Source: an uncultured Gammaproteobacteria bacterium (GTDB lineage: Bacteria > Patescibacteriota > Microgenomatia > Levybacterales > UBA12049). Taken from it: a stretch of DNA of 64,000 nt. Below the pieces are notes generated by a model. The model searched no databases and was not told where the DNA came from. It saw nothing but the letters and a program-made list of their open reading frames with translations. Below, piece by piece: positions 1 through 64,000 of the stretch (the first letter of the stretch is position 1; the number at the start of each line of letters is the position of its first letter). A program made the translations under genes and the position numbers. Location of the stretch: positions 13,423 through 77,422 of the forward strand of contig CAZSWA010000002.1 in assembly GCA_964610465.1 (NCBI GenBank). Reading direction: 5' to 3'.

Positions 1-674
1 AATTTATCAGTATTGCCTCACATGAACTAAAAACACCTGTAACCAGTATCAAAGTATTTATCAATATCTTACAAAAAATCATGAAACAAGAAGGGAATAC
101 AAAAATCCTTGAGTATCTGGAACGGATGAACAGACAAACTGATAAGCTTACAGGACTTGTGAAAGATCTGCTTGATTTATCAAGAATCCAAACTGGAAAA
201 TTTGAGTATAAAGAAGAACTCTTTTCTCTTGATGAATTGATAAAGGAGATTGTTGACTATATCCAACCAACTACCAGTAAACACAAAATAATAATAAGTA
301 ACGTGGAAAAGAAGAAAATTAAGGGAGATAGAGATAGAATAGGACAGGTAGTCATAAATTTACTCACCAATGCAATTAAATATTCACCAAAAGGAGGCCG
401 CATAACAGTATCTACCAAGACAAAAGACTCGCACATTACTGTTCGGGTTAAAGACCAAGGAATTGGAATAGATAAAAACCAGCAAAAGAAAATCTTTGAA
501 CGGTTTTATCAGGCAAATAGTACTGATTCAGGCTATCCAGGCCTTGGCATTGGGCTTTATATCTCAAGCGAAATTCTCAAACGTCATAACGGGAAAATCT
601 GGGTAAGAAGTACCACAGGTAAAGGCTCCTCGTTCTATTTCAGCTTACCTATAATTGATAAAGTTAAGAATTAA
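1..674 (+). CDS. Sensor histidine kinase, C-terminal part; the 5' end lies outside the window
   Basis: The frame is open from nt 3. Upstream residues FISIASHELKTPVTSIKV form an H-box. N-box NLLTNAIKYS, G1-box DQGIGI and G2-box GLGIGL are present, giving HisKA plus HATPase_c architecture. Confidence 0.8.
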   Translation, partial: FISIASHELKTPVTSIKVFINILQKIMKQEGNTKILEYLERMNRQTDKLTGLVKDLLDLSRIQTGKFEYKEELFSLDELIKEIVDYIQPTTSKHKIIISNVEKKKIKGDRDRIGQVVINLLTNAIKYSPKGGRITVSTKTKDSHITVRVKDQGIGIDKNQQKKIFERFYQANSTDSGYPGLGIGLYISSEILKRHNGKIWVRSTTGKGSSFYFSLPIIDKVKN

Positions 675-845
675 AGAAGTTATACATAGCTTTTATAATC
701 CCGCTTAACCTCCTATATGCTAACTATGCACAATATTGTATGTATGTACTATTGAACCTATATTTGTTGCCTGCTGTGCATATTGTCCCTTTGCCAAAAT
801 ACCTCTTGCATATTATAAAGCCTTATAGTATAATACTATAACTAT

Positions 846-1817
846 ATGGAGAATTTAAAATATCTTTCTGTAATTTTAGCGTTATTTACCTTACTGCTTA
901 CTGCAGATCAGGTAGTTCCAGCGTATGCTACAAATAATAATAACGATGATGCCAAGGCTGAACAAAAAGTTGACATGCCTCAAATAGACTTCTCAAAGTT
1001 TGATAAAGAAGTAAAAGGAGCTCAAGACCTAAAAGACAACAATGTCCATATCGACGTAAATCTTGTTACCAAAGGAAATGACGATAAAAACCAAAATAAC
1101 GGTAAAGATAAAAATCCAGGTGGTTGTGACCAAAATGGTTCAACAGGTGATAAAAACGGTGCACCATGCAATCCTGGGAAAAATAATGCTTCACCAGAAG
1201 GATGCTTACATGGAGAACCTGATTGTACAAAAACACCTACACCTAAGCCAACTGATTGTCCACCGAAAGCAACTCCAACACCAACTTATAAACCAAAACC
1301 AACTGAAAAACCAACAATAACACCAAAACCGACTTCTACTCCAAAGCCGACTGATTGCCCGCCAAAGGTCACACCAACTCCTACTCATAAGCCAACGGAA
1401 ACTCCTACACCAAAACCAACTCATACGCCAACACCAACTGTAACTCCAACTGCTACACCAACAACATTGCCAACTGTTACACCAACTCCTACACAAGAAG
1501 TGGAAACCCAAACACCTATCGTAATAAATAACAACAATACCAATAATAATAATGTCACGATAAACAACGACTTTACCAATACCAACGAAAACACCAATAC
1601 AAATAACAACAATAATTCAGTTGAGGAAACTCCTACACAAACTCCAACTCCAACTCCACAAGGAAAGGTTTTGGGGGTATCAACTGAAAATCTTCCAAAC
1701 ACAGGTAATTTCTTACCAAATCTTGGAAAACTCTTCCAAGCATGGGCAGCATTTGCATTAGGATTAATAGCAATAACTCGTATACGAAAAAACAAAACAT
1801 TGGCAGAGGCGAGATAA
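846..1817 (+). CDS. LPXTG-anchored surface protein with Thr/Pro-rich tandem repeats and an Asn-rich low-complexity segment
   Basis: N-terminal signal peptide. Repeats of the form PKPTDCPPK(A/V)TPTPT(Y/H)KP. C-terminal LPNTG followed by a hydrophobic stretch and a basic tail (RIRKNK), which is a classic sortase sorting signal. Confidence 0.75.
   Translation: MENLKYLSVILALFTLLLTADQVVPAYATNNNNDDAKAEQKVDMPQIDFSKFDKEVKGAQDLKDNNVHIDVNLVTKGNDDKNQNNGKDKNPGGCDQNGSTGDKNGAPCNPGKNNASPEGCLHGEPDCTKTPTPKPTDCPPKATPTPTYKPKPTEKPTITPKPTSTPKPTDCPPKVTPTPTHKPTETPTPKPTHTPTPTVTPTATPTTLPTVTPTPTQEVETQTPIVINNNNTNNNNVTINNDFTNTNENTNTNNNNNSVEETPTQTPTPTPQGKVLGVSTENLPNTGNFLPNLGKLFQAWAAFALGLIAITRIRKNKTLAEAR
1240..1500 (+). 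repeat. Imperfect in-frame tandem nucleotide repeats encoding the PT-rich linker of the LPXTG protein
   Basis: A repeated ccaactgattg(t/c)cc(a/g)cc(g/a)aa(a/g)g..acaccaac unit is seen directly. Spurious ORFs arise on both strands here. Confidence 0.5.
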
Positions 1818-1821
1818 TCTT

Positions 1822-2340
1822 ATGAAAACTCAACTTGCCCTTGTCTTTGGAAGCATCTTACTTCTTTCTTCTGGAATTCTTCTTCAATTTTCTGATACTT
1901 TTATCGATGCACCAAAAATTCCAGTTACCGTACAAGCACAGGTAACTAATTCATCTCCTGAAGAAGTTAAAATTCCATCAGTCAATATAGACCTATCCCT
2001 TGAACCAGGCGGATTTTATAATGGCAAATGGGTTTTATCGGAAACTACAGGAAATTTTATGCCGGTTAATGCGAATATTGCAGCTGGAGACGGATTTGTA
2101 GTCTATGCACACAAACGGGTAAATCTATTTATAAGTCTTAAGAATGTCAAAAAAGGCGATAAAATTATTGTTATGGATAATAAAAATAAAACATATACCT
2201 ATGATGTTTATAATCTGGAAGATATACGTGGAAATGAAGTAGGTAAAGTTGAATCAAATGAAAAAAATACCATTGTCCTTTTTACTTGTGATGGAGTGTT
2301 CGATGAAAAAAGACTTGTGGTAAGAGCAAAGAGAATCTAA
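1822..2340 (+). CDS. Sortase (class A/E-like transpeptidase)
   Basis: N-terminal membrane anchor. Conserved His (VYAHK), catalytic TLxTC-type motif (VLFTCDG) and C-terminal Arg (VVRAKR). It lies immediately downstream of its LPNTG substrate. Confidence 0.8.
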   Translation: MKTQLALVFGSILLLSSGILLQFSDTFIDAPKIPVTVQAQVTNSSPEEVKIPSVNIDLSLEPGGFYNGKWVLSETTGNFMPVNANIAAGDGFVVYAHKRVNLFISLKNVKKGDKIIVMDNKNKTYTYDVYNLEDIRGNEVGKVESNEKNTIVLFTCDGVFDEKRLVVRAKRI

Positions 2341-2359
2341 TAACCTGTATTTTTCCCAT

Positions 2360-2388
2360 TGACTCATTCATTTATTTCTGTTAAATTT
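2360..2388 (+). promoter_or_regulatory. Candidate sigma70-type promoter (TTGACT-17-TTAAAT) for the pyr operon leader
   Basis: Hexamers read from the sequence. The predicted start site falls at the beginning of the hairpin at 2393. Confidence 0.3.
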
Positions 2389-2392
2389 AAAT

Positions 2393-2429
2393 CCCAGAGC
2401 TCTATCCACTTATCCAGCTCTGTTTTTTT
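2393..2429 (+). terminator. Stem-loop (CAGAGCT..AGCTCTG) plus T7 run abutting the pyrB ATG. Either an intrinsic terminator of the sortase unit or an attenuator of the pyr operon.
   Basis: A 7-bp inverted repeat with a 14-nt loop is followed by TTTTTTT, and the pyrB ATG begins at the next base. The loop UCCCAGAGCUCUAUCC loosely resembles PyrR-type binding loops. Confidence 0.4.
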
Positions 2430-3401
2430 ATGAGAGACTTAGGGTATACACCTATAGGCAATTCATTTAAAGGAAAAGATATCCTCTCAATTACTCAATT
2501 TGATGCAAAAAGCATCCACAAACTTTTCTCCTTTGTCCCCAAAATGGCAGATATTGCCAAGCATGCAAAAGCTTCTCATATTTTAGAAGGAAATATTGTA
2601 TCTATTCTTTTTTTTGAACCATCAAGCAGAACATTTAATTCATTTGCAGCAAGTGTCAAGCAGCTTGGCGGACAAACACTTGAACAGCAAAATCCTATGC
2701 AGTTTTCATCATTTGCCAAAGGTGAATCCCTTGAGGATGCAATAAAAGTATTTGAAGCCTACTGTGACGCAATAATACTCCGCCATCCGGAAGTAGGAAC
2801 AGCCAAGAAAGCAGCAGACGCTGCTTTTTTTGTACCTGTTATCAACGCAGGTGATGGGATAGGCGAGCATCCAACACAAGCATTACTTGATATGTATACT
2901 ATTTATGAAAAATTTGGCAGACTGGACAATCTCACAGGAGTACTTGCAGGTGATATGCTCAATGGCCGAACAGTACACTCATTAATTCAAGGATTATCAC
3001 AGTTTAGAAACAACACTCTCTATCTTTTGTCTCCTGAATCGCTAAAGCTTAAAGAAGATGACTTGCTTGAATTTCAAAACAGGGGAGTCAAACTTATTGA
3101 AATTGACAGTGAAAATGATATTCCAAAAGATAGTCATTTCTGGTATTGGACGAGAGTGCAAAAAGAACGTTTTTCAGACCCAAAAGAATATGAAAAAGTA
3201 AAACACGCATTTATTGTTACCCCAAAACTTCTTGAAGAATATGCGTCAAAACATATGATTCTTATGCATCCTTTGCCAAGAGTTGGAGAAATAAGTACAG
3301 CTGTTGATAGTGATACTCGTTCTGTATATTTGACAACTCAAATCAGAAACGGAATGTATGTACGAATGGCACTCCTGGGCTTGGTGCTAGGCAAACTGTA
3401 A
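2430..3401 (+). CDS. pyrB: Aspartate carbamoyltransferase catalytic subunit
   Basis: SSRTFNSF (STRTR-region variant), GEHPTQALLD (HPxQ) and HPLPR motifs. First gene of the pyr cluster. Confidence 0.85.
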   Translation: MRDLGYTPIGNSFKGKDILSITQFDAKSIHKLFSFVPKMADIAKHAKASHILEGNIVSILFFEPSSRTFNSFAASVKQLGGQTLEQQNPMQFSSFAKGESLEDAIKVFEAYCDAIILRHPEVGTAKKAADAAFFVPVINAGDGIGEHPTQALLDMYTIYEKFGRLDNLTGVLAGDMLNGRTVHSLIQGLSQFRNNTLYLLSPESLKLKEDDLLEFQNRGVKLIEIDSENDIPKDSHFWYWTRVQKERFSDPKEYEKVKHAFIVTPKLLEEYASKHMILMHPLPRVGEISTAVDSDTRSVYLTTQIRNGMYVRMALLGLVLGKL

Positions 3402-3429
3402 ATCTTTTAAGAAAGAAGTTTTTAATAAT

Positions 3430-4524
3430 ATGGTGGGAAAACTTATTCTGCAAGACGGAACCTCAATTGAAGGACAAAGCTTTGGCGCAACGATAGCTAG
3501 CGCAGGTGAAGCAGTATTTTCAACCGGTATGGTCGGATACCCGGAAAGTCTCACTGATCCATCTTATAAAGGGCAATTGCTTATCCTAACTTATCCATTA
3601 GTTGGAAATTATGGAGTCCCAAATAAAAAACTATGGGAATCAAATAATCTTATGGTTTCAGGTCTCATAGTTAATAACTATATTGATACTCCTTCACATT
3701 TTCTAAGTGCAAGAACTCTTGCTCAGTGGTTTCAAAACGAAGGTATTCCGCTTATACAGGTAGCAGACACACGAATGCTAACCCAAAAGATACGGGATGA
3801 AGGCAACAAACTTGCAAAAATAGTTTTTGATAAAGATATTACGTATTATGACCCAAATCAGGAAAATCTTGTCGCTCAAGTATCAACGAAAGAAATTATT
3901 TTCAATCCTGCACCTGCGTCCAACGGAAAAACAAAAACGATTTTACTTATTGATTGCGGAGCGAAGAAAAATATTGAACGGGAGCTTCTTAAACGAAATG
4001 TAAATGTAATAACAGTTCCATGGGATTTTAATCCTTTTTCATCAAAAGGAGAAAATGTGCTTAAAGAACTTACTGGCAAAGAACACTTTGATGGCATACT
4101 TGTATCCAATGGTCCAGGCGATCCAAAATTTGCACAAAAAACAATTCAAACAATTAAAAAAGCACTAGATCTCAAAATTCCTGTTCTTGGAATTTGTCTT
4201 GGACATCAACTTTTAAGCCTTGCAGCAGGCGGAGATACGAAAAAACTAAAATACGGACACAGAAGCCAAAATCAACCATGTATTATGGAAGGAAGCAGCA
4301 GATGTTTTATTACGACGCAAAATCATGGATTTGCCGTTTTTGAAATTCCGGATGGGTTTAAGACCTGGTTTACCAATGCCAATGATGGATCAAATGAAGG
4401 CGTAATTCATACCAAATTGCCTTTTATGTCAGTACAATTTCATCCTGAAGCAACACCTGGCCCTGTTGATGCAGATTGGATATTTGATTATTTCTTGAAA
4501 CGAATTGGAAATCAGGAATTATGA
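3430..4524 (+). CDS. carA: Carbamoyl-phosphate synthase small (glutaminase) subunit
   Basis: CPSase small N-domain followed by a class I glutamine amidotransferase domain with GICLGHQLL (catalytic Cys) and FHPE. Confidence 0.9.
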   Translation: MVGKLILQDGTSIEGQSFGATIASAGEAVFSTGMVGYPESLTDPSYKGQLLILTYPLVGNYGVPNKKLWESNNLMVSGLIVNNYIDTPSHFLSARTLAQWFQNEGIPLIQVADTRMLTQKIRDEGNKLAKIVFDKDITYYDPNQENLVAQVSTKEIIFNPAPASNGKTKTILLIDCGAKKNIERELLKRNVNVITVPWDFNPFSSKGENVLKELTGKEHFDGILVSNGPGDPKFAQKTIQTIKKALDLKIPVLGICLGHQLLSLAAGGDTKKLKYGHRSQNQPCIMEGSSRCFITTQNHGFAVFEIPDGFKTWFTNANDGSNEGVIHTKLPFMSVQFHPEATPGPVDADWIFDYFLKRIGNQEL

Positions 4525-4560
4525 ATCAAACCATGATTCCTTATTCATGATTCAAAAGCT

Positions 4561-7500
4561 ATGAAACAAATGAAAAACGAAAAAAAGTTTCAAAAGGTAT
4601 TAGTTCTTGGTTCCGGTGCACTCAAAATAGGGGAGGCAGGAGAGTTTGATTATTCTGGCTCTCAGGCAATAAAAGCAATGAAAGAAGAGGGGATACAAAC
4701 AGTATTGGTCAATCCCAATATCGCAACTATACAAACTTCAAAATTTCTTGCTGACTCAGTGTATTTTCTGCCGGTCAATGAATTTTTTGTTACAAAAGTG
4801 ATAGAAAAGGAAAAACCTGATGGCATTCTCTTATCTTTTGGCGGACAGACAGCACTAAATTGCGGTATTCAACTGTACAAAAAGAAAATTCTTGAGAGAA
4901 ATGGCATCGAAATTTTGGGAACTCCCATGTCTGCAATTCTTTTGTCAGAAGACAGAAAAAAATTTGCCAATCATCTGCACAAACTTAATGTCTCAACACC
5001 AATCAGTAAAACTGCATATAAAACAAGAGAGGCTTTAGAAATTGCACAGGGATTAGGCTATCCGGTTATGGTACGTGCAGGATTTGCGCTTGGAGGACAG
5101 GGATCTGGTATTGCACAAAATGAGGAGCATCTAAAACAAATTGCTGACCATGCGTTTTCATTTGTACCCCAAATTCTGGTTGAAAAATATCTGCATCACT
5201 ATAAAGAAGTTGAATATGAAGTAGTCAGAGATAAATATGACAACTGTATTACAGTCTGCAATATGGAGAATATGGACCCGCTTGGAATTCATACTGGTGA
5301 ATCAATTGTTATTGCTCCAAGCCAAACGCTTACCAATTTTGAATATCATACCCTTCGCAATATTTCTATCAAAATTGTAAAAAGTCTTGGGATAGTAGGC
5401 GAGTGCAATGTACAGTTTGCGTTGAATCCGCGTCCACAAAATGATACTTCAATTGAGTATTACGTAATAGAACTGAATGCACGGCTTTCAAGAAGTTCAG
5501 CACTTGCTAGTAAAGCAACCGGATATCCTTTGGCATATGTTGCAGCCAAGTTGGCTCTTGGAAAGAATCTTACCCAATTGCAAAATAAAGTCACCAAAGC
5601 AACCCAATTTTGTTTTGAGCCTGCACTCGATTATGTCACTGTCAAAATTCCAAGATGGGATATTGAAAAATTCAAAGGTGCAGAAGAAACTATCGGCAGC
5701 AGCATGAAATCAGTTGGAGAAGTAATGGGAATCGGACGAACTTTTGAAGAAGCATATCAGAAGGCGCTTCGAATGCTGGATTTAAATTTTGAAGGAGCAG
5801 TTAATGAAAAAGTATTTCAAAAGAATGGAGAAAAAATCACCCATCTTCTTGGAAGACCAACTCCCAAACGTATGTTTGCAATAGCCAAGGCATTGATGGA
5901 AGGAGTAAGTGTTGAAGAAATCTATGATATCACTGGCATTGATCCGTGGTTTATCTATAGAATCAAAAATATTGTAGAAGAAGAAAAGAAATTAACCATG
6001 TCATCTCGAAAAGTTCTGCAAAGCAGAACGACGAGAGATCCCCTACACCCAAGTAGCATGCATGAGATTTCTCCCCACACTCGGCGGGGTCGAAATGACA
6101 CAATAACAAAATCCCATCTTCTTCACCTTAAGCAGCTTGGTTTTTCTGACAAAAGAATAGGATTTCTCTTAGGAGTATCTGAGCTTGAAATACGAAGTTT
6201 GAGGAAAAAATATGAAGTTATCCCTTCCATATTTCAAATTGATACGTTGGCTGGAGAATTTCCTGCTCAAACTAATTATCTCTACCTCACTTATAATGGT
6301 GCTCATAATGATGTGAAACCTACCAATCAGCAAGGAGTCATTGTCTTAGGTTCTGGACCATATAGAATTGGTTCATCGGTTGAGTTTGACTGGACAAGTG
6401 TCAACACAGTTATGTCCCTAAAAAAACATGGGAAAAAATCAATCATTATCAATTGCAACCCCGAAACTGTTTCAACTGATTATGATATTTCTGATAGATT
6501 GTATTTTGAAGAATTGACCTTTGAACGTATTGCTGATGTGTATGACTTTGAAAATCCCTATGGAGTTATTATTTCAGTTGGTGGACAAACACCAAACAAC
6601 AGAGCAATGCCATTAAAAAAATATGGATGCAATATACTAGGAACTGACCCTTATGATATTGATAGAGCAGAAGATAGGAATAAATTTTCAGCACTTCTTG
6701 ATACACTTGGTATTAAGCAGCCTTCCTGGAATAAGTTTAATAATATTGATGAAGCGCTCAAATTTGCTGAGAAAGTCGGCTTTCCTGTTCTTATTCGTCC
6801 ATCCTATGTATTATCTGGAAGTAACATGAAAATTTGTCACAATCCTGCAGAACTTATGCAATATCTTGAGCAAGTCTCAACAATTTCTCAGGAGTATCCT
6901 ATCACTGTCTCAAAGTTTATACGTGATGCCAAAGAAATCGAGATAGATGGTGTTTCTGAAAAAGGAATTGTGAAAGCAATTGTTATCTCAGAACATATCG
7001 AAAATGCAGGTGTTCATTCAGGAGACGCGTCAATTCTGCTTCCACCGCAAAAACTCTATATTGCAACACTTCGGAAATTAAGAATCATTGCTGCTGATGT
7101 GGCAGAAGCGCTCAACATCACAGGACCATTTAATATCCAGTGTCTTGCCAAAGACAATCAGGTTTCAGTTATTGAAATCAATCTTCGCGCCTCCCGCACA
7201 TTACCGTTTATTTCGAAAGTAACAGGAGTGAATTTTATTGAGATGGCAACAGATGCGTTTTTCCATAAAAATATAAAACCTTTATCAATCAATTTCCTTG
7301 ACTACAATTATGTTGCAGCAAAAGTCGCACAGTTCTCCTTTGCTCGTTTAACTGGAGCAGACCCTGTGCTTGATGTTGAAATGGCATCAACAGGAGAAGT
7401 TGCCTGCTTTGGCGAAGATGCGGAAGAAGCATTTCTCAAAGCAGAATTAAGTGTGGGAGGCCATATACCACAAAAAGGAGTCTTTGTAAGTCTTGGCGGA

Positions 7501-7950
7501 GATATAAATAAAGTAAAATTCCTGGAAAGCGCAAGAAGATTACAAATACTTGGGCTCCCTATATATGCAACTGAAAAAACTGCCAAATATCTTAAAAAAA
7601 ATGGAATTCAAGTAAAACGCTTGTATAAATTGCATGAACAAAAAACTCCAAACATTTTACAGTACTTTCAGAAAGGCAAAGTTGACCTTGCAATTAATAT
7701 TACAGATAAAGATATAAAAAAAGAAGTGAATGATGACTATGCGATTCGTAGAACTGCAGTGGATTTAAATATCCCGCTTTTTACCAATCCGCAAAAAGCA
7801 GCACTTTTTATCAAAGCACTGTCTGAAAAAAATCTGCTACATCTTCCTATCAAGTCATGGGATCAATATCTCAATAATGAAAAAGCATCTAAAAAAATAA
7901 AAAAAGCTCCACAGATTGCAGAATTAATCACAACAAAAACCGATCTATAA
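4561..7950 (+). CDS. carB: Carbamoyl-phosphate synthase large subunit. It carries a ~28-aa GC-rich in-frame insertion in the oligomerisation region.
   Basis: Two ATP-grasp halves, an LGFSD oligomerisation motif and a C-terminal MGS-like domain across 1129 aa. The insertion at nt 6027-6110 is listed separately. Confidence 0.95.
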   Translation: MKQMKNEKKFQKVLVLGSGALKIGEAGEFDYSGSQAIKAMKEEGIQTVLVNPNIATIQTSKFLADSVYFLPVNEFFVTKVIEKEKPDGILLSFGGQTALNCGIQLYKKKILERNGIEILGTPMSAILLSEDRKKFANHLHKLNVSTPISKTAYKTREALEIAQGLGYPVMVRAGFALGGQGSGIAQNEEHLKQIADHAFSFVPQILVEKYLHHYKEVEYEVVRDKYDNCITVCNMENMDPLGIHTGESIVIAPSQTLTNFEYHTLRNISIKIVKSLGIVGECNVQFALNPRPQNDTSIEYYVIELNARLSRSSALASKATGYPLAYVAAKLALGKNLTQLQNKVTKATQFCFEPALDYVTVKIPRWDIEKFKGAEETIGSSMKSVGEVMGIGRTFEEAYQKALRMLDLNFEGAVNEKVFQKNGEKITHLLGRPTPKRMFAIAKALMEGVSVEEIYDITGIDPWFIYRIKNIVEEEKKLTMSSRKVLQSRTTRDPLHPSSMHEISPHTRRGRNDTITKSHLLHLKQLGFSDKRIGFLLGVSELEIRSLRKKYEVIPSIFQIDTLAGEFPAQTNYLYLTYNGAHNDVKPTNQQGVIVLGSGPYRIGSSVEFDWTSVNTVMSLKKHGKKSIIINCNPETVSTDYDISDRLYFEELTFERIADVYDFENPYGVIISVGGQTPNNRAMPLKKYGCNILGTDPYDIDRAEDRNKFSALLDTLGIKQPSWNKFNNIDEALKFAEKVGFPVLIRPSYVLSGSNMKICHNPAELMQYLEQVSTISQEYPITVSKFIRDAKEIEIDGVSEKGIVKAIVISEHIENAGVHSGDASILLPPQKLYIATLRKLRIIAADVAEALNITGPFNIQCLAKDNQVSVIEINLRASRTLPFISKVTGVNFIEMATDAFFHKNIKPLSINFLDYNYVAAKVAQFSFARLTGADPVLDVEMASTGEVACFGEDAEEAFLKAELSVGGHIPQKGVFVSLGGDINKVKFLESARRLQILGLPIYATEKTAKYLKKNGIQVKRLYKLHEQKTPNILQYFQKGKVDLAINITDKDIKKEVNDDYAIRRTAVDLNIPLFTNPQKAALFIKALSEKNLLHLPIKSWDQYLNNEKASKKIKKAPQIAELITTKTDL
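6027..6110 (+). repeat. GC-rich palindromic miniature element inserted in-frame in carB (family copy A)
   Basis: The ~50% GC patch lies in a ~33% GC gene and contains CCCC..GGGG and TCGAAATGACACAATAAC. It shares GA(G/A)(A/T)TTTCTCCC and a TCGA..ACAATAA tail with the pepP element. Confidence 0.45.
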
Positions 7951-7954
7951 ACGC

Positions 7955-9007
7955 ATGAGATTATTTACCTTACCAGGACTTATTGACCCACATGTGCATT
8001 TTCGCACTCCTGGCCAAACTCATAAAGAAGATTTTTTTACTGGAACCTCTGCCGCCCTTGCCGGAGGTTATACCACAGTAATTGACATGCCAAACAATCT
8101 TCAGCTAATCACTACAGAAGAGCGACTCAAAGAGAAAATTGCATTAGCAAAAGAGCAAGCCGTAGGTGATATAGGTTTTTACTTTGGATCGCTTGGGGAA
8201 AATTTTGCTGAGTTTCGCAAAGTGCAGAATAAAGTATTGGGACTTAAAATCTATCTTAATCAAACAACTGGCGGTTTTATTGTTGATGAAAATGTTTTCA
8301 GAAAAATCTGTGAAGCCTGGCCCAAACAACATCCAATTCTTGTCCATGCGGAAGCTGATGTTATTGCGCAAATTATCGAAATCGCTCATGAAACCAGGCA
8401 AAAACTACATATTGCACATGTAAGCTCAGAAGATGAACTGCAAACCATCATAACTGCGAAAGAAAAAGGACAGCTAGTTACCTGTGGAGTAACTCCGCAC
8501 CACTTATTTCTTACCTCAGATGATGAAAAATATCTGGGAAGTTTTGCCAAAATGAAACCAACTCTTAAATCAAAAAAAGATGTTGCATTTTTATGGAAAC
8601 ATCTTAAGTCAATTGACATAATTGAATCAGATCATGCTCCTCATACCAAAGAAGAAAAGCTATCAGAAATCTCGCCATTTGGTGTACCAGGACTTGAGAC
8701 AACGCTACCATTACTTTTGACCAGTATGCATCAGAGGAAAATTATGCTGGAAGGAATTATACAATTATGTTTTACAAATCCATCAAAAATATTTGGTATT
8801 AAACAAGATAAAGAAACAAAAATTGAAATAGATTCAACGCAAGAGTGGGAACTAAAAAATGAAAATCTTTTTACCAAATGCAAATGGTCACCTTTCAATG
8901 GCTGGAAAATGAAAGGAAAAGTCAAACGGGTATTCCTAAGAGGTACAAAAGTATTTGAAAATGATACAATGCTTGTTAAACCAGGATTTGGAAAGATAGT
9001 TTCTTAG
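7955..9007 (+). CDS. pyrC: Dihydroorotase
   Basis: N-terminal DPHVHFR metal-binding motif and the amidohydrolase fold. Consistent with its position in the pyr operon. Confidence 0.85.
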   Translation: MRLFTLPGLIDPHVHFRTPGQTHKEDFFTGTSAALAGGYTTVIDMPNNLQLITTEERLKEKIALAKEQAVGDIGFYFGSLGENFAEFRKVQNKVLGLKIYLNQTTGGFIVDENVFRKICEAWPKQHPILVHAEADVIAQIIEIAHETRQKLHIAHVSSEDELQTIITAKEKGQLVTCGVTPHHLFLTSDDEKYLGSFAKMKPTLKSKKDVAFLWKHLKSIDIIESDHAPHTKEEKLSEISPFGVPGLETTLPLLLTSMHQRKIMLEGIIQLCFTNPSKIFGIKQDKETKIEIDSTQEWELKNENLFTKCKWSPFNGWKMKGKVKRVFLRGTKVFENDTMLVKPGFGKIVS

Positions 9008-9027
9008 ATAATTATTTAATTATTGTC

Positions 9028-9048
9028 ATTCCCGACTTGATCGGGAAT
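9028..9048 (+). terminator. Short perfect hairpin ATTCCCGA-cttga-TCGGGAAT downstream of pyrC. It may be a terminator or a processing/regulatory stem.
   Basis: An 8-bp inverted repeat is seen directly with no clear T-run after it. It begins with TGTCATTC, like the GC-rich element upstream of prfA. Confidence 0.3.
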
Positions 9049-9192
9049 CTATACAACATGAATATTGCTCCTTTTTATAATCCAAATAAAACTTACGAAG
9101 AAAATTTTAATGAAGGTCCTTTTGGCGCGTTTGCAGATTAAAAAATCTATAAAGACAAAGGAGAACCAAAATATAAAGTCTTTGGAATCCCT

Positions 9193-10146
9193 GTGCATCT
9201 CCCATTTGGTATTCCTGCAGGTCCACTTCTCAATGGCAAATTTGTTAAAGCTGCACTGGATAAAGGATTTGATATTGTTGTCTACAAAACCGTTCGAACC
9301 CGCAAATATCCATGCGCTCCCTGGCCAAATGTACTTGCTATCAGGGTAAAAGACAAAATTACACTTGAAATGGCAGACAAAGGAGTGCTTGCTGATACAC
9401 AGTACCAAGAACCGCTTTCTATCACTAACTCTTTTGGAGTCCCGTCGTTTGAGCCGGACTTTTGGCAAAAAGATATGGCAGATACAGTAAAGTATGCCAA
9501 AGAAGGACAAATAATTGTAGGAAGTTTTCAGGGAACAACCACTCCCGATGGAAATATAAAAGAGTATATAAAAGATTTTGTGCTTGCTGCCAAACTCGTG
9601 AAAGAAACAGGAGCCAAAATTCTTGAAGCAAATCTCAGCTGTCCCAATGAAAGCACTTCTCATTTACTTTGTTTTGATATTGAGCGGACAAAAGAAATTG
9701 TAGAGGCGATTAAAAACGAAATTGGAAATACACCGCTCGTAATAAAAGTTGCTTATTTCCAAGATGTCGTAGCGTTTCGAAAACTCGTACAAGAAGTAGG
9801 GAATATCGTTGATGGAATCTCAACCATCAATACTATTCCTGCTAAGATTTACAAAGACAAAGAACATACAACGCAAGCATTACCTGGAAATAATCGTTTG
9901 GTAAGCGGCACATGCGGACATGCTATCAAATGGGCAGGACTTGAAAGTGTAAAAAGACTAAAACAACTTCATGAAGAGTTGAGAATGTCCTACACCATAT
10001 TTGGAGTCGGCGGAGTAACTGTTCCTGAAGATTATTTTGAATATAAAAAGGCAGGTGCCGATGTAGTAATGAGCGCAACTGGCGCTATGTGGAATCCACA
10101 TCTGGCAAAGGAAACGAAACAAAAAGCACTTAGTACTTATGACTAA
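9193..10146 (+). CDS. pyrD: Dihydroorotate dehydrogenase, class 1-like, with a probable GTG start
   Basis: FGIPAGPLLNG, ANLSCPN (active-site Cys) and FGVGGV motifs. The TAA stop overlaps the pyrF start (ATGACTAA). Confidence 0.85.
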   Translation: MHLPFGIPAGPLLNGKFVKAALDKGFDIVVYKTVRTRKYPCAPWPNVLAIRVKDKITLEMADKGVLADTQYQEPLSITNSFGVPSFEPDFWQKDMADTVKYAKEGQIIVGSFQGTTTPDGNIKEYIKDFVLAAKLVKETGAKILEANLSCPNESTSHLLCFDIERTKEIVEAIKNEIGNTPLVIKVAYFQDVVAFRKLVQEVGNIVDGISTINTIPAKIYKDKEHTTQALPGNNRLVSGTCGHAIKWAGLESVKRLKQLHEELRMSYTIFGVGGVTVPEDYFEYKKAGADVVMSATGAMWNPHLAKETKQKALSTYD

Positions 10147-11011
10147 ACACAAATCTGAATTTATTACTAAATTAGAAAACCGCTGGAGACAAAATACATT
10201 TGTTTGTGTAGGGCTTGATTCTGAATACAAACAAATTCCTCAATCGGTAAAAGATTCTTTTCCTCAAACCTTAAAAGAAGAAGTTATTTTTACCTTTAAT
10301 CAACAAATTATAGATGCAACAAATGACTTAGTATGTGCATACAAACCAAACGCCGCCTTTTATGAAGCGCAAGGCGATAATGGATATAGAGCACTGAGAA
10401 GAACGGTACAATATATTAAGAACAAATATTCTGATATTCCAGTGATATTAGATGCCAAACGCGCAGACATAGGAAATACCAATAATGAATATGTCCAATC
10501 AGCGTTTGATGAATTGGGAGTTGACGCAATTACTGTCAATCCATACTTAGGAAAGGAAGCACTGAAACCATTTTTAGATAGAAAAGAAAAAGGAATTATC
10601 GTGTTAGTAAAAACTTCAAACCCTGGTTCTGAAGAATTTCAGAATCTTCAGGTTTTAGTTGATGGAGAACAAAAGCCTCAATACCAAGTGGTTGCAAGAA
10701 ATGTTGCTGAGGATTGGAATATAAACGGCAATTGTAGCGTAGTAGTTGGCGCAACATATCCTCATGAACTTGCTCAAGTAAGAACACTAATTGGTGATAT
10801 GCCAATCCTTATTCCAGGTATTGGAGCACAAGGAGGAGAAATTGAAAATACCGTAAAAGCCGGAAAAGATAGTAGGGAATGGGGGATGATTATTAATTCA
10901 TCAAGAGGTATTATTTTTGCTTCAAAAGGAGCAGATTTTGCAGAAAAGGCAAGGCAAGAAACTGAAAAACTAAAAAATGAAATAAATAAACATAGGAGCA
11001 ACAAGAATTAG
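10139..11011 (+). CDS. pyrF: Orotidine 5'-phosphate decarboxylase (long/type 2 form)
   Basis: LDAKRADIGNT motif and ~290 aa length. The start overlaps the pyrD stop. Confidence 0.85.
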   Translation: MTKHKSEFITKLENRWRQNTFVCVGLDSEYKQIPQSVKDSFPQTLKEEVIFTFNQQIIDATNDLVCAYKPNAAFYEAQGDNGYRALRRTVQYIKNKYSDIPVILDAKRADIGNTNNEYVQSAFDELGVDAITVNPYLGKEALKPFLDRKEKGIIVLVKTSNPGSEEFQNLQVLVDGEQKPQYQVVARNVAEDWNINGNCSVVVGATYPHELAQVRTLIGDMPILIPGIGAQGGEIENTVKAGKDSREWGMIINSSRGIIFASKGADFAEKARQETEKLKNEINKHRSNKN

Positions 11012-11043
11012 TAAAGGTAACTCTTGATTCTTACTTCTAATAT

Positions 11044-11664
11044 ATGACTGAAGTTCTGGAAATATTGAAAAAATCGAATGCAATTATTACCAACAGTCAT
11101 GTTGTCCTGACTTCTGGCAAACATTCAGATAGTTATATCAACAAAGATGCGCTCTATCCTCATACACAATTTACATCACGAATTGGTGAACTATTTGCAG
11201 AAAAACATAAAGATTTGGATATTGATATCGTTGCAGCACCGGCACTGGGAGGCATAATTCTTTCTCAATGGACCGCATATCATTTATCGAAAATGAAAAA
11301 TAGGGAAGTGCTTGGAGTGTATACGGAAAAAGATACTGAGAAAAATCAGGTCTTTACCAGAAGATATGACAAATTAGTAAAGGGTAAAAATGTGCTCGTA
11401 ATTGAAGATTTAACGACCACAGGAGGTTCAGTACAAAAAGTCGTAACCAGTGTACAAAATGTCGGAGGGAATGTAATAGGAGTATCGGTTATGGTAAATC
11501 GCAATCCGGAAAATGTAAATTCAGAATTTATGGGAGTACCTTTTTCATCACTTGCTACTCTACAGGTTGAAGCATGGGAAGAAAAAGATTGTCAGCTCTG
11601 TAAACAGAATATCGCTATCAATACCAGTGTCGGACACGGTAAAAAATATCTTATGGAAAAATAG
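11044..11664 (+). CDS. pyrE: Orotate phosphoribosyltransferase
   Basis: PRPP-binding VLVIEDLTTTGGS motif and type I PRTase fold. Last gene of the pyr cluster. Confidence 0.8.
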   Translation: MTEVLEILKKSNAIITNSHVVLTSGKHSDSYINKDALYPHTQFTSRIGELFAEKHKDLDIDIVAAPALGGIILSQWTAYHLSKMKNREVLGVYTEKDTEKNQVFTRRYDKLVKGKNVLVIEDLTTTGGSVQKVVTSVQNVGGNVIGVSVMVNRNPENVNSEFMGVPFSSLATLQVEAWEEKDCQLCKQNIAINTSVGHGKKYLMEK

Positions 11665-12352
11665 TTCCTCCTTGGTTTGCAGCTGGCGGTTGTTTTGCAG
11701 CCTCTAATGCCTTTTTTGTAGCTTCAAACGCAATCTGTCGATAAGCAGTAAGACTTTTCGCTGTTTTGTCTTCTATACCAAACTGTCCATAAGTACTAGA
11801 TTCTGTTGGGATACGAAGCGCAAGATATCCAGCCTTAATAAAATCAGCTAAATCAGTTACCAGGTGAGATTCGGCTACATTACTACCTTTTTTGCGTAAC
11901 CTGAATTCTTCATCCTGAATTATTTGTAAATGGTTCTTTGCATCACTTGAGATAAAGATACCTATAACATTTTTTTCATTTTTTGGAAGACCTTTATTAA
12001 AAACAGGGCTATCTTTCCGAGATGGTCCTTCTATTAATTGGCGTAAAAGAATTCGCATTTTTTTATATACTCCATATTTGGCAAGATTTGCTCTTTCTTG
12101 TAGATTTAACAATTGAAATGCTTCATCACCACTTTGCATATATAGTACCGAAGGAACAATAACTCCGCCTTTTTGAAATATGTCAGTCATTTTTGTAGTA
12201 AATTCATCAATAAGTTTTTGTCTTGCTTGTTCTTTATCTTCACGAAGTCCTCTACGAAGAACTACAGTATCTGGGTCTGCGAGTTTTTTACGACCGCCAA
12301 TACTTCTCATTTGATCCAGACGGATTATTCGTAATTCTTCAATTGATGGCAT
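11651..12352 (-). CDS. Hypothetical protein (233 aa), no recognisable domain
   Basis: Long ORF convergent with pyrE. No family was recognised by eye. Confidence 0.45.
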   Translation of the reverse strand: MPSIEELRIIRLDQMRSIGGRKKLADPDTVVLRRGLREDKEQARQKLIDEFTTKMTDIFQKGGVIVPSVLYMQSGDEAFQLLNLQERANLAKYGVYKKMRILLRQLIEGPSRKDSPVFNKGLPKNEKNVIGIFISSDAKNHLQIIQDEEFRLRKKGSNVAESHLVTDLADFIKAGYLALRIPTESSTYGQFGIEDKTAKSLTAYRQIAFEATKKALEAAKQPPAANQGGTIFP

Positions 12353-12565
12353 AATAGACTCAAGAATAGCATAACTTATTGTTTATTTCTCGAGTAATTT
12401 TGCTTGTAAATCTTCAAAATACAGTAAGAAACCCTACTATTAATAACTACTCTTGAGCTATTATTACTTTCTGTCTTTGGACTTTTTGCGTGGAGTGCTG
12501 TGATGTATCTTCTTGCAGTCAGAACGTTTAAATGGGAATAATCTGACAATTACCAAACAGTATCT

Positions 12566-12594
12566 TGACAAAAAGAATAATTAAGATACAATCT
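12566..12594 (+). promoter_or_regulatory. Candidate promoter TTGACA-16-TACAAT upstream of a small ORF
   Basis: Hexamers read from the sequence. The ATG at 12610 lies ~15 nt downstream. Confidence 0.35.
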
Positions 12595-12609
12595 AACTAA
12601 GAAATATCT

Positions 12610-12825
12610 ATGCCAAGTCTAGAAATTTCAGTTGTAACCAGAAAACCTGAAGAACCAATGTGGAGACCATACGATCATCCTGTAGCTAAATCTGTTACAG
12701 ATAAACCAATGTACGCAGATACTTTTAAGAGAGTATTAAGCACCAATGGTTCTTCTATATCTAAAACAGAATCTCAAAAACAAACTGGAAAAGACATTAA
12801 CTCTTCTAGTACTCTTAAGAAATAA
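12610..12825 (+). CDS. Small hypothetical protein (71 aa)
   Basis: ORF preceded by a good promoter. No similarity recognised. Confidence 0.3.
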   Translation: MPSLEISVVTRKPEEPMWRPYDHPVAKSVTDKPMYADTFKRVLSTNGSSISKTESQKQTGKDINSSSTLKK

Positions 12826-12904
12826 CTAATTTCAATAAGAACTTTTATTTTTCTTTTTTTCTCATCCCTTGACATATCCTGCCGTTTTAGTATTAGATAA
12901 TAAG

Positions 12905-13069
12905 TATGGCAGAACACTTTCGAAGAATTGGAAGAAATCCAGACAATCGAAATAGAAAAGAAAAACGATCCGTGCAAAAAAATAATCCAAACCCTTCAAT
13001 AGATTCTGATTTTGTAAAACGTACTCTTCCATCAGGAACAATTGTTTATGAAGTAAAACAAGCAAGATA
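12905..13069 (+). CDS. Small basic protein (54 aa) below the ORF-track threshold; unknown function
   Basis: ATG at 12905 is preceded by TTGACA-17-TATTAG/TAGATAAT. The protein reads MAEHFRRIGRNPDNRNRKEKRS.. and ends 4 nt before the next gene. Confidence 0.3.
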
Positions 13070-13073
13070 ATCT

Positions 13074-13823
13074 ATGCATATAGGAAACGCGCTTAAAATT
13101 GCATTGACTACTGTTCTTTTCACTTTTGTTTGTTTGGTTATATTTGCCAAGTATTTTGGCCCAATTCCTCTTTTTGTAAATAGCGTAAACACTACCAAGA
13201 CAGATCTTTTTACTGTTGATGGGAAAGGGGAGGCAACTGTTATTCCTGATACTGCATCTTTTTCAGTCGGCATTACCAAGTCTTCATCAACTGTCAAAGA
13301 TGCGCAGGACACAGTAAATAACACTATCACGAAAATTACTCAGGATTTGAAAAATTTAGGAGTCAATGAAAAGGATATTAAGACAACCGACTACTCAGTA
13401 AATCCCAATTATGATTTTCTCAATGGTAGACAAAATACCAATGGATATACGGTATCTGCTAATCTTGATATCAAAGTAAAACCAATCGACAAAGCAAATA
13501 AAGCAGTTGATATCTCAACAGCGGATGGTGCCAATATGGTCAATGGAGTGATATTCACTGTTGATGATGCAACGCTGAAATCACTTGAGGAAAAAGCGCG
13601 CAATATGGCAATTGATGATGCCAGACAAAAAGCAGAAAGTATTGCCTATGCAGCAGGAATTCGGCTTGGTAGAATTGTCAATGTCCAAGAAAATGCTCAA
13701 AACCCTCGTCCAATTCCAATGATGGCTCCTGTTGGTGCAGAGAAAACATCAGATCAAACACAACTTAATCCTGGGAAAAATAGTATTTCAACAACAGTAA
13801 CTCTTTCTTACGAAACATACTAA
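13074..13823 (+). CDS. SIMPL/DUF541-family periplasmic protein (YggE-like)
   Basis: N-terminal TM anchor and SIMPL-domain-like architecture (..DARQKAESIAYAAGIRLGRIVNV..). Confidence 0.7.
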   Translation: MHIGNALKIALTTVLFTFVCLVIFAKYFGPIPLFVNSVNTTKTDLFTVDGKGEATVIPDTASFSVGITKSSSTVKDAQDTVNNTITKITQDLKNLGVNEKDIKTTDYSVNPNYDFLNGRQNTNGYTVSANLDIKVKPIDKANKAVDISTADGANMVNGVIFTVDDATLKSLEEKARNMAIDDARQKAESIAYAAGIRLGRIVNVQENAQNPRPIPMMAPVGAEKTSDQTQLNPGKNSISTTVTLSYETY

Positions 13824-13846
13824 CTAAACTATCTGCCAATTGCTCT

Positions 13847-14779
13847 CTATTTATTCCCTGAATGGAAGGCTTTGTGGATATCACGAAGTTGTTTATTGGT
13901 AACATGAGTATAGATTTGTGTCGTTGCAATATTTTTATGTCCCAGCATTTCCTGAACCGAACGGATATCAGCGCCATTTGTCAAAAGATCTGTCGCAAAT
14001 GAATGCCGAAGAGTATGTACCGATGCATCAACCGGCAAACGGGCAAGCTTTACATATTTTTTGACAATCCGTTCAATACTACGAACGGTAAGCCGCATTT
14101 TCTCACCATTATCTTCTTCAATTATTTGACCTGAATAACGGATAAATAATGGTTTAAAATTATCTTTCCGCTCTTTTATATATCTGTTAACCCAATCTTT
14201 TGCTCTGTCTGATATAAACACAACCCGTGCCCGTCCGCCTTTGCCAATTACTCCAAATTCACCGCGTTCAAGATTAATTTGATCACGATTAAGGCGCACT
14301 AATTCTGATACGCGAAGTCCGGTTGAGAATAATAACTCTAAAATTGCCCGGTCCCGTATTCCTTCTTCCTTTGATGTATCAGGCATTGTAACGAGCCTAT
14401 CAATCTGTTCACGTTCTAAAAACTTCAAACTTCTGCTTTCAGTTTTTGGTAAATCAATTTTTGATGGCTCCAAAGTTTTGATATCACTTTTAATAAGAAA
14501 TCTCAAGAAAGACCGAAGCGCTATCACATAATAATTTTGTGTCACGCGTTTAAGCATTTGGCCTTGTTCATCAGTCTGATTGGCAAGATAGACCCGATAC
14601 CGTCTTACCGTTGCCAAATCAAGCTGCTCAATTGTCTTATGCGATTGAGTAGAGGAAAACCAGTTGAGAAATCTCTCAAGGTAATGCCTGTAATCCCGAA
14701 GTGTTAGCTTACTACAATTCTTTTCAATCTCCAAGTACTCTAAGAACTGATTAATTAAATTTGGCAGATCTGTTTGCAT
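13847..14779 (-). CDS. Tyrosine site-specific recombinase, XerC/XerD family
   Basis: N-terminal SAM-like domain. The catalytic signature includes ARGGRAR, HTLRHSFAT, LGHKNIATTQIYTH and the catalytic Tyr. Confidence 0.85.
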   Translation of the reverse strand: MQTDLPNLINQFLEYLEIEKNCSKLTLRDYRHYLERFLNWFSSTQSHKTIEQLDLATVRRYRVYLANQTDEQGQMLKRVTQNYYVIALRSFLRFLIKSDIKTLEPSKIDLPKTESRSLKFLEREQIDRLVTMPDTSKEEGIRDRAILELLFSTGLRVSELVRLNRDQINLERGEFGVIGKGGRARVVFISDRAKDWVNRYIKERKDNFKPLFIRYSGQIIEEDNGEKMRLTVRSIERIVKKYVKLARLPVDASVHTLRHSFATDLLTNGADIRSVQEMLGHKNIATTQIYTHVTNKQLRDIHKAFHSGNK

Positions 14780-14973
14780 ACTTTTACTTTAGTACAAAAT
14801 AGGGAAGTCTGTCAATATTGTGCGACACGGAGGTAATTTTTTCGAAAAACTATATTTTTACTCTATTCGGAGCTATTTTTGTGGTTCTAATAATATATCA
14901 TTTATTTAAAAATGATCTAATAAGATTTTATAAGCTTGATTCTTACTTCTCAAAAATGGTTTAATAAAAGAAT

Positions 14974-16383
14974 ATGTCCCCCTGGCAAGAAGAATATAAA
15001 GATTGTTTGGAATATATTGATAGCTACTGGAATAAAATAATTTACAAAACATATAGTATGAGACTTCCTCATACTATGAATATATTTCCAGTAAAAGATA
15101 AGATTGAAAAATATCATATTATTCCTATTCCTCATACATATTTTGTTCCTAATGACAAAAAATTTAAATTCATATTCTACTGGGATAGCTTTTTTATGTT
15201 CCGAGGTCTTTTAGGCACCCACCGACATTGGCTTACCAAATCAATGGTGAATAATTTTATGTATCTTTTTAATAAATACCAGATTATTCCAAATTTCAAT
15301 GCGCCTGCATCTATGGGGCGTTCGCAACCTCCATTTTTTTCTTCAATGATTATGGATTCCTATCTTACACTGATAAAACAAAAGAGCAAAGGCAATCTTC
15401 GAAGGTTTTATTCAGAAGTTTATAAAATAGGGAACACGCAGTGGTTTAAAAATGCTATAAAAACTGCCAAAAAAGAATACGATATTGTCTGGATAGATAA
15501 AGAAAAGCTGTATAATCACTCAGTTGACGGCTATGAACTTTCCCGTTTTGGTGATAGAGATATTGGCTATGCACATTCATCAGAGCTTGAATCCGGATGG
15601 GATATGACTTCCCGCTTTTATAATCGCTGCAATGAATATTTTCCTATCGATTTAAACATATACCTTTATAAGTATGAACTGGATTTTGCAAAAGCCGGTC
15701 AAATACTCCACAAAAAAAATGATGAAACCTATTGGCTTGAAAAATCTGAGAAACGGCGCGCTACTATCAATACGTATATGTGGGATGATACATTAGGATT
15801 TTATTTTGACTATAACTATAAGGATAACCAAAAAAGCGATTTCTATTCACTTGCGTCATTTACACCGCTTTGGGCGGGTCTTGCGACCTTTGAACAGGCA
15901 AAGAAAATGCAGAAACATTTAGCAAAATTTGAGACGAAATGCGGACTTACTATTACAGATAAGAATTCTTTGGCAAAAGCAATTGATTTTATGAAAATTC
16001 AGGAACAATATCGTCCTGCAATTGAAGAGGTTATAAAGCCTAAGCAATGGGATTATCCAAATATCTGGTCACCTTTGGAATATCTCACTGTCATAGGATT
16101 ACTTCGGTATGGTTTTATCGCTGATGCTAAACGCATTATGAAAAATTCAGTTAATGCTCATGCTAGTTTATTCCGTAAATACCAATCTTTTTTTGAAAAA
16201 ATTAACGGTGAGACTGGTGAACCTTCTGCAAGTTTTCATTATGAAAGTCAGAAAGGTTTTGGCTGGACCAATGCTGTATTTTATCGATATATCCAAATTC
16301 TTGACGCATTAGATAGCTCAAAAGATATATATCTTACGCCCAAACCTTCTGAGCCGCCCTACGAACTTTCTATTATTTATTAG
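14974..16383 (+). CDS. Trehalase (glycoside hydrolase family 37)
   Basis: Trehalase signature 1 (FKFIFYWDSFFMFRGL, cf. PGGRFxExYYWDSY) and signature 2 (KQWDYPNIWSPLE, cf. QWDYPNGWAPL). Confidence 0.8.
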   Translation: MSPWQEEYKDCLEYIDSYWNKIIYKTYSMRLPHTMNIFPVKDKIEKYHIIPIPHTYFVPNDKKFKFIFYWDSFFMFRGLLGTHRHWLTKSMVNNFMYLFNKYQIIPNFNAPASMGRSQPPFFSSMIMDSYLTLIKQKSKGNLRRFYSEVYKIGNTQWFKNAIKTAKKEYDIVWIDKEKLYNHSVDGYELSRFGDRDIGYAHSSELESGWDMTSRFYNRCNEYFPIDLNIYLYKYELDFAKAGQILHKKNDETYWLEKSEKRRATINTYMWDDTLGFYFDYNYKDNQKSDFYSLASFTPLWAGLATFEQAKKMQKHLAKFETKCGLTITDKNSLAKAIDFMKIQEQYRPAIEEVIKPKQWDYPNIWSPLEYLTVIGLLRYGFIADAKRIMKNSVNAHASLFRKYQSFFEKINGETGEPSASFHYESQKGFGWTNAVFYRYIQILDALDSSKDIYLTPKPSEPPYELSIIY

Positions 16384-17316
16384 GTATCCTCTACCTATCA
16401 AAAATCTATTTTGCAAGGGGACAAGTAAGTAATTCTTATAAAGTAGCCTCATATTTTCACATATATTGTGAAATTAGCTTCAGTTTTTCACAATTTCAGC
16501 CCTATAGTAGGGGATATTTTAGGAACCTATAAAACTAAACAGTAGTACTGAAATCGAAAGAGCTATTGGTACACAACCGGAAGAAAAATAATTACCTGTA
16601 GCTAGTTTAAGTATAATAGAATGTGCAATATGTAAGCCACTCCTCCCGGATTTCAGCCTTCTTGACGTCGTAAAAGTATTATTGTGCGACATAGGTAGTT
16701 TATGTTCCTAACCTGGTTTTTTGTTTACAATCTTATTCCCACCAATCATAAGATAAAAGAAACTAATAGTAATGTTCTCTAGTTAGGAAGGCACGTAATG
16801 CCCTGGAAACAACATTCATCATCCAAAAGGTACACTTGATAGTCTTAGACTACAAATAGACAATGATTATTGGGAGAAAGTAAGTCCTTCTCTCAGAATA
16901 TTGTTAAGAGTAACTTAAATTAGATTGTCCTATCAATGTAATCTTAATAATTTAGCTTCAATATTACTGAGTTGCATTATTAGCACTCAGTAGAAATCAC
17001 TGCAATTTTAATTGATATATCAACCTAAACATTAATTTTTAGCCTCAGAAATGGCGAGTTTATGTTTTCGTATTTTTTTCGAGGAGATATATGTAACAGA
17101 GATGCTTAGAAGAGCGGTGGAATCCACTCCCTTATTCGAATTGAGTAGTATAAAAAGTTTCTCTCTATGAATATATGTTACTTAATACCTGTATATCCAT
17201 GCTTGAAAAACGAACCTAGAAAGCTGTGAAAAGTCAGCTTGGAAGTATGTGAAAATTGTAAGAAGTTATCCACAATATAGTATCAAACTATATCATTTAG
17301 GTCCTATAACTTTATT
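16384..17316. other. AT-rich tract of ~930 nt with no ORF. It contains palindromes, a perfect DnaA box and repeated TTTCACA/TGTGAAA motifs. Candidate origin/iteron or regulatory region.
   Basis: Stops occur in all six frames. TTTCACA-TATAT-TGTGAAA sits at 16455-16473, CCCTA-TAG-TAGGG at 16500-16512, and TTATCCACA at 17266-17274, with several TGTGAAAA copies. Confidence 0.3.
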
Positions 17317-17429
17317 ATGTCAAGTTGTATCATTTTTCTTATAGGCTTTTTGGTTCTCATATTTCTTCCTTCCCTCTTCCCCACTTTTCCCGAGATAAAA
17401 AAATTTCAAAGTCCTAGAAATAAAAAAAG

Positions 17430-17957
17430 TTATTTTTCTTTTATCTCATCAATGAGACCCATCTCTAATGCTTGTTTTGCTGAGAGATATTTACGAGGTT
17501 CATACAATTTTTCTACTTCTTCCCTACTTACCTTTGCTCTTTCTATTGTTAATTTTATGAACAAATCATGATTTCTTTTATATGCTTCAACTATTGTTAA
17601 AATCTCATTATATGGTTTTCCCTCTTCTTGAGACATATTAGAAGGATGTATCATAAAAGTAGTAAGTGGACGTGCGCTTCTCTTTCTTCCTGCTTGAAGT
17701 ATCATCACAGCAGCAGACATACAATATCCTTCTGCGATAATATCTATTGGTTTTGAGGACGCTTTTATATGTTCATACAACGCAAATCCTTCATATAACA
17801 TTCCTCCTCTACTTGATATTGTTACTACAATTTCTTCTACATGATCTAAAGAGTTTGCCGTGTCAATATCTTTCATAACTTCTTTTATTGATTTTTCATT
17901 GACATCTCCAACCAGTCGAGTATAAAATATTGAATTTTTGTTATTCTGATTATCCAT
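17430..17957 (-). CDS. ClpP-family (S14) peptidase-like protein. It is N-terminally short, and the catalytic Asp position appears substituted.
   Basis: SSRGGMLYEGFALYEHI, GYCMSAA (Ser) and MIHPS (His) align with ClpP. The ERDRFLSA-equivalent region reads EPRKYLSA. Confidence 0.65.
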   Translation of the reverse strand: MDNQNNKNSIFYTRLVGDVNEKSIKEVMKDIDTANSLDHVEEIVVTISSRGGMLYEGFALYEHIKASSKPIDIIAEGYCMSAAVMILQAGRKRSARPLTTFMIHPSNMSQEEGKPYNEILTIVEAYKRNHDLFIKLTIERAKVSREEVEKLYEPRKYLSAKQALEMGLIDEIKEK

Positions 17958-17985
17958 ATAAAAAATTATAGCATAAGCTTAATGC

Positions 17986-18840
17986 TCATTTCCCCCATTG
18001 AGTGAATAAAATTAATACAAAGAATACAATTGCTCCTACCCACACATATTCCCAAAGTACTCCTTTAAATAATCTTTTTTCAAACCATATATGTGACAGA
18101 CCTCCAATATTGTAGAAAAATCCTGTGAGGAAAAGTGAGATAACAGTCGGACTGCTTGGCCAAAACCAAAGTACCGCCGCAATTTCGCTGATACAGCAAG
18201 TAAGCGCCAGAACCCATAAAGGCAGGGGTGTTGGTATTTTTGCAAGCGTATATGTCCACATTGAGTGATACATCAGTAAATAAGTATACAAAAATATGAT
18301 GGCAATTGTTGGTAAAATCGAGAAATGAAAAGTAAATACGATATTGGTAAGAAAGAAAAAAGACATAAGAGTTATGACAAATGACACAATACGTGCTCCT
18401 GACAAAAGTTGAATACTTCTAAACGATGAAACAATAAATATATTTTGACTAAGGAATAAAGAATATAGTCCAAATGCATAAATTGCAGTTATGATAATAC
18501 GTGACAAAAATACCGCAGGAGTTAGAAAATAAAATAAAGCGAACGCAAGACTATAGAAAAACGGTAGAAGAAATACTTCATAGGTAAAACTTTCCCGTAT
18601 GTCCTGATAAAGTGCCCAAAAGATAAATATATTGGTAAGAATTGGAAGTAACACAGAAATATAAAGACCAGCCTGACTAAACTTATATTCAGCAATAAAA
18701 AGACTGAGTGCTAAAAATATAGTTCCAATTACAATTTTTTTTCGTTTATCAATTGCAAAAGAAACGGACTTTTTACCTTTTTTTCTACCAATAAAGCGCT
18801 TCGTAAATGAACCTAAAAGAGCGTTTTGTCTGTTTATCAT
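17986..18840 (-). CDS. Polytopic integral membrane protein, hypothetical
   Basis: About 8 hydrophobic helices. Immediately upstream of, and co-oriented with, the ClpP-like gene. Confidence 0.5.
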   Translation of the reverse strand: MINRQNALLGSFTKRFIGRKKGKKSVSFAIDKRKKIVIGTIFLALSLFIAEYKFSQAGLYISVLLPILTNIFIFWALYQDIRESFTYEVFLLPFFYSLAFALFYFLTPAVFLSRIIITAIYAFGLYSLFLSQNIFIVSSFRSIQLLSGARIVSFVITLMSFFFLTNIVFTFHFSILPTIAIIFLYTYLLMYHSMWTYTLAKIPTPLPLWVLALTCCISEIAAVLWFWPSSPTVISLFLTGFFYNIGGLSHIWFEKRLFKGVLWEYVWVGAIVFFVLILFTQWGK

Positions 18841-18889
18841 GTTGCTAGATTTCTGAAGAATATGTGCTTTATAAAGTATACTCTATTCC

Positions 18890-19648
18890 CTATTCTGCTT
18901 GCTCACTTTTTATCAAAGTATCTGGTATGTCAAAGTTTGCATATACTTTTTGTACATCGCCTAAATCTTCAAGCTTCTCAAGAAATGAAAATGCTCTATC
19001 AGTTGATTCTTTATCAGCAATAGGGGTTGTAGTGACTGGTTTCCATGTAAGTTCTGCTTCTTTTACTGAAAATCCTGCACTAAGTAATGCACTTCTTACT
19101 TTGGATAAATCTTCAGGTTTCGTATAGACAAGAACTGAATCCATAACTTCTTCTACATCTTCTGCTCCGTTGTCTGCTGCAGCAAAAAAAATGTCATCCA
19201 TTGATTTGCCATTTTTATCTACTGTAATAAGACCTTTTTGGACAAATTGGTACATTACACTTCCCGGTACTCCCATTGTTCCACCGTTCTTATCAAAAGT
19301 ATTTTTGACTTCTGCAACTGTTCGCTGTTTGTTATCGGTAACTGCCTCAACTATGACACTAAATCCTCCTGGACCAAATCCTTCATAGAGTGCTTCTTCC
19401 ATATTCTCTGCCTGTTTCCCTGCTGCTCTTTGTATTGCCCTTTCAATATTTTCCTTTGGCATATTGGCATTGCGTGCTGATTCAATGGCTAGACGAAGTT
19501 TGAAATTACTTTCAGGGTCACCTATCCCTCCCCCTTGACGTACTGCCAACGTAATTGCATTGGACAATTTAGTAAACATTTGTCCTCTTTTTATATCATT
19601 TGCGCCTTTTTGTCTTTTAATGGTTGCCCACTTTGAATGCCCACTCAT
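18890..19648 (-). CDS. YebC/PmpR-family DNA-binding regulatory protein
   Basis: N-terminal MSGHSKWATIKRQKG and overall YebC/TACO1 conservation. Confidence 0.9.
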   Translation of the reverse strand: MSGHSKWATIKRQKGANDIKRGQMFTKLSNAITLAVRQGGGIGDPESNFKLRLAIESARNANMPKENIERAIQRAAGKQAENMEEALYEGFGPGGFSVIVEAVTDNKQRTVAEVKNTFDKNGGTMGVPGSVMYQFVQKGLITVDKNGKSMDDIFFAAADNGAEDVEEVMDSVLVYTKPEDLSKVRSALLSAGFSVKEAELTWKPVTTTPIADKESTDRAFSFLEKLEDLGDVQKVYANFDIPDTLIKSEQAE

Positions 19649-19711
19649 TCGCTAATTATACCTTTTCTTACTTGACTTTTGCAACAAAGGTTAGTAGAAT
19701 GACTTTCATTA

Positions 19712-20482
19712 TTGGAACTCTTCTACAGGGATAATAGACCCGAAGGAAGAAAGACAATTTACATGACGCCATTAAAATCCCAAGCTATACAAACTGCCTT
19801 AATGGGAGATTGGAATAGCGCCATCATTTTTAATCGACAACTTCTGGAAGAGAGTCCTAATGATATTGATACTCTCAATAGGCTCGCTTATGCATGCTTA
19901 AGTGCAGGTGACGTAAAAGAAGCAAAAAACCTCTATCAAAAAGTCCTTACTCTTGATATGAAAAACCCTATTGCCTTAAAAAACCTCAAACGTTTGTCTG
20001 ATACGGATTTTAAACGTTCCAATGTGCAATTAAATAATCTTTTTATTGAAGAACCCGGAAAAACGAAAGTCGTTGAACTTATAAATATCGCTGATAAAAA
20101 ATTAATTAGTCCTCTGCGTTCAGGAGAATACCTTAACATGTGTATAAAACGCATGAAAATTTTTGTTCTTGATTCAGATGAAAAATACATTGGCATGCTT
20201 CCTGATGATATAGGTAAAAGACTTATTAAATTCATCAATGGCGGAAACAAATATGAAGCATATGTTCGGACTGTTGGCAATAATCGGATAACGATATTCA
20301 TTCGCGAATTGAAACGTGTAAAACGATATAAGGATCAACCATCATTTATTTCAACTGACAAAGTAAAACTTTCTTTGGAAAATAACACGCTTTCTATAAA
20401 GGCTCAAAACAATACCAAACAGAAAGTGAATGAAGATATTGATGAAAAAGAATCTCAGCCAGAAGAAGAAGAATCTTTATGA
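19712..20482 (+). CDS. TPR-repeat protein, hypothetical
   Basis: N-terminal TPR-like helical repeats and an acidic C-terminus. Confidence 0.55.
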   Translation: MELFYRDNRPEGRKTIYMTPLKSQAIQTALMGDWNSAIIFNRQLLEESPNDIDTLNRLAYACLSAGDVKEAKNLYQKVLTLDMKNPIALKNLKRLSDTDFKRSNVQLNNLFIEEPGKTKVVELINIADKKLISPLRSGEYLNMCIKRMKIFVLDSDEKYIGMLPDDIGKRLIKFINGGNKYEAYVRTVGNNRITIFIRELKRVKRYKDQPSFISTDKVKLSLENNTLSIKAQNNTKQKVNEDIDEKESQPEEEESL

Positions 20483-20613
20483 TAAATAACCTTGCCTCGT
20501 TTTAATGATTTTTTCGCAAGCCGTAACTCCTCTATTCTATTCTGTTTTTTAAGTTCCCATAAAGCAAGTAAAACTGAAACTAGTGCAATAACGATAACAA
20601 TATAAATAAACAT
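20455..20613 (-). CDS. Possible small single-TM protein (~52 aa)
   Basis: Internal ATG 4 nt after the stop of the LytR_C-domain gene. Hydrophobic helix followed by a basic tail. Weak call. Confidence 0.2.
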   Translation of the reverse strand: MFIYIVIVIALVSVLLALWELKKQNRIEELRLAKKSLKRGKVIYHKDSSSSG

Positions 20614-20617
20614 GCTT

Positions 20618-21430
20618 TTAAAATAAAGTCGTATTTGTACTGTCTCTCCCGATTGTAATAACAATGTCTGCTATTGATTTCTGCGTTAGTTTTTCAGATG
20701 GCATTTGAAAAATTTGCATCAACTTGTGCAAAGTATACGACTCATTGCCATAATATGCAATGTATGTATCAGGATCTATATCTCTTGAAGTACTTACAGA
20801 CACTACATTAGCACCCATATTGTTAAGTATTCGTTCAAGTCGTGTTCCTATTCCTGCTACTCCACTTCCATTAATAATTTCAATACTGATATTTTCTTGT
20901 GAAATAGTAGCATCAGTAAATAATTCAGATATTACTTTGTCTAATTGTTGCATATCCATCGGAAGAGAAATATTTTCTTGTGAAACATTTACACTTTGGA
21001 TTTTTTGTGTAAGCAAAAACAATCTAAGTTTGTCAAACAATGATAATGAGCTTCTAAAGTTAGTATTAAATAGTACTTGTGAAGAAAAGGCATTGATATT
21101 TGTTGTATCGGGAATAGAGTTATTTGTTGTAACTACTGCGTCAGAAGCAATACCTAAAGTTCTTGCTATTGTTGACAGGGTCAATTTTGTACTATCTTTG
21201 ATAGTAAGAATAGATGCTGATGTAGTCTGAGGGTTAAATGAAACTACTTCATTTACCTTCTGGTTTTGTGAAAAGACTAGAGTAAATCTATGAGTACCGT
21301 CAAATTTGCTTTCTTTAATAACAAAAACTGTTTTAATAGCAAATGAACTAAGAATGAGAATAAGTACTACTGCACAAAAAACAATAAAAATGCGAAAAGT
21401 ATTTTTGGGAGACGTTGCTTTTTTAGGCAT
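20618..21430 (-). CDS. Membrane-anchored LytR_C-domain protein (LytR/CpsA/Psr-associated C-terminal domain)
   Basis: N-terminal TM segment. C-terminal IEIINGSGVAGIGTRLERILNNMGANVVSVSTSRDID matches the LytR_C domain. Confidence 0.6.
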   Translation of the reverse strand: MPKKATSPKNTFRIFIVFCAVVLILILSSFAIKTVFVIKESKFDGTHRFTLVFSQNQKVNEVVSFNPQTTSASILTIKDSTKLTLSTIARTLGIASDAVVTTNNSIPDTTNINAFSSQVLFNTNFRSSLSLFDKLRLFLLTQKIQSVNVSQENISLPMDMQQLDKVISELFTDATISQENISIEIINGSGVAGIGTRLERILNNMGANVVSVSTSRDIDPDTYIAYYGNESYTLHKLMQIFQMPSEKLTQKSIADIVITIGRDSTNTTLF

Positions 21431-21440
21431 TATATCTATT

Positions 21441-22211
21441 TTACGCTTGAATGAGGTTGTTTTTCAAGAATTCATCAAGCTCATCTGGCAACAGACTTTC
21501 AAATGATAATTGTATGTGGCTTGTCGGGTGAGTAAAAGAAATTTTTGCCGCATGGAGAAATACTCTTCCCAATATTTTTCTATCTCGCTTCATTGTTTTT
21601 CTCCCGGCATAGAGAAAATCAGAAAAAATTGGATATCCCGCATATTTAAGATGTACTCTGATTTGGTGAGTCCTCCCTGTTTGCGGATAGAGTTCAAGAA
21701 AGCTTAATGTTTCATTCTCTTTTGTTTGGTAATATCTAAGTACTTTGTACTCCGTAACTGACTCCCGCCCACCAGGAATTATTCCAAAGCGTTTTCTATT
21801 CCATGGCAGTCGTCCAACAGGAACATTTATCTCCCCTGTTTGAGGAATTGTTTTTCCATGTGCTAATGCAACATATGCTTTTTTGACAACTCTTTCTTTA
21901 AATTGTTTCTGTAAATCTTCAAATGCTCTAGGAGTTTTCGCAAGTAATAAAATACCTGATGTCTCTTTATCCAATCTATGTACCACTCCTCCCCTTTTAT
22001 AAAAATCTGATGTTTCTTTCTCAGGAGACGATAATTTAAGATTGGTAATCTTTTGTTCTGCCCAATCTTGCACAGTAACTTCATTTTTTGTAGTATCAGC
22101 TTTGTTTACTGTTATTCCGGCAGGTTTATCAATGACTAGAAGATCATCGTCTTCATAGATGATCTTTATCCTGTCTTCAATATTTTTTTGAGTCTCCATA
22201 TGTTTATTCAA
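21441..22211 (-). CDS. Pseudouridine synthase, RluA family
   Basis: HRLDKETSGILLLAK catalytic motif and an S4-less RluA-type core. Confidence 0.85.
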   Translation of the reverse strand: MNKHMETQKNIEDRIKIIYEDDDLLVIDKPAGITVNKADTTKNEVTVQDWAEQKITNLKLSSPEKETSDFYKRGGVVHRLDKETSGILLLAKTPRAFEDLQKQFKERVVKKAYVALAHGKTIPQTGEINVPVGRLPWNRKRFGIIPGGRESVTEYKVLRYYQTKENETLSFLELYPQTGRTHQIRVHLKYAGYPIFSDFLYAGRKTMKRDRKILGRVFLHAAKISFTHPTSHIQLSFESLLPDELDEFLKNNLIQA

Positions 22212-22263
22212 GAACTAAGAAAGTGAAAAATTAATAAATCCTGCTTCATGATTTTCTTGATTC

Positions 22264-22947
22264 TTACTTTTTGTTTCTCGTTGTTCTATGCTCTTGTTTC
22301 ATCAAAAGAATAAGACTAAGCAGAAATAAACTCACCATAAAAAAATCATCTATTTTCATGAATAAAAATATCCCGTTGACCGGATTTAGCATTGAAGAAA
22401 GGATTGATGCTGCTGAAAAAGAAAGTAAGAAGAGAATACTCAAACTGCCTTCTCTGAGATTTCCGCTTAACAATCTTGGATAGAGTATTTTTATAAAAAA
22501 CGCAGTTAAGATAAGATAAAGAATGCCTGAAACAAGTGTCAAAAGGATGTCTCCTTTTGCAACAAAAAACGCATTCCCTATAAAAAGAATTGGTAGAACA
22601 GATAGAAATGAAAGAGAAAAGAAGTCAAAAACTCGACCCAGGGGCAACTTATCTTTTCTGCTAATAAGATACAAACAGATAGCAGCTCCCAACACTCCAC
22701 CGGTAAGTGATAATCCATTTATAGACGATGAAAAAAGCTCCATAAAAGAATTTTGTTCTTTTGAGGCATGTAAAACGAGATAGAAAAAACGAGCAAAAAT
22801 AAAACCTCCAAAAGTAATAAGGAATGCAATGTCGAAGATTTTTTCCATAGAGATATTTTTTCTCATGAAGACAAAATCTTCCTTACCCAATTTGTAAATT
22901 CCAAAAAGAAAGATAAAAAAAATGATAAATAGTAATAAAAATTGCAT
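22264..22947 (-). CDS. Probable prolipoprotein diacylglyceryl transferase-like membrane protein
   Basis: Multi-TM protein with Lgt-like ARFFYLV and GLSLTGGVLGAAI (G-loop). Short for Lgt, so tentative. Confidence 0.45.
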   Translation of the reverse strand: MQFLLLFIIFFIFLFGIYKLGKEDFVFMRKNISMEKIFDIAFLITFGGFIFARFFYLVLHASKEQNSFMELFSSSINGLSLTGGVLGAAICLYLISRKDKLPLGRVFDFFSLSFLSVLPILFIGNAFFVAKGDILLTLVSGILYLILTAFFIKILYPRLLSGNLREGSLSILFLLSFSAASILSSMLNPVNGIFLFMKIDDFFMVSLFLLSLILLMKQEHRTTRNKK

Positions 22948-22948
22948 A

Positions 22949-24205
22949 TTATTTCCAAAAAACTCTTACTAAACTGAGTAATAAGAGTAATACTCCTATG
23001 CCTGTAATTACTGCTCCAACTCCAATTAAATCTGAAAGTCCTCCTACAATTATAATAGGAAGAAGGGAAAAAATTCCAACTATTGTATTCATAAATCCAT
23101 AAACTTTCCCCCGAAATTCATCTGAGGTTTTTTCTTGAAGGATAGTATTTGCTGGTACAAAAACTAATGCATTTGCAAAACCAAGAATAAATGCCAAAAA
23201 CGTCATAATATGAAGGATATTGATTTGGAGGAAATGAGGAAGATATACATTAATGTCATGCACAAAATCTCGCGATGTCACTCTTGATCCATATGGCAAA
23301 AATAGCATTGCAATTCCTGAAAAAAATATTCCCCAGGTAATAATATTTTTCTTAGGATGCATATGGAAAAAATTTACTACGGCCATTGCACCAATTACCA
23401 TTCCGAGTGCTGCAGGAGTAACAAAAATTATCGGGAATTCCTCAACACGAATACCCAAGACTTGACTTGCATATCCTGGAGCAATAGTCGCAACCAAAAG
23501 AATAAGAATTTGAGACAATGCCAGAAGAAAAAGCGTATTGTAAATTTCGCGTGTACGCGCCATCATTGATAATGCGTATCGTATGTCTTGAATAATATTA
23601 AGCTTTTCATCTAGCTGCTCTTTTTCTTTCGTACTAAGTATGCGAATCATTGAGATAAAAATTCCACCAACAACGAGCATAAAAGCAAGAACGATAAGTG
23701 TCTTTGTATCTCCCAAAAGTAAAATTAACGGACCTGAAAGAACATAAGCAATAAGTATTGAACCATAAATACCCATGCCAAAAAGCGCATTTGCTGAAAG
23801 AAGAAGTCTATTATCAACAACTAATGGAATGATAGGAGTTTCAGCAGGAATAAAAAACTGGGTTAGAACCGAAAATACAAACGAAATAAAGTAAATCAAG
23901 AAAAGATTATGAATAGAAAATACGAGAACAAGAAGAAGTAAGGCTCGTGCAATATTGGTAATAATAAGAACTTTTTTTTTACTCCATCTATCAACAAATA
24001 CTCCGGCTAATGATCCAAAGAGAATTGCCGGAATAGTGAATGAAATAACAATCCCTGATACTGCAGTATTTGAATGTGCTATTTTAAATACAACAAGTAT
24101 CAGGAAAAAGTTAAAAAGATTGACTGCTATTTGAGTGAACACTTCCCCTATCCAAAGATAGAGAAATGATTTTTCCGTGAGAGCACGAAAAATGTTGCTT
24201 TTCAT
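22949..24205 (-). CDS. MFS transporter
   Basis: 12-TM topology with a D-R-x-S-K-K-like motif. The start was moved to the internal ATG (MKSNIF) that overlaps the efp stop (ATGA-type junction). Confidence 0.8.
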   Translation of the reverse strand: MKSNIFRALTEKSFLYLWIGEVFTQIAVNLFNFFLILVVFKIAHSNTAVSGIVISFTIPAILFGSLAGVFVDRWSKKKVLIITNIARALLLLVLVFSIHNLFLIYFISFVFSVLTQFFIPAETPIIPLVVDNRLLLSANALFGMGIYGSILIAYVLSGPLILLLGDTKTLIVLAFMLVVGGIFISMIRILSTKEKEQLDEKLNIIQDIRYALSMMARTREIYNTLFLLALSQILILLVATIAPGYASQVLGIRVEEFPIIFVTPAALGMVIGAMAVVNFFHMHPKKNIITWGIFFSGIAMLFLPYGSRVTSRDFVHDINVYLPHFLQINILHIMTFLAFILGFANALVFVPANTILQEKTSDEFRGKVYGFMNTIVGIFSLLPIIIVGGLSDLIGVGAVITGIGVLLLLLSLVRVFWK

Positions 24206-24206
24206 T

Positions 24207-24761
24207 TTATGCTTTTTCGCAATATGCACCTGTACGGGTATCGACACGAATGGAATCATTCGTATCTATAAAAAGAGGCACTTTTGTTGTAATACCATTT
24301 TCAAGTACTGCGTCTTTGAAAACATTGGTTGCTGAATTCCCTCGAATTGATGGTCCTGTCTCCAGCACTTTAAAAACCATTTTGGGCGGGAATAAAACAG
24401 AGAGTGCCTCTCCTTCCAAAAAGCTTATGGTAAAACTCTCCCCTTCTTTAAGATACTGATTGTCAGGAATTATTGCAAGTGAGATGGAAACTTGTTCAAA
24501 TGTATCAGGATTCATAAAGTAGGCAAAATCATCATCTTTATAGAGATACTGCATATCTCTTTTTTGAACCTGTACATCATCAACTTTTGCACCGTTTATG
24601 TAACTTTTTTCAGTTGTTGAACCGCTTTTGAGGTTTTTCACCTTGACTTTAATATTGGCTGATCCTCTTCCCATTTTGATATGTTCATAAGACACAACCT
24701 GCAGAAGCTGTCCGTTTTCTCTATATGTTGTTCCAGCACGAAGCTCTGTAACGGATATCAT
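24207..24761 (-). CDS. efp: Elongation factor P
   Basis: KOW and OB domains, length 184 aa, typical EF-P N-terminus. Confidence 0.9.
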   Translation of the reverse strand: MISVTELRAGTTYRENGQLLQVVSYEHIKMGRGSANIKVKVKNLKSGSTTEKSYINGAKVDDVQVQKRDMQYLYKDDDFAYFMNPDTFEQVSISLAIIPDNQYLKEGESFTISFLEGEALSVLFPPKMVFKVLETGPSIRGNSATNVFKDAVLENGITTKVPLFIDTNDSIRVDTRTGAYCEKA

Positions 24762-24928
24762 AGGACTCTATTTTACCAGAAAAGGAGTATGTATTACAAA
24801 TCTATACAGCAACAGTACAAAGTATAAAACAAAAATTGATTTTTATTTTCAAACTGCTATTTTACACTTTTCGCTTTGCATTTTGCGCTACCTTAAATTG
24901 GGAGATAATAGAAGATTATTTTAGTTGA

Positions 24929-26446
24929 CTAATTTTCTCTTAACAAATTAAGCACCGTTCTTACTCCATGTCCTGTTGCACCTTTTGGACCCAAATCACT
25001 TGGTCTAGTAAGAAATGCCGGCCCTGCAATATCAAGATGAACCCATGGTTTGTTGTCTACAAATTCTTCCAAGAAAAGTCCTGCTGCGATTGCTCCTGCA
25101 GCATATCTTGAGTTTGGAATATTGGAGATATCTGCGACATCACTTTTATTGAGTTCTTTGTATTCTTTTTCAAGTGGTAACTCCCACATTTTTTCTCCTG
25201 CATCAAATGCTGCAGCTTTTACTTTTTCAGCCAAATCACGATTGTTTGAAAACAGACCGGTAATATCATTTCCAAGCGCTACAATACATGCGCCTGTGAG
25301 TGTAGCAAAATCTATAAGCTCTGTTGCTCCTTCTTTCACAGCATAAGACAAACTGTCAGCCATTGTCACTCTACCTTCTGCATCAGTATTAAGAATTTCA
25401 ATTGTTTTACCATTGTATGCACGGGCTACATCACCTGGCACAGTGGATGTTCCTGAAATAAGATTTGGAGTGGCAGCAATAAGTCCCATCACTGGAAAAT
25501 CCGGTTGAATATCTGAAATCACTGAGAAAACTCCCAACACAATAGCAGCTCCTGACATATCGCATTTCATTGTCATCATGCTATCTGGCGGTTTGAGAGA
25601 AATTCCTCCACTATCAAATGTTATTCCCTTTCCTATCAGTGCAAGCTTTTTTTTACTCTTTCCTTTTTGTGTTGTGTACTCAAGATGGATAAATTTCGGT
25701 GGAGTATCAGCAGCTTGCGCAATAGAAAGAAACGCTCCCATACCCATTTTTTTTGCTTCATCTTTGTCAATAATTCTGCATTTGATATGTTTGGGGTTGG
25801 ATTTGGCAATATCGACTGCCAAATTGGCAAGAAAAGTAGGTGTTGCGACATTTGCCGGCTCGTTAACCAAGTCACGTGCCAAGATAGTCGCTTGAGAATA
25901 TAATTCTGCAGTCTTAATCGCATCCCGTATTTCTTTTTTCTCAGACTCTTTTTTGGCTGAAATGATAACTGATGCAAATTCTTTTGTCTCTTTTGATTTC
26001 TCTCTGTATTTATTAAATTCATATACGCCAAGAAGCAATCCTTCCGCTATTACATGAGAAAGCACTGTTAGGTCTGTTACTTTCTCCAAGTCTCCTGGTA
26101 TCACAAGAGACGCAGAGTCAATCAAGTGATTCATTCTTCCAGCAAAAACTCCCATTGCCCGGCGCAAGTCATCTGCGACAAATGTATCTTTTGCACCTAG
26201 TCCAATAACAAAGATTCTGGTTGGAACTATTTTTTTATTTGGGATAACAGATAAAATCTCTCCCCTTTTTCCGGTAAATTTGGAAAGTTTGGCGGCAGTA
26301 CTTAACTGTCCGGCTAATGCCTTATCCATATCCTGAAAACTGCCAAGCGGAACAAATGTTTGGTCTTTGGTATTTTGAAATGAAAATACAAGTGCAGCAT
26401 CTGAAGATATTTGAGAAAGTGGATTTTCTGAAAACTCAAAACGCAT
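24929..26446 (-). CDS. pepA: Leucyl aminopeptidase (M17)
   Basis: NTDAEGRV active-site signature and M17 architecture. Confidence 0.9.
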   Translation of the reverse strand: MRFEFSENPLSQISSDAALVFSFQNTKDQTFVPLGSFQDMDKALAGQLSTAAKLSKFTGKRGEILSVIPNKKIVPTRIFVIGLGAKDTFVADDLRRAMGVFAGRMNHLIDSASLVIPGDLEKVTDLTVLSHVIAEGLLLGVYEFNKYREKSKETKEFASVIISAKKESEKKEIRDAIKTAELYSQATILARDLVNEPANVATPTFLANLAVDIAKSNPKHIKCRIIDKDEAKKMGMGAFLSIAQAADTPPKFIHLEYTTQKGKSKKKLALIGKGITFDSGGISLKPPDSMMTMKCDMSGAAIVLGVFSVISDIQPDFPVMGLIAATPNLISGTSTVPGDVARAYNGKTIEILNTDAEGRVTMADSLSYAVKEGATELIDFATLTGACIVALGNDITGLFSNNRDLAEKVKAAAFDAGEKMWELPLEKEYKELNKSDVADISNIPNSRYAAGAIAAGLFLEEFVDNKPWVHLDIAGPAFLTRPSDLGPKGATGHGVRTVLNLLREN

Positions 26447-26480
26447 GTCGTAGGTATTGTAACACTATTTTTTTCAAAAA

Positions 26481-26500
26481 TAAAGGCTAAAATGATATAA
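26481..26500 (+). promoter_or_regulatory. Promoter TTCAAA-17-TATAAT for tRNA-Leu
   Basis: The -10 ends ~17 nt upstream of the tRNA 5' end. Confidence 0.4.
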
Positions 26501-26517
26501 TACTAAAGTTACTTTCC

Positions 26518-26600
26518 GGGCGAGTGGCGGAATGGTATACGCGGTAGTCTCAAAAACTACTAGTCGCAAGGCTGTGTGGGTTCGACTCCCTCCTCGCCCA
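26518..26600 (+). tRNA. tRNA-Leu (anticodon CAA), type II with a long variable arm
   Basis: Acceptor GGGCGAG/CTCGCCC plus discriminator A. Anticodon stem GTAGT/ACTAC with loop CTCAAAA. Long variable arm. GGTTCGACTCC T-loop. No encoded CCA. Confidence 0.8.
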
Positions 26601-27051
26601 CAACCAGGTTACCTGTCAGTTTATAGGCTTCATTTAATTGAAAAATTGACTTCATTTTATTAGTTATAGTGTTAGTTCGATACTTCAACTCATCATAAGT
26701 AGGTTTTGTCTTAAAAATAGCACCAAATAGTACTGCATTCTTGATAGGATCAGACCCATTTAGCAATGTATCTTCAAGATGTTCGAGAAAATAAAAGCAG
26801 CGATTTATGACAGTCTGAACATCTGATTGTTCAACATCCTTTCTTAGTTTCTCTTCTTGAATTTGCATTCTTTCTAACACAAGCTCCTCTAGCTTTTGTT
26901 CCTGTGCTCGGATTGCATGTATAGATGTAAGTCTCGGTAATGTTTCATTGATTAGTTGTTCTTCAGATTCAATATCTTTGAGTTTTTGTGTAAGAGATAT
27001 ACTGTCTTCGATTACTCTTCCTCTTTTCTTTTGCCAATCAGCAATTACCAA
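26560..27051 (-). CDS. Hypothetical coiled-coil protein (163 aa). The 3' end overlaps the tRNA-Leu gene.
   Basis: ORF only. The last ~14 codons are antisense to the tRNA. Confidence 0.35.
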   Translation of the reverse strand: MVIADWQKKRGRVIEDSISLTQKLKDIESEEQLINETLPRLTSIHAIRAQEQKLEELVLERMQIQEEKLRKDVEQSDVQTVINRCFYFLEHLEDTLLNGSDPIKNAVLFGAIFKTKPTYDELKYRTNTITNKMKSIFQLNEAYKLTGNLVVGEEGVEPTQPCD

Positions 27052-27272
27052 CTCCTGTAGTCTTTTGAGAAATTTATCACTTTGGAATAGTGTGAGGTTG
27101 TTTTGTCCATGCTTTGGATAGACCTACTTAACCTACTCATCATTTCAACAACTGCACCTTGTCCACGAAGTCCTGTATCTGCAACATCTGATAATTCTTC
27201 GTCAGTCAAATCACTCAAGACAGCACCACTTGGTACTTGCGATACTGCTCTTATCCTATATGTTTTACTCAT
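27045..27272 (-). CDS. Small hypothetical protein (75 aa) with a leader-peptide-like N-terminal half
   Basis: ..AVLSDLTDEELSDVADTG.. resembles double-glycine/NHLP-type leaders. Locally higher GC. Confidence 0.3.
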   Translation of the reverse strand: MSKTYRIRAVSQVPSGAVLSDLTDEELSDVADTGLRGQGAVVEMMSRLSRSIQSMDKTTSHYSKVINFSKDYRSW

Positions 27273-27334
27273 GGTGTAATTATACTACGCAGAAGAAAAT
27301 GATTGCAGTGCTATACAAACATCTATCGCAGTTT

Positions 27335-28216
27335 TTACAGAAGTGCACCTTTTAGAAGCCTAAATTCTTTCTTCGTGTTCCAAATGTCCAAGAGCTTTTC
27401 AAAATTCTCGTCAGGTTGTTGCATCAGCTTTGCTAGGTCATCTATCTCTTGTAACTTCTCCTCTGGGTTTTTTGAAAAACTTTGCAGCATAGCCAATTCT
27501 GGATGGTGAAGATACATGATTTCACTGTTCATAAGGCAATGGAAGTCATAGAAAAGTTGCCAAGCAATAGTTATGAGTCCCTTAAATCCTCCTGCATTGT
27601 TAAAGTAGCTACCATCTCTTCTTTTTTCTCTTACAGCAAGCCATGCATCTGCTGACCACTCAAATTTTCCTTCTGGGATGTCATACATATCAAATCCAGT
27701 TCTATGCAAGCTACCATCCACATCCATTGTTATCCACCTATCTTCTGTCTTGTTCCAGTACTGAGTTATCCAATGATCCCATGCTACTTTCTCTCCTTCA
27801 AAATATCCTGCAAATCCAGCTCGTACTCTTGCAGGTATCGTCTTTGCTTTAAGAATTGATGCCATAAGAATAGAGACATATCTGCATGTTAGCACAACCT
27901 TATCTTCAACTTTTCTATCCATAGTCAGTCCATTTTGATCTCTTCTAAAAAATTCTGCAAGCATAGCAGCAGTTGTTGCTAGGTTATCATCCTCTGCTTG
28001 TCTGTACCAAGGAACTTTTGTCATATCTCCATATTTCAAGTCTGCATTTGTCCCAACATTACCAGCAGCAAGGGTTGTGCGGTGAATGAAGTTTTTCCGA
28101 AGTAGTAAGCCTAGTTCTCTGACATCATCAGGAAGGGTTTTCAAATAGTCTTCATATAAACCAGGGTAAGTAAACAATCCATATTCAAGGTAGTGGTCTA
28201 TGACTTTTTGTTGCAT
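27335..28216 (-). CDS. Transglutaminase-like cysteine peptidase superfamily protein
   Basis: C-H-D triad context: LTCRYVSILMASILKAKTIPARVRAGF, WDHWITQYW and DRWITMDVD. Confidence 0.7.
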   Translation of the reverse strand: MQQKVIDHYLEYGLFTYPGLYEDYLKTLPDDVRELGLLLRKNFIHRTTLAAGNVGTNADLKYGDMTKVPWYRQAEDDNLATTAAMLAEFFRRDQNGLTMDRKVEDKVVLTCRYVSILMASILKAKTIPARVRAGFAGYFEGEKVAWDHWITQYWNKTEDRWITMDVDGSLHRTGFDMYDIPEGKFEWSADAWLAVREKRRDGSYFNNAGGFKGLITIAWQLFYDFHCLMNSEIMYLHHPELAMLQSFSKNPEEKLQEIDDLAKLMQQPDENFEKLLDIWNTKKEFRLLKGALL

Positions 28217-28376
28217 TAAGTAAGTATAGCATGACAGAAAAGTCTAGGCTAAAAATAAAGGATACTGTAGTTGTTCAAATAACTGATTCATGCTCAAGAA
28301 ATCTTCTATCAATTGGTTCGAGAATGAGCCCTGACTGTCCACTTAATTTCGCCCGGCTTTCAAAAACTCGTGAGGG

Positions 28377-28952
28377 TTAAAAAATAGTTATTCCAAACTT
28401 CTTGAGTTCCCTTGCCAGTGCAAATAAAGGAAGACCTACTACATTAAAGTAATCTCCTTCTATTTTCTCAACAAATACCACTCCTATTCCTTGTATCGCA
28501 TACGCGCCGGCTTTGTCTAAGAGATTTTCTTTCTCTATATAACTTCGTATTTCTTTCTCCTGCAGATTTTTAAAAAAAACTTTTGTTTCAACTGATTTGG
28601 TTATTTTTTTTTGATTTTCTGTGTCCAAAATAGTAAACCCTGTAATAACGGTATGTACTTTTCCACTTAATTTTTTAAGAATTCTTCTTGCATCCCTCCC
28701 ATCTTGCGGTTTGACTAGTACTTCATCTTCCAAAGCAATTATTGTATCTGCTGCAATGATAATTGCGTCATTATACTTTGCGGCAACAGCTTTGGCTTTT
28801 TCTTTTGAAAGCAGTTCTGCTTGCCCTTTGGGTTTAAGTCTTGGATTGAGCTTTTCTTCTATCTCACTTGGAACTACTTCAAAATCGATATCAAGTTGTT
28901 TCAACAACCGTTTACGCCTTGGAGATTCTGATGCTAAAATAATTCTTCTCAT
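28377..28952 (-). CDS. maf: Maf-like nucleoside triphosphate pyrophosphatase
   Basis: N-terminal ILASESPRRKRLL and ~190 aa Maf/Ham1 fold. Confidence 0.85.
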   Translation of the reverse strand: MRRIILASESPRRKRLLKQLDIDFEVVPSEIEEKLNPRLKPKGQAELLSKEKAKAVAAKYNDAIIIAADTIIALEDEVLVKPQDGRDARRILKKLSGKVHTVITGFTILDTENQKKITKSVETKVFFKNLQEKEIRSYIEKENLLDKAGAYAIQGIGVVFVEKIEGDYFNVVGLPLFALARELKKFGITIF

Positions 28953-28978
28953 GCTTTCTTTGTCTCAAATTTCGGATT

Positions 28979-30064
28979 TTATTTATATGAAGTTTTAAGC
29001 TTTTGTTCTCTCTGAAAGCGTTCAATTGCTAAATCAATAAGTCTATCAATAAGTTCAGAATATGAGATCCCACTTGCTTCCCAAAGTTTTGGATACATAC
29101 TTATTCTGGTAAACCCAGGAATCGTATTAACTTCATTTACATATATCTTTCCATTTTGAAGAAACATATCAACTCGGCTCATACCTTCACCACAAAGTGT
29201 TTTAAAAGCTTTAAGTGCAATTGCTTGAATTCGTCTTACTATATCCTTATCAAGCTTCGCAGGTATCTCAAGAATGGCTCCATTTTCATCAAGGTATTTG
29301 GCTTCATATGAATAGAATCCTTTCTGAGGAATTACTTCACCTGGAAGTGAAGCAATTGGATGTTCATTTCCTAAAACTGAGCATTCTATTTCACGGCCAT
29401 GTATACATTCTTCAATAAGTAGTTTCCTGTCAAACTGAAACGCTTCCTCCACTGCTTTTCTAAGCTCTGACTCATTTTGTACTTTGGAAACTCCAACCGA
29501 TGAACCTAAATTTGCGGGTTTTACAAAGACTGGAAGACCTAACTCTTTTTTTACTCTTTCAAAATTAATCTGCTCTCTGTCTTGCTCTTCATAAACCAGA
29601 AATTTCGCAATTGGCAGCCCTGCATCCCGAAGAAGACGTTTCATTATGTCTTTATCCATACCAACAGCTGAAGCCAAAATACCTGCACCAACATACGGGA
29701 CATTGATAAGTTTTAACAATCCCTGTACACTACCATCCTCTCCATATGGTCCATGCAAAACTGGAAACACTACATCCAAAGCATTTATTACCTGAGTAAT
29801 GCTCGTATTTGCCCTTGGCTTAAGAGATTTTACTGCATTCTCAGCCAATCGTGCAGGTTGCAAAAGGACATCACTGGAGGATTCTGAAATTTCTTTCAGA
29901 GACAATGTGTTATGCCATTTGCCTTTCTTATCAATTCCTATGAGAACAATGTCATACTTCTTTTTGTCTATTGCGTCATACACATTTTCAGCTGATTGAA
30001 GTGAAATTTCATGTTCCGCTGACCTGCCGCCAAACAAAATCGCAATTCGTTTCTTTCTTTTCAT
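28979..30064 (-). CDS. ddl: D-alanine--D-alanine ligase
   Basis: N-terminal ILFGGRSAEHEISL. ATP-grasp architecture. Confidence 0.9.
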   Translation of the reverse strand: MKRKKRIAILFGGRSAEHEISLQSAENVYDAIDKKKYDIVLIGIDKKGKWHNTLSLKEISESSSDVLLQPARLAENAVKSLKPRANTSITQVINALDVVFPVLHGPYGEDGSVQGLLKLINVPYVGAGILASAVGMDKDIMKRLLRDAGLPIAKFLVYEEQDREQINFERVKKELGLPVFVKPANLGSSVGVSKVQNESELRKAVEEAFQFDRKLLIEECIHGREIECSVLGNEHPIASLPGEVIPQKGFYSYEAKYLDENGAILEIPAKLDKDIVRRIQAIALKAFKTLCGEGMSRVDMFLQNGKIYVNEVNTIPGFTRISMYPKLWEASGISYSELIDRLIDLAIERFQREQKLKTSYK

Positions 30065-30097
30065 ACCTTTAAACTAAACGGTATACATAACACGCTC

Positions 30098-31423
30098 TTA
30101 TACAGTTTCTCTCTTTTTCTCAATTGAATGGAATCGTATTCTATCGCCTCTGAAAAGTAAATCTATCTCACCTGTTGGGCCGTTACGATGTTTGGCAATG
30201 AGAAGTTTGGTTGGGATATGTGCGCCGGTACTTTCAATATCTGGTCTGTATAAAAACATGACGACATCTGCATCCTGTTCTATTGCTCCCGATTCACGAA
30301 GGTCCGCAAGTTGAGGTTTTCTCTCTCCCCTATGCTCAACTGCACGAGATAACTGAGATGCAGAAAGAACAGGAACATTGAGTTCACGTGCCAGATTTTT
30401 CAGCGCTTGTGAAACTGCTGAAACCTCCTGTACACGGTTATCATAGCGTTTGCCTGGATCTACAAGCTGCAAATAGTCAACGATGAAAAGTCCAATTCCG
30501 TGTTCAAGTTGCAAACGTCTTGCTTTACTTCTCATTTCAACCAGTGACAATCCAGGGGTATCATCAATAAAAAGAGGCGCTTCTGCTAACTGTCCCATTG
30601 CGTCTGAAATTTTTAGAAAATCATCTTCTGAGAGCCTTCCTGTTTTAAGCCTCCATGCATCTACATCAGATTGCGCAATAAGCAACCTGTCTACCAGTTC
30701 TTCCTTACTCATTTCCAAAGAAAATATTCCAACGGGCACTTTCTCAGCAACTGATACTGATTGTGCAATATTAAGTACCAATGCTGTTTTCCCCTGTCCT
30801 GGACGTGCAGCCAGAATAATAAGATTGGACTTTTGCATTCCTGAAAGTATTGTATCTAAGTCAGTAAAACCAGTTTTTATTCCTCTTAAGCCTGCGCCAT
30901 TTTTATGTAAATCATCTATTCTATCAAAACTTTCAGTAAGAGTTGCTTTAATTGATATAAAGCCTCTTTTCATATGAGATTGAGAAATCGCAAAGATTGA
31001 AGCTTCTGCCTTATCGAGAATATCTTTCACTTCCTGATTTTCTTGAAACCCAATTTCTACGATTTCAGTTCCTGCTTGAATAAGCCTTCTTTTGGTCGCA
31101 TGAGCTTTGACAATAGTGGCATAAAATTCAATATTGGCAGCTGTTGGCACCGCATTTACCAAGTCTGTAAGATAGGCAGAATCAACTTTCTTGATTTGTT
31201 TATTTTTCTTAAGCTCTTCTGTGAGTGTGAGAATATCTATCGCCTGATTTTCTTCATACAGTGCAAGCATTGCTATGTAAATAATGGCGTTGATATCATT
31301 ATAAAAATCTTTTGGACTTAACATTTCAGAGACAAGATTGATAGCATCTTTATCTATAAGAATTGCTCCAAGTACACTTTGCTCTGCTTCATCATTATGA
31401 GGAAGAACCTTTATCTGCGACAT
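30098..31423 (-). CDS. dnaB: Replicative DNA helicase
   Basis: Walker A GQGKTA, a RecA-like C-terminal domain and the DnaB N-domain. The start was moved to the internal ATG (MSQIKVLPHNDEAEQSVLGAIL). Confidence 0.9.
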   Translation of the reverse strand: MSQIKVLPHNDEAEQSVLGAILIDKDAINLVSEMLSPKDFYNDINAIIYIAMLALYEENQAIDILTLTEELKKNKQIKKVDSAYLTDLVNAVPTAANIEFYATIVKAHATKRRLIQAGTEIVEIGFQENQEVKDILDKAEASIFAISQSHMKRGFISIKATLTESFDRIDDLHKNGAGLRGIKTGFTDLDTILSGMQKSNLIILAARPGQGKTALVLNIAQSVSVAEKVPVGIFSLEMSKEELVDRLLIAQSDVDAWRLKTGRLSEDDFLKISDAMGQLAEAPLFIDDTPGLSLVEMRSKARRLQLEHGIGLFIVDYLQLVDPGKRYDNRVQEVSAVSQALKNLARELNVPVLSASQLSRAVEHRGERKPQLADLRESGAIEQDADVVMFLYRPDIESTGAHIPTKLLIAKHRNGPTGEIDLLFRGDRIRFHSIEKKRETV

Positions 31424-31492
31424 ATGCCATATCTTACCTGCCATGAGCATAAATTGCAAATACTACAAAATGGAACACACTTGCTATTTTCT

Positions 31493-32002
31493 CTATTGGA
31501 GAAGTATTGTTTGCATTTCCTGGGGTAATTTATCAACTGTCGTTGTATATTTGGGCATTGTTTGGAGAGAATCTTTTCCAAAATTATTGATAATTTCCTG
31601 CGCTTTTTCACCTGAGAAAATCAGTACATTTGAGGCAAGGGATGTAGCAAATTCAGGGTTTACAACAGAATCAGCAATTGCTACTACCACATTATGTTCT
31701 TTTAATTTGTGTTGCATTTTCTCAAGTGATTTGAGTTGTCCCAGGAGAATTTCTACTCTATCTACTATGAAACTATAAATAGTATCTCCTTCATTACGTA
31801 ATCCTGTAATTTTAATTCCTCCAACTTCATATTCACCAGGTCCGTTTATTATGACTGTATCTTCTTGATTAGATATTTCTTCAGGTGATTTCCCAAGCGC
31901 AATAATACCATTATAGGTACTTCTATCTTGAGGATTTATTGCTAGAGTCGCGTGTTTGCCTTTTATTTTTAAAGCGCCTTTTGGAAGTGTCGTTATTTCC
32001 AT
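31493..32002 (-). CDS. Hypothetical protein (169 aa)
   Basis: ORF directly upstream of dnaB. No family recognised. Confidence 0.45.
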   Translation of the reverse strand: MEITTLPKGALKIKGKHATLAINPQDRSTYNGIIALGKSPEEISNQEDTVIINGPGEYEVGGIKITGLRNEGDTIYSFIVDRVEILLGQLKSLEKMQHKLKEHNVVVAIADSVVNPEFATSLASNVLIFSGEKAQEIINNFGKDSLQTMPKYTTTVDKLPQEMQTILLQ

Positions 32003-32030
32003 GAAGAAAATACTAACATATCTTTACCTT

Positions 32031-32059
32031 CCTTGACAAGAGGATTCTTTTGTCGTATT
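32031..32059 (+). promoter_or_regulatory. Candidate promoter TTGACA-17-TATTAT
   Basis: Divergent intergenic region upstream of the 32151 gene. Confidence 0.3.
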
Positions 32060-32150
32060 ATGAACTCAACGTATGAAAGGCAGGAATTTTGATTCTTGTC
32101 CTTTTATATATATTCTGCTCAGCACTCATCAAAACTCTTAAATCTAATTT

Positions 32151-32579
32151 ATGAAGACAGAAAAAATAATCTTGTCCTTTATTGCAATTGTTGTTGGATT
32201 ATTAGCTGCAGGCGTTGCGTTTTACTTTTACCAAATGACAAAAACCGTTCCTTCTTCCAAAAGTCAACCTATCACGATAAAAACAAATGCTACTCCTACA
32301 CCTGATAGTGCTAACTTATTGACTGTTGATAGTCCAAAGGATGAAGCAGTCTTTGATAAAAAAACGCTTACAATATCTGGGAAAACTGCAACTGATGCAA
32401 CCATTATCGTCTCATCTGAATCAGATGATCAAGTAGTAAAACCTTCAGCCAACGGAGATTATACATTAACTGATACTCTTCCTGATGGTACAAGTACTAT
32501 TCAAATTACCGCGATATTTACAAATGGACAACAAAAAACAATAACACGTACAGTTACGTATTCAACTGAAAGTTTCTAA
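32151..32579 (+). CDS. Membrane-anchored secreted protein with an Ig-like beta domain
   Basis: N-terminal TM/signal anchor and a beta-rich Thr-rich ectodomain. Confidence 0.5.
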   Translation: MKTEKIILSFIAIVVGLLAAGVAFYFYQMTKTVPSSKSQPITIKTNATPTPDSANLLTVDSPKDEAVFDKKTLTISGKTATDATIIVSSESDDQVVKPSANGDYTLTDTLPDGTSTIQITAIFTNGQQKTITRTVTYSTESF

Positions 32580-32580
32580 T

Positions 32581-33465
32581 ATGAAAAAAATTTTATTATT
32601 ACTACTATTACTCTGTATTGTCAGTATAGTTACAATGAAGGCATACGCTGCGACTCCTGCTCCTACAGCTTCAACAAATTCAGATAAAACTGCAAGTTCT
32701 TCTTCTAATGCTTCTTCTTCAGCCAATATCGGAAAAAAACTTGAAGATCAACTCAATGAGATAAAAGAACGTATTGCATCACGTGTGGCACAATTAAATC
32801 TAGTTGAAAAAAGAGCAGTTATTGGAAATGTACAAAGTACTACAACAAGCCAGATAACACTTACTGATTTACAAGGCAATACCAGATACGTTGATGTTGA
32901 TGAAATTACCAAATTCTCATCACCTTCTGCCAAAGGTTCCTTTGGAATTTCTGACTTGACTAAAGGAACAAAAGTGAGGGTATTGGGACTTTACAACAAG
33001 CAAACACAAAGAATTCAAGCGCGTTTTGTAGATGTTATCACTGAACCAACTCGTCTAGTGGGTGAAATAGCAAGTCTTGATAAAACTAATTTCACTCTTA
33101 CGTTAACAACAGAAGATAACAAACAAAAAAATATCGACATTGAAAATTTTACAAAAATCTCAAAATATACCAAGGATGGAGGCATTGCAAAATATGGATT
33201 CTCCAAATTACAGTTGGGAGATTTATTATTTGTCATAGGATTCCCAGACAAAAAAGACTCGACTCTACTTGTCGCTGATAGAATACTTGTGATAGGTGAC
33301 GTAGCAAAAGATCCAAAAATATCAGTAACTGTTCCAACGCCAACTGAGATCCCAGTTGAAAATACTCCATCAAGTATAAGTGGAAAGAAAACGAACCAAG
33401 GCTCACCCACTCCAACTACTAAAACGCCATCTCCAACCGCAAAAGCTTCAGTACCAACGAAATAA
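32581..33465 (+). CDS. Secreted Ser/Thr-rich protein, hypothetical
   Basis: Signal peptide MKKILLLLLLLCIVSIV..AYA and a low-complexity PT-rich C-terminus without LPXTG. Confidence 0.5.
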   Translation: MKKILLLLLLLCIVSIVTMKAYAATPAPTASTNSDKTASSSSNASSSANIGKKLEDQLNEIKERIASRVAQLNLVEKRAVIGNVQSTTTSQITLTDLQGNTRYVDVDEITKFSSPSAKGSFGISDLTKGTKVRVLGLYNKQTQRIQARFVDVITEPTRLVGEIASLDKTNFTLTLTTEDNKQKNIDIENFTKISKYTKDGGIAKYGFSKLQLGDLLFVIGFPDKKDSTLLVADRILVIGDVAKDPKISVTVPTPTEIPVENTPSSISGKKTNQGSPTPTTKTPSPTAKASVPTK

Positions 33466-33477
33466 ATACTTTCTTCT

Positions 33478-34644
33478 ATGAATTTGCTTGAGAGAGTAAA
33501 AAAATTATTAGCTGAAGAGAAACTTGATGCAATTCTCCTATCATCAGTTCCCAATATTCTCTATCTCACTGGGTTTTCTCACTTTTCAAAAGATGAACGG
33601 GAAGCTTTTTTGTTAATTACTAAAAAGAATCAGTATATTTTGACAGATGGACGCTACTCGCATGCAGTGAGAACTCATATCAAAGATTTTCAGCTTGAAG
33701 AAATCTCATCCCATACTCCATTGAAAAAATTACTTTCAAAAATAGTCAAAAAAGAGAAACTTGCAAATGTTGGTATTGAAGAAACCAATCTTACAGTGGC
33801 GGAATACAAAAAATTAAAACCGCTTTTTAAAAAAGTACACCATATCACTTTGCATTCGCTTCGCGAAATAAAATCTCCACAGGAAATTACTTTGATACAA
33901 AATGCTTGTACTATCGGAGATAAAGCGTTTTCATTTATACTGACAAAACTCAAACCTGGAATTACAGAAAAAGCAATTGCCTTCGAACTTGAGTGGTTCA
34001 TCAAAAAAGAAGGTGCAGATTTTTCTTTCCCGGCAATAGTTGCATTTGCAGAAAATGCAGCCGTCCCTCATCACAAAACCGGCACTAAAAAACTTGAAGA
34101 CAATATGCCGGTGCTATTGGACTTTGGAGTCAAGTATAATGAGTATTGTTCTGATATGACAAGAACAGTATTTTTTTGCAAAGCGACAAAGAAACAAAAA
34201 ACTATCTATCACACAGTTCTTGCCGCACAACAGAAAGCAATATACTATATTGAACAACAACTAAAGCTATATTCTTCGAGCGACCACGCTCAGCGTGGGA
34301 ATCGAGAAGTTTCTCCCTATACTAAGCACGACAGTTCTCGACTTCGCTCAAACAATAATCTAGAAGCTTCTGAAGTTGATAAAGTAGCAAGAGACTATAT
34401 TATTTTCCAAAACTTCCCTTCTATTCCTCACTCTCTTGGTCATGGCATTGGTCTTGAAGTCCATGAAACACCTCACCTCTCACCAAAATCAAAAGATGTT
34501 TTAAAAAATGGCATGGTTTTCTCTCTAGAGCCAGGAATTTATGTACCGGATTTCATGGGAGTTCGGATTGAAGATTTATTTACAATACAGGAAGGCAAAC
34601 TTCTACACCTTACAAAATCCCCTAAGAATCTTATTGAATTATAA
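33478..34644 (+). CDS. pepP: Xaa-Pro aminopeptidase (M24B). It carries a ~28-aa GC-rich in-frame insertion.
   Basis: Creatinase N-domain. M24 metal ligands include HGIGLEVHE and D/D/E positions. The insertion at nt 34275-34358 is listed separately. Confidence 0.85.
   Translation: MNLLERVKKLLAEEKLDAILLSSVPNILYLTGFSHFSKDEREAFLLITKKNQYILTDGRYSHAVRTHIKDFQLEEISSHTPLKKLLSKIVKKEKLANVGIEETNLTVAEYKKLKPLFKKVHHITLHSLREIKSPQEITLIQNACTIGDKAFSFILTKLKPGITEKAIAFELEWFIKKEGADFSFPAIVAFAENAAVPHHKTGTKKLEDNMPVLLDFGVKYNEYCSDMTRTVFFCKATKKQKTIYHTVLAAQQKAIYYIEQQLKLYSSSDHAQRGNREVSPYTKHDSSRLRSNNNLEASEVDKVARDYIIFQNFPSIPHSLGHGIGLEVHETPHLSPKSKDVLKNGMVFSLEPGIYVPDFMGVRIEDLFTIQEGKLLHLTKSPKNLIEL
34275..34358 (+). repeat. GC-rich palindromic miniature element inserted in-frame in pepP (family copy B)
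   Basis: GAGCG-ACCA-CGCTC palindrome, GAAGTTTCTCCCT and a TCGACTTCGCTCAAACAATAATC tail. These features are shared with the carB element. Confidence 0.45.
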
Positions 34645-34671
34645 CCCATACATTATGGTAAAATTGTACAT

Positions 34672-35961
34672 ATGTTAAAAGCACAAACATTAAAAGGCTT
34701 TCGGGATTTTCTACCACAGGAAGCCAAGAAACGGCAATACTTCATAAACACCTTACAATCGGTGTTTAAACTCTATGGCTTTGAACCACTTGAGACTCCA
34801 GCTCTTGAATATGAAGAGATTCTTCTTGGGAAATACGGCGAAGAAGGCGATAAACTTATGTATCGGTTTGAAGATTTGGGGAAACGCAAAGTCGCGCTTC
34901 GCTATGACCAAACCGTTCCTCTTGCCCGTGTAGCAGCACAATATGCTTCAGTAAGCTCAGCACAAGGTCAACCACTCCTTCCTATGCCATTTAAACGTTA
35001 TCAAATCCAGCCGGTATGGCGCGCAGAAAACACGCAGAAAGGACGGTTTAGAGAGTTTCTGCAATGTGACATAGATACGCTTGGTACTTCATCTCTTATC
35101 GCAGATGCGGAAATTATTGCTGCTTGCGTAAATGCATTACAGAAACTTGGATTTCAAAATTTTAAAATACTCGTAAATGACAGACGCGTATTTTCAACTC
35201 TTATTGAGCGAGAGCTAGCAAGTGAAGTTGAGATACCACTTATTGTTCGCGCGATTGATAAAATGAAAAAAATTGGTACAGAAGGAGTGATAAAAGAGCT
35301 TATTGACGCAGGAATTGCTGAGCAACGTTCACAAGAGATATTAGATACTATGAAATCCCAGCAAGAATCAGATACTGTTGTCAAGGAAATACGCAATACT
35401 CTTAAAACTCTTTCAATAGATGAGAAATATATTGAATTTGACCCGACACTTGCACGAGGTCTTGATTATTATACAGGCATGATTTTTGAAGTTGAAATTG
35501 AAGGATATAGTGCAGGTTCCGTTGCAGGAGGCGGAAGATATGACAATCTTATTGGTTTATTTACTAACCAACCAATTCCAGCAGTTGGTTGCGCATTTGG
35601 ATTTGACAGAATTATGGAAGCATTGGAAAAACAAAACCTTTTCCCATCAAACCTTACTGAATCCTCAACCAAAATTCTGGTAACTATTTTTTCACCTGAG
35701 TTAAAAGAGCAATCAATTAAAATCAGTTCTCAATTGCGTTTGAACAATATTACTACTGAAATCTACTTAAACGAGAATGCAAAACTTGATAAGCAACTTA
35801 AATATGCAGACAACAAAAATATTCCCTTTGTACTTATTGCAGGTCCTGAAGAAATAAAAAACAATCAGGTAAAAGTAAAAAATATGAGGGAAAGAACAGA
35901 ACAATCATTGACTTTAGATGAACTTCTTAATAAGCTAAAAGATAGCAGTGAAAATCTCTAA
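34672..35961 (+). CDS. hisS: Histidine--tRNA ligase
   Basis: Class II motifs (GFRDFLP, YRFEDL..R, GGGRYD) and an anticodon-binding C-domain. Confidence 0.9.
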   Translation: MLKAQTLKGFRDFLPQEAKKRQYFINTLQSVFKLYGFEPLETPALEYEEILLGKYGEEGDKLMYRFEDLGKRKVALRYDQTVPLARVAAQYASVSSAQGQPLLPMPFKRYQIQPVWRAENTQKGRFREFLQCDIDTLGTSSLIADAEIIAACVNALQKLGFQNFKILVNDRRVFSTLIERELASEVEIPLIVRAIDKMKKIGTEGVIKELIDAGIAEQRSQEILDTMKSQQESDTVVKEIRNTLKTLSIDEKYIEFDPTLARGLDYYTGMIFEVEIEGYSAGSVAGGGRYDNLIGLFTNQPIPAVGCAFGFDRIMEALEKQNLFPSNLTESSTKILVTIFSPELKEQSIKISSQLRLNNITTEIYLNENAKLDKQLKYADNKNIPFVLIAGPEEIKNNQVKVKNMRERTEQSLTLDELLNKLKDSSENL

Positions 35962-36853
35962 AATTCGTCTTGCTGTTATCGGGCTTATTATTGCAAACTT
36001 TATTTGGGGAGCTGCCCCTCCTATATTTAAATGGTCGCTTCAAGGAATACATCCATTCACCCTCGCATTTTTCCGTTCCTTTATTGCTGCAATGGTGCTT
36101 CTTCCTTTCACTATTACAAAATTAAAAGTCAAACGTCGGGATGTGGCGCTTCTTATTCTTCTTTCAGTACTTGGAATGGCTTTTAATATCAGTTATTTTC
36201 TTTGGGGTTTACAATATACCCAAAGTATTAATGCGCCTATCATCTCATCTGCTGCGCCGATTTTACTTATAATTGGTTCTGTAGTTTTTTTACATGAAAG
36301 ACCAAAGGTAAAAGTAGTCTTAGGAACAATTATCAGTCTTATTGGTGTCTCTGTTATAGTTTTCCAGCCGCTGCTTATTACCAAACTAGATGGTGCAGTG
36401 ATGGGAAATGCGTTCTTTGTGGTAGCTATGATGCTTTCTGTATTGTATACCTTGCTTTTGAAAGAAATTATGCCAAGATATAGCTCATTTACTATCACAT
36501 TTTGGGTTTTTGCAATCTCTTCACTCGCACTTCTCCCCTTTGTACTTCTTGAGATACATAACGGACGTATCATTGATGGATTTACTGGACGTGGCATTAT
36601 TGGAATACTTTGGGGAGGATTTATTTCATCTGCTATAGCCTATCTTTTTTATTCATTTGCAGTAAAATATATTGCAACAAGTGAAGTAGGAATTTTCTTA
36701 TATGTTGACCCCGTAGTTACTGCAGTTATCGCGTGGCTCTTACTTGGTGAGACTGTCAATCCTACATTTCTTTTTGGAGCAGTCCTTGTGTTTTTTGGCA
36801 TCTTTATTGCCAAAGGTCGCCTCCACTTCCACCCGGTACATTTATTGAGATAA
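35948..36853 (+). CDS. DMT-superfamily (EamA-like) transporter
   Basis: 10-TM protein with duplicated EamA domains. Confidence 0.75.
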   Translation: MKISKIRLAVIGLIIANFIWGAAPPIFKWSLQGIHPFTLAFFRSFIAAMVLLPFTITKLKVKRRDVALLILLSVLGMAFNISYFLWGLQYTQSINAPIISSAAPILLIIGSVVFLHERPKVKVVLGTIISLIGVSVIVFQPLLITKLDGAVMGNAFFVVAMMLSVLYTLLLKEIMPRYSSFTITFWVFAISSLALLPFVLLEIHNGRIIDGFTGRGIIGILWGGFISSAIAYLFYSFAVKYIATSEVGIFLYVDPVVTAVIAWLLLGETVNPTFLFGAVLVFFGIFIAKGRLHFHPVHLLR

Positions 36854-36917
36854 AATTTATAAATCTATAATTATCTGATTCTGTGTTATGGACTATACTT
36901 ACAATAGTTTCAGTACC

Positions 36918-39176
36918 TTATTGTTTAATAGTTTTCCCTACTTGATCTCGTAAGTTTTTTGTACAATGTTCACAAAATTCATGTTTATTAATAAGCCCTT
37001 CTCTGATTTTTTCAAGCAATTGTTGTTGCTCGAAGTCAGGAGTGTTTGTTCTAAATAATTTTTCTATCATATCTGAATCACTTACAAATTCTTCTACAGC
37101 ACTACGTAATTTTGGTAAAGCTTGTAAGAGAGACTCTGTTGATATATCCTTTCCCTGGCGATGTAAGCTTCCAGTAGCTCTTGCTGCTTCAGATCTTATA
37201 TCTTCACGTTGTTTATTTGATAATGGTACTCTTTCTCCATTACCAAGAACAGGATTGCTACAATCTTCAATTCTATTTAATTCAGATTCTGAGAGAATAT
37301 TTTTTATTTCATCATTATGCCTTTTTTCCAACGGATCTCTTTGCTCATATTCTTTTCTTTTTCCAGGTGATAACATTACTGTATCAATGTAACTATTAAA
37401 TATTCTGTCTCTCTTCTGCTCAAACGATTCTTCTTCAGTTCCAGCTCCTTCCATACGAATTATTTTAAGAAGCCATTTTCTATAATCTCCAATTTCATCA
37501 TCAATGATATGTAACCATGCTTGTTTATTGCTACTAATTGAACTTCGGGTATCTGCTTCTATTTCTTTTCGCAGGTCTACCAGCGCATCAAAAGGACTCA
37601 AGCATTTTGCGCCGTTTTCTTTTGCCTTTAATACGATATTGTAAAATTTATCTGTAATATATGCTTCAGACATGCCGATAGCACCTTCTCCATTCGCTTT
37701 TCCATCTTCTTCAATATCTTTTCTATTTTTTTGAGAGAAACCATCTTCTGATCTACCATCATAAATAGCAAGCTTGATTCTTGGTGTTAATTTTTTATCA
37801 ACAAGCTGTTTGTCTTTAGGTTGCGTAATCCTTGATAATATAGCAACATTCGCAATTCTTTCAGCTCTGATATGCATGGCATCCTTATCAAAAAAACCTC
37901 GTTCTCTTCTTCTTTTTCTATGCAATTCTTTTATATTACGGTAAAACGATATGTCTTTTTTCTCTAATGTCGTTTCTAATTCACTCACTACCTCTGATCG
38001 TGAAAGGCGGTAATGAATATCAACTTTTTCAAGACGTTCTTCAATTGCTTTTGCTATATCTCCTGAGGAATCTTTTTTGCCTTTTTCTTCAATTTCTCCA
38101 AGAAGAGTGTCGTACTCTTCATTCGTAGTTTCAGCAAATATCATAAAATCAAGATTTTCATATCGTAAACTATCTATATTCAAAGATCCGCTGCGAATAA
38201 AGTTAAGTATATCATTTCTAAATTTAGGATCATGCTTCATAAATTCAGCAATATGAAGGATTCCTCCATTCGCGCCTAATATTCTTTTAAATGCGTCCTT
38301 TCTCCCTTCTTCAGAATTAGTATCCTTTGGTTCAAGAGTTGCTACCCCACGTGACAACTGTGACGAGGAGAATGCCACTGGTTCTGTAAGAACTTCTGAT
38401 GGATTATAATGATGTTCTTTTAAAAGAGCTTCACAATGGGCACATAGCCCTCTTGTTACTCCATATGCTTTTCGTAATCCTTGTCTTTCTTGAACTGTTA
38501 TATTTTTCCCTGCGAGAAGAGCTTTTAATGCTGGTTCATTTATTTCACAACCTTTTATTATGTCAAAAGATTCTTTATCTCCAAAATGTTTTACTGTATA
38601 GTCAATTGTGCCTTGTTTAATAGCATCTAAAATAACCGACTTTCCTGATCCACTTGGACCTACAAGGAAAACCATTTTTGAAGATTGTGTTTCTCCTGCT
38701 TGTTTTCTCGCAATATTTTCTATCTGCTCTTTCACTTCTCCCATTCCATCTACTCTCTCAGTTGAATCTCTCATTGATGTATAGAACGTATTTTCCATAT
38801 GGCCTGAAGGAAGTGGATAATGTTCACCTTCCATTAATGCTCTATATACACGGTGGGCAGCATTTCTTGCAGGACGCTTTTCTTTTGTTGCGATTTTATT
38901 GACGAGCTCTTGAACAGTCAATTCTCTATCTACTATTTCTCTTTCTTGCTGTTCACGAGCTATACGTTCAAGAATAGGACGAGGGTCATAATATACCTCC
39001 TTTTCAGGTATTTTTCTGGATTTTCTTCTTGTTTCTCGTGTTATTGAGAGAACTTTAGGTGACGGTAAGATATCAACTTGTGAAGCTCTTCTCACTCTAC
39101 TAGAAGTTACTTCACGAGGAAACTGCCCATTAGAAACGGCATTTAGAGGTAAATCTTCACTTCTTTCAAGACTCAT
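36918..39176 (-). CDS. PrkA-family serine protein kinase-like AAA ATPase (YeaG/PrkA homologue) with an N-terminal extension
   Basis: Walker A LVGPSGSGKS, then DIIKGCEINEPAL (cf. B. subtilis PrkA AIKGCPMHEDPL), and LHIAEFMKHDPKFRNDILNFIRSG (cf. MEFQEMLKCDEKFLWHLLSLTQEG). Two CxHC pairs. Confidence 0.7.
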   Translation of the reverse strand: MSLERSEDLPLNAVSNGQFPREVTSSRVRRASQVDILPSPKVLSITRETRRKSRKIPEKEVYYDPRPILERIAREQQEREIVDRELTVQELVNKIATKEKRPARNAAHRVYRALMEGEHYPLPSGHMENTFYTSMRDSTERVDGMGEVKEQIENIARKQAGETQSSKMVFLVGPSGSGKSVILDAIKQGTIDYTVKHFGDKESFDIIKGCEINEPALKALLAGKNITVQERQGLRKAYGVTRGLCAHCEALLKEHHYNPSEVLTEPVAFSSSQLSRGVATLEPKDTNSEEGRKDAFKRILGANGGILHIAEFMKHDPKFRNDILNFIRSGSLNIDSLRYENLDFMIFAETTNEEYDTLLGEIEEKGKKDSSGDIAKAIEERLEKVDIHYRLSRSEVVSELETTLEKKDISFYRNIKELHRKRRRERGFFDKDAMHIRAERIANVAILSRITQPKDKQLVDKKLTPRIKLAIYDGRSEDGFSQKNRKDIEEDGKANGEGAIGMSEAYITDKFYNIVLKAKENGAKCLSPFDALVDLRKEIEADTRSSISSNKQAWLHIIDDEIGDYRKWLLKIIRMEGAGTEEESFEQKRDRIFNSYIDTVMLSPGKRKEYEQRDPLEKRHNDEIKNILSESELNRIEDCSNPVLGNGERVPLSNKQREDIRSEAARATGSLHRQGKDISTESLLQALPKLRSAVEEFVSDSDMIEKLFRTNTPDFEQQQLLEKIREGLINKHEFCEHCTKNLRDQVGKTIKQ

Positions 39177-39228
39177 GATTGAGATATGTATAAATGGCAG
39201 TTATTAAACGGTCAGTTATAGAACACTA

Positions 39229-40053
39229 TCAGGCTATTTTACTTCGTAAATTAACTTTTTCTCCTATATATTTTGCCGCTACTTTTTCGAGTCTTCTGTC
39301 CTTGATATAAAACTCCCCAGCTGTCTTAATAATCCCTTTTACTTGCTCTATCACTTGAGATTGTTTATCATCAGGTAATGCGTTTTCTGTTGAAAGAAGC
39401 AGCGGAGTTCTATAGAGTGGATTACTTCTCTGTATCCTTCTTGCTTCAGATATATTTCTCAGTGTATATGCTGACCCTTCTCTTGTAAGACTTTTTACTC
39501 TTGCTTTTTCTCTTCCATCAGTTGTTCCAGTAGTAATAAATAGCTCATCTTCTCCATCAACTTGAGATACCTCTTGAAATCTACCATCTGTTGTCTCAAG
39601 TCTCATTCTATGCCATACCTCAATTGGTTTTCTCCCTTCACTCTCTGCTAAAGATTTCATATGTGCATAAAGTTTTTTATCTTCTGGAGTAAGTAGTTTA
39701 CCATCCCCATTATATTTTCCCAATACAATTGTCATGTTTTGAAATATGTTTCTGATGTTTTGTTGTGTCTCACGAATTTTCTGTCTTGATGCCCTTTCAA
39801 TATCTTCTGAGCCTACTGTTTCCTCAGGTTGGTATATAACACGTTCGCTTCCAGGGGGAATATCCTCACTTAAAAGACCATGTTCCGCTTGCCAACGGGC
39901 AAATCTTGCACGCTTAGGATCTATTCCTTGTTCTTGCAATTCTCCTTCCTGATTAGTAACTCTTAATTTAGCTAATCTGTTAACTTCTTGTTGTGTGAAA
40001 CCTTTTGCTTGTAAACTTTGAATATCTTGTAAATTTTCTTTAGGTACTGCCAT
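39229..40053 (-). CDS. Hypothetical protein (~274 aa) upstream of the PrkA-like gene
   Basis: ORF with the start taken at ATG 40053 (MAVPKEN). It is preceded on its own strand by leader repeat copy 1 with a terminator. Confidence 0.5.
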   Translation of the reverse strand: MAVPKENLQDIQSLQAKGFTQQEVNRLAKLRVTNQEGELQEQGIDPKRARFARWQAEHGLLSEDIPPGSERVIYQPEETVGSEDIERASRQKIRETQQNIRNIFQNMTIVLGKYNGDGKLLTPEDKKLYAHMKSLAESEGRKPIEVWHRMRLETTDGRFQEVSQVDGEDELFITTGTTDGREKARVKSLTREGSAYTLRNISEARRIQRSNPLYRTPLLLSTENALPDDKQSQVIEQVKGIIKTAGEFYIKDRRLEKVAAKYIGEKVNLRSKIA

Positions 40054-40063
40054 ATTTTTATAC

Positions 40064-40166
40064 AAAAAAACCCCTCTTTGTGTGAGGGGAAGGTTTGTCG
40101 ATATTTTTTCTACCTACTCCTCCCTCCCCTTCATCTTTTGAAGGGTAAAGCAGATAATAGAAAATG
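40064..40166 (-). promoter_or_regulatory. Leader repeat copy 1: purine-rich segment, small hairpin, then intrinsic terminator (CCCCTC..GAGGGG plus U7) ~10 nt before the start codon of the 274-aa gene
   Basis: Directly seen, and homologous to copy 2 (~75% identity over ~100 nt). Confidence 0.45.
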
Positions 40167-40247
40167 TATGTTTCATGTTCATGGTTTCATTAAATCACCA
40201 AACTAATTGCTTGTCAATAGTTTTATTGTTGCTCTTATAAAAAGTTC

Positions 40248-40487
40248 TTAAAATGTGGGCAGATCAGGATAACGTAAATCAGGATCAATTTCTTCTGGTC
40301 CTTTTTGTCGAGGTGGTTTTGGAGTTTTTTCTTGAGCAATAAAGATATCTTTCTCATTTCTTTTCTTCTCCCCTTGCAACTTTTCTATCTCATGACGAGG
40401 TCCTTTTTTATATTCTTCTTTCCGTGCTTTCAGTTTATCCTGTGCTTCAATAGAGAATTGGGCTAATAATCTTGATTCGTTTTCCAT
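40248..40487 (-). CDS. Small highly charged hypothetical protein (79 aa)
   Basis: ORF bracketed by the two leader repeats. Confidence 0.4.
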   Translation of the reverse strand: MENESRLLAQFSIEAQDKLKARKEEYKKGPRHEIEKLQGEKKRNEKDIFIAQEKTPKPPRQKGPEEIDPDLRYPDLPTF

Positions 40488-40496
40488 ATTTTTTCC

Positions 40497-40590
40497 AAAA
40501 AAAATCCCTCTTGTCAGAGGGTTAGGTATACTATTTTCTTTACAGAATACCTATCCCCTCCTTATGAAGGGAAAAGTAAAGAAAAATGCA
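40497..40590 (-). promoter_or_regulatory. Leader repeat copy 2: same architecture (CCCTCT..AGAGGG plus U8) ~10 nt before the start codon of the 79-aa gene
   Basis: Directly seen. On the + strand it ends at the ATG of a spurious N-terminal extension of rpmE. Confidence 0.45.
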
Positions 40591-40704
40591 AAAGAAGAGT
40601 TATGTATCATATAGTTATGATAGTACAAAAGATTCCGTTTTTCAAGGTTCAGTTCCATCTAGTCTTTACTTGCTACCCAATTTTGAGGGTAAAACCCTGG
40701 CCTC

Positions 40705-40733
40705 CAGCTTGTATATCCTGCTAGAATACGCTA
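40705..40733 (+). promoter_or_regulatory. Promoter TTGTAT-17-TATAAT for rpmE. It predicts a near-leaderless mRNA.
   Basis: The -10 ends 11 nt before the ATG at 40745. Confidence 0.4.
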
Positions 40734-40744
40734 TAATAGTTTTT

Positions 40745-41044
40745 ATGAAAGCAACTATCCATCCTAAATATTACGAAAACGCTGAGGTAATTTGTGTCTG
40801 TGGAAATAGATTTACCACAGGTTCAACAAGCCCAGTTATTCATGTGGAGCTTTGCAATAAATGCCATCCGTTTTATACCGGCAAGCAGGCTTTTATTGAT
40901 TCACGCTCAAAGATCAAGAATTTCGAAGCCAAACGTCAAGCTGCCACTCAATATCAAACCACGGTAGCCAAGAAAAAAGCTGAGGAAAAGAAAAAGACAG
41001 AAGGTCCAAAGACTCTTCGCGAAATGCTTATGGGGCTTAAATAG
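40745..41044 (+). CDS. rpmE: Ribosomal protein L31 (Zn-ribbon type) with a Lys-rich C-terminal extension
   Basis: MKATIHPKYY..CVCGN..CNKCHPFYTGKQ. The start is at the internal ATG of ORF 40586..41044. Confidence 0.85.
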   Translation: MKATIHPKYYENAEVICVCGNRFTTGSTSPVIHVELCNKCHPFYTGKQAFIDSRSKIKNFEAKRQAATQYQTTVAKKKAEEKKKTEGPKTLREMLMGLK

Positions 41045-41049
41045 CTCTA

Positions 41050-41118
41050 CTGTCATTCTGAGCCGCTTTGGCGAACGAAGAATCCCATGAGATCCTTCGC
41101 TATCGCTCAGGATGACCC
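41050..41118 (+). repeat. GC-rich structured element in the rpmE-prfA spacer (family copy C)
   Basis: A 12-bp long-range stem GTCATTCTGAGC/GCTCAGGATGAC encloses CCCATGAGATCCTTCGC. It shares CATGAGAT..TC with the carB copy. Confidence 0.4.
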
Positions 41119-41128
41119 TAAACCTCTT

Positions 41129-42019
41129 ATGTCAGATTATAGACTCATTCAACTCCAGGAACTAGACCAAAAAATACAAGAAACCAAATCACTTCTTGAA
41201 GATCCTTCTATGGCTGAATTGGCACATCAAGAAATAGCAGATCTTGAAAACCAAAAGAAAGTAATTGAAGAAAGTCTTGAGCGTTCTACGAGTAATAATG
41301 AACAGAGTCTTGATGAAAGAAATGTGCTTTTGGAAGTAAAAGGAGCTGCGGGTGGAGATGAGGCAAAATTGTGGGCTGAAGAACTGATTCGTATGTACTT
41401 GCGCTATGCTCAAAGAAAAGGATTCAATGTCGAACTACTTGATGAAACTGTTATTAAAATAAAAGGAAGAAATGCATTTGGAAATTTTAAGTATGAAGCT
41501 GGCGTGCATCGTGTTCAAAGAATTCCTAAGACTGAGAAAAAAGGACGTATCCATACCTCAACTGCAACTGTGTCGATATTACCGGAGCTTGAAGATATTG
41601 ATATGCATATTAATCCGGAAGATATAGATTTTGAAGCATTTAGAAGCGGCGGACATGGCGGCCAAAATGTCAATAAAGTTTCAACAGCAGTAAGGATAAA
41701 ACATATCCCAACAGGAATTGTAGTTACCTCACAGGCTGAGCGTTCACAAATACAGAATCGTGAGATAGCAATGGAACTTCTTAGAGCAAAACTTTGGGAA
41801 ATGCAAATTGAAAAACAAAATAAGGAAATCTCGTCCCTTAAAGCAACTCAGGTGGGACGCGGAATGCGGGCTGAGAAAATCAAAACATATAATTTCCCGC
41901 AGGATAGACTCACAGATCACAGAATTAATAAATCCTGGAAAAATTTGCCGCTTATACTTGATGGAGATATACCTGAAGAAAAACCAACAGAAGAACAAGC
42001 TATAGGAGTGCAAGAGTAA
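41129..42019 (+). CDS. prfA: Peptide chain release factor 1
   Basis: GGQ motif (SGGHGGQNVNKV) and an RF1-type tripeptide region IPKTEKKGRIHTS (PKT in place of PAT). The start is at the internal ATG (MSDYRLIQ). Confidence 0.9.
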   Translation: MSDYRLIQLQELDQKIQETKSLLEDPSMAELAHQEIADLENQKKVIEESLERSTSNNEQSLDERNVLLEVKGAAGGDEAKLWAEELIRMYLRYAQRKGFNVELLDETVIKIKGRNAFGNFKYEAGVHRVQRIPKTEKKGRIHTSTATVSILPELEDIDMHINPEDIDFEAFRSGGHGGQNVNKVSTAVRIKHIPTGIVVTSQAERSQIQNREIAMELLRAKLWEMQIEKQNKEISSLKATQVGRGMRAEKIKTYNFPQDRLTDHRINKSWKNLPLILDGDIPEEKPTEEQAIGVQE

Positions 42020-42037
42020 ATTCTTTTGATTTGAAAT

Positions 42038-43720
42038 TTACTCGAGGTATTTAAGATCTTTTTCCTTAAATTCTTTTAGAGATTCCAAGTGTTTGTCTTT
42101 AAGCATTTTTGCCACATGTCTTCCTCCTGCCAAATGCGGCATCACGACATAATCTGCTCCTGCTTTGTAGAGAATTTTTGCTTCATCTTTATCAAATGCC
42201 ATTACAACAATTTTTGCTCTATGATTGAGTCTCTGCATTGCTTCAATCATAATAAGATTGTCTTCCAAGTCTGGAACTGTTGAGATGATAAGTTTGGCTC
42301 TATCAAGTCCTATTCTTTCCTGAATTTCACCATCTGCAATATCTCCAAAAATACTTAACACTCCTTCTTCTTTAAGTTTTTTAGTAATGTCAGGATTGAA
42401 ATCGACTACCAATACTTTCTCTCCATCTCCTTCAAGAGAACGAAGAATACTCTGTCCCATTTGATGTGCCCCAACTAAGATAACATGATCTTTTAAGTCA
42501 GAAAGCTCATCTTGAGACATAGAGTGCTCCAGAGATGAACTCCCATTAAAAATATCAAGATGTTTTCCAAATTTCTTATACAAACTATTTCCGTTTTGTA
42601 AAAGATACACAGAAACTGCAAACGTAATAATCCCAACAAAAGTCAAAAGCGTAACTATTTCATTTGAGATAAAGCCAAGTTTGTTGCCCAAAAAAATCAT
42701 AATTAAACTGAATTCTGAAATTTGACTTTGGGAAATACCAGAAAGAAATGAGGTACGCTTTCTGTATCCCAGAGCAGTCACAATTGCCATTACAATGAAA
42801 GGTTTGATAATTATGACAAATAGAGACAAAATAATTCCTGGAAGAAGAATTTGGAAAAGATTAGCAAAAGTCATTTGCAATCCAAGCATTACAAAGAAAA
42901 TCGTGACAAAGAAATCCCGAAGCGAACGCATCCTGGCAATAATTTGAAAATTCTCATGCGCATTAGCAAGCGCAAGGCCTGCCAGAAGTCCTCCTATCTC
43001 AACTGAAAAACCGATAAATGGCGATGAGACAATCGCAGAAAGCAGAAAAACCCAGCCTAAACTAAAAAGAAACAAGGATTCTGAAGATTTAGCAATCATC
43101 CGGGTAAACTGTGGAAAAACTGCAGTACTTAGATACGTTGTTACTCCAAAAAGAGCAGTTACCTTAACTATGATTACACCTGTTTGTTGCAAAATATCTC
43201 CTCCACCCAATGAATGAATACTGGACAAAAAGACAATAACAAGAATGGCAAATAAATCCTGCATCAGCGTAATTCCTATGGCAATTTTCCCATGAAGCGA
43301 AGTTAAATCCTTTCTGTCAGAAAGAAATTTGACGATAATAATCGTACTTGAAAACGAAAGGGCAGTACCAATATATATTGATGGAATTTTGCCAACGCCA
43401 AGAAGCAAGGCGAGAAAAAATCCTGCGACAAAACTAAACCACATCTGAAGGGTTCCGACAATAATTGCTGATTTGCCAATGGAACGAAGTTCGGTAATTT
43501 TGAGTTCAAGACCAAGAGTAAACAAAAGAAGCGTAATGCCAAGTTGTCCAAATGCAGCAAGCGCTTCTTTGTTATCGATATGGAATAACCCCAAAGGTCC
43601 TAAGATAATTCCTGTTAGTATATATGCAAGAATAGAAGGCTGTTTGAAAAAGCGGAACACAATTGAAAAGAATGCCGCAACACAAATGATAATGGTAAGT
43701 TCAAAAAAAATACTTTCCAT
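42038..43720 (-). CDS. CPA2-family monovalent cation:proton antiporter with a C-terminal RCK/TrkA-N domain (KefB/C-like)
   Basis: ~12 TM Na_H_Exchanger core plus Rossmann GxGxxG (VGAHQMGQS). Confidence 0.85.
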   Translation of the reverse strand: MESIFFELTIIICVAAFFSIVFRFFKQPSILAYILTGIILGPLGLFHIDNKEALAAFGQLGITLLLFTLGLELKITELRSIGKSAIIVGTLQMWFSFVAGFFLALLLGVGKIPSIYIGTALSFSSTIIIVKFLSDRKDLTSLHGKIAIGITLMQDLFAILVIVFLSSIHSLGGGDILQQTGVIIVKVTALFGVTTYLSTAVFPQFTRMIAKSSESLFLFSLGWVFLLSAIVSSPFIGFSVEIGGLLAGLALANAHENFQIIARMRSLRDFFVTIFFVMLGLQMTFANLFQILLPGIILSLFVIIIKPFIVMAIVTALGYRKRTSFLSGISQSQISEFSLIMIFLGNKLGFISNEIVTLLTFVGIITFAVSVYLLQNGNSLYKKFGKHLDIFNGSSSLEHSMSQDELSDLKDHVILVGAHQMGQSILRSLEGDGEKVLVVDFNPDITKKLKEEGVLSIFGDIADGEIQERIGLDRAKLIISTVPDLEDNLIMIEAMQRLNHRAKIVVMAFDKDEAKILYKAGADYVVMPHLAGGRHVAKMLKDKHLESLKEFKEKDLKYLE

Positions 43721-43933
43721 CTATTCTTATGGTAACACAAAAGTTTAGAATTAAGAATTAAGAAGCAAGAAATAAGTATTCTCTTCTATATAGATGCTTT
43801 TTTACTCTGTTTTTTACAATGATGTACTTATGCTACACTTAAAATACTTATAAAACAGATATCTATTATTGCACAGAGAAGGAAAGAAAAACGAGGGATA
43901 CTACTTACTTTACTTCTCATAGCCTATATATTT

Positions 43934-44266
43934 TTGATTCTGGGAGAAATCCATTTTTTTCTTTCACAAATACTACAGTATTCACGAGTTTTTCATTTTT
44001 TTCCGATGAATCCGTTCGTTGAAATTATATACCGTTGTGTAGCTTTGTCAGAGGCGTTACTATTTGTTATTGGCGTTATTCTTTGGGATAAAAGAGTTCT
44101 ATACGCGTATGGTATCTGCTATGCACTTAATTTTGTGCTTAGTGGTATATTCTTTTTTATTTTTAACAATCGTATCCTACCTCCCGCAGGAGCATTAGTC
44201 TGGAAAATCTTTCTCTCTTTTCTTATATTTTGGATACTCAAACGCAAATGGCATCTATTTACGTAA
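43934..44266 (+). CDS. Small membrane protein, hypothetical
   Basis: Three predicted TM helices. Divergent from the CPA2 gene. Confidence 0.4.
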   Translation: MILGEIHFFLSQILQYSRVFHFFPMNPFVEIIYRCVALSEALLFVIGVILWDKRVLYAYGICYALNFVLSGIFFFIFNNRILPPAGALVWKIFLSFLIFWILKRKWHLFT

Positions 44267-44324
44267 TATGCATAGACTATCGTCAGGATATTGACTCAGC
44301 CTACTCAAATCCGCATAATGAGGT

Positions 44325-45602
44325 ATGGGGTTGATTAGGAATTATGATTCACTTGCATTAAATGATGAACGAAAAGTAGTCCTTTCCCTTATTGAAGCAG
44401 CACTCTCTTCTGTTCAGCCTAAACAAGTTCTCGAACACGAATTTGTAATCGAAAAAAATTCTCTCACTATTAAAAACGAAAAATTCGATCTTTCCAGTTA
44501 TGATCGGATTTTTCTTCTTGGGTTTGGCAAAGGATCATCTGGTATTTGTAAAATTATTGAAGAGAAATTGGGAGAGAAACTTACTCTTGGCTTTGATATT
44601 GATTTGGTCGATGAGACATTTCAAAAAGTTAAATATACCAAAGGCACTCATCCTCTGCCTTCTCAAACAAATTTTTATTTTACCAAAAATGCGCTTGATG
44701 CTATCGGGCAAACTACTGAAAAAGATTTGGTGCTAGTCGTTATCTGCGGGGGCGGGTCGGTAATGTTTGAAACGCCATATAAAGTAAGTATTGAAAAACT
44801 TACACAAGTTGTTGATGCGCTTCTTAAGTCAGGTGCAGATATTACAGAAATGAATGTAATACGAAAGCATCTATCACGGGTCAAAGGTGGAGGTCTGGCA
44901 AAACTGTTATATCCTGCAAGTGTCGCAAGTCTTATCTTTTCCGATGTGCCAGGAAATAACCTGTCGACAATCGCATCAGGACCAACGGTAAAAGACGCAA
45001 GTACTCTGCAGGATGCCGCAAATATTCTTGAAAAATATCAAATACATCAAAAAGTCGAGCTTTCAGATGATGATTTTACAGAAACAGGAAGAGAAGACAA
45101 ATATTTTGAGAAAGTCAAAAATATTCTTATCATCAGTAATCTTACAGCTCTTTCTGCAATGGAACAAAAAGCAAAAGAGATGGGATTCAAAACATTGACG
45201 ACAACTGATAGATTGCAAGGCGATGCCAGAGTCATGGGCAAACAACTTATTGACCAGGCAACTGCTGGTGAAATACTTCTTGCGGGCGGTGAAACTACAA
45301 TCAAAGTAAAAGGAACAGGCAAAGGCGGACGCAATCAGGCTTTAGTACTTAGTGCCCTTCTCTATCTTGGCAACAATACAGTTCTTGCATCATTTGGCTC
45401 AGATGGATGGGATTTTTATGGATTTGCCGGAGCAATTGGTGATAAAGAAACACTACGGAAAGCAAAAGAGCTGCAACTTGACTATAAAACATTTTTAGAT
45501 GATGATAATAGTTACGAGTTCTTTTCAAAAGAGGGTGATGGAATTGATACCGGCAAACTGGAATCAAACGTGGCGGATTTGTATATTGTGTTGAAAAAAT
45601 AG
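44325..45602 (+). CDS. Glycerate 2-kinase (MOFRL family)
   Basis: DUF4147-like N-domain (IFLLGFGKGS) and MOFRL C-domain (LVVICGGGS..RKHLSRVKGG). Confidence 0.7.
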   Translation: MGLIRNYDSLALNDERKVVLSLIEAALSSVQPKQVLEHEFVIEKNSLTIKNEKFDLSSYDRIFLLGFGKGSSGICKIIEEKLGEKLTLGFDIDLVDETFQKVKYTKGTHPLPSQTNFYFTKNALDAIGQTTEKDLVLVVICGGGSVMFETPYKVSIEKLTQVVDALLKSGADITEMNVIRKHLSRVKGGGLAKLLYPASVASLIFSDVPGNNLSTIASGPTVKDASTLQDAANILEKYQIHQKVELSDDDFTETGREDKYFEKVKNILIISNLTALSAMEQKAKEMGFKTLTTTDRLQGDARVMGKQLIDQATAGEILLAGGETTIKVKGTGKGGRNQALVLSALLYLGNNTVLASFGSDGWDFYGFAGAIGDKETLRKAKELQLDYKTFLDDDNSYEFFSKEGDGIDTGKLESNVADLYIVLKK

Positions 45603-45677
45603 AAGCAAATTTTTAAGCATTTAGATTTTAATAAAAATTGAAAATTTCGAATTGAAAATTATTTTCATAATTCTTAT

Positions 45678-46568
45678 ATGATTGCTGAATTGTACGAAGA
45701 CAAATTGAGAGATTTGGAATTCAAAGCAAACGAAGCGCGTCAGCTTTTGATTGAATCATTAGTTGCCGCAGGTTCCGGGCATACCGGCGGACCATTGGGA
45801 CTTACTGAGATATTTATTTCATTTTATTTTCATATCCTGCGTCACGATCCAAAAAATCCTGATTGGCCTGATAGAGATAGACTTATTCTCTCAAATGGTC
45901 ATACCTGCCCTATTCGTTATACCGTTATGGCAATGGCAGGATATTTCCCAACTGAAGAATTGAAAACCTTACGACACATGGGTTCACGACTTCAAGGACA
46001 TCCTCATCGGACTGCATTACAAGGAGTTGAGACGACATCCGGTCCACTTGGTGAAGGGTTATCACAAGGAATAGGTATTGCACTTGCCGGAAAACTTGAT
46101 AAAAAAGATTATCACGTCTATGTAGTTACCTCAGATGGCGAACATCAGGAAGGCAATACCTGGGAAGCAGCGATGTTTGCGGCAAAATATCGACTGAATA
46201 ATTTAACCTTGATTGTTGATAGAAATAATATTCAAATTGATGGGACAACAGAAGACGTGATGCCGCTTGAACCTTTTGCTGATAAATATAAAGCCTTTAA
46301 CTGGAATGTGCTTGAAATCGAAGGGAATAATATCCGGGCGATTGTCAATGCTGTCAAAGAAGCACGTGCAGTGACTGAAAAACCAACTGTCATTGTCGCT
46401 GATACAGTGCCAGGAAAAGGAGTAAGTTTTATGGAGTATGATTATCGTTGGCATGGCATGCCGCCTGATCTAAAAGATATGTCCGGCGCACCACCCAAAG
46501 GCGAACAAGCCAAAAAAGCACTGGAAGAACTGAAGATGATTGAACAAAGGTTAAAAGAAATATATTAA
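45678..46568 (+). CDS. Transketolase, N-terminal (TPP-binding) subunit
   Basis: SGHTGGPLGL and GDGE..EG motifs. Split-tkt arrangement. Confidence 0.9.
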   Translation: MIAELYEDKLRDLEFKANEARQLLIESLVAAGSGHTGGPLGLTEIFISFYFHILRHDPKNPDWPDRDRLILSNGHTCPIRYTVMAMAGYFPTEELKTLRHMGSRLQGHPHRTALQGVETTSGPLGEGLSQGIGIALAGKLDKKDYHVYVVTSDGEHQEGNTWEAAMFAAKYRLNNLTLIVDRNNIQIDGTTEDVMPLEPFADKYKAFNWNVLEIEGNNIRAIVNAVKEARAVTEKPTVIVADTVPGKGVSFMEYDYRWHGMPPDLKDMSGAPPKGEQAKKALEELKMIEQRLKEIY

Positions 46569-46600
46569 TAAGAAGATCATGCACTGACGATAGGTGAATT

Positions 46601-47596
46601 ATGCTCAATCCATATCTAAAATTAAATCTAAAATTGTTTGATGAAGACGTTACCCAAAAAGCAACGCGTGAAGGATTTGGTGATGGTCTTATGGCTCTTG
46701 GTGAATCCAATCCTAATATTGTGGTGTTAACTGCTGACTTAAGTGACTCTACTCAATGTGAGAAATTTGCGCAAAAATATCCTGAACGTTTTTTTGATTG
46801 CGGAGTTGCAGAACAAAACATGGCAGCTGTTGCGGCTGGTCTTGGCGCAACAGGTAAAATTGCATTTATCTCATCCTATGCTACCTTCTCCCCTGGAAAA
46901 AACTGGGAAACTATAAGAACTACTATTGTATATAATCAATCAAATGTAAAAATCGCTGGACATCATGCTGGTATTATGACAGGACCAGATGGTGCAACCC
47001 ATCAGGCAACTGAAGATATCGCTATAACTCGTTGCTGGCCTGATATCCAAGTATATATCCCCTGCGATAGCATTGAAGCCAAAAAAGCAACAATTGAATC
47101 TGCGAAAACTCCTCTACCTGTATATCTTCGTTATACCAGAGATAAAACTCCTGTCATGACAACTGAAGAAACTCCCTTTAGTGTTGGGAAAATTCAAGCT
47201 TTTTGGGTATCTAATACTCCTCAAGTAACTATCTTTGCCACAGGATACATGTTGTATTATGCGATGGTTGCTGCCAAAGAACTGGAAAATGAAGGTATTC
47301 AAACATTTGTTGCCAATGTCACAACCATTAAGCCGCTTGACGGAGAAAACATCATCAAACTTACTGAACAAACAAAAGCAGTAGTGACAGTTGAAGATCA
47401 TCAAGTTACAGGAGGACTCGGTAGCGCAGTTGCTGAATTTTTGGCAAAGAACAATCCCCTGCCCATGGAATTTATCGGTTTGCAGGATACGTTTGGAGAA
47501 ACAGGAACACCCAAAGAACTGATTGAAAAATATCATATGGGAATAAGTGCAATTAAAGATGCTGTCAAGAAAGTGCTTGTAAGAAAAGCAAAATAG
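46601..47596 (+). CDS. Transketolase, C-terminal (pyrimidine-binding) subunit
   Basis: Transket_pyr and transketolase_C domains. Adjacent to the N-terminal subunit. Confidence 0.9.
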   Translation: MLNPYLKLNLKLFDEDVTQKATREGFGDGLMALGESNPNIVVLTADLSDSTQCEKFAQKYPERFFDCGVAEQNMAAVAAGLGATGKIAFISSYATFSPGKNWETIRTTIVYNQSNVKIAGHHAGIMTGPDGATHQATEDIAITRCWPDIQVYIPCDSIEAKKATIESAKTPLPVYLRYTRDKTPVMTTEETPFSVGKIQAFWVSNTPQVTIFATGYMLYYAMVAAKELENEGIQTFVANVTTIKPLDGENIIKLTEQTKAVVTVEDHQVTGGLGSAVAEFLAKNNPLPMEFIGLQDTFGETGTPKELIEKYHMGISAIKDAVKKVLVRKAK

Positions 47597-47611
47597 CTCT
47601 ACTATAGATAT

Positions 47612-49312
47612 ATGGATGCCCAATTAACTCCAACTTTGCAACAAACTACTCAAGCACTCGATATTCAATTGATTGAAGAATTGAAAACTCTTATCAAAGG
47701 AGATGTCGTAACTGACATTGATACATTAAATCACTTCAGTCATGATACAAGTCTTTTTGAAGTAAAGCCTCAAATCGTTGTATTTCCAAAAGATGATGAA
47801 GATGTCAAAAAGCTTATTGAATTTGTCAATAAATACAAGAAAAAATATCCTAATTTATCACTTACTGGACGTTCAGCTGGAACTGATATGAGTGGTGGAT
47901 CTATCAATGACTCTATTCTTGTAGTATTTCAAAAATATTTTACCAATCTTAAGGAAATTAAGGACAACGAAGCAACTGTTCAGCCAGGTATGTTTTATCG
48001 GGATTTTGAAAAAGCAACGTTACAGCATGGACTCCTCTTTCCTTCTTATCCTGCATCCCGTGAGATTTGTGCAATTGGGGGTATTGTCAACAACAATTCA
48101 GGTGGAGAAAAATCTTTGTGTTATGGGAAAACAGAAAATTTTGTTAGAAGATTAAAAGCAGTTTTTTCAGATGGAAATAGATATGAGATAAAACCACTTA
48201 CTGAAACAGAAGTAAAACGAAAAATGCTGAAGAAAGATTTTGAAGGAGAAGTGTATCGAAAAATGTATCACTTAATTACCAAAAACTATGACCTTCTCCA
48301 GGAAGCAAAACCGAAAGTTTCCAAAAATTCTGCAGGCTACTATCTGTGGAATGTATATAACAAAGAGAAAAAAATATTTGATTTGACTAAACTTATCGTT
48401 GGTGCGCAAGGAACTCTCTGTCTTATCACTGAAGTTACTTTAGGACTTATGCCGGTCAAACCATATAGTGAAATGATGATAATATTTTTAAACGATTTAA
48501 AACATCTGGGTGAAATTATCAATGCGGTTCTCCCTCTTAAACCTGAAACATTTGAAACTTACGATGACCATACCCTAAACCTTGCGATGAAGTTCTTCCC
48601 GGAATTTGCAGCCAAACTGGGTACAAAGAATTTTATCTCAACCGGATTTCAATTTCTTCCTGAAGTACTGATGATGGTAACCGGAGGAAAACCAAAATTG
48701 ATTCTCCAAGTCGAATTTGAAGATACCAATCCGGATATCATTAATGATAAACTTGATAAATTACAGGAAGCGTTAAAACCTTTTGGAGTTCGTACCCGTA
48801 TTGCGGGTTCTATAAAAGCAGAACAAAAGTATTGGCTTATACGAAGAGAAAGTTTTAACCTCTTAAGGCAAAAAATCCGCAATAAACATACTGCACCATT
48901 TATTGACGATTTTGCAGTACGTCCTGAGTATTTACCGGAATTTTTACCAAAACTTAATGCCTTATTTACCAAATATCCGCATCTTATTTACACAGTTGCA
49001 GGACATGTAGGAGATGGAAATTTTCATATTATTCCGCTTATGAATATCGAAGACCCCAAGCAGCGTGAGATAATTCCGGTTCTTGGCAAGGAAGTATATG
49101 ATTTGGTAATCCAATACAAAGGAACCATCACCGCAGAACATAATGACGGGCTTATTCGTACACCTTATCTTCACCAGATGTATGGAGATAAAGTCTATAA
49201 GCTATTTGAAGAAACTAAAAATATTTTTGATCCCCATCATATATTTAATCCCCGTAAAAAAGTGTTTGGAGATTTAGACTTTGCCATGAGCCACGTAAGA
49301 ACCAGCTGGTAG
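47612..49312 (+). CDS. FAD-linked oxidase (FAD_binding_4/PCMH; D-lactate dehydrogenase or glycolate-oxidase-like)
   Basis: LSLTGRSAGTDMSGGS FAD-binding motif and a C-terminal FAD-oxidase_C domain. Confidence 0.8.
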   Translation: MDAQLTPTLQQTTQALDIQLIEELKTLIKGDVVTDIDTLNHFSHDTSLFEVKPQIVVFPKDDEDVKKLIEFVNKYKKKYPNLSLTGRSAGTDMSGGSINDSILVVFQKYFTNLKEIKDNEATVQPGMFYRDFEKATLQHGLLFPSYPASREICAIGGIVNNNSGGEKSLCYGKTENFVRRLKAVFSDGNRYEIKPLTETEVKRKMLKKDFEGEVYRKMYHLITKNYDLLQEAKPKVSKNSAGYYLWNVYNKEKKIFDLTKLIVGAQGTLCLITEVTLGLMPVKPYSEMMIIFLNDLKHLGEIINAVLPLKPETFETYDDHTLNLAMKFFPEFAAKLGTKNFISTGFQFLPEVLMMVTGGKPKLILQVEFEDTNPDIINDKLDKLQEALKPFGVRTRIAGSIKAEQKYWLIRRESFNLLRQKIRNKHTAPFIDDFAVRPEYLPEFLPKLNALFTKYPHLIYTVAGHVGDGNFHIIPLMNIEDPKQREIIPVLGKEVYDLVIQYKGTITAEHNDGLIRTPYLHQMYGDKVYKLFEETKNIFDPHHIFNPRKKVFGDLDFAMSHVRTSW

Positions 49313-49361
49313 AAATTGTTGCAAAGTTTTTTATTGGAGAATCAATAATCCCTCGTTGTTC

Positions 49362-51296
49362 TTAAGCACTAATGAAAACTTTCTGCAAACCCAATGTGTC
49401 GAAATCTTTTTCAGGAAGATTTGCAAATACTTTGTAAAAATAGAAGAAATTTTTACTAATGATATCAATTGCTTCATGAAGTGTAATCTTGCCATTGTAA
49501 TGGGAAACAATGGCATCCCAGAAAATAGTCCTTCCGACGGCAAATCCGACAACACCTGGAACTTTTGCTCCTTCCTGTATCCATCTGGTAACTTTTTCTT
49601 TATTTGCACCTCGTCCTAGGACTACCATACTGACATTATTTCTGTTATCACTTCGTATCTGCCGCATAATTTTTTTGTAATCCTTTTCCGTTTCTAATCC
49701 TTCAAGTTTCCAGATATCAGGTTCTATTCGTGCATCTTGAAGCTCTTTTATAAGTTTTGCTACTAGTTTTGGACGAAGGATACTATCATACATGTCTATA
49801 TCGTTTTTCACTTTTGTAAGTTGCCTTTGAGATGGAGGTACGACAACTTCGAGGAGAAATTTATAGCCTCTTTGATGACAGAAATTACTTAGTTCCCTCA
49901 AACCTTTTTGCTGTGCTTTTTTCTGTTTTACGTCATCATCAGGATTGTATTTGATAAGTGCCTTTGCAAAAGTCGGATGATATAGTTCTATATGCGCTTT
50001 AAAATCTTCACCATACTCAAAAGTAAATGCCTTCTGTCCCGTTTTTTCAGTAGTAAGAATGGTTGAAAAATTATTTTTATTGGCATTTCGCAAAATTGCA
50101 TATCCGTATTCTTCATCTACCAATATTGCTGCATCTTCTTTGGGTATACCCATTGCAACTGCATCCCGAAAGGCTTCATAAATAATTTGTTTGAAATCCC
50201 GTATCAAAGCTCTCTGCTCAAGAGTCATATGTTCAACTTCAGTTTTAAATAAATGTTCAGCAAAGGTATTCCTATGGTCAAAAGCCAAAATATATAATGG
50301 ATTTCTATATCCTAGAGAATATTCTGTTGAATCAATCCGCTCACGCATTTTTTCTTTGGTGAGAAGCCCTGCTTCAGACCCTACTTTTTCAATTACAGAT
50401 GCTGCATTTAATGCTCCCCAGCGCATCGCTTCTGTGATTGACTGTCCGTGAAGTAATGCTGCAAGAAATCCTGAAGTATATGCATCTCCAGCTCCTGTTT
50501 TTTCAATAACTTTAGCAGGAACAAGCCCAAAGATATGTGTCTTTCCATGTTCATCAATCGTATATGATCCATGTGCTCCATCTGTCATAACGACAATTCT
50601 TGGACCAAGTTTTTGTAATTTTATAAGAAGTTCTTCTTTATATTTTTCATCATCATTTTTAGTCTCACTGCCAAAAAGGAGTTGCTCTCCTTCTTCTTTA
50701 TTGAGAAAAAGAACATACGTTTTGGCAAGGAGCTTTTTTACTACATCTTTTCCTTCTCGAAGTTGAATGCTACCGGGATTAAATGCAATTTGAACATTGT
50801 GAGTAACTGCATATTCAAGCGCTTTTTTGTAAGGTGTCTCCCATTCCTGTCCGAGACTGGTTAAGAAAAGCATTTTTGCATGAACCCCTTCATAATTGAA
50901 CTCGTGTTCACGATGAATATGCTCACTAAACAGCGTTCTGTCTCCTTTGAAATTGATAGCAATAGAAAACGAAGAGGGAGCGTGTCGTGAATGTTTGACA
51001 AAACTTCTTGTCATATTTTCATGAGCTAACATATTTACAATTTTGAGAGAGAATTCATCATTTCCAATTTCTGAGAAGAGTGCAGTTTTTATACCCAAAC
51101 GTGAAAGACCGACGGCAACATTGGTAGCATTCCCCCCAAGACAAAATTCACTATGCTCAACCTCTATTTTTTCACCATGCTTGACACAAAGGTCACGGCT
51201 AGCTGCGTCTACTCTGCATTTGTTGTTGGAATCATGGATTGAAAGGAAGATATCAAGCTTCGTATCACCTACACTGATGACATCATATTCGTACAT
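49362..51296 (-). CDS. PfkB-family sugar kinase fused to a C-terminal LacD/DUF2090-like aldolase-type domain (cf. bifunctional IolC/IolJ-type 5-dehydro-2-deoxygluconokinase/aldolase)
   Basis: N-terminal ~310 aa carry the PfkB signature (..GAGDAYTSGFLAALLHG). The C-terminal ~330 aa (..ILAFDHR..LLEVVV..) is judged aldolase-like by resemblance only. Confidence 0.55.
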   Translation of the reverse strand: MYEYDVISVGDTKLDIFLSIHDSNNKCRVDAASRDLCVKHGEKIEVEHSEFCLGGNATNVAVGLSRLGIKTALFSEIGNDEFSLKIVNMLAHENMTRSFVKHSRHAPSSFSIAINFKGDRTLFSEHIHREHEFNYEGVHAKMLFLTSLGQEWETPYKKALEYAVTHNVQIAFNPGSIQLREGKDVVKKLLAKTYVLFLNKEEGEQLLFGSETKNDDEKYKEELLIKLQKLGPRIVVMTDGAHGSYTIDEHGKTHIFGLVPAKVIEKTGAGDAYTSGFLAALLHGQSITEAMRWGALNAASVIEKVGSEAGLLTKEKMRERIDSTEYSLGYRNPLYILAFDHRNTFAEHLFKTEVEHMTLEQRALIRDFKQIIYEAFRDAVAMGIPKEDAAILVDEEYGYAILRNANKNNFSTILTTEKTGQKAFTFEYGEDFKAHIELYHPTFAKALIKYNPDDDVKQKKAQQKGLRELSNFCHQRGYKFLLEVVVPPSQRQLTKVKNDIDMYDSILRPKLVAKLIKELQDARIEPDIWKLEGLETEKDYKKIMRQIRSDNRNNVSMVVLGRGANKEKVTRWIQEGAKVPGVVGFAVGRTIFWDAIVSHYNGKITLHEAIDIISKNFFYFYKVFANLPEKDFDTLGLQKVFISA

Positions 51297-51506
51297 ATTA
51301 AAATGCCTATTTTTAGCATAGAACTTTTTTTATGACATCTCAAGAGGGAAAAACATATAGAAGGTAGCATATAGTAAATAGCGAACGGCGAAAAGAGAGA
51401 AAGTATGAGTTATATGTAATATCCGATTATTGTTGAGGAGGATTTGAAGAACGCTAAACACTCTATTTGTTGCAATACATATTTTTTTTTGCTACTATGC
51501 GTATCC

Positions 51507-52925
51507 ATGCTGCCTAAAAAACTTGTTTTTGTTGATATCGAAACTACAGGCGCACGATCCTTTTATGATAGGATTATTGAAATAGGAATTTTGCGTGTTG
51601 AAGATAACAAAATAGTCTCAACCTTTAACTCTCTTGTCAATCCTGATGTTTACCTTCCTCAAGAAATAGAAATGCTTACTGGTATTACCTATCAGGATTT
51701 AGAACATGCTCCCACATTCAGACAAATTGCCAAAGATATATTTACTATGATAAAAGATTGTATTTTTGTTGCCCATAATGTGCGTTTTGATTATTCGTTT
51801 CTCAAAAATGAATTCAAACGAGAAGAAATCTCTTTCTCAGCGAAAAATCTTTGTACAGTAAAACTTTCCCGACTTCTCTATCCAGCATACCCTAAACACA
51901 ACCTTGATGCGCTGATTGAACGATTTGGCTTCTCCTGTGAAAGAAGACATCGTGCGTTTGATGATGCAAAGGTACTTTTTGATTTTTTTCAAAAAGTTCA
52001 ACAGGAATTTTCTCTAGAACTAATTGAAGAAGCAGTTAATAAAGTACTTAAAAAGCCATATCTGCCTCCCAAATTAAAACACACTGACCTTGAAACACTT
52101 CCTGAGCATGCAGGTGTCTATGTGTTTTATGCAGAAGGCGGGACTCCGCTTTATATCGGCAAAAGCAAAAATGTGAAAGAACGGGTGCTTTCTCATTTTT
52201 CTTCAGACATTAGTTCTCCATCTGAAATGAAAATAGCCCAACAAGTCGAAAGTATTGAAGTAGTAAAAACTCCAGGAGAGCTTGGAGCCTTGCTTCTTGA
52301 ATCGTATATGATCAAGAAATTTTTGCCTATTTATAATAAAAAATCACGTATAAAAAAAGAACTGATTGCACTTAAATATAAAGAAAATGAAGATGGATAT
52401 AAAACAGTCTATCTTGAACCGATAACTACAATTGATGTAGCATATCTTGATACATTCCTTGGTTTTTTTCGATCAAGAAGACAAGCAAAGGATTTTCTGG
52501 TACATCTTTGTAAAGAATATTCGTTATGTGAGAAGCTGCTCTCCCTTGAAAATACCAAGTCTTCCTGTTTTGCTTATAGACTGAATACCTGTAAAGGCGC
52601 ATGCATTAAAAAAGAAAAACCATTATTCTATAATTTGCGTTTTACCACAGCATTCTCTGCTTTTAAAATCAAACCGTGGCCATTTAGAGGACCTGTTATG
52701 ATTGAAGAGTATGATGATGAAGGAAATAAAGAATACTATGTATTAGATAAATGGTGCTACTTAGGAAAAATTACTCATGATAAGCAAGATAGTATACTTC
52801 CGGCTTCATTAGATACACTTATATTTGATCTTGATGTCTACTATATTCTAAAACAATATTTAAGAAATATAAAAAATAGCAAATATATTCATCAATGTAC
52901 GTATGAACAACTACAATCGTTCTAA
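51507..52925 (+). CDS. DnaQ-like 3'-5' exonuclease (DEDDh) fused to a GIY-YIG nuclease domain
   Basis: Exo I FVDIETTG, Exo II and Exo III (HRAFDDA), then GIY-YIG (GVYVFYAEGGTPLYIGKSKNVKERV). The start was moved to the internal ATG (MLPKKLVFVD). Confidence 0.8.
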   Translation: MLPKKLVFVDIETTGARSFYDRIIEIGILRVEDNKIVSTFNSLVNPDVYLPQEIEMLTGITYQDLEHAPTFRQIAKDIFTMIKDCIFVAHNVRFDYSFLKNEFKREEISFSAKNLCTVKLSRLLYPAYPKHNLDALIERFGFSCERRHRAFDDAKVLFDFFQKVQQEFSLELIEEAVNKVLKKPYLPPKLKHTDLETLPEHAGVYVFYAEGGTPLYIGKSKNVKERVLSHFSSDISSPSEMKIAQQVESIEVVKTPGELGALLLESYMIKKFLPIYNKKSRIKKELIALKYKENEDGYKTVYLEPITTIDVAYLDTFLGFFRSRRQAKDFLVHLCKEYSLCEKLLSLENTKSSCFAYRLNTCKGACIKKEKPLFYNLRFTTAFSAFKIKPWPFRGPVMIEEYDDEGNKEYYVLDKWCYLGKITHDKQDSILPASLDTLIFDLDVYYILKQYLRNIKNSKYIHQCTYEQLQSF

Positions 52926-52970
52926 AATAAATTCGTTTAACGAATATTGTTCTAGATAAATAAGCAGATT

Positions 52971-53132
52971 TTATCTAAAAAGCAAGAGTAAAAGTGCAAC
53001 TACTACAAATCCTCCTCCAAGCACTATATAAAACAAATCTTTCTCATGCTTTGTCCAATGATGACTTCTGCTTGCTGCATGTGATGTATGATGTCTTGCG
53101 ACATGTCTGTGTGAAACTTTTTTTCTTTTCAA
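52971..53132 (-). CDS. Small His-rich single-TM protein (~53 aa, TTG start). Below the ORF-track threshold.
   Basis: Strong SD AAAGGAGGTGA 8 nt before TTG. The sequence reads ..VSHRHVARHHTSHAASRSHHW.. then LFYIVLGGGFVVVALLLLLF (YjcZ-like GGGF hydrophobic tail). Confidence 0.35.
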   Translation of the reverse strand: MKRKKVSHRHVARHHTSHAASRSHHWTKHEKDLFYIVLGGGFVVVALLLLLFR

Positions 53133-53140
53133 TCTGATCA

Positions 53141-53230
53141 CCTCCTTTAAAATCTCTTGATTTTAAAGGATCCTCACGGAGGCCTGCGGCCTGAGAACCG
53201 CAGTTCGAAGGACCCTTCCTCGATAGTTTT
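53141..53230 (-). ncRNA. GC-rich structured leader/ncRNA candidate. An 11-bp hairpin partly sequesters the SD of the small His-rich protein, and a cluster of short GC hairpins lies upstream.
   Basis: CCTTTAAAATC-aaga-GATTTTAAAGG overlaps AAAGGAGG. Hairpins CCTC-CGT-GAGG, CTGCGG..CCGCAG and GAAGG-GTC-CTTC. The ~60% GC patch sits in an AT-rich spacer. Confidence 0.3.
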
Positions 53231-53364
53231 CTTAAATTCTAATATTAAGTACTATTACAACATCCGAGACTTGCATTGCTCTTTTCACCACAAAAATAAT
53301 TGGTCTTTATCTATGATACAGTATTTTAAGATGGGCTTGTCAAGAGGAAAAATAGATGAGTAAA

Positions 53365-54084
53365 CTAGTAACTTACAAATGTACTTACCTGTGCTTTTGC
53401 ACGGAGTCCATCAAGCCACGGCTGATATTCTTCATTAAGTTTTTCTTGATATAACTTGTCATGTGCTAATTTGTTTAACTGTGCAGGGCTTTGATCTTGT
53501 AGAAGAGTATCTTTATTATTATCTATGTACGTTTGTATATCTTTATCAGTTATCTTAATGCGTTTTGCAAGCATTTTCTCAGCTAGTTTGTCTACCACAA
53601 TAAGTTTTTTGAGATCATTTCTTGTCATATTTTGGGCTTGTAACGCAGAATCTAATTTTTGATTTTGCTTGGCTAAGGTTGATTCCATCTGATTCATTTG
53701 ATCATTTACTTCTTTGTCGCTGACTGTGACATGTTCTCGTTGTGCTTCCTGTTCGACAAGTTTTCTCGTAATGAGTGAATCAAGAACTTGTTTCCCTTGC
53801 TGTTTTTCAAGTTCACTGATTACTGTAAAACGACTTATGGGCTGTCCATTGACAACTGCTGCAACAAAAAGGCCTCTGAAAATATAAAGAAGTGACGCAA
53901 GAACAATAAGTACAAAAGCGGTAATCGCATATGATTTTCTAATCCTAACACCTGAAGTTTTTGTAGTAGAAGTTTGAGATTTTCTAGAAGTATCTATAGT
54001 ATTTTCTTTAGGGACTGCTGTTTTTTTTGCTGTTGTTCTTTTTACTATTTTTTTAGTTGTAGATTTAGCTTTTGTTCTCGGCAT
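53365..54084 (-). CDS. Membrane-anchored SurA N-terminal-domain-like chaperone (no PPIase domain)
   Basis: Basic N-terminal tail, one TM helix, then a SurA_N-type helical domain (..LITRKLVEQEAQ..). Confidence 0.55.
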   Translation of the reverse strand: MPRTKAKSTTKKIVKRTTAKKTAVPKENTIDTSRKSQTSTTKTSGVRIRKSYAITAFVLIVLASLLYIFRGLFVAAVVNGQPISRFTVISELEKQQGKQVLDSLITRKLVEQEAQREHVTVSDKEVNDQMNQMESTLAKQNQKLDSALQAQNMTRNDLKKLIVVDKLAEKMLAKRIKITDKDIQTYIDNNKDTLLQDQSPAQLNKLAHDKLYQEKLNEEYQPWLDGLRAKAQVSTFVSY

Positions 54085-54141
54085 AGTCAGTATTATATAG
54101 TCATCATTTTATAATTGCAAGACCTAAATTTATAGGTTTAT

Positions 54142-55335
54142 TTATTCAGGTGTAGAAGTTAATGTAGCTTGTAAATCAACTGTTTGCCTTTGTGAGTTAT
54201 CATTTTGATTATTATCACGATATACACTTATTGTTATCGTATCTCCTACTTTCTTTTTACTAATAAGAGTTGATAATTCTGTAGTTCCAGAAATTCTCTG
54301 TCCATCTATTTTGACAATAATATCTCCTTGTTGCACTCCCGCCTTTTCTGCCGGTGATCCCTGTACTACTTGCTGCACATATGCACCTTCTGGGATATTA
54401 TCAAGAAGTGCTAAATCACGTGAAATTGTTTTGTAGGCAACTCCAAGATATGGTCTATTAAATTGACCTGTTTGATTAAAGTTGTTCAAAGAATCTTTGA
54501 TAACATTGATAGGAATTGCAAAACCAATATTTTGTCCGCTTTCAGAAACCGCAGTATTTACTCCAATTACCTGTCCTGAAGAATTAAGAAGCGGACCTCC
54601 ACTATTCCCTGGATTTATTGCTGCATTGGTTTGGATTACATTATCAAGTTTTTCAACAAATCCTTCAAAAGGACTCCCAGCAGTAATGCCTCGTCCCAAT
54701 CCTGAAATAACTCCTGTGGTAACTGTATTTCTAAATTCTCCAAGTGCAGTTCCAATTGCGATTACATACTGACCAACTTGTAGATTTGAAGAGTTACCAA
54801 GATTAATTGGAGGTAATGACGTGCTTGCATTTTCATTGGGGTCTATTTTTAAAATTGCGACATCATTAAGAGGATCTCTATACACTTTTTGCACCGTGTA
54901 TTTTTTATCATCGTTAGTTATTATCTGATACTTTCCCTGGGTATCTGAAACAACATGTTTGTTGGTAACAATCATCCCGTCTGATGAAAGAATAAATCCT
55001 GAACCTATGCTCTGTGGTTGATTTGGTTGTATATTTTGTTGGCCTTGATCCTGCGGGAAAGGTATACCAAAAAAAGAGAATGGTCCTGAATCAAATGGCG
55101 AACTGTTAGATTGCTGTGGAGCGTTTTCAGCAACAGTAACAACTGAGGGACTTGCTTTTTTGACAATGTCTATTGTTACTGATTCTTCGGTAACTATTTT
55201 TATTTTTTCAGAACTTTGTGGAGTTGTAGAACTATTGATAAAATAATTCCCAAGGTTTGGAGCATATTTTTGAATGCTACTTATTACTCCAAGAACAATA
55301 AGCAAAACTGCAATTAATACTACTAACCTTCTCAT
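54142..55335 (-). CDS. HtrA/DegP-family serine protease with a PDZ domain
   Basis: Trypsin-like catalytic motifs including GNSGGPLLN, and a C-terminal PDZ domain. Confidence 0.9.
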   Translation of the reverse strand: MRRLVVLIAVLLIVLGVISSIQKYAPNLGNYFINSSTTPQSSEKIKIVTEESVTIDIVKKASPSVVTVAENAPQQSNSSPFDSGPFSFFGIPFPQDQGQQNIQPNQPQSIGSGFILSSDGMIVTNKHVVSDTQGKYQIITNDDKKYTVQKVYRDPLNDVAILKIDPNENASTSLPPINLGNSSNLQVGQYVIAIGTALGEFRNTVTTGVISGLGRGITAGSPFEGFVEKLDNVIQTNAAINPGNSGGPLLNSSGQVIGVNTAVSESGQNIGFAIPINVIKDSLNNFNQTGQFNRPYLGVAYKTISRDLALLDNIPEGAYVQQVVQGSPAEKAGVQQGDIIVKIDGQRISGTTELSTLISKKKVGDTITISVYRDNNQNDNSQRQTVDLQATLTSTPE

Positions 55336-55714
55336 TTCTGTTGTTCTTTATTATAAATATTCTTATGTTTCTCTGCAAGTGTAGTATGGAATTCTTAAAA
55401 AAAGCTGAAAAGTATGTGACTAATCTTTTTATTTATTTTTTGGGTGCAGAAGTTTGAGGTTTGTGATTTTGATTATATTCTATGTGTGCTTTTACTAATT
55501 TGTTTACCATAGGCAACATTTTTTCTCTTTCTTGTTGTTGACTTTTATTCTCTCCAGAAAGAGGTATATAGTGATTGCTTGCCCACTGATATACATCCGA
55601 ATCGACATTTCCATGAAGTGCCTGTGTTGCAATCTCATCAAAATCAATCGTAGGGTTATTTTCTTGTTGATGTTAAGGTTTATTTTCAGGACTTCTCATG
55701 TGATGAATATTATA

Positions 55715-56995
55715 TTATTGATTGACTAATGCTTCAACTGCTTTTTCAAGTTGTGTATCATGAGTTGGATCTTTTTGATCTAACTCAACGCTTATATCTG
55801 GTTTGAGTCCTGTACCATCTTTTCCATTTCCAACCCATGTACCATTTGGAGTTAACCATTTGGCAATAGTGATATGAAGTCCTGCTCCGCCACCTAGATC
55901 TTCTGCTTCTTGTACTGTTCCTTTCCCAAATGAATTTTCACCAACAAGTATGGCGCGTTTGTTGTCTCGCAACGCGCCTGAGACTATTTCGGCTGCAGAT
56001 GCTGAACCTTTATTGAGAAGAACTACCACAGGGATATCTGTTAATCGACCTTGTCCCGTAACTTTTTCAGAAGTTCTATTCCCATTTCTGTCTTCCTCTA
56101 AAACGACATCTCCATCTTTTATAAATTCTGAAGCAATATATTTCGCATCGTTCAAATATCCGCCAGGATTATTGCGTACATCCAAAATAATTCCTTTGGG
56201 CTTTTTACCATTTTGGATATCATTCACAATCCCATTTACGACATTTTGCCATTCCTGATTGGTTGAATCTCCAAATTGGGAGAGTCTTATATACGTAATG
56301 GGAGTATTGAGATTACTCTTTAAATCTCCATTTTTGTTTATCCCTTCAATATCTTTCACTTGTTTGGTCCAGGAAGTCACACTTTTAACAGATATTGTAT
56401 CTCTCACAATATGAATATCGGTTGGTGGCTCACCTGATTTTCGCAGTACAGTAAGTGTAACGGATGTTCCTTTGGGCCCTCTAATTTTATCAACTGCTTG
56501 ATTAAGAGACCAACCTGCAGTTACTACACCATCTACTTTTATCACCGCGTCTCCTGCTTTAACGCCTGCTTTTTGTGCTGGACTTCCATCAAGAGGTGCA
56601 ACGACAATAATTTGTTTATTTTTCATTCCGAGTTCTGCGCCAATTCCTTCAAATTTCCCTGCTAAATTCTGTTTGAAATTATCATTTTGTTGAGGAGGAA
56701 GATAAAGAGTATATGGATCGTCAACACTGTTCACCATTCCAGAAATTGCTCCGTCCAAGATTTTTTGCGCGTCTATTGCGTTCTTGTTGTAATAGTTGGA
56801 TTGAAGTTTATCAAGTACATTCCAGAACTGAGTAAAATCTGCATGCATCAATGAAGGTGGTGGTTCCTTGCTTGAGAATGCAACTTGCGGCTGAAAATTT
56901 TTCCAATCAAGACTAACTTTGGTTATTCCAACCCAGTAGCCTATCAATAATGAAACAACTATTATCAGCCCTAATCGTAATTTTGATGTATTCAT
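55715..56995 (-). CDS. Carboxyl-terminal processing protease (S41, CtpA-like) with a PDZ domain
   Basis: RNNPGGYL and S41 core. The start is at the internal ATG that overlaps the upstream stop (ATGA). Confidence 0.85.
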   Translation of the reverse strand: MNTSKLRLGLIIVVSLLIGYWVGITKVSLDWKNFQPQVAFSSKEPPPSLMHADFTQFWNVLDKLQSNYYNKNAIDAQKILDGAISGMVNSVDDPYTLYLPPQQNDNFKQNLAGKFEGIGAELGMKNKQIIVVAPLDGSPAQKAGVKAGDAVIKVDGVVTAGWSLNQAVDKIRGPKGTSVTLTVLRKSGEPPTDIHIVRDTISVKSVTSWTKQVKDIEGINKNGDLKSNLNTPITYIRLSQFGDSTNQEWQNVVNGIVNDIQNGKKPKGIILDVRNNPGGYLNDAKYIASEFIKDGDVVLEEDRNGNRTSEKVTGQGRLTDIPVVVLLNKGSASAAEIVSGALRDNKRAILVGENSFGKGTVQEAEDLGGGAGLHITIAKWLTPNGTWVGNGKDGTGLKPDISVELDQKDPTHDTQLEKAVEALVNQ

Positions 56996-57780
56996 AAATC
57001 TGTGAGTAGTACTGCTTTCGCTTTCCCTTCCAGATATATCCTCTTTGCCTTCCATTTCATTAGTGTATCATATTCTCCATCAGGTATTTCAATTACAGGT
57101 GTGATAATATTTTTTTCTGTAAGATATGTGATATCTTCGTCCTCTATATTGGTTGCGATTATTCCTTTTACTCCTATCGCTATGGCTTTTAGTAAAATTT
57201 CTCTTTCAAATCGCTTCCCTGTAATTACTTTATCTATCACTTTATCATCTATTTGATAAGCTTGAATTCCTTTTCCATCTTCCGGCTCACGCAATTCATA
57301 TAATTCCCCTTCTCCTTTATCTCCGCTACCTTTGTTTGCTATGAGTGCGTTTGCCTGAGTAGTAACAGCAATTTTTTCATTATTGCATAAATCCACCATA
57401 CCATCAACAGGTGAAATAATATTTTCTGTAAGAGACTGGTATGAATTTCCATCTTCTGCCTGTAATTTGATAACAAGATTTCCGCTGTCGCGTTCATAGC
57501 GTATAACTGCTCCTTGGACGTTGCTTATCACTTCTGACTTGTCCATTCCGAGGAAATTACTTTTTATGGCAAGGATATCACCTGGGGTGACAATATCTCC
57601 TGGTTTTTTCTTCACCAGCGTTCTTGCTTTCTGGACCGGTACTCCTAATTCTTCTGCAATATTGATAATTTTTTCCTGGACAATTTCTTTTGTTGCAAGA
57701 GATTGCCCTTTTTTGACTGTATCACCTTGTTTTACAAGAGGTGAAAATCCATTTGATAAAGAAAATGTAAGTGTAGGCAT
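56992..57780 (-). CDS. Hypothetical protein with lipoyl/biotinyl-like hybrid barrel motifs
   Basis: VKQGDTVKKGQSL and GDIVTPGDILAIK. Translationally coupled to ctpA. Confidence 0.45.
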   Translation of the reverse strand: MPTLTFSLSNGFSPLVKQGDTVKKGQSLATKEIVQEKIINIAEELGVPVQKARTLVKKKPGDIVTPGDILAIKSNFLGMDKSEVISNVQGAVIRYERDSGNLVIKLQAEDGNSYQSLTENIISPVDGMVDLCNNEKIAVTTQANALIANKGSGDKGEGELYELREPEDGKGIQAYQIDDKVIDKVITGKRFEREILLKAIAIGVKGIIATNIEDEDITYLTEKNIITPVIEIPDGEYDTLMKWKAKRIYLEGKAKAVLLTDL

Positions 57781-57808
57781 TGCGACCCTTTATTTAGAAT
57801 AGCAAATA

Positions 57809-58054
57809 TTAGTCGTGTGCTACAAATGGCAATAATGCAAGATGGCGGCCATATTTTACTGCGAGGGTGAGTTGTTTTTGATGATGACTGCAGAGACCAT
57901 TTACTTGCCTGTTTACAATCTTGCCTCTATCGGTAACAAACCTTTGCAAAACTGAAATATCAGCATAGTTTGGCTGTGATTTCTCAGTGCAGAAAAAGCA
58001 CGTCTTTGGCGCTACTGTTTTTTTTCTTTTTATAACTTTTCTTTCTTTTGCCAT
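57809..58054 (-). CDS. rpsR: Ribosomal protein S18
   Basis: CFFC..D.L..F....GKI..R..GL conserved core. Confidence 0.9.
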   Translation of the reverse strand: MAKERKVIKRKKTVAPKTCFFCTEKSQPNYADISVLQRFVTDRGKIVNRQVNGLCSHHQKQLTLAVKYGRHLALLPFVAHD

Positions 58055-58065
58055 ATAATTACTTT

Positions 58066-58554
58066 CTAAAAAGGTATATCATCAGGAGCTACTTCTTCCC
58101 CTCCTGTACTCGCTGGTTCTTCGTGTGTTTCTTCTTTTTCTTCCTTTGCAGGTGCTTTGGCTTTTGGTTTGGCAGGTTCACTTGCTCTTTCTGTACCATT
58201 GGCAGCTGCAGTTCCTTGGTTTTTGTTATCAAGAAGTATCATATCATCAATCACAACTTCTGTAAGTGATTTTTGTTGTCCATCCTGTGCTGTCCAACTT
58301 CTGGTAGAAAGTCTTCCTTCTACATATACTTTTCTGCCTTTTACCAAAAACTGACTGCAAAGCTCTGCTAATTTATTCCAGGCAACAATTCTATGAAACT
58401 CTGTATCTTCCTTTTTCTCTCCGGAATCAGTTGTCCAGGAACGGTTGGTTGCCAAACCAAATGTACAGACCGCAGTACCACTTGGCGTATATCTAAGCTC
58501 TGGGTCTCTTGTCAAATTTCCTATCAACTGTACTCTGTTTAAACTTCGTGCCAT
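58066..58554 (-). CDS. ssb: Single-stranded DNA-binding protein
   Basis: OB-fold N-domain, Gly/Pro-rich tail and C-terminal DDIPF. Confidence 0.9.
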   Translation of the reverse strand: MARSLNRVQLIGNLTRDPELRYTPSGTAVCTFGLATNRSWTTDSGEKKEDTEFHRIVAWNKLAELCSQFLVKGRKVYVEGRLSTRSWTAQDGQQKSLTEVVIDDMILLDNKNQGTAAANGTERASEPAKPKAKAPAKEEKEETHEEPASTGGEEVAPDDIPF

Positions 58555-58559
58555 ACCTT

Positions 58560-58838
58560 TTACTTCGTCCTCAAAAGCAAATGCCGTAATACTTTTTCAT
58601 TTCTATGTAATTTTTGTTCAACATCAGATGGGATAACCTTTTCTGTTTCCAATTTCATAAGGTGATAAAATCCGGCAAGCTCTTTTTTAATAGAGTACGC
58701 AAGCGGTTTTTGTCCCCACTCTTCTTCTTTGGTAATTTTTATATCTTTAAGCGATTCTTTGACACTTGTCAAAAGCTTTTTTCGCTCAATTTCAGACAGT
58801 GAAGGCTTAAGAACCAAAACTAAATCATATAAACGCAT
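58560..58838 (-). CDS. rpsF: Ribosomal protein S6
   Basis: MRLYDLVLVL N-terminus. Conserved rpsF-ssb-rpsR order. Confidence 0.9.
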   Translation of the reverse strand: MRLYDLVLVLKPSLSEIERKKLLTSVKESLKDIKITKEEEWGQKPLAYSIKKELAGFYHLMKLETEKVIPSDVEQKLHRNEKVLRHLLLRTK

Positions 58839-58914
58839 AGTAGTATCGTATAATTGTACTCAAATCTGCCTCAAAAAGCAAGAGATATATTATTTTTAAG
58901 CTGTGAACAAAAAA

Positions 58915-59355
58915 AATGTAAGCCTTTTTCCCACGAAAAAACCCCTGGAACTTCAAATGCGCTTATACAAGCATTGCGGTGACGCCATTGTCACCGCCGT
59001 GTACAAATCGCATCCCTGCGAAATTCCAAGGGAGCACGCCATTGTGCCCCCAATAATCATGATGGGGTTAATCCCACCAGTTCCTTCGATAGTCTTTCGA
59101 TGGACCCGTAGGTCCTGTATGAAGAATCCACGGCATTCTGTCTCGCCAATCTGGCTGCCTCCATGCATGTTTTATGCAGAAAAAGAATCCTTTCGCTACT
59201 AGACTAACTGCCATGAAGACTACAGGTACAACTGCCCCTTGCATGCCGCGTTCCTTTCGTTTCTGGCGGGACGGTTCGCAGCACCTTACTGCAAATCCAT
59301 CTTTGCCAGACCAAGTCTCGATTGAAGCGGGATTTGGTCTGGCAAGCCAGAAAAG
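58915..59355. ncRNA. GC-rich (~50%) ~440-nt island with no coherent ORF and many nested inverted repeats. Candidate structured RNA gene; class unresolved, strand unknown.
   Basis: Four overlapping 60-100 aa ORFs in different frames. Stems GCCAGACCAA..TTGGTCTGGC, GCCGTG..CACGGC and others. Shares TTCCT(T/C)CGATAGT(C/T)TTTC with the 53141-53230 element. Confidence 0.35.
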
Positions 59356-59450
59356 GTTTATATTGGGGTACACATGTAAAAGTGCTTATCTAAACAATAC
59401 CAGAAAACACAGCAAAAGTCAATATTATAGGTCTTTATTTTAACCTTAGA

Positions 59451-61397
59451 CTACGGTTTTTCTTTGTAGGTTTTTATAAATGATATTGCACTCTTACTCT
59501 CTAAACCTGCTTTTTTTGTTGCTTCCTCAAGTGGCATAAGCATTCTCTCAAGAATTTCAGGATGTTTTATCAAGGATATTTTTTTGTACGACTCTCGCGC
59601 TTTGGTAATATGATAATGTATGATGTCACACACTTCATTGATAATGTTATACCAAAATATTTCCTGAAGTTTGGGTAATGCAATATCAATTGCACCTGTT
59701 TTATTTTTTGTCTTTGATGCTCTGTATTGTGTGAGAATAAGTGCATTTACAGGATTTATATGTCCTTTTTTCAAGTCACTTTCCCAATCATGTGCATCAT
59801 CATTGAGTTGCCGTGCTATCAAGTAATGTCTAAAAAACGAAAGTAAGTTTTGAATTTCTGAAGAATCTTTTGTATAACCTAACGCAAAAAGTATTGCCAA
59901 AGGTCCCAATGCATGACCTATGGATTTATCAACAAGTATCGTGTAATTACTAAAGTCAGGTAACGGGTATTTCAAGATATCATCTTTCTCTTTTATTCTG
60001 CAATGGATAATTTCCCAACTATTGGCTGCATCTATCGTATCCATGCTGGTTTGAAAAAGCGTAAGAAACTCATTGTTTTTAGGAAGAATCGTGATGAAAA
60101 TTCTTGTCACCTCACGAAGTGAAATATTTGCAATTGATAATGTTCTTATGTCTCCTTCTTCATCCAAAAAATTATCATATATAGTATAGGCAAGCCAGCC
60201 AAATACGTTGGCACATCCTAGTTCAATAAGAAATACTTCATGTATTTTTTTTCCTTTATCTCCCAGACTCTGATTAAAATAATATGGCAAAAGAGGAATT
60301 TGTTTTCCTTTCTCTCCTTCCAATATATCTTTGAGCTGCAGTTTCATTTCTTCTTTTATACTTATATCAAATGGCTTAAATGTCTCTTCAACCTTTGTAA
60401 TAACTTTTTTATAGATTTTAATCTGTTGTTGAGACATATTTTCCTGTTTCCTGTTTTTCTTCTGGAGCGTTGTATATTTGTAGAGTGCTTCAAGACAAAA
60501 CGCAGTAGTCATTGCGTATGATCCAGAATAATACGGCACTCCATCTTTACTTGGGTCCAAATAAAATGGACAAGCATCCCAACTCCCATCCTTTTTTTGT
60601 TTTTTTAAAAGATATGAGAGGCAGTCTTCCAAACCTTCCAGCGGAACATCAAGATTGATAAGTGCCAACAGTGCAAGTGCAGTATATAAAGGATTTTCCC
60701 ACATGTTGTTTTTATCTTTTTCTTTTAAGAGCATCGTCTTTAATTTCTCTCTATATCTCCCTTTATAAAGTCTGGAAATGAAATAAATAATTGGATAAAA
60801 AGACGGATAATAGGGAGATTTGATATTCCCACTTTTAATTTTAGATTCTATAAACGTTACAAGATTTGGTAACTCTATTGCAAAAAGAGAAAGAAAGTAC
60901 GCGATATTGCTATTGACTGCCAAATCAACATCCTGCCATTTTCCGTCATCCTTATTAACCAGCCAAGTGCGGTATGGTCCTCCTTCTTTTTCTTCAACTG
61001 AAGTTAATACCATTACAATTTTTGCGAGGACCTCTCCATCAATTATCTTGTTATCAATATGTAATAATGCAGCGACTGCACAAAATGTATCATCTAAATC
61101 ATCAGGATATCGCATATCTAACGATTCTTTTGATCCTCTTGCCCAATAATTAAAAGACCAGTGTTTGCTTTTTTGTTTTAATAAGAATTTTGCAGCTCTA
61201 GATTTTATTGTATCTGCAGGTATGTCTTTTAAGGCAAGAAGGATAAGAGATGTCGTAAAAGTCGTATGATACGTAAGAGCACTTTTAAAATTGAAAGGGT
61301 CAGGTGATGAAAGACTAAGAAAACCTCCGTCTTTTTGTTGTTGTGATAAGATATAGCTTATTCCTCTTTCAAGTACTTTCTTGAAATCAGACACCAT
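59451..61397 (-). CDS. Large protein with an N-terminal class II terpene-cyclase-like (squalene-hopene-cyclase-type alpha/alpha toroid) domain and a C-terminal helical domain bearing acidic motifs
   Basis: QW-type repeats QQKDGGF and QKKDGSWD. DxDDT motif in PDDLDDTFCAVAAL. C-terminal YDNFLDEEGD and LNDDAHDWESD, similar to the DDxxD and NSE/DTE motifs of class I terpene synthases. Confidence 0.45.
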   Translation of the reverse strand: MVSDFKKVLERGISYILSQQQKDGGFLSLSSPDPFNFKSALTYHTTFTTSLILLALKDIPADTIKSRAAKFLLKQKSKHWSFNYWARGSKESLDMRYPDDLDDTFCAVAALLHIDNKIIDGEVLAKIVMVLTSVEEKEGGPYRTWLVNKDDGKWQDVDLAVNSNIAYFLSLFAIELPNLVTFIESKIKSGNIKSPYYPSFYPIIYFISRLYKGRYREKLKTMLLKEKDKNNMWENPLYTALALLALINLDVPLEGLEDCLSYLLKKQKKDGSWDACPFYLDPSKDGVPYYSGSYAMTTAFCLEALYKYTTLQKKNRKQENMSQQQIKIYKKVITKVEETFKPFDISIKEEMKLQLKDILEGEKGKQIPLLPYYFNQSLGDKGKKIHEVFLIELGCANVFGWLAYTIYDNFLDEEGDIRTLSIANISLREVTRIFITILPKNNEFLTLFQTSMDTIDAANSWEIIHCRIKEKDDILKYPLPDFSNYTILVDKSIGHALGPLAILFALGYTKDSSEIQNLLSFFRHYLIARQLNDDAHDWESDLKKGHINPVNALILTQYRASKTKNKTGAIDIALPKLQEIFWYNIINEVCDIIHYHITKARESYKKISLIKHPEILERMLMPLEEATKKAGLESKSAISFIKTYKEKP

Positions 61398-61434
61398 TAC
61401 TTAATACTAAAAAGGAACTCCTGTAAAATCAAGA

Positions 61435-62847
61435 CTACTTCCCTTTTCTCAAAGGAATGAGTATGGTAAAAAGCGTTCCGTTTTCTTTTCCTGTTTCTAC
61501 ATTGATTGTTCCGTTAAATTCCTTATCAATAATATATTTACAAATAGAAAGACCAATACCTGTATTACTGTCAAAACTTTTTGTCGTAAAGAATGGCTCA
61601 AAAATTTTATCAAGATATTTTTTTTCAATACCTTCACCATAATCCTGAACCGTTAATTGTATTGTATATTTCAGTTTTTGTGCAGTAATTTCAATTTTCT
61701 TTTCTTTTTTCCTTTTCAAATGTTCGTATGAATCAATAGCGTTTGAGATAAGATTCGTGATAACTTGATTAAACTTTAATTGATTTCCATAGAGTGTAAT
61801 AGAAGACGTTTTGTCGAGATGTATCTGGATATTTTCTTCTTTTGCTTTATAATGAAACATATCAATCACATCCTGAATTTCATCTGTTACTGAAAATCGC
61901 TTTCTTAGTTCGTGACTTTGCATTTGTTTCCTTGCAGTTTTCACAAAGTCCTCAAGCTTTTTAAGTCCTATTGTTGCACGATGCAGTAACACTTTTCTTT
62001 CATCCAATTGATTTCCTGATATTTCTTCAGCTTGCGAAGACAGTTGATTTAAATTAAGAGAGACTAAGTTGAGGGGATTTGCCAAATCATGAAAAAGTCC
62101 TGATGCAAGTCGACCAAACTCTACAAAACGGTAGAGTTGTGCAATCTTTTCCGCTTGCAATTGTTTTAATTCTTGAGTACGTTTTTCAACGGTAACTTCG
62201 AGTAAATCTCTTTGTTTTTTGAGCGCTGCTTCCGAAACTCTGGCTCTTTTCAATGCTTTCTCACCTTCAATATTGAAGAGCCAGGAAATAAGGGCAATAA
62301 TAAGCAATGTAATATATCTCACTATTGTGTCTGCCAAATTATATGCTTGCTTTTTCCAATATAAATCGGGTCTGTATATATGATTGATTTGCAAATATGA
62401 GATTGTAATAAAGGTAACTCCTGTAAGAGCTGTAGCGGTGAATATCGATTTTGTATCAATCAATATTCCTGACATAACAATAATAAGCGCATACAGGAGA
62501 AGAACCTGAGGTACGTCTGCTCCCCATCGTGCAGAAGTATAGAAAGTAGTCAAAAATAAAAAGGCGATAAAAATTGTTGCGGCTATTTTTGATTTTTTAA
62601 GTCTGGATAATATTAGGAGGATACAAAAAAATGAAAAAAATGCAAAGGTAAACACTGGTAGTAACCCATGATAAGGTGTTGAAGTAAAATAGAAAAACAA
62701 ATTTTGTCCGAAAGCGACAAATGTCAAAATAATGATGGAAACCAGCAAAATATTAAGGATAAATTCTCGACGGGCAGTATCTTTATCTTTTGAACGGGGC
62801 AGAATAATATAATGTAATAAAAAAGTAGACGTTGTTTTAAAGAACAT
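61435..62847 (-). CDS. Sensor histidine kinase with a multi-TM N-terminal sensor domain
   Basis: H-box LFHDLANPL, N-box NLISNAIDS and G-boxes DYGEGI and GIGLSI. Confidence 0.85.
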   Translation of the reverse strand: MFFKTTSTFLLHYIILPRSKDKDTARREFILNILLVSIIILTFVAFGQNLFFYFTSTPYHGLLPVFTFAFFSFFCILLILSRLKKSKIAATIFIAFLFLTTFYTSARWGADVPQVLLLYALIIVMSGILIDTKSIFTATALTGVTFITISYLQINHIYRPDLYWKKQAYNLADTIVRYITLLIIALISWLFNIEGEKALKRARVSEAALKKQRDLLEVTVEKRTQELKQLQAEKIAQLYRFVEFGRLASGLFHDLANPLNLVSLNLNQLSSQAEEISGNQLDERKVLLHRATIGLKKLEDFVKTARKQMQSHELRKRFSVTDEIQDVIDMFHYKAKEENIQIHLDKTSSITLYGNQLKFNQVITNLISNAIDSYEHLKRKKEKKIEITAQKLKYTIQLTVQDYGEGIEKKYLDKIFEPFFTTKSFDSNTGIGLSICKYIIDKEFNGTINVETGKENGTLFTILIPLRKGK

Positions 62848-63081
62848 TGCAAAATCAATAATGTTGAGCTATTATACTATTCCTAAGGAAAGCACACAAT
62901 AAAGGTTATTTTATCGTGTGCTCTCTAAGTCTAAAACTCACTTGACCTATACATTACCCCATGGATCAAGCGCGTTTGTTTTTGAAGTAAGGAGTGCTTT
63001 TACACTCTTTTTACTTCTTGCAGATTTATTTACAAGAAGTGCCTTCATTATTTCACTCATTTATATCACCCCCTTTCCTCT

Positions 63082-63753
63082 CTATCTAGTCGCTAGCTTA
63101 TATCCAAATCCATGAGCTGTCTTTATAAGTTTTTTATGAAATGGCTTATCTATTTTTTCCCGCAGATTTCTGATATGCACATCTATAAAATTAGTTGCAG
63201 CTTCTACGTCACTGTCCCATACATGATCTAAAATCATTTCACGGGTGACTACCTGTCCTTTGTTCCTCATGAGATATTCAAGTATATAAAGTTCTTTTTT
63301 CCGAATAGGAATTACCTTGTTATTTCTTTTGACAACTTTTGTACTTAAATCAAGTGTCAAATCACCAACTGATAAGATATTTGAAGGCAAAGTAGATAGT
63401 GAACGACGGCTAAGTGCATTGATTCGCGCAATAAGTTCTTCCATTGCAAAAGGTTTGATAAGATAATCATCAGCACCTGAATCAAGCGCTTGTACTTTTC
63501 TTCGTATTTCCGATTGTCCAGTCAGCATAAGAATAGGAGTTGATAGTCCTTCCTTCCGAATTTTTCGGCATATATCAATCCCATTGGCATCAGAAAGAAT
63601 CATATCTATGACAATGACATCATATATTTCATTTTGCATTTTCTTCTCGCTTTCTTTTGCACTTAATGCAATATCAACTAGAAAATGTTTAGAAAGTCCA
63701 TCTCGTATAGTAAATGCGGTAACTTTATCATCTTCTATAACAAGTAGTTTCAT
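63082..63753 (-). CDS. OmpR-family response regulator
   Basis: Receiver domain with DMILSD phospho-acceptor context, and a winged-helix trans_reg_C domain. Confidence 0.9.
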   Translation of the reverse strand: MKLLVIEDDKVTAFTIRDGLSKHFLVDIALSAKESEKKMQNEIYDVIVIDMILSDANGIDICRKIRKEGLSTPILMLTGQSEIRRKVQALDSGADDYLIKPFAMEELIARINALSRRSLSTLPSNILSVGDLTLDLSTKVVKRNNKVIPIRKKELYILEYLMRNKGQVVTREMILDHVWDSDVEAATNFIDVHIRNLREKIDKPFHKKLIKTAHGFGYKLATR

Positions 63754-63869
63754 AATGAAAGATTATTAAATATTTATTAAAATTTCATGAAATTTTTGTG
63801 GGTTACTCATATTCTATCATTTGCTAAGAGGCTAAAATAAAAAAACAAAGTGATAGAAGACACAAAGAG

Positions 63870-64000
63870 CTAGGATCCTATTTTGAATTCTATAACATCA
63901 CCGTCTTCTACCACGTAATCTCTTCCCTCTTGTCTTGCTTTCCCAAGTTCCCGTGCTTTTTTTATTCCTCCTGCTGCAACATATTCATCATATGAGACAA
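63870..64000 (-). CDS. ychF: Ribosome-binding ATPase YchF/Ola1, C-terminal (TGS) end; the 5' part lies outside the window
   Basis: The translated C-terminus ..RQEGRDYVVEDGDVIEFKIGS is the conserved YchF C-terminal signature. Confidence 0.7.
   Translation of the reverse strand, partial: VSYDEYVAAGGIKKARELGKARQEGRDYVVEDGDVIEFKIGS

Follow-up and report, generated by a model that had tools for sequence, protein, structure and literature searches.

An in-frame palindromic insertion in carB

The window, by which we mean the whole 64-kb stretch of DNA analysed, contains carB, and within this gene lies a 102-nt palindromic element built as a head-to-head heterodimer of hairpin arms that resemble repetitive extragenic palindromes (REPs) (table 1). 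The encoded protein is 100% identical to P0001 and shares 67-79% identity with 119 Levybacteria/Microgenomates-like CarB orthologues. Four features support the element as a whole: a terminal inverted repeat (TGTCATCTCGA / TCGAAATGACA, 11 nt with one mismatch), two matches to an arm regular expression with complementary 4-mers, the folding z score, and absence from P0002/L006. An initial annotation of this DNA, which supposed a palindromic selfish-type mini-element lying in-frame in carB, is supported in that core proposal; its bounds (6027-6110), on the other hand, missed the entire left arm and the terminal inverted repeat, and the CAATAAC that follows position 6100 is flank, outside the element. 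The sequence it quoted is found in the window, as is the inverted repeat of CCCC and GGGG, and the 1129-aa reading frame runs unbroken across the insert. GC content peaks at 0.50-0.55 over the insert, while carB as a whole has 0.371 and the window 0.358; the local peak reported earlier is real. Judging from the preserved frame, the element would be translated as MSSRKVLQSRTTRDPLHPSSMHEISPHTRRGRND(T).

The arms follow the formula GTCA-XXXX-GA...GA-X'X'X'X'-T-CTC, and we refer to them as GTCA-type. Their inner segments measure 23 nt (left) and 16 nt (right), the stem being therefore composite, and their inner hairpins close on loops of 3 nt (AAA) and 9 nt (ACACTCGGC), respectively. As RNA the whole element folds well beyond its shuffled versions (z = -3.7), whereas carB flanks of equal length, folded as DNA, do not (z of about 0 and +1.2). 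A single long cruciform drawn from both termini was considered and rejected: complementarity is kept within the arms and not between them, and two separately folding arms are therefore preferred.

Table 1. Positions of the repeat elements, their parts and their host genes in the window
Feature	Position	Strand	Remarks
carB ORF	4561..7950	+	Carbamoyl-phosphate synthase large subunit, 1129 aa; from ORF list and translation; host of the element
Whole carB element	5999..6100	+	102 nt (34 codons); head-to-head heterodimer of REP-like hairpin arms, tags outside
Left arm (TCTC type)	5999..6042	+	Tag TGTC 5999-6002; tail CCC 6040-6042
Left-arm helix	6003-6007 / 6035-6039	+	A-TCTC paired with GAGA-T
Left-arm GA/GA	6008-6009 / 6033-6034	+	
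Left-arm inner hairpin	6013-6019 / 6023-6029	+	GTTCTGC / GCAGAAC
Spacer between arms	6043..6063	+	21 nt, CTACACCCAAGTAGCATGCAT
Right arm (TTTC type)	6064..6100	-	Minus-strand reading TGTCA-TTTC-GA...GA-GAAA-T-CTC; plus-strand reading GAG-A-TTTC-TC-CCCACACTCGGCGGGG-TC-GAAA-T-GAC-A
Right-arm tag TGTC	6100-6097	-	
Right-arm inner hairpin	6073-6076 / 6086-6089		CCCC / GGGG
M24 peptidase ORF	33478..34644	+	388 aa; Pfam Peptidase_M24 and Creatinase_N; initially annotated as pepP
Type A element	34270..34357	+	TATT-tagged heterodimer in the M24 peptidase gene; fold z = -3.4
Type A left arm	34270-34309		TATT-CTTC-GA...GA-GAAG
Type A spacer	34310-34333		
Type A right arm	34334-34357		GTTC-TC...TC-AAAC-AATA; one decayed position
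Intergenic dimer	41051..41117	+	Head-to-head heterodimer of GTCA-type arms; fold z = -4.6
Intergenic dimer, TTCT arm	41051-41086		
Intergenic dimer, TCCT arm	41089-41117		

At the protein level, the insertion adds ~30 residues by alignment. The linker at this site comprises 53 residues, whereas the median over 120 orthologues is 22, ~100 of them having a short linker here. When aligned to solved structures, the extra residues lie between positions 880 and 881 of human CPS1, which are adjacent there, and E. coli CarB aligns again from residue 488 onwards. The segment is absent from the closest orthologues, including the nearest, P0002/L006; at 79% identity, this is the nearest one available, and its flanks are too diverged for nucleotide-level mapping of the junctions from filled and empty pairs. 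AlphaFold assigns a pLDDT below 50 to CarB residues 486-513, a stretch flanked by helices 462-490 and 517-525; the insert is thus predicted to sit in a disordered surface loop. The same linker has been colonised independently at least eight times, and the elements that fill it in different lineages are unrelated to one another, some being of type A, some GTCA-type and some of other kinds.

Related elements in the window and in other genomes

BLASTN found the carB element just once in the window, where two GTCA-type dimers and one element of a different type are nevertheless present. The second dimer is intergenic and starts ~7 nt past the stop codon of the ORF at 40586-41044. Four window matches to the arm pattern have complementary 4-mers, compared with a mean of 0.14 and a maximum of 2 in 300 dinucleotide shuffles. 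The remaining element, which we call type A (overall pattern TATT-CTTC-GA...GA-GAAG / GTTC-TC...TC-GAAC-AATA), lies in the gene of an M24 peptidase, where this insertion of ~33 aa is translated as YSSSDHAQRGNREVSPYTKHDSSRLRSNN; alignment to PDB 3q6d leaves residues 259-294 of the peptidase unmatched. A genuine palindromic, in-frame insert is therefore present where a second insertion had been announced, but its tag is TATT and its boxes differ, which makes it a variant and not another copy of the carB element. The motif GAGATTTCTCCCC, said to recur there, has no match in that gene even with up to two mismatches, and the tail motif said to accompany it matches solely at 26663, by chance. The peptide E-I/V-S-P-H/Y-T, common to the carB and M24 inserts, was likewise rejected as the trace of a shared copy, and reflects a similar box logic (GAGA plus TTTCTC). 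Type A has no match in viral contigs, and we found no description of this TATT-tagged variant in the literature. Fourteen of its 21 intragenic copies use one and the same frame, giving a hydrophilic peptide (YSSS...SNN), despite the six frames being about equally free of stops; selection on the translated peptide is therefore implied.

GTCA-type arms, on the other hand, are widespread. The box pair GAGATYTCTC...TCGARATGAC was matched by at least 120 genomic stretches, spread over more than 10 phyla, and by 28 in viral contigs; Flavobacterium, Pedobacter and Clostridia MAGs are among the arm-rich genomes. Its two degenerate positions covary in 158 of 159 modules (116 T/A, 42 C/G, one mixed). 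The box pair of the carB right arm (TTTC type) is seen in 116 of these 159 modules, from other phyla. A further 48 arms carry other 4-mers in perfect complementarity, where ~1 would be expected by chance. Across 252 arms, the tag is TGTC in 195 (77%) and CGTC in 46 (18%), and the tail CTC in 201 (80%); the arms occur singly or as dimers, the latter arranged head-to-head (55), head-to-tail (16) or tail-to-tail (15), with head-to-head spacers of 3 to 115 nt outside carB. Heterodimers of a TCTC and a TTTC arm, as in carB, number 14 and come from various phyla and from Levybacteria relatives. Typical arms have an inner segment of 7-8 nt, which gives a stem of nine positions including a tandem G.A, and in many of them the loop is of 3-5 nt. 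A search of 72 dimers revealed no conserved target motif at their ends. ORF clustering within 2.5 kb of the arms at 143 loci revealed no recurrent protein family, in a sample that could miss a single-copy gene.

Relation to known palindromic repeats

Several of these properties recall the superfamily of REPs tagged with CGTC, often TGTC, described by Di Nocera, De Gregorio and Rocco (2013, BMC Genomics 14:522, PMC3733652), whose members include the Rickettsia elements RPE-4 and RPE-6 and the Neisseria dRS3. As defined in the text of that paper, the repeats carry an unpaired terminal CGTC tag (TGTC or CCTC in many), a stem of 8-9 bp that opens with two complementary A/T positions, a loop of 4-5 nt, with exceptions noted, and, at the end without a tag, three unpaired tail nucleotides with the consensus CCA; they form mainly head-to-head dimers, often heterodimers, with spacers of ~20-100 nt, occur in several phyla, and are found in part within ORFs, where dimers encode 20-30 aa. 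The carB arms bear a TGTC tag at both outer ends, and in both window dimers the tags face outwards, the carB dimer joining a TCTC and a TTTC arm across its 21-nt spacer. The first pairs of the carB arms are A-T and T-A (A-TCTC/GAGA-T and A-TTTC/GAAA-T). The same authors found no dedicated transposase for CGTC repeats, with which the lack of a flanking transposase at the 143 sampled loci weakly agrees. In contrast, the carB stem is made of a 5-bp helix, a tandem G.A pair and a variable inner hairpin, its inner segments being longer than the published stem and loop, the two loops lie outside the 4-5 nt range, and the 3-nt tails read CCC (left) and CTC (right, as in most of the 252 arms) rather than CCA. 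The carB element largely fits the superfamily by its definition in the text; the consensus of CGTC-1 to CGTC-4 is given only in Figure 2 of the paper, and its supplementary text holds no matching DNA strings. The host, a member of the Candidate Phyla Radiation (CPR), belongs to a group outside the list given in the paper. Our literature searches on CPR with palindromic or in-frame repeats returned nothing relevant, those on CPR with REP no paper, and those by arm sequence words primer coincidences only. The initial annotation suggested an undescribed family in this lineage, but the class has been on record since 2013, and arm boxes identical to these are present in more than 10 phyla; what is new in carB is the host lineage, the kind of element being already known.

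Rickettsia palindromic elements of the RPE-1 family measure ~100-150 bp. Like the carB element, RPE-1 and its relatives are palindromic selfish repeats that lie in-frame in housekeeping genes, where they are tolerated as additional stretches of peptide (Ogata et al., as cited in PMC3733652); the analogy drawn with Rickettsia is apt, since the superfamily largely fitted by the carB arms includes RPE-4 and RPE-6. However, RPE-1 is longer and known only from Rickettsia, while the carB element pairs two short tagged hairpins and has a pan-bacterial distribution, and the likeness drawn here is one of behaviour. The REPIN/BIME elements mobilised by RAYT (TnpA-REP) likewise consist, as described, of two inverted REP hairpins around a short spacer; they are non-autonomous, make no target duplication, and each hairpin bears at its foot an unpaired tetranucleotide that is conserved (Bertels and Rainey 2011, PMC3116915; see also Ton-Hoang, Messing and others). 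Their tag is GTAG, however, instead of TGTC/CGTC, and no RAYT gene flanked by arms was found at the loci sampled; moreover, REPIN families are usually genus-specific, whereas GTCA-type boxes are identical across phyla.

Origin and persistence of the carB element

We consider it probable that the carB segment is a non-autonomous, REP-type head-to-head heterodimer of the TGTC/CGTC class, inserted in the CarB linker and tolerated there. A dimer would have entered A-rich DNA coding for the short inter-helix linker of the CarB oligomerisation domain, without target-site duplication, and would since have been read through as a 34-residue, hydrophilic and disordered loop; translation would follow from its stop-free length of a multiple of three, and persistence from the tolerance of the loop. 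Movement would depend on a trans-acting enzyme of the HUH/Y1 type that recognises single-stranded DNA hairpins, as RAYT does for GTAG REPs. By this analogy, recognition of the arm hairpins by such a putative enzyme is the most likely mechanism, because the hairpins are conserved with fixed unpaired tags, the arms occur singly or as dimers, and duplications are lacking; no candidate gene recurs beside the arms at the loci sampled.

Alternatively, the hairpins could regulate the carB mRNA, through pausing, stability or processing, or the loop could benefit CarB itself. The strong predicted folding would suit such a role, as would two arms that have kept perfect complementarity and a high GC content in a genome of 36% GC, the filling of the same CarB loop in several lineages, and the published view that many REPs act as RNA (PMC3733652). 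Yet the occupants of that loop are unrelated to each other and most orthologues have none, the same arms recur in intergenic DNA as well as in unrelated genes, AlphaFold predicts a disordered loop, and Rfam returned no family for the element, the whole window or the multi-copy loci, at either gathering or permissive thresholds. A functional origin is thus unlikely, while mild side effects on carB expression may remain compatible with these observations.

Bacterial MITEs, such as Correia and Nezha, are small, dispersed, have inverted termini and sometimes lie in-frame in genes; they make target-site duplications and depend on their terminal inverted repeats. A classical MITE, derived by deletion from an insertion sequence and mobilised by a DDE transposase that recognises TGTCATCTCGA / TCGAAATGACA, would account for the near-perfect 11-nt termini, the small size and the dispersed copies on both strands. 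Nonetheless, direct repeats of at least 2 nt are missing from the ends of 68 of the 72 dimers, complementarity resides within arms that also occur alone, heterodimers with mismatched termini outnumber homodimers (32 vs 23), and no transposase recurs nearby; we regard this origin as improbable, more so than a functional one. An ordinary lineage-specific expansion of the linker, with no mobile origin and coincidental palindromes, draws on the variable length of this linker among orthologues but, on sequence comparison, appears effectively refuted by the two-arm architecture, by exact 10-nt boxes common to hundreds of copies in other phyla, by an arm count in the window far above chance, and by nearest relatives that have no such segment. 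As CPR bacteria often have introns in their rRNA and tRNA genes, the segment might also be an intervening sequence (mini-intron or intein-like) removed after transcription or translation to leave a mature CarB without the insert, but this is scarcely credible for 102 nt, far under any known self-splicing intron or intein, with the frame kept and stop-free, and with the sister type A family using a single hydrophilic frame in most intragenic copies. The tRNA introns are covered by a 2025 preprint.

The REP-type origin preferred here would account for 34 conspicuous extra residues in an essential enzyme with no need for a new function, and would extend to the CPR both the tagged REP-type repeats and the in-frame habit of RPE. 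Whether, in Levybacteria-like CPR, REP-type dimers, including the TATT-tagged type A, survive mainly inside housekeeping proteins and form a major source of insertions is a broader proposition, for which we see the balance as even. It is suggested by the higher share of intragenic GTCA-type arms in CPR-type contigs (43%, vs 13% elsewhere), by the repeated hits on CarB, by the frame bias of type A, and by one 11.8-kb contig with four dimers, in carA, carB and pyrC. The strict 4-bp covariation within otherwise invariant boxes, in more than 10 phyla, provides a precise search model for the mobilising enzyme. For annotators, many "lineage-specific insertions" of CPR proteins may be repeat-derived, those possibly affected being CarA, CarB, PyrC, the M24 peptidase, TsaD, CysRS, DHFR, PriA, RecF and others.

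An in-frame hairpin dimer in the CarB linker

In carB, the GC-rich segment proves to be a true REP-type hairpin dimer that keeps the reading frame. Elements of this kind are known; the host lineage is new, the source being a CPR bacterium in view of its closest named relatives, Levybacteria/Microgenomates. The initial annotation had taken the segment for a selfish element akin to the Rickettsia palindromic elements (RPE), a reading right in substance but wrong as to the boundaries, the identity of a second copy in pepP, and the undescribed, lineage-restricted character of the family. The DNA and peptide it quoted are both found in the window; the limits proposed, 6027-6110, overlook an 11-nt terminal inverted repeat (TGTCATCTCGA/TCGAAATGACA). 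Given this repeat and the distribution of GTCATYNYGA, with only four occurrences in 64 kb, forming two inverted pairs (the carB element and an intergenic palindrome at 41052-41116), the unit spans 5999-6100, 102 nt or 34 codons. GC content, 35.8% over the window, climbs to 0.50-0.55 near 6000-6100, and the element folds far above its shuffled versions (RNA z = -3.7, DNA z = -2.4); carB flanks of equal length fold no better than shuffles (DNA z = -0.1 and +1.2).

In a MAFFT alignment, approximately 100 of 120 CarB orthologues display a short linker (...EEKKLxK-xK-xLTKExLLxLKQLGFSD), among them the query's closest relative, P0002 (79% identical with the linker excluded); linker length is 53 residues in the query versus a median of 22. 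Against solved structures, about 30 query residues lie between adjacent human CPS1 residues 880 and 881, and the E. coli CarB alignment picks up again at residue 488; thus, the insert sits in the oligomerisation domain. It is predicted to be a disordered loop: in an AlphaFold2 model with mean pLDDT 76.9, for which 45 orthologues were used, residues 486-513 fall below pLDDT 50 and lack secondary structure, flanked by confident helices (462-490 and 517-525). Insert-bearing CarBs always have insert-free nearest relatives (orthologues P0104 and P0086, 88%; P0119 and P0101, 87%), and a single four-member clade is the only one where several CarBs have an insert in common, a pattern from which at least eight independent colonisations of the linker follow. 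The linker insert of another orthologue, P0082 (contig L005), starts with ATGTCACGAAAAAG, resembling ATGTCATCTCGAAAAG of the window, and includes the palindrome CCTTCTCCCTTTAAGGGAGAAGG, read as the peptide SPSPFKGEGQDEG; the insert falls outside the arm pattern and may represent a repeat that has decayed or one of another type.

Arm anatomy, distribution and movement

Searching public collections with the right-half boxes of the carB element, GAGATTTCTC...TCGAAATGAC, returned 28 matches in viral contigs and at least 120 stretches in species-representative genomes, the genomic matches listed coming from Clostridia, Bacteroidota, Chloroflexota, Planctomycetota, Verrucomicrobia, Omnitrophica, Actinomycetota, Proteobacteria, Spirochaetes, Bdellovibrionota, and CPR Uhrbacteria. 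When one Y/R position per box was freed, 116 copies carried T/A, 42 C/G, and just 1 a mixed pair; the two boxes therefore base-pair. On the tag strand, the general arm reads (T/C)GTC-A-XXXX-GA-[variable inner hairpin]-GA-X'X'X'X'-T-CTC, and perfect complementarity holds in 48 more arms whose 4-mers differ (TTCC, TCCC, TTCT, TCCT, among others; chance expectation ~1). The window holds exactly four arms (shuffle mean 0.14), in two dimers with tags outside; the CCCC...GGGG repeat noted initially corresponds to the right carB arm's inner hairpin. Fourteen TCTC+TTTC heterodimers were recovered, with identical boxes and differing inner hairpins and spacers, among them copies in Levybacteria relatives (contig L002; carA of L005) and five other phyla. 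In some Clostridia and Flavivirga genomes (loci L031, L030/L051, L082), a longer repeated unit ends 3' in the arm, preceded by ~60-200 nt of conserved sequence (tandem in L082, ~235 nt spacing); such units suggest that composite repeats have formed around this arm.

According to Di Nocera et al. 2013 (PMC3733652), CGTC-tagged REPs have 8-9 bp stems opening with A/T pairs, 4-5 nt loops, and a 3-nt CCA tail; head-to-head dimers (tags outside), often heterodimers, prevail, with 20-100 bp spacers; no dedicated transposase is associated, and dimers inside genes encode 20-30 aa. The class spans five phyla and takes in Rickettsia RPE-4, RPE-6, and Neisseria dRS3. Compared by this written definition, the present arms share the tag, A-T start, head-to-head heterodimers, spacer, and absence of a transposase, but differ in their CTC tail, composite stems, and longer inner hairpins. 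Rfam holds no model for the arms, and a literature search found no paper linking REPs to CPR.

Dimers terminate sharply at YGTCA...TGACR, and no gene family was recurrent within 2.5 kb of arms across the 143 loci compared. Origin as a DDE-type MITE is argued against, since target-site duplications are absent in 68 of 72 dimers examined and no conserved target motif was found at insertion sites. By analogy with RAYT and GTAG REPs, a trans-acting enzyme would instead recognise the folded single-stranded DNA of the arm, a mode favoured by three features: the hairpin of each arm is conserved, with unpaired tags that do not vary and a tandem G.A on the tag strand; arms exist singly and as dimers; and duplications are absent.

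The type A sister family and intragenic load

What is more novel here is a TATT-tagged variant, type A, and how heavily housekeeping genes of CPR are loaded with such insertions. The pepP insertion is real, palindromic, and in-frame, though of type A rather than a second carB-element copy; the host is an M24 peptidase (Peptidase_M24 + Creatinase_N) with ~33 residues more than PDB 3q6d (query 259-294 unmatched). Type A is laid out as TATT-CTTC-GA-[hairpin]-GA-GAAG - spacer - GTTC-TC-[hairpin]-TC-GAAC-AATA, and a metagenome scan gave at least 120 stretches. The conserved mismatch between its termini is only apparent, because each terminus pairs with the inner box of its own arm. In the right arm, the two bases that vary form a Watson-Crick pair in 37/38 copies, four compensatory switches included; thus, type A shares the two-arm logic of GTCA-type elements, but without GTC tag and CTC tail. 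CarB-linker inserts of contigs L001, L003, and L004 are type A, read every time as YSSS...SNN(K/N). Twenty-one of 71 complete copies lie within long ORFs, 14 of them in the sense frame TAT-TCT-TCG, although stops are missing from each of the six frames about equally often (29-49 of 71), a preference implying that the translated peptide is under selection. Hosts are housekeeping enzymes (TsaD, CysRS, DHFR, HMG-CoA reductase, TrmD, TatD, RecF, and a second M24 peptidase); this second peptidase, metagenomic L172, carries its copy at the same position as in the window (NYSSSDPEF...SSRLRSNN), through inheritance or a hotspot. Several distinct repeat-derived inserts can occur in one protein: a FemAB-like ORF (L221) has three type A-derived segments, and a PriA-like ORF (L208) contains YSSSKPRSS...RSNN, HSERSEES/EIPRRYAPRDD-type arms, and other inserts.

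On CPR-type contigs chosen for reasons other than the presence of GTCA arms, 16/37 testable arms (43%) lie within long ORFs, versus 27/205 (13%) in other phyla, an upper bound because GC-rich genomes yield spurious long ORFs. No strong frame bias was seen among intragenic GTCA-type arms. In Levybacteria relatives, carA, carB, and pyrC bear several dimers.

Coordinates of repeat elements and other features in the window and in contigs of relatives
Sequence	Position	Feature	Remarks
Window	4561-7950	carB ORF	1129 aa
Window	5999-6042	carB dimer, arm TCTC/GAGA	terminal repeat 5999-6009
Window	6043-6063	carB dimer, spacer	
Window	6064-6100	carB dimer, arm TTTC/GAAA	terminal repeat 6090-6100
Window	33478-34644	M24 peptidase ORF	insert ~34270-34357
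Window	41051-41117	intergenic head-to-head heterodimer, GTCA-type	arms TTCT 41051-41086, TCCT 41089-41117; RNA z = -4.6; starts ~7 nt past stop of ORF 40586-41044; overlaps annotated start of ORF 41087-42019
Window	26518-26600 (plus)	tRNA	
Window	40497-40611 (minus)	Phe_leader-like match	E = 0.039
Window	58940-59331	51-54% GC stretch (~390 nt)	partly overlaps 101-aa GTG ORF 59068-59373 (minus)
Window	53143-53237	intergenic GC-rich island	inverted repeat 53143-53170
Window	1321-1406	GC-rich Pro/Thr-rich repeat	ORF 846-1817
L001	5857-5948	in-frame dimer/arm, pyrimidine-biosynthesis gene	additional site
L002	9492-9533, 10864-10897	as L001	additional sites
L005	8746-8837, 12854-12889	as L001	additional sites
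L005	11480-11629	CarB linker insert, P0082	
L003	862-7204	in-frame dimers in carA, carB, dihydroorotase	3 type A dimers + 1 GTCA-type in 11.8 kb

Other features of the window

At gathering score, the tRNA is the only Rfam match in the window; the sub-threshold Phe_leader-like match (35 bits, 55-bit cut-off) is probably due to chance. The 58940-59331 stretch, GC-rich in a 36% GC window, has no Rfam match, permissive thresholds included. The intergenic island comprises a perfect 12-nt inverted repeat (TCCTTTAAAATC/GATTTTAAAGGA) and a GGCCTGCGGCC palindrome, and does not match the arm pattern. The Pro/Thr-rich repeat (..PKPTSTPKPTDCPPKVTPTPTHKPTETP..) resembles a low-complexity linker rather than a palindromic element.

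Follow-up and report, generated by a model that had tools for sequence, protein, structure and literature searches.

In-frame 'selfish' palindromes, initially considered peculiar to Rickettsia, have since turned up in a few other phyla. The GTAG REPs and REPINs are non-autonomous and are mobilised by RAYT (HUH Y1) transposases; a REPtron is a RAYT gene with these REPs on its flanks. RPE (Ogata et al. 2000 Science 290:347; 2002 Genome Res 12:808) are palindromic repeats that lie between genes and are also fused in frame into conserved housekeeping genes (PMC2229807); the host protein remains functional, and insertion is regarded as neutral or slightly deleterious (PMC2229807; PMC3733652). Bacterial MITEs (Correia/NEMIS, ERIC, and RUP) have terminal inverted repeats, a TA duplication, and occasional in-frame fusions (PMC2229807); TA-duplicating MITEs of the IS630/Tc1-like type are moved by a cognate transposase. 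The CGTC-tagged REPs (Di Nocera, De Gregorio & Rocco 2013, BMC Genomics 14:522) are short GC-rich hairpins, found mostly as head-to-head dimers with the tags outermost, and are defined by an unpaired CGTC (or TGTC/CCTC) tag, an 8-9 bp stem starting with A-T, T-A, a 4-5 nt loop, and a short CCA-like tail (PMC3733652). Heterodimers are common, with spacers of 20-100 bp, and a linked transposase is absent (PMC3733652). These REPs lie mainly after genes but also wholly inside ORFs, often those of DNA replication/repair genes and tRNA synthetases, where dimers encode 20-30 residues (PMC3733652). Two Rickettsia elements, RPE-4 and RPE-6, are CGTC-4 and CGTC-1, respectively, and the hosts listed are Proteobacteria, Chlorobi, Bacteroidetes, Spirochaetes, and Thermotogae, with candidate-phyla (Patescibacteria) bacteria not among them (PMC3733652). 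In the literature consulted, no relevant account of REP- or RPE-like elements in Patescibacteria/CPR was found.

Within the 64-kb window (the whole stretch of DNA analyzed here, 64,000 nucleotides), the pepP gene contains an inserted block that, judged by its sequence, is a REP/RPE-like in-frame repeat in a candidate-phyla bacterium, the kind being already known and the member new. We consider it probable that a short GC-rich palindromic repeat of the REP/RPE class, itself non-coding, gave rise to the block as one of its copies, tolerated in frame and most likely selfish or neutral. The host gene (positions 33478 to 34644, + strand) is intact and encodes a pepP-like Xaa-Pro peptidase of 388 amino acids with Creatinase_N and Peptidase_M24 domains. 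The Pfam matches (E-values of 1.3e-57 and 2.8e-21) are those of a peptidase of family M24B, homologues in the PDB are found with E-values down to 4.5e-52, and every column invariant across aligned pepP homologues is kept in the window protein, including several Asp, His, and Glu residues of the catalytic domain. Five contigs, among them Logan assemblies from at least two sequencing runs, encode exactly this 388-aa protein. The Logan contigs of the source organism break off inside hisS.

The insert adds ∼30 codons (28-30 amino acids), read in frame as YSSSDHAQRGNREVSPYTKHDSSRLRSNN. A preliminary description had located this in-frame block at 34275-34358, within a few bases of the limits found here (34270-34357), but had placed it between the Creatinase_N and catalytic domains. 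It instead splits the catalytic domain: the Pfam Peptidase_M24 stretch covers residues 139-265, and the match picks up again near residue 295. The further claim that canonical M24B proteins lack the segment holds, as solved structures have 3-4 residues at this position and the loop is short in 82 of the 120 closest homologues, with some extension in about one third of the 120. In the AlphaFold model (mean pLDDT of 90.8), values of <50 are restricted to residues 270-292, and the predicted disordered surface loop leaves the enzyme fold and the homologue-invariant residues intact. Because the insert adds whole codons, contains no in-frame stop, and encodes a hydrophilic peptide rich in Ser, Arg, and Asn, it would simply be translated as a disordered surface loop. 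On this reading of the sequence, the extra residues come from a small GC-rich palindromic DNA repeat translated in frame. The peptides YSSSDHAQR and SSRLRSNNNLEASE would mark a translated repeat. An intein, an intron, and recoding were ruled out, the segment being ∼90 nt long with a continuous stop-free frame and no match to an RNA family.

At the DNA level, the pepP repeat (34270 to 34357, + strand, 88 nt) has the architecture of a head-to-head dimer with TATT...AATA termini outermost; as the 88-nt length from TATT to AATA is not divisible by three, its true boundaries are uncertain. The left unit (34270-34308, + strand) consists of TATTCTTCGAGCGA, a nested hairpin (CCACGC-tca-GCGTGG), and GAATCGAGAA, and its reverse complement is an exact match to TTCTCGAYTN{0,30}CGCTCRAASAATA, a pattern matched by 0 of 100 shuffles. 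A spacer (34309-34334, + strand, GTTTCTCCCTATACTAAGCACGACAG), which is unconserved in related copies, separates it from the right unit (34335-34357, + strand), TTCTCGACT-T-CGCTCAAACAATA, a basic unit without nested hairpin that also matches the pattern exactly. Both arms together fit the family pattern exactly, as do none of the 100 shuffles. The unit frame in the pepP dimer can be written as TATT-S-TTCGAGCGR-[variable GC hairpin]-RRTCGAGAA-S-T, in which the nested hairpin is optional and variable in sequence; the basic TATT-type unit has a stem of TTC / tandem G.A / GC and a GAA loop, and may enclose a nested hairpin (0-30 nt). The pepP copy ends in cTAT|ATTC.. and ..CAATA|atc, compared with a family consensus of TATT-S-TT. 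Its GC content is 0.48, against 0.36 for the window, and as single-stranded DNA it folds far better than shuffles (z = -4.0 and -4.35 for the two strands). The right unit agrees at 23 of 24 positions with the corresponding arm of the pepP repeat in contig L101, while the flanking pepP DNA is 61-69% identical. The GAGCG-ACCA-CGCTC palindrome, GAAGTTTCTCCCT, and the TCGA..CAAACAATAATC tail singled out in the preliminary description are all found in the insert. Other TATT-type copies were not found in the 64-kb window, where the pepP copy stands alone.

The window does contain other hairpin repeats. The carB gene carries an in-frame repeat (5999-6100, + strand), a TGTC...GACA-bounded head-to-head heterodimer of REP-like hairpins read as SSRKVLQSRTTRDPLHPSSMHEISPHTRRGRND and missing from all 54 of the closest carB homologues; its left unit holds a nested hairpin, GTTCTGC-aaa-GCAGAAC. 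A single canonical unit (9024-9051, + strand; TGTC / ATTCCCGA / cttga / TCGGGAAT / cta; z = -5.3) is intergenic and begins 17 nt past the stop codon of the ORF at 7955-9007. An intergenic head-to-head dimer (41051-41117, + strand; TGTC-ATTCTGAGCCGCTTTGGCGAACGAAGAAT-cccatgag-ATCCTTCGCTATCGCTCAGGAT-GACC; z = -3.6) has the L31 gene (40586-41044) on one side and the RF-1 gene on the other. This dimer and the carB copy have TGTC outermost and AT-start stems, which pair imperfectly and include G.A mismatches and a nested hairpin.

The earlier proposal that pepP and carB contain the same element stands insofar as both inserts are dispersed GC-rich palindromic repeats rather than loop extensions private to each protein, but they belong to different sub-families, with TGTC-tagged ends in carB and TATT...AATA ends in pepP. 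Direct pairwise alignment of the two patches gives a score of 19, compared with 15.0 ± 2.2 (maximum of 26) for shuffles, which is chance level. The resemblance drawn between GAAGTTTCTCCCT of pepP and GAGATTTCTCCCC of carB is likewise only partly borne out: GAGATTTCTCCCC is present at 6064-6076, but the positions are not equivalent, GAAGTTTCTCCCT straddling the end of the left unit and the spacer and GAGATTTCTCCCC being the tail and stem of the right unit. Both inserts share the core TTC-GA-GC-GAA-GC-GA-GAA, and a bridging copy in contig L081 (3859-3946) has an arm that scores 30 against carB (null of 20.4 ± 2.4, maximum of 26). The two inserts are, from these comparisons, apparently homologous only indirectly, through the shared core and the bridging copy. 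A generic repeat finder run over the window left the carB and pepP inserts unpaired, Rfam at gathering thresholds returned only tRNA and nothing at either insert, and ARAGORN returned only tRNA-Leu.

Compared with the CGTC REPs, the window units at 9024-9051, 41051-41117, and 5999-6100 have the TGTC/CGTC tag, the AT-start stem, the loop, the tail, and the dimer arrangement, and these TGTC-tagged units fit the published superfamily. The pepP copy differs in having TATT-S-TT ends in place of a CGTC, TGTC, or CCTC tag, and its stem lacks the AT start and encloses a variable nested hairpin of 0-30 nt. As a family, the TATT-type repeats nevertheless resemble the CGTC REPs in being repeated, in occurring as singletons and as both kinds of dimer, and in being mostly intergenic with some copies in ORFs. 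The pepP unit shares the core GAGCGAAG..CGA.GAA with a CGTC-type ATTCTGAGCGAAGCGAAGAAT in contig L084, and a TGTC-tagged version of the core lies in contig L139 (2838-2893). Counting any hairpin preceded by GTC in the window was uninformative (28 observed and 26 expected), as AT-rich chance hairpins dominate, and control prefixes were likewise uninformative until GC-rich, AT-start stems were demanded; a strict search for GTCAT...ATGAC with complementary 16-nt arms overlooked heterodimers. In ∼1 Mb of related contigs, GTC precedes 41 of 146 AT-start GC hairpins (∼2 expected); in 35 of the 41 a T stands before it and in 5 a C. CTTGA, CTTGT, and GAAA are the most frequent loops of AT-start hairpins in the related contigs, and CCA and CTA the most frequent tails, all of them traits by which CGTC REPs are defined (PMC3733652).

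The resemblance to RPE is one of behavior: like them, the pepP-type repeat is both intergenic and in frame in conserved protein genes, is compatible with the host fold, and resides in a small, reduced genome. It differs in phylum, classical RPE-1 is longer (105-146 bp) and of different sequence, and the pepP loop carries different repeat types in different lineages. The link of the window repeats to RPE is made through the identity of RPE-4 and RPE-6 with CGTC REPs (PMC3733652). With GTAG REPs and REPINs, the window repeats share a hairpin with a short unpaired tag and inverted dimers able to form a single long hairpin, but the pepP repeat has no GTAG tag. Y1_Tnp genes are present in two element-bearing contigs (L139 and L108). 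A link to RAYT was rejected, as both genes are flanked by their own unrelated hairpin repeats rather than by the pepP-type element, and no Y1 motif was found in the 64-kb window. Similarity to MITEs extends to the size (∼60-100 nt), the terminal inverted repeats, the long stem-loop, and 5'-TA-3' at both termini; the TA..TA termini are, however, forced by the search pattern itself. Beyond the element termini, sequence logos give only a W preference and no target-site duplication, and between empty and filled pepP DNA (L205 and L083, 77% amino acid identity) the loop is too divergent to show either a duplication or a precise empty site. Units of the pepP type also occur singly and tail to tail, as REPs do and MITEs do not, and they have no known parent insertion sequence.

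The TATT-type pattern matched at least 120 metagenome contigs, with roughly 14 estimated by chance; these contigs are putatively from CPR/Microgenomates-like bacteria. In 736 kb there are 153 arms, 33 of which (about 22%) lie in frame inside long ORFs; the others sit in short frames, i.e., are intergenic. Pfam-confirmed hosts of intragenic arms are CysRS, PriA, HMG-CoA reductase, a Mur ligase (MurE), DHFR, a PfkB kinase, RecF, and TrmD, and in other genes the same repeat DNA is read in other frames (ILRA.., FFER.., and LLD..ARTI). Units occur singly and as head-to-head and tail-to-tail dimers, z values for folding of the dimers range from -3.2 to -4.4, and 57 of 71 distinct nested modules, although they differ in sequence, form better folds than shuffled versions of themselves. 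A second copy lies just upstream of pepP in L081. In a search for related loci on genome contigs, conserved M24 motifs diluted the result, and only ∼10 of 80 loci were Microgenomates-like.

Among pepP homologues, the loop houses several insert types (YSSS/RSNN, SERSEES..QDD, AELVSAS..QVQDD, RGND/PRKRES, and TSDGG) that are scattered over the neighbor-joining tree, and a single clade with 75-80% amino acid identity mixes empty, YSSS-type, and AELVSAS-type loops. Junctions vary by 1-3 codons. Between genomes, the arms are 86-100% identical, compared with 61-70% for the flanking pepP DNA, while nested modules and spacers differ. Because the loop is short in the solved structures and in most close homologues, types are mixed, junctions vary, and arms outconserve their flanks, the sequences indicate that insertion, and not ancestral sequence, explains the pepP loop. 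A single ancient insertion in an early Microgenomates ancestor, followed by vertical descent and many losses, with arms selected for a local DNA or RNA function (e.g., pausing or mRNA stability) and no recurrent mobility, would account for one loop housing all inserts, and the conservation of the arms could reflect constraint. This scenario is very improbable given at least four unrelated hairpin types in the loop with junctions 1-3 codons apart, the empty and differently filled loops of proteins at 75-80% identity, and the presence of the same units at many other genomic sites. That the extension is an adaptive, lineage-specific peptidase loop with incidental palindromy is a still weaker proposition, which we regard as highly unlikely: the hydrophilic insert keeps the frame of an intact host gene, and some extension at this position is seen in about one third of homologues, but it is the DNA arms and not the peptide that are conserved among homologues, the repeat DNA also occurs as non-coding DNA and in other frames of other genes, and model confidence for the loop is low. 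Repeats can misassemble, and the Logan contigs stop inside hisS, yet a chimeric join through the repeat, in assembly or binning, can practically be discounted in view of the identical protein on five contigs, from at least two sequencing runs among the Logan assemblies, the continuous reading frame, and the complete fold in the model.

Copies could alternatively have been made or homogenized by templated events (gene conversion or template switching) rather than by transposition, and the arm may derive from native coding sequence of hisS, which adjoins pepP. In L084, native hisS codons (ISSRLRSNNI) match the pepP right arm at 25 of 26 positions, orthologous hisS segments (window 35725-35749 and L004) are ∼80% identical to it, and a dedicated transposase for CGTC REPs is not reported (PMC3733652). 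The basis, however, is one striking hisS case; hisS hosts none of the 33 intragenic arms in the metagenome scan, and the inverted-dimer architecture and nested hairpins are left unexplained, so that we assign this possibility a very low probability. A broader proposition, unlikely but deserving somewhat more weight, is that the post-helix loop of pepP in candidate-phyla bacteria is an integration hot spot, hit repeatedly by several REP sub-families through a site- or structure-directed, transposase-poor mechanism, and/or that REP units are made from or homogenized with native coding DNA, as the 25/26 match to hisS would suggest. If so, small CPR genomes could make the origin and movement of CGTC-type REPs directly testable.

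Under the favored explanation, a tolerated copy of a REP/RPE-class repeat, the repeat DNA would have come to lie in the loop following a long helix of the M24 catalytic domain, and, having added a whole number of codons without a stop, would be translated as a hydrophilic loop. Copies may have spread by transposition-like events in which hairpins of single-stranded DNA are the substrate, the mode proposed for REPs with their RAYT/HUH Y1 enzymes. The insert is most likely selfish or neutral DNA tolerated by selection and not a functional domain.

The same phenomenon is now seen in Microgenomates-like candidate-phyla bacteria, which have small genomes and proteins that often contain unexplained insertions. 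A recognizable share of the 'CPR-specific' loops of housekeeping enzymes may be translated repeat DNA and not functional innovation, with cases in pepP, carB, CysRS, PriA, RecF, MurE, DHFR, and TrmD. This bears on annotation, structure prediction, and protein family analysis in CPR lineages, and the repeat family supplies numerous natural insertions from which to learn where proteins can accommodate 20-30 additional residues. Repeats also give rise to spurious start codons and ORFs, e.g., MRSFAIAQDD.. upstream of prfA.

The GC-rich block that interrupts the M24 aminopeptidase gene pepP belongs to a class of hairpin-forming repeats that are dispersed both in intergenic DNA and in frame within genes. 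We regard it as an REP/RPE-type (Rickettsia palindromic element) intragenic palindromic repeat in what is most likely a candidate-phyla lineage, a host that is absent from those of the defining paper (PMC3733652) and from the literature searched. The preliminary description of a mobile, frame-preserving repeat finds support in substance, although the pepP feature was partly misdescribed.

The ORF at 33478 to 34644 encodes a 388-amino-acid protein with Creatinase_N and Peptidase_M24 domains (Pfam), whose best homologues are labelled Roizmanbacteria, Levybacteria, or “Patescibacteria group.” Going by these best hits, the organism is most likely a Microgenomates-type member of the candidate phyla. 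The in-frame block (34270 to 34357; ...LYSSSDHAQRGNREVSPYTKHDSSRLRSNNNLE...) was found as previously given, and its local G+C is raised in a window of low G+C (about 36%). It had been placed between the two domains but lies within the catalytic domain, past the long helix, because the Pfam match to M24 is broken at residue 265 and alignment with solved homologues (3q6d, 1wn1, and 5cnx) picks up near residue 295, with 3 to 4 residues between. The AlphaFold model (36 homologues) has a mean pLDDT of 90.8, with values of <50 only at residues 270 to 292, and the insert is predicted as a hydrophilic loop of low confidence. The reading frame is open through the element, and family-invariant columns, including several catalytic-domain Asp, His, and Glu residues, are retained. 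An assembly artefact is ruled out because the identical protein occurs on five contigs, including Logan assemblies from at least two sequencing runs.

The segment is not universal in pepP homologues: the loop is short in 82 of the 120 best homologues and extended, by up to about 30 residues, in 38. The extensions group into recurring peptide types (YSSS...SSRLA.ARSNN, (C/R)HSERSEES...QDD, RHAELVSAS...EILKQVQDD, SFPRKRES/DSRFRGND, and TSDGGPE...DSSEV). DNA obtained for four extended homologues demonstrates that these peptides are hairpin repeats in translation: GTCATGCTGAACTTGTTTCAGCATC...GATCCTGAAACAAGTTCAGGATGAC in L083, GTCATTCTGAGCGAAGCGAAGAATCC...GGATCCTTCGGCCTGCGGCCTCAGGATGAC in L084, and the window type, TTATTCTTCGAGCGA...AGTTCTCGACT..CGCTCGAACAATAA, in L081 and L082. 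Junctions with pepP shift by 1 to 3 codons from type to type. Distribution within this one loop is patchy and polyphyletic; in a neighbor-joining tree with the loop masked, insert types are interspersed with empty-loop sequences, and a single clade of 75 to 80% amino acid identity contains empty (P0031 and P0037), YSSS-type (P0007), and AELVSAS-type (P0009 and P0016) loops. REP-like peptides also occur at rarer insertion points, after residues 69, 209, and 355 to 377. Among four window-type copies, arm ends are 86 to 100% identical, compared to 61 to 70% for flanking pepP DNA, while nested modules and spacers are unlike. Empty loops are themselves of low complexity: L205, which carries the pepP of P0031, has about four tandem TTCTCAA copies (..LNSQFSTLNS..), and LNxxxxxLNS is read at the loop in many homologues, which suggests slippage-prone or remnant sequence at this hot spot.

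The pepP block consists of a left unit (34270 to 34308) with a nested hairpin, CCACGC-tca-GCGTGG, a spacer (34309 to 34334), and a right unit (34335 to 34357). Its single-strand folding is far above that of shuffled sequences (z of −4.0 and −4.35 for the two strands). When the fetched loci were searched with the arm TTATTSTTCGAGCGA, L081 proved to hold another copy, in the intergenic DNA (3859 to 3946) directly upstream of pepP. Scanning of the metagenome collection with the pattern TTCTCGACTN{0,30}CGCTCRAASAATA, which both window arms match exactly and which had no match in 100 shuffles, identified at least 120 contigs, compared to roughly 14 estimated by chance. Among the matches listed, 153 arms were present in 736 kb of matched contigs; 33 (22%) were interior to ORFs of ≥200 amino acids, and the remainder were in short frames. 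Pfam-confirmed hosts of in-frame arms are CysRS, PriA, HMG-CoA reductase, a MurE-type ligase, DHFR, a PfkB kinase, RecF, and TrmD, and those judged by eye are another pepP, a reverse transcriptase, a CCA-adding enzyme, a GT39-like membrane protein, SHMT, and PrmC. The PriA helicase gene of L131 (7733 to 10018) carries four distinct, separate REP-like blocks in frame (YYSSS..RSNNK, RHSERSEESP..APRDDK, CHSGESRNP..KRGMT, and SLRGGPPWLDDEAI..ASLRSAPSDNK).

The unit of this pepP-type family is TATT-S-TTCGAGCGR-[X]-RRTCGAGAA-S-T, in which X may be as short as 0 to 2 nt or comprise as much as about 30 nt of GC-rich DNA. When the 71 distinct X modules of at least 14 nt were each compared with shuffled versions of themselves, 57 formed the more stable fold (mean energy, −4.3 versus −1.4 kcal/mol), and stem sequences vary. 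Head-to-head dimers, with TATT/AATA termini outward, are represented by 15 examples, including that of the window, and tail-to-tail dimers with abutting termini occur in L138, L112, L093, and L107. Five of the six frames of the consensus unit are free of stop codons; in the window copy, two of six are open.

Published CGTC-tagged REPs have an unpaired tag that reads CGTC or, in many cases, TGTC or CCTC, 8- to 9-bp stems that almost always start with AT, 4- to 5-nt loops, and CCA-like tails (PMC3733652). They form mostly head-to-head dimers with tags outside, and heterodimers are frequent; intragenic dimers encode 20 to 30 residues, often in replication/repair or tRNA synthetase genes, and CGTC-1 and CGTC-4 correspond to RPE-6 and RPE-4, respectively, of R. 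conorii (PMC3733652). Textbook examples of the superfamily in the window are a single unit, tgtc-ATTCCCGA-cttga-TCGGGAAT-cta, right after a stop codon (9024 to 9051), a TGTC...GACC head-to-head heterodimer that separates the L31 gene from the RF-1 gene (41051 to 41117), and the carB block (5999 to 6100; see below). Related contigs totalling about 1 Mb contain 146 perfect AT-start GC hairpins, of which 41 have GTC immediately ahead (about 2 expected), preceded in turn by T in 35 and by C in 5; CTTGA (11), CTTGT (9), and GAAA (7) are the most frequent loops, and CCA (17) and CTA (12) the most frequent tails. Tag, loop, and tail features are exactly those published (PMC3733652).

The carB ORF (4561 to 7950) has about 31 extra residues within the oligomerisation domain, a block that all 54 of the closest carB homologues lack. 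This block (5999 to 6100) is bounded by TGTC...GACA, with imperfect AT-start stems and a nested hairpin in the left unit; its termini, TGTCATTTCGA...TCGAGATGACA, pair on one strand, and its folding is well above that of shuffles (z of −2.7 and −3.6 for the two strands). The blocks had been taken for two copies of the same element, but their pairwise alignment is not significant (score of 19, versus 15.0 ± 2.2 and a maximum of 26 for shuffles). The best match of the carB left unit among 159 family arms is the intergenic L081 arm (score of 30, versus a null of 20.4 ± 2.4 and a maximum of 26), and GTTCTGC/GCAGAAC is the nested stem in both. Neither the tag nor the AT-start stem of CGTC-tagged REPs is found in the pepP-type unit, yet its core, TTC-GA-GC-GAA-G(T)C-GA-GAA, is common to the CGTC-type ATTCT-GA-GC-GAA-GC-GA-AGAAT of L084, and a TGTC-tagged form, TGTC-ATTTCGAGCGTAGCGAGAAAT, is present in L139 (2838 to 2893). 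The L081 arm alignment and the core and tag comparison place the carB and pepP inserts in different subfamilies of a single repeat class, as relatives rather than as duplicates of the same element.

If REP/RAYT and IS200/IS605 systems are a guide, copies probably spread as non-autonomous DNA by single-stranded hairpin intermediates. In essential genes, the survivors would be only insertions of whole codons, without stops, in surface loops. The pepP insert would be translated and nearly neutral, as for the RPE insert of the Rickettsia guanylate kinase gene, a precedent summarized in PMC2229807. CGTC-tagged REPs have no dedicated transposase (PMC3733652). Contigs that carry the element include two with an IS200-like (RAYT-like) Y1_Tnp gene (L139, 2016 to 2708; L108, 8050 to 8673); neither gene is flanked by the pepP-type element, and each has its own, unrelated hairpin repeats (TATAACGATCCCGTATYGTTAA on both sides in L139; GTTGTTGGAATAGG and a GGGTCTCTCC/GGAGAGACCC hairpin in L108). 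In L139, the Y1_Tnp gene is followed after about 130 nt by a TGTC head-to-head dimer. Target duplication was looked for at pepP-type repeats, and none was established.

Directly downstream of pepP, hisS contains native codons resembling the arm. In L084 (15262 to 15290), the codons for ISSRLRSNNI, in the HisRS anticodon domain, have 25/26 DNA identity to the right pepP arm, AGTTCTCGACTTCGCTCRAACAATA; identity to the arm falls to about 80% for the orthologous native segments of the window (35725 to 35749; ISSQLRLNNI) and L004. This one strong case may reflect gene conversion with a fortuitously similar coding segment or derivation of the arm from hisS. Logan contigs L206 and L207, from separate sequencing runs of the same organism and with identical pepP, both stop ∼930 nt into hisS, possibly due to strain variation or a repeat there.

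REP-type repeats can yield spurious N-terminal extensions in annotation, as at RF-1, whose longest ORF begins at 41087, inside the intergenic dimer (MRSFAIAQDDPKPL...; 41087 to 41130); translation probably begins instead with the ATG at 41129 (MSDYRLIQ...). A structured, GC-rich (0.62) intergenic stretch at 53142 to 53364 (GGATCCTCACGGAGGCCTGCGGCCTGAGAACCGCAG...) lies between two minus-strand genes, directly upstream of a 56-amino-acid His/Arg-rich ORF (52971 to 53141). The motif AGGCC-tgc-GGCCT, also present in the L084 pepP insert (right unit), occurs in this stretch, which may represent either a leader structure or a decayed REP unit. Perfect GC hairpins are few in the window; one of them, at 2808 to 2832 (AAAGCAGC-agac-GCTGCTTT, followed by a T run), is terminator-like. 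Inside a coding region, at 1229 to 1660, degenerate tandem repeats (periods, 12, 18, and 24 nt) encode a Pro/Thr/Lys-rich linker (..PTPTPKPT..).

Follow-up and report, generated by a model that had tools for sequence, protein, structure and literature searches.

Two related leaders in tandem at a divergent prkA-type locus of a probable CPR bacterium, proposed as leader-peptide transcription attenuators

The window, i.e., the whole 64-kb stretch of DNA that was analysed, carries on its minus strand a cluster of three genes that are otherwise uninterpretable or nearly so, two of them ORFans and the third a very divergent homologue of prkA:

40248–40487, minus strand: 79-aa ORFan gene, taken from the ORF list; its ATG at 40487 lies 9 nt past the U-tract of the leader termed copy 2
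39229–40053, minus strand: 274-aa ORFan gene; its ATG at 40053 lies 10 nt past the U-tract of the leader termed copy 1
36918–39176, minus strand: divergent PrkA-family gene, 752 aa, starting 52 nt downstream of the 274-aa gene

The 79-aa protein is charged and of low complexity; it is annotated as a gene on the public contig and has no match in Pfam. The 274-aa protein has no significant Pfam match either, its sole match among 5.8 billion protein clusters is the protein itself, and its AlphaFold2 model, computed with no alignment supplied, has a pLDDT of 41 and is unusable. Homology between the two ORFan products was considered and rejected, since none was found when they were compared. The 752-aa protein matches the PrkA C-terminal domain (1e-20) and AAA_PrkA (2e-10) in Pfam, and its gene is probably the last one controlled by the two leaders. 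On the other side of copy 2 lies rpmE (L31; true start at about 40745), which is divergent from this leader. The CarB protein encoded in the window is about 70% identical to those of Patescibacteria/Levybacteria MAGs, with Ktedonobacteria next; several of the top matches bear the label 'uncultured Gammaproteobacteria', which may be mistaken. As judged from such sequence likeness, a Microgenomates-like CPR bacterium missing from reference collections is the probable host; it is probably also ultra-small and host-dependent.

The two adjacent ORFan genes are preceded by two related minus-strand leaders of about 115 nt each, and both leaders end in a hairpin followed by a U-tract:

40497–40521, minus strand: copy 2 intrinsic terminator, CCCUCU-GACA-AGAGGG, then A and U8
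40064–40093, minus strand: copy 1 segment 3 and intrinsic terminator, CCUU, then CCCCUC-ACACAAA-GAGGGG and U7

The first-pass annotation had described two minus-strand elements at this place, each with a terminator and a run of 7–8 U about 10 nt before an ATG, and all of these parts are found in the sequence. The copy 2 terminator consists of CCCTCTGACAAGAGGG at 40521–40506 and T8 at 40504–40497, with 9 nt left to the ATG; that of copy 1 consists of CCCCTCACACAAAGAGGGG at 40089–40071 and T7 at 40070–40064, with 10 nt left. The stems have 6 bp, including 5 GC pairs in copy 1 and 4 in copy 2, and the loops measure 7 and 4 nt, respectively, so that both copies have what defines an intrinsic (Rho-independent) terminator (a GC-rich stem, a short loop and a U-tract of at least 6). 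A scan of the whole 64-kb window returned three canonical intergenic terminator sites, and those on the minus strand are these two only, each 18–19 nt ahead of a start codon. A bidirectional terminator was rejected, as the plus strand lacks a T-run. The copy 1 terminator is also situated 159 nt past the stop codon of the 79-aa gene.

The likeness of the two leaders is real and not due to chance. Their local alignment scores 45, compared with 17.4 ± 2.5 (maximum 29) for shuffled sequences, while the next-best match of a leader in the window, on both strands, scores 33. The repeat search returned two blocks of 72–78% identity at offsets of 433 and 426 nt, and 76 of 129 positions are invariant in a MAFFT alignment, which misplaces segment 2 (defined below). 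The homology asserted by the first-pass annotation is thus borne out by both the alignment score and the invariant positions, and the leaders are paralogous. Both fold better than shuffled sequences (z = −4.0 and −3.2). Since the alignment exceeds that of shuffles and terminators are scarce on the minus strand, the pattern is not a chance one. In the rest of the window and about 6 kb of additional flanks no further copy was found, the best local score being 34.

The position of the terminators suggests that they have to be passed rather than that they close a transcript. Since rpmE diverges and no gene lies upstream on the same strand, the copy 2 hairpin cannot be a 3′ terminator. Promoters placed inside the gap between U-tract and ATG were considered and rejected, because no −10-like hexamer (TANNNT) is found at a workable spacing between either U-tract and its ATG; for the same reason the 79-aa and 274-aa genes need read-through for their expression. 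The sequence speaks against hairpins that act only as 3′ terminators with promoters downstream of them, a case that the first-pass annotation had named among those fatal to its own reading: copy 2 has no upstream gene and no −10-like hexamer fits.

Upstream of each leader a promoter-like site is found, and at a short distance from it an ATG that opens a short ORF:

40617–40645, minus strand: copy 2 promoter-like site, TTGAAA (40645–40640), 17-nt spacer, TATCAT (40622–40617)
40551–40610, minus strand: copy 2 leader ORF, 19 codons and UAG, with Phe at codons 7, 9, 10, 11, 13 and 15
40189–40217, minus strand: copy 1 promoter-like site, TTGACA (40217–40212), 17-nt spacer, TTTAAT (40194–40189)
40114–40182, minus strand: copy 1 leader ORF, 22 codons and UAG, peptide MNMKHTFSIICFTLQKMKGREE*

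The copy 2 site agrees with the consensus at 10 of 12 positions and has the top sigma-70-like score in the 6 kb scanned; its −10 hexamer ends 6 nt before the ATG at 40610. The copy 1 site, read by eye from the sequence, agrees at 11 of 12 positions. Its −10 hexamer (TTTAAT), which likewise ends 6 nt before an ATG (at 40182), is devoid of the usual A at position 2, and the scan did not list this site because it demands that A. Such a spacing is not peculiar to the leaders. In the window −10-like hexamers peak 6–7 nt before start codons (13 of 48 genes, rpmE included), where their density is about 5 times that at other distances, and a Shine-Dalgarno-like 4-mer stands upstream of only 7 of 63 ORFs. 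Given the few Shine-Dalgarno-like 4-mers and the accumulation of −10 hexamers just before starts, leaderless mRNAs seem to be common in this genome, and both leader ORFs fit that pattern at their predicted transcription starts.

The first-pass annotation had overlooked the short ORF at the predicted transcription start of each copy. Within 9 codons of the copy 2 ORF there are 6 Phe, the highest density among the 1050 ATG-initiated short ORFs of the window; the copy 1 ORF, with 3 Phe among its 22 codons, lacks a run of any one codon. Both stop at a common UAGGUA directly past the G-rich, purine strand. The copies differ by an 8-nt and an 11-nt indel that flank the shared CCCTTCA motif, and since these two differ by 3 nt, neither frame is interrupted between the +1 ATG and the shared UAGGUA. 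As far as the comparison of two sequences can tell, the leader frame appears to be kept open by compensation and not by mere identity. Both short ORFs end in AGG/GAG-rich codons that resemble Shine-Dalgarno sites; the purine tracts were considered as true ribosome-binding sites and rejected, as no start codon lies at a usable distance downstream.

The alternative pairings of the leaders were predicted on transcripts of growing length (prefix folding) and at equilibrium, and the pairing segments are given here in the numbering used for classical attenuators:

40566–40573, minus strand: copy 2 segment 1, UUCCCUUC, within the leader ORF (codons 13–15)
40554–40561, minus strand: copy 2 segment 2, GGAGGGGA, the purine tract, which serves both as antiterminator strand and as 3′ arm of hairpin 1:2
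40524–40552, minus strand: copy 2 middle hairpin, AGGUAU...AUACCU, which begins within the UAG stop and is seen in every predicted conformation
40139–40145, minus strand: copy 1 segment 1, CCCUUCA, from prefix folding
40117–40133, minus strand: copy 1 segment 2 with its G-rich extension, UGAAGGGGAGGGAGGAG, from the predicted folds

The first-pass annotation had listed a purine-rich stretch and a small CCCTTCA/TGAAGGG hairpin as distinct parts of each leader. The purine-rich tracts GGGGAGGGAGGAG and AAGGAGGGG and the hairpin are present, yet in copy 2 they are not separate elements: there the small hairpin is (UU)CCCUUC/GGAGGGG(A), and the purine tract is its 3′ arm rather than something upstream of it. 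In prefix folding hairpin 1:2 forms first and the terminator follows as the default outcome. In copy 2 hairpin 1:2 pairs once 58 nt are transcribed (−10.5 kcal/mol), and in copy 1 the hairpin CCCUUCA-AAAGA-UGAAGGG forms by nt 58 (−11.2 kcal/mol) and later lengthens along the pyrimidine and purine tracts to −22.4 kcal/mol. The G-rich strand had also been put forward as a competitor of the terminator, and the predicted folds agree, as it pairs with the terminator 5′ arm. In copy 2 GGAGGG pairs with CCCUCU in the minimum free energy (MFE) fold and whenever segment 1 is masked; in copy 1, with segment 1 masked, UGA.GGGGAGGG (40133–40122) pairs with CCUUCCCCUCA (40093–40083). The predicted folds thus include mutually exclusive 1:2, 2:3 and 3:4 structures. 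The MFE fold of copy 2 with no ribosome present is the antiterminator (−30.2 versus −30.1 kcal/mol), so that default termination at this copy rests on the order of folding.

The effect of a ribosome was modelled by masking the RNA up to 12 nt past the first base of the A-site codon and by computing the ensemble probability of the terminator stem, P(terminator), with the Escherichia coli pheA leader as a positive control:

Copy 2: P(terminator) 0.56–0.79 at codons 1–9, 0.04–0.19 at codons 10–13, at least 0.95 from codon 14 to the stop
Copy 1: P(terminator) 0.90–0.99 at codons 1–4, at most 0.21 at codons 6–14, at least 0.81 after codon 14
E. coli pheA leader: P(terminator) 1.0 at codons 1–4, 0–0.35 at codons 5–11, at least 0.98 after codon 11

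The control passes through the same three states as the copies and likewise through a nested 1:4/2:3 antiterminator. The window of low termination covers codons 10–13 in copy 2 (UUC UUU ACU UUU, i.e., F F T F) and codons 6–14 in copy 1 (T F S I I C F T L, with Phe at 7 and 12 and two Ile). Regulatory codons at which a ribosome masks segment 1 and leaves segment 2 free are in place in copy 2, and their placement is less clear in copy 1. When the sequence upstream was shuffled with its dinucleotides preserved and the terminator kept, the minimum P(terminator) was equal or lower in 4.7% of shuffles for copy 2 and 1.0% for copy 1, a significance that is modest and comes from two copies that are not independent.

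Among Rfam families the closest to the leaders is Phe_leader. At gathering thresholds nothing in the whole window matches Rfam except one tRNA, so that the search for an aptamer class, left open by the first-pass annotation, returned no family. Below the threshold, Phe_leader (RF01859) is the best non-tRNA match: copy 2 scores 35.3 bits over 40497–40611, where the gathering threshold is 55, with an E-value of 6.7e-4 in 1.1 kb and 0.039 in the whole window, and copy 1 scores 21.6 bits, also below 55. The run of Phe codons that is typical of this family occurs in copy 2 only, and the genes downstream are not pheA or other Phe biosynthesis genes, they are two ORFans and a PrkA-family gene. Because score, gene context and host all fail, the leaders are not members of Phe_leader, although they appear, in the folding model, to work like it. 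Of the two possibilities raised by the first-pass annotation, attenuation or a riboswitch platform, attenuation is supported, as these are 5′ leaders that can only be passed by read-through, and the riboswitch or aptamer is not, as no Rfam family reaches its threshold, although the leaders might still belong to a new aptamer class.

Taken together, it is somewhat probable that the two copies are paralogous ribosome-mediated (leader-peptide) transcription attenuators that sense Phe or translation in general, and the best explanation is a tandem pair in which copy 2 is a Phe-type attenuator and copy 1 its diverged paralogue. The translating ribosome, and not a ligand, is most likely the sensor because the short ORF spans the RNA from its predicted start to the G-rich strand. 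In the proposed mechanism, the transcript would begin at or beside the A of the short-ORF AUG, thus giving a leaderless mRNA. Without translation, segment 1 (CCCUUC) would pair with segment 2 (GGAGGG) on the emerging RNA, and the 3:4 hairpin with its U-tract would then stop the transcript 9–10 nt ahead of the structural gene. A ribosome that reaches the UAG would cover segment 2, and the terminator would form again. A ribosome stalled some codons earlier, at codons 10–13 in copy 2 or 6–14 in copy 1, would mask segment 1 only; segment 2 would then pair with the terminator 5′ arm and allow read-through. The sequences, the ORFs, the spacing, the predicted alternative folds and the likeness to pheL are direct results, and function of the terminators, translation of the short ORFs, the transcription starts and the identity of the signal are what we infer in this scheme. 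Copy 2 would be expected to answer mainly to scarce Phe-tRNA, and copy 1 may answer to Phe, to Ile or to slow translation generally, since its window holds two Phe and two Ile. The output would consist of the two ORFan products, of 79 and 274 aa, probably together with the PrkA-like protein, and the copy 1 terminator would also end transcripts that come from the 79-aa gene. The first-pass annotation had taken the duplication to imply co-regulation, and paralogous leaders are indeed compatible with control by a common signal. Several points count against the proposal: the genes under control are unconnected with Phe metabolism, copy 1 is without a codon run and has an atypical −10 hexamer, default termination at copy 2 hangs on the order of folding, the shuffles lend modest significance, and a distant PrkA-like relative (L083, below) shows no leader of this type.

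Not every feature of the leaders demands a translating ribosome. A protein, a small ligand or an RNA might bind the leader, at the purine tract or the middle hairpin, with the ORFs being incidental: the alternative pairings exist regardless of leader translation, conservation between the copies is concentrated in the pairing segments, and U-rich and G-rich arms alone could yield F-rich and R/G/E-rich 'codons'. The Phe richness is in fact partly due to the U-rich strand doubling as a pairing arm, and the other two frames of this U-rich tract would also yield F/L/S-rich peptides. Such a translation-independent attenuator is nevertheless unlikely. In Rfam no riboswitch, T-box or protein-binding leader matches even at E ≤ 10; the roughly 90 nt ahead of the terminator consist of two low-complexity tracts, one pyrimidine and one purine, and one simple hairpin, with no multi-helix aptamer; and no gene for an RNA-binding antiterminator is evident beside the operon. 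It would also leave unexplained why an ATG stands 6 nt past the −10 hexamer in both copies and why the frame is open to a common stop across non-triplet indels. Even less is to be expected, and we consider it very unlikely, of a locus with no regulation at all, in which leaky constitutive terminators or insulators, or two genes for small RNAs or small proteins, leave the downstream genes to residual read-through. The copy 1 hairpin, at 159 nt past the 79-aa stop codon, would indeed end that transcript as a 3′ terminator, and the weak likeness to Rfam small RNAs (Arrc14, ncr1575) comes from the shape of a hairpin plus terminator. Yet no gene lies upstream of copy 2 that it could terminate, gene ends in the window otherwise have almost no canonical terminators, both copies have a strand that competes for the terminator 5′ arm and is rarely reproduced by dinucleotide shuffles, and the downstream genes would have no promoter of their own.

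A closer relative of the favoured reading keeps the ribosome as the sensor and changes the signal, so that the attenuators would report general translation stress (antibiotics, ribosome shortage or any aminoacyl-tRNA deficit) and not Phe specifically. Leader peptides of antibiotic-inducible resistance genes are known attenuators of this translation-stress type. The stall window of copy 1 is mixed (T F S I I C F T L), control falls on two ORFans and a PrkA module of the stress type rather than on Phe genes, and the Shine-Dalgarno-like, AGG/GAG-rich codons at the end of both short ORFs point in the same direction. On the other hand, Phe accounts for 3 of 4 codons in the copy 2 stall window, the copy 2 peptide matches pheL, and the copy 1 window still holds Phe codons 7 and 12, a count equal to that of E. 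coli trpL with its two regulatory codons; a purely general signal is thus rather doubtful. The preferred reading is still that of two leader-peptide attenuators, the Phe-type copy 2 and its diverged paralogue copy 1.

Comparison with relatives of the locus was limited by the divergence of the PrkA-like protein. Word searches with the single sequence and with a 13-sequence profile gave only the protein itself among candidate lists of at most 8000 entries, probably being swamped by low-complexity words. A full HMMER search against 1.84 billion representatives gave 126 matches, of which the best are 29–34% identical and therefore too distant for a comparison of leaders. Peptides of the PrkA-like protein had no match in the genome collection that was scanned, and for this reason the genome described here is placed outside that collection. 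An alignment of PrkA proteins run against metagenomes retrieved 3 loci at 25–29% identity; in the best one, L083, a plain promoter precedes the ATG by 11 nt and no attenuator is present. Other public contigs that carry the locus are identical in sequence, with no natural variants. Logan contigs of the source community derive from the runs SRR12266071, SRR12266074 and SRR12266077.

The nature of the last gene agrees with the proposed control. Work on other bacteria ranks prkA/yeaG with the genes whose induction by (p)ppGpp and stationary phase is strongest (PMC3188799), and because of this a starvation-linked control of the PrkA-like gene would be sensible; by analogy, a switch that reads charged tRNA would be a sensible input for a PrkA module. 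The PrkA of Bacillus subtilis is described in one report as an ATP-dependent protease that regulates sporulation (PMC9512850), and extensive biosynthetic deficits are among the traits generally reported for Patescibacteria (PMC6851277). One may ask if a CPR bacterium gauges its supply of charged tRNA by leaderless, Phe-codon leader peptides and couples it directly to a lineage-specific PrkA-type starvation module. This fuller picture is offered tentatively, as an idea with the chances rather against it; if true, it would be an attenuator-based functional analogue of the stringent-response control of prkA/yeaG. Literature searches found no paper on leader-peptide attenuation in Patescibacteria, so that the element, if confirmed, would be the first CPR leader-peptide attenuator described, as far as these searches show. 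It would mean that the classical ribosome-stalling switch operates with leaderless, Shine-Dalgarno-free translation and that it has come to serve a PrkA-type stress module in place of an operon for amino-acid biosynthesis. It would further provide a regulatory signal for the two ORFans and the very divergent PrkA homologue, three genes that can otherwise not be interpreted, and a testable view of amino-acid sensing in a poorly sampled, probably host-dependent bacterium. As the mechanism is a textbook one, the value lies in a new host, new targets and the tandem arrangement, and not in a new principle.

A sensory short ORF that opens at the 5′ AUG of a leaderless mRNA has been put forward before, for the polycysteine LL-sORFs of mycobacteria (the 'Cys ribulon'). 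As described in a preprint, the codons of one amino acid are enriched in these ORFs, and a stalled ribosome remodels the downstream RNA and turns the operon on, the leaderless sensing ORFs acting on translation (bioRxiv 10.1101/834739). The copies differ from them in the amino acid and the target genes, and also in that a canonical intrinsic terminator closes the switch, in a genome that barely uses Shine-Dalgarno sites.

The closest parallel is the pheA leader of E. coli, whose segments CCUUCCCC, GGGAGG, CCUCCC and GGGGGG have counterparts of the same kind in the copies, so that either hairpins 1:2 and 3:4 or a nested 2:3/1:4 antiterminator are formed ahead of an intrinsic terminator. The octapeptide FAFFFTFP is common to pheL and the copy 2 peptide, and MKH is retained in copy 1. 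The likeness in nucleotides is weak (block-shuffle p of about 0.006 for copy 2, none for copy 1), and the resemblance is for that reason regarded as functional analogy, not as demonstrated homology; the element possibly descended from, or was exchanged with, a proteobacterial pheL attenuator and was then re-used before non-biosynthetic genes. There are also clear differences: the start is leaderless in the copies and led by a Shine-Dalgarno site in pheL, the stop codon lies past segment 2 in the copies and in the loop between segments 1 and 2 in E. coli, and the host is probably a member of Patescibacteria (CPR) here, whereas the pheA attenuator belongs to a gammaproteobacterium.

The trp, his, leu, thr and ilv attenuators of Proteobacteria and Actinobacteria follow the same 1:2, 2:3, 3:4 logic, in which a ribosome stalled at regulatory codons frees segment 2, and place their intrinsic terminator directly before the first structural gene. 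The copies share both this segment logic and the placement of the terminator. The classical attenuators control biosynthesis of the amino acid that they sense, whereas the copies stand before a PrkA-type stress/starvation module and two lineage-specific proteins and, unlike the classical ones, are duplicated in tandem within one gene cluster.

Shine-Dalgarno motifs precede just 7 of the 63 ORFs across the whole window, and -10-like hexamers (TANNNT) are most frequent 6–7 nt 5′ of start codons, where they occur in 13 of 48 genes (example positions: 40745, rpmE; 17957; 19648; 53365-54084; 34672), so that leaderless mRNAs appear, from these sequence patterns, to be a major expression mode in the source genome. 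A scan of both strands of the window found only three intergenic canonical intrinsic terminators in 64 kb, the third of which is:

62991-63008, plus strand, intergenic intrinsic terminator

Gene ends in the window are thus nearly devoid of canonical intrinsic terminators, and this scarcity suggests that the organism mostly terminates its transcripts by some other means.

The Phe-rich ORF of 19 codons (ATG at 40610, minus strand), proposed as the leader peptide of a transcription attenuator in copy 2, the leader preceding the 79-aa gene, is equalled in Phe density by another ORF in a survey of short ORFs in the window:

40392-40466, plus strand, second Phe-dense short ORF, antisense within the 79-aa gene (MTRSFFIFFFPCFQFILCFNRELG)

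This ORF probably just reflects, in antisense, the Lys/Glu-rich coding strand of that gene, and it shows that base composition alone can yield Phe-rich short ORFs. An in-frame ATG at 40658 (minus strand), 5′ of the predicted copy 2 -35 box, would lengthen the leader ORF to 35 codons (MELNLEKRNLLYYHNYMIHNSS...); it would be relevant to copy 2 only if transcription started further upstream, e.g., at the weaker site 40761-40733 (minus strand).

Between the rpmE stop codon and prfA lies a further structured element, single-copy in the window:

41052-41116, plus strand, GC-rich imperfect palindrome of 65 nt (GTCATTCTGAGC...GCTCAGGATGAC)

It has a predicted fold of -28.4 kcal/mol (z = -3.3) and matches no Rfam family. 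The palindrome also contains the start of the longest ORF called for prfA (310 aa, MRSFAIAQDDP...); since the cluster representative whose source is NCBI has 296 aa, the true prfA start is probably downstream.

The affinities of the window were approached through CarB:

4561-7950, plus strand, CarB

Patescibacteria/Levybacteria MAGs are ~70% identical to it, and Ktedonobacteria (Chloroflexota) come second. Many of the best matches are TPA MAGs titled 'uncultured Gammaproteobacteria', a title that we suspect to be wrong.

The genes of the minus-strand cluster are:

36918-39176, minus strand, PrkA-family gene
39229-40053, minus strand, 274-aa gene
40248-40487, minus strand, 79-aa gene

The 79-aa protein matched no Pfam family, and the 274-aa protein has zero homologues besides itself among 5.8 billion protein clusters. 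The PrkA-family protein is extremely divergent, with only 126 matches among 1.84 billion representatives searched, the closest being 29–34% identical. Its gene has neither a vWA-domain protein gene nor a SpoVR gene next to it, these two being the customary partners of prkA (PMC3188799).
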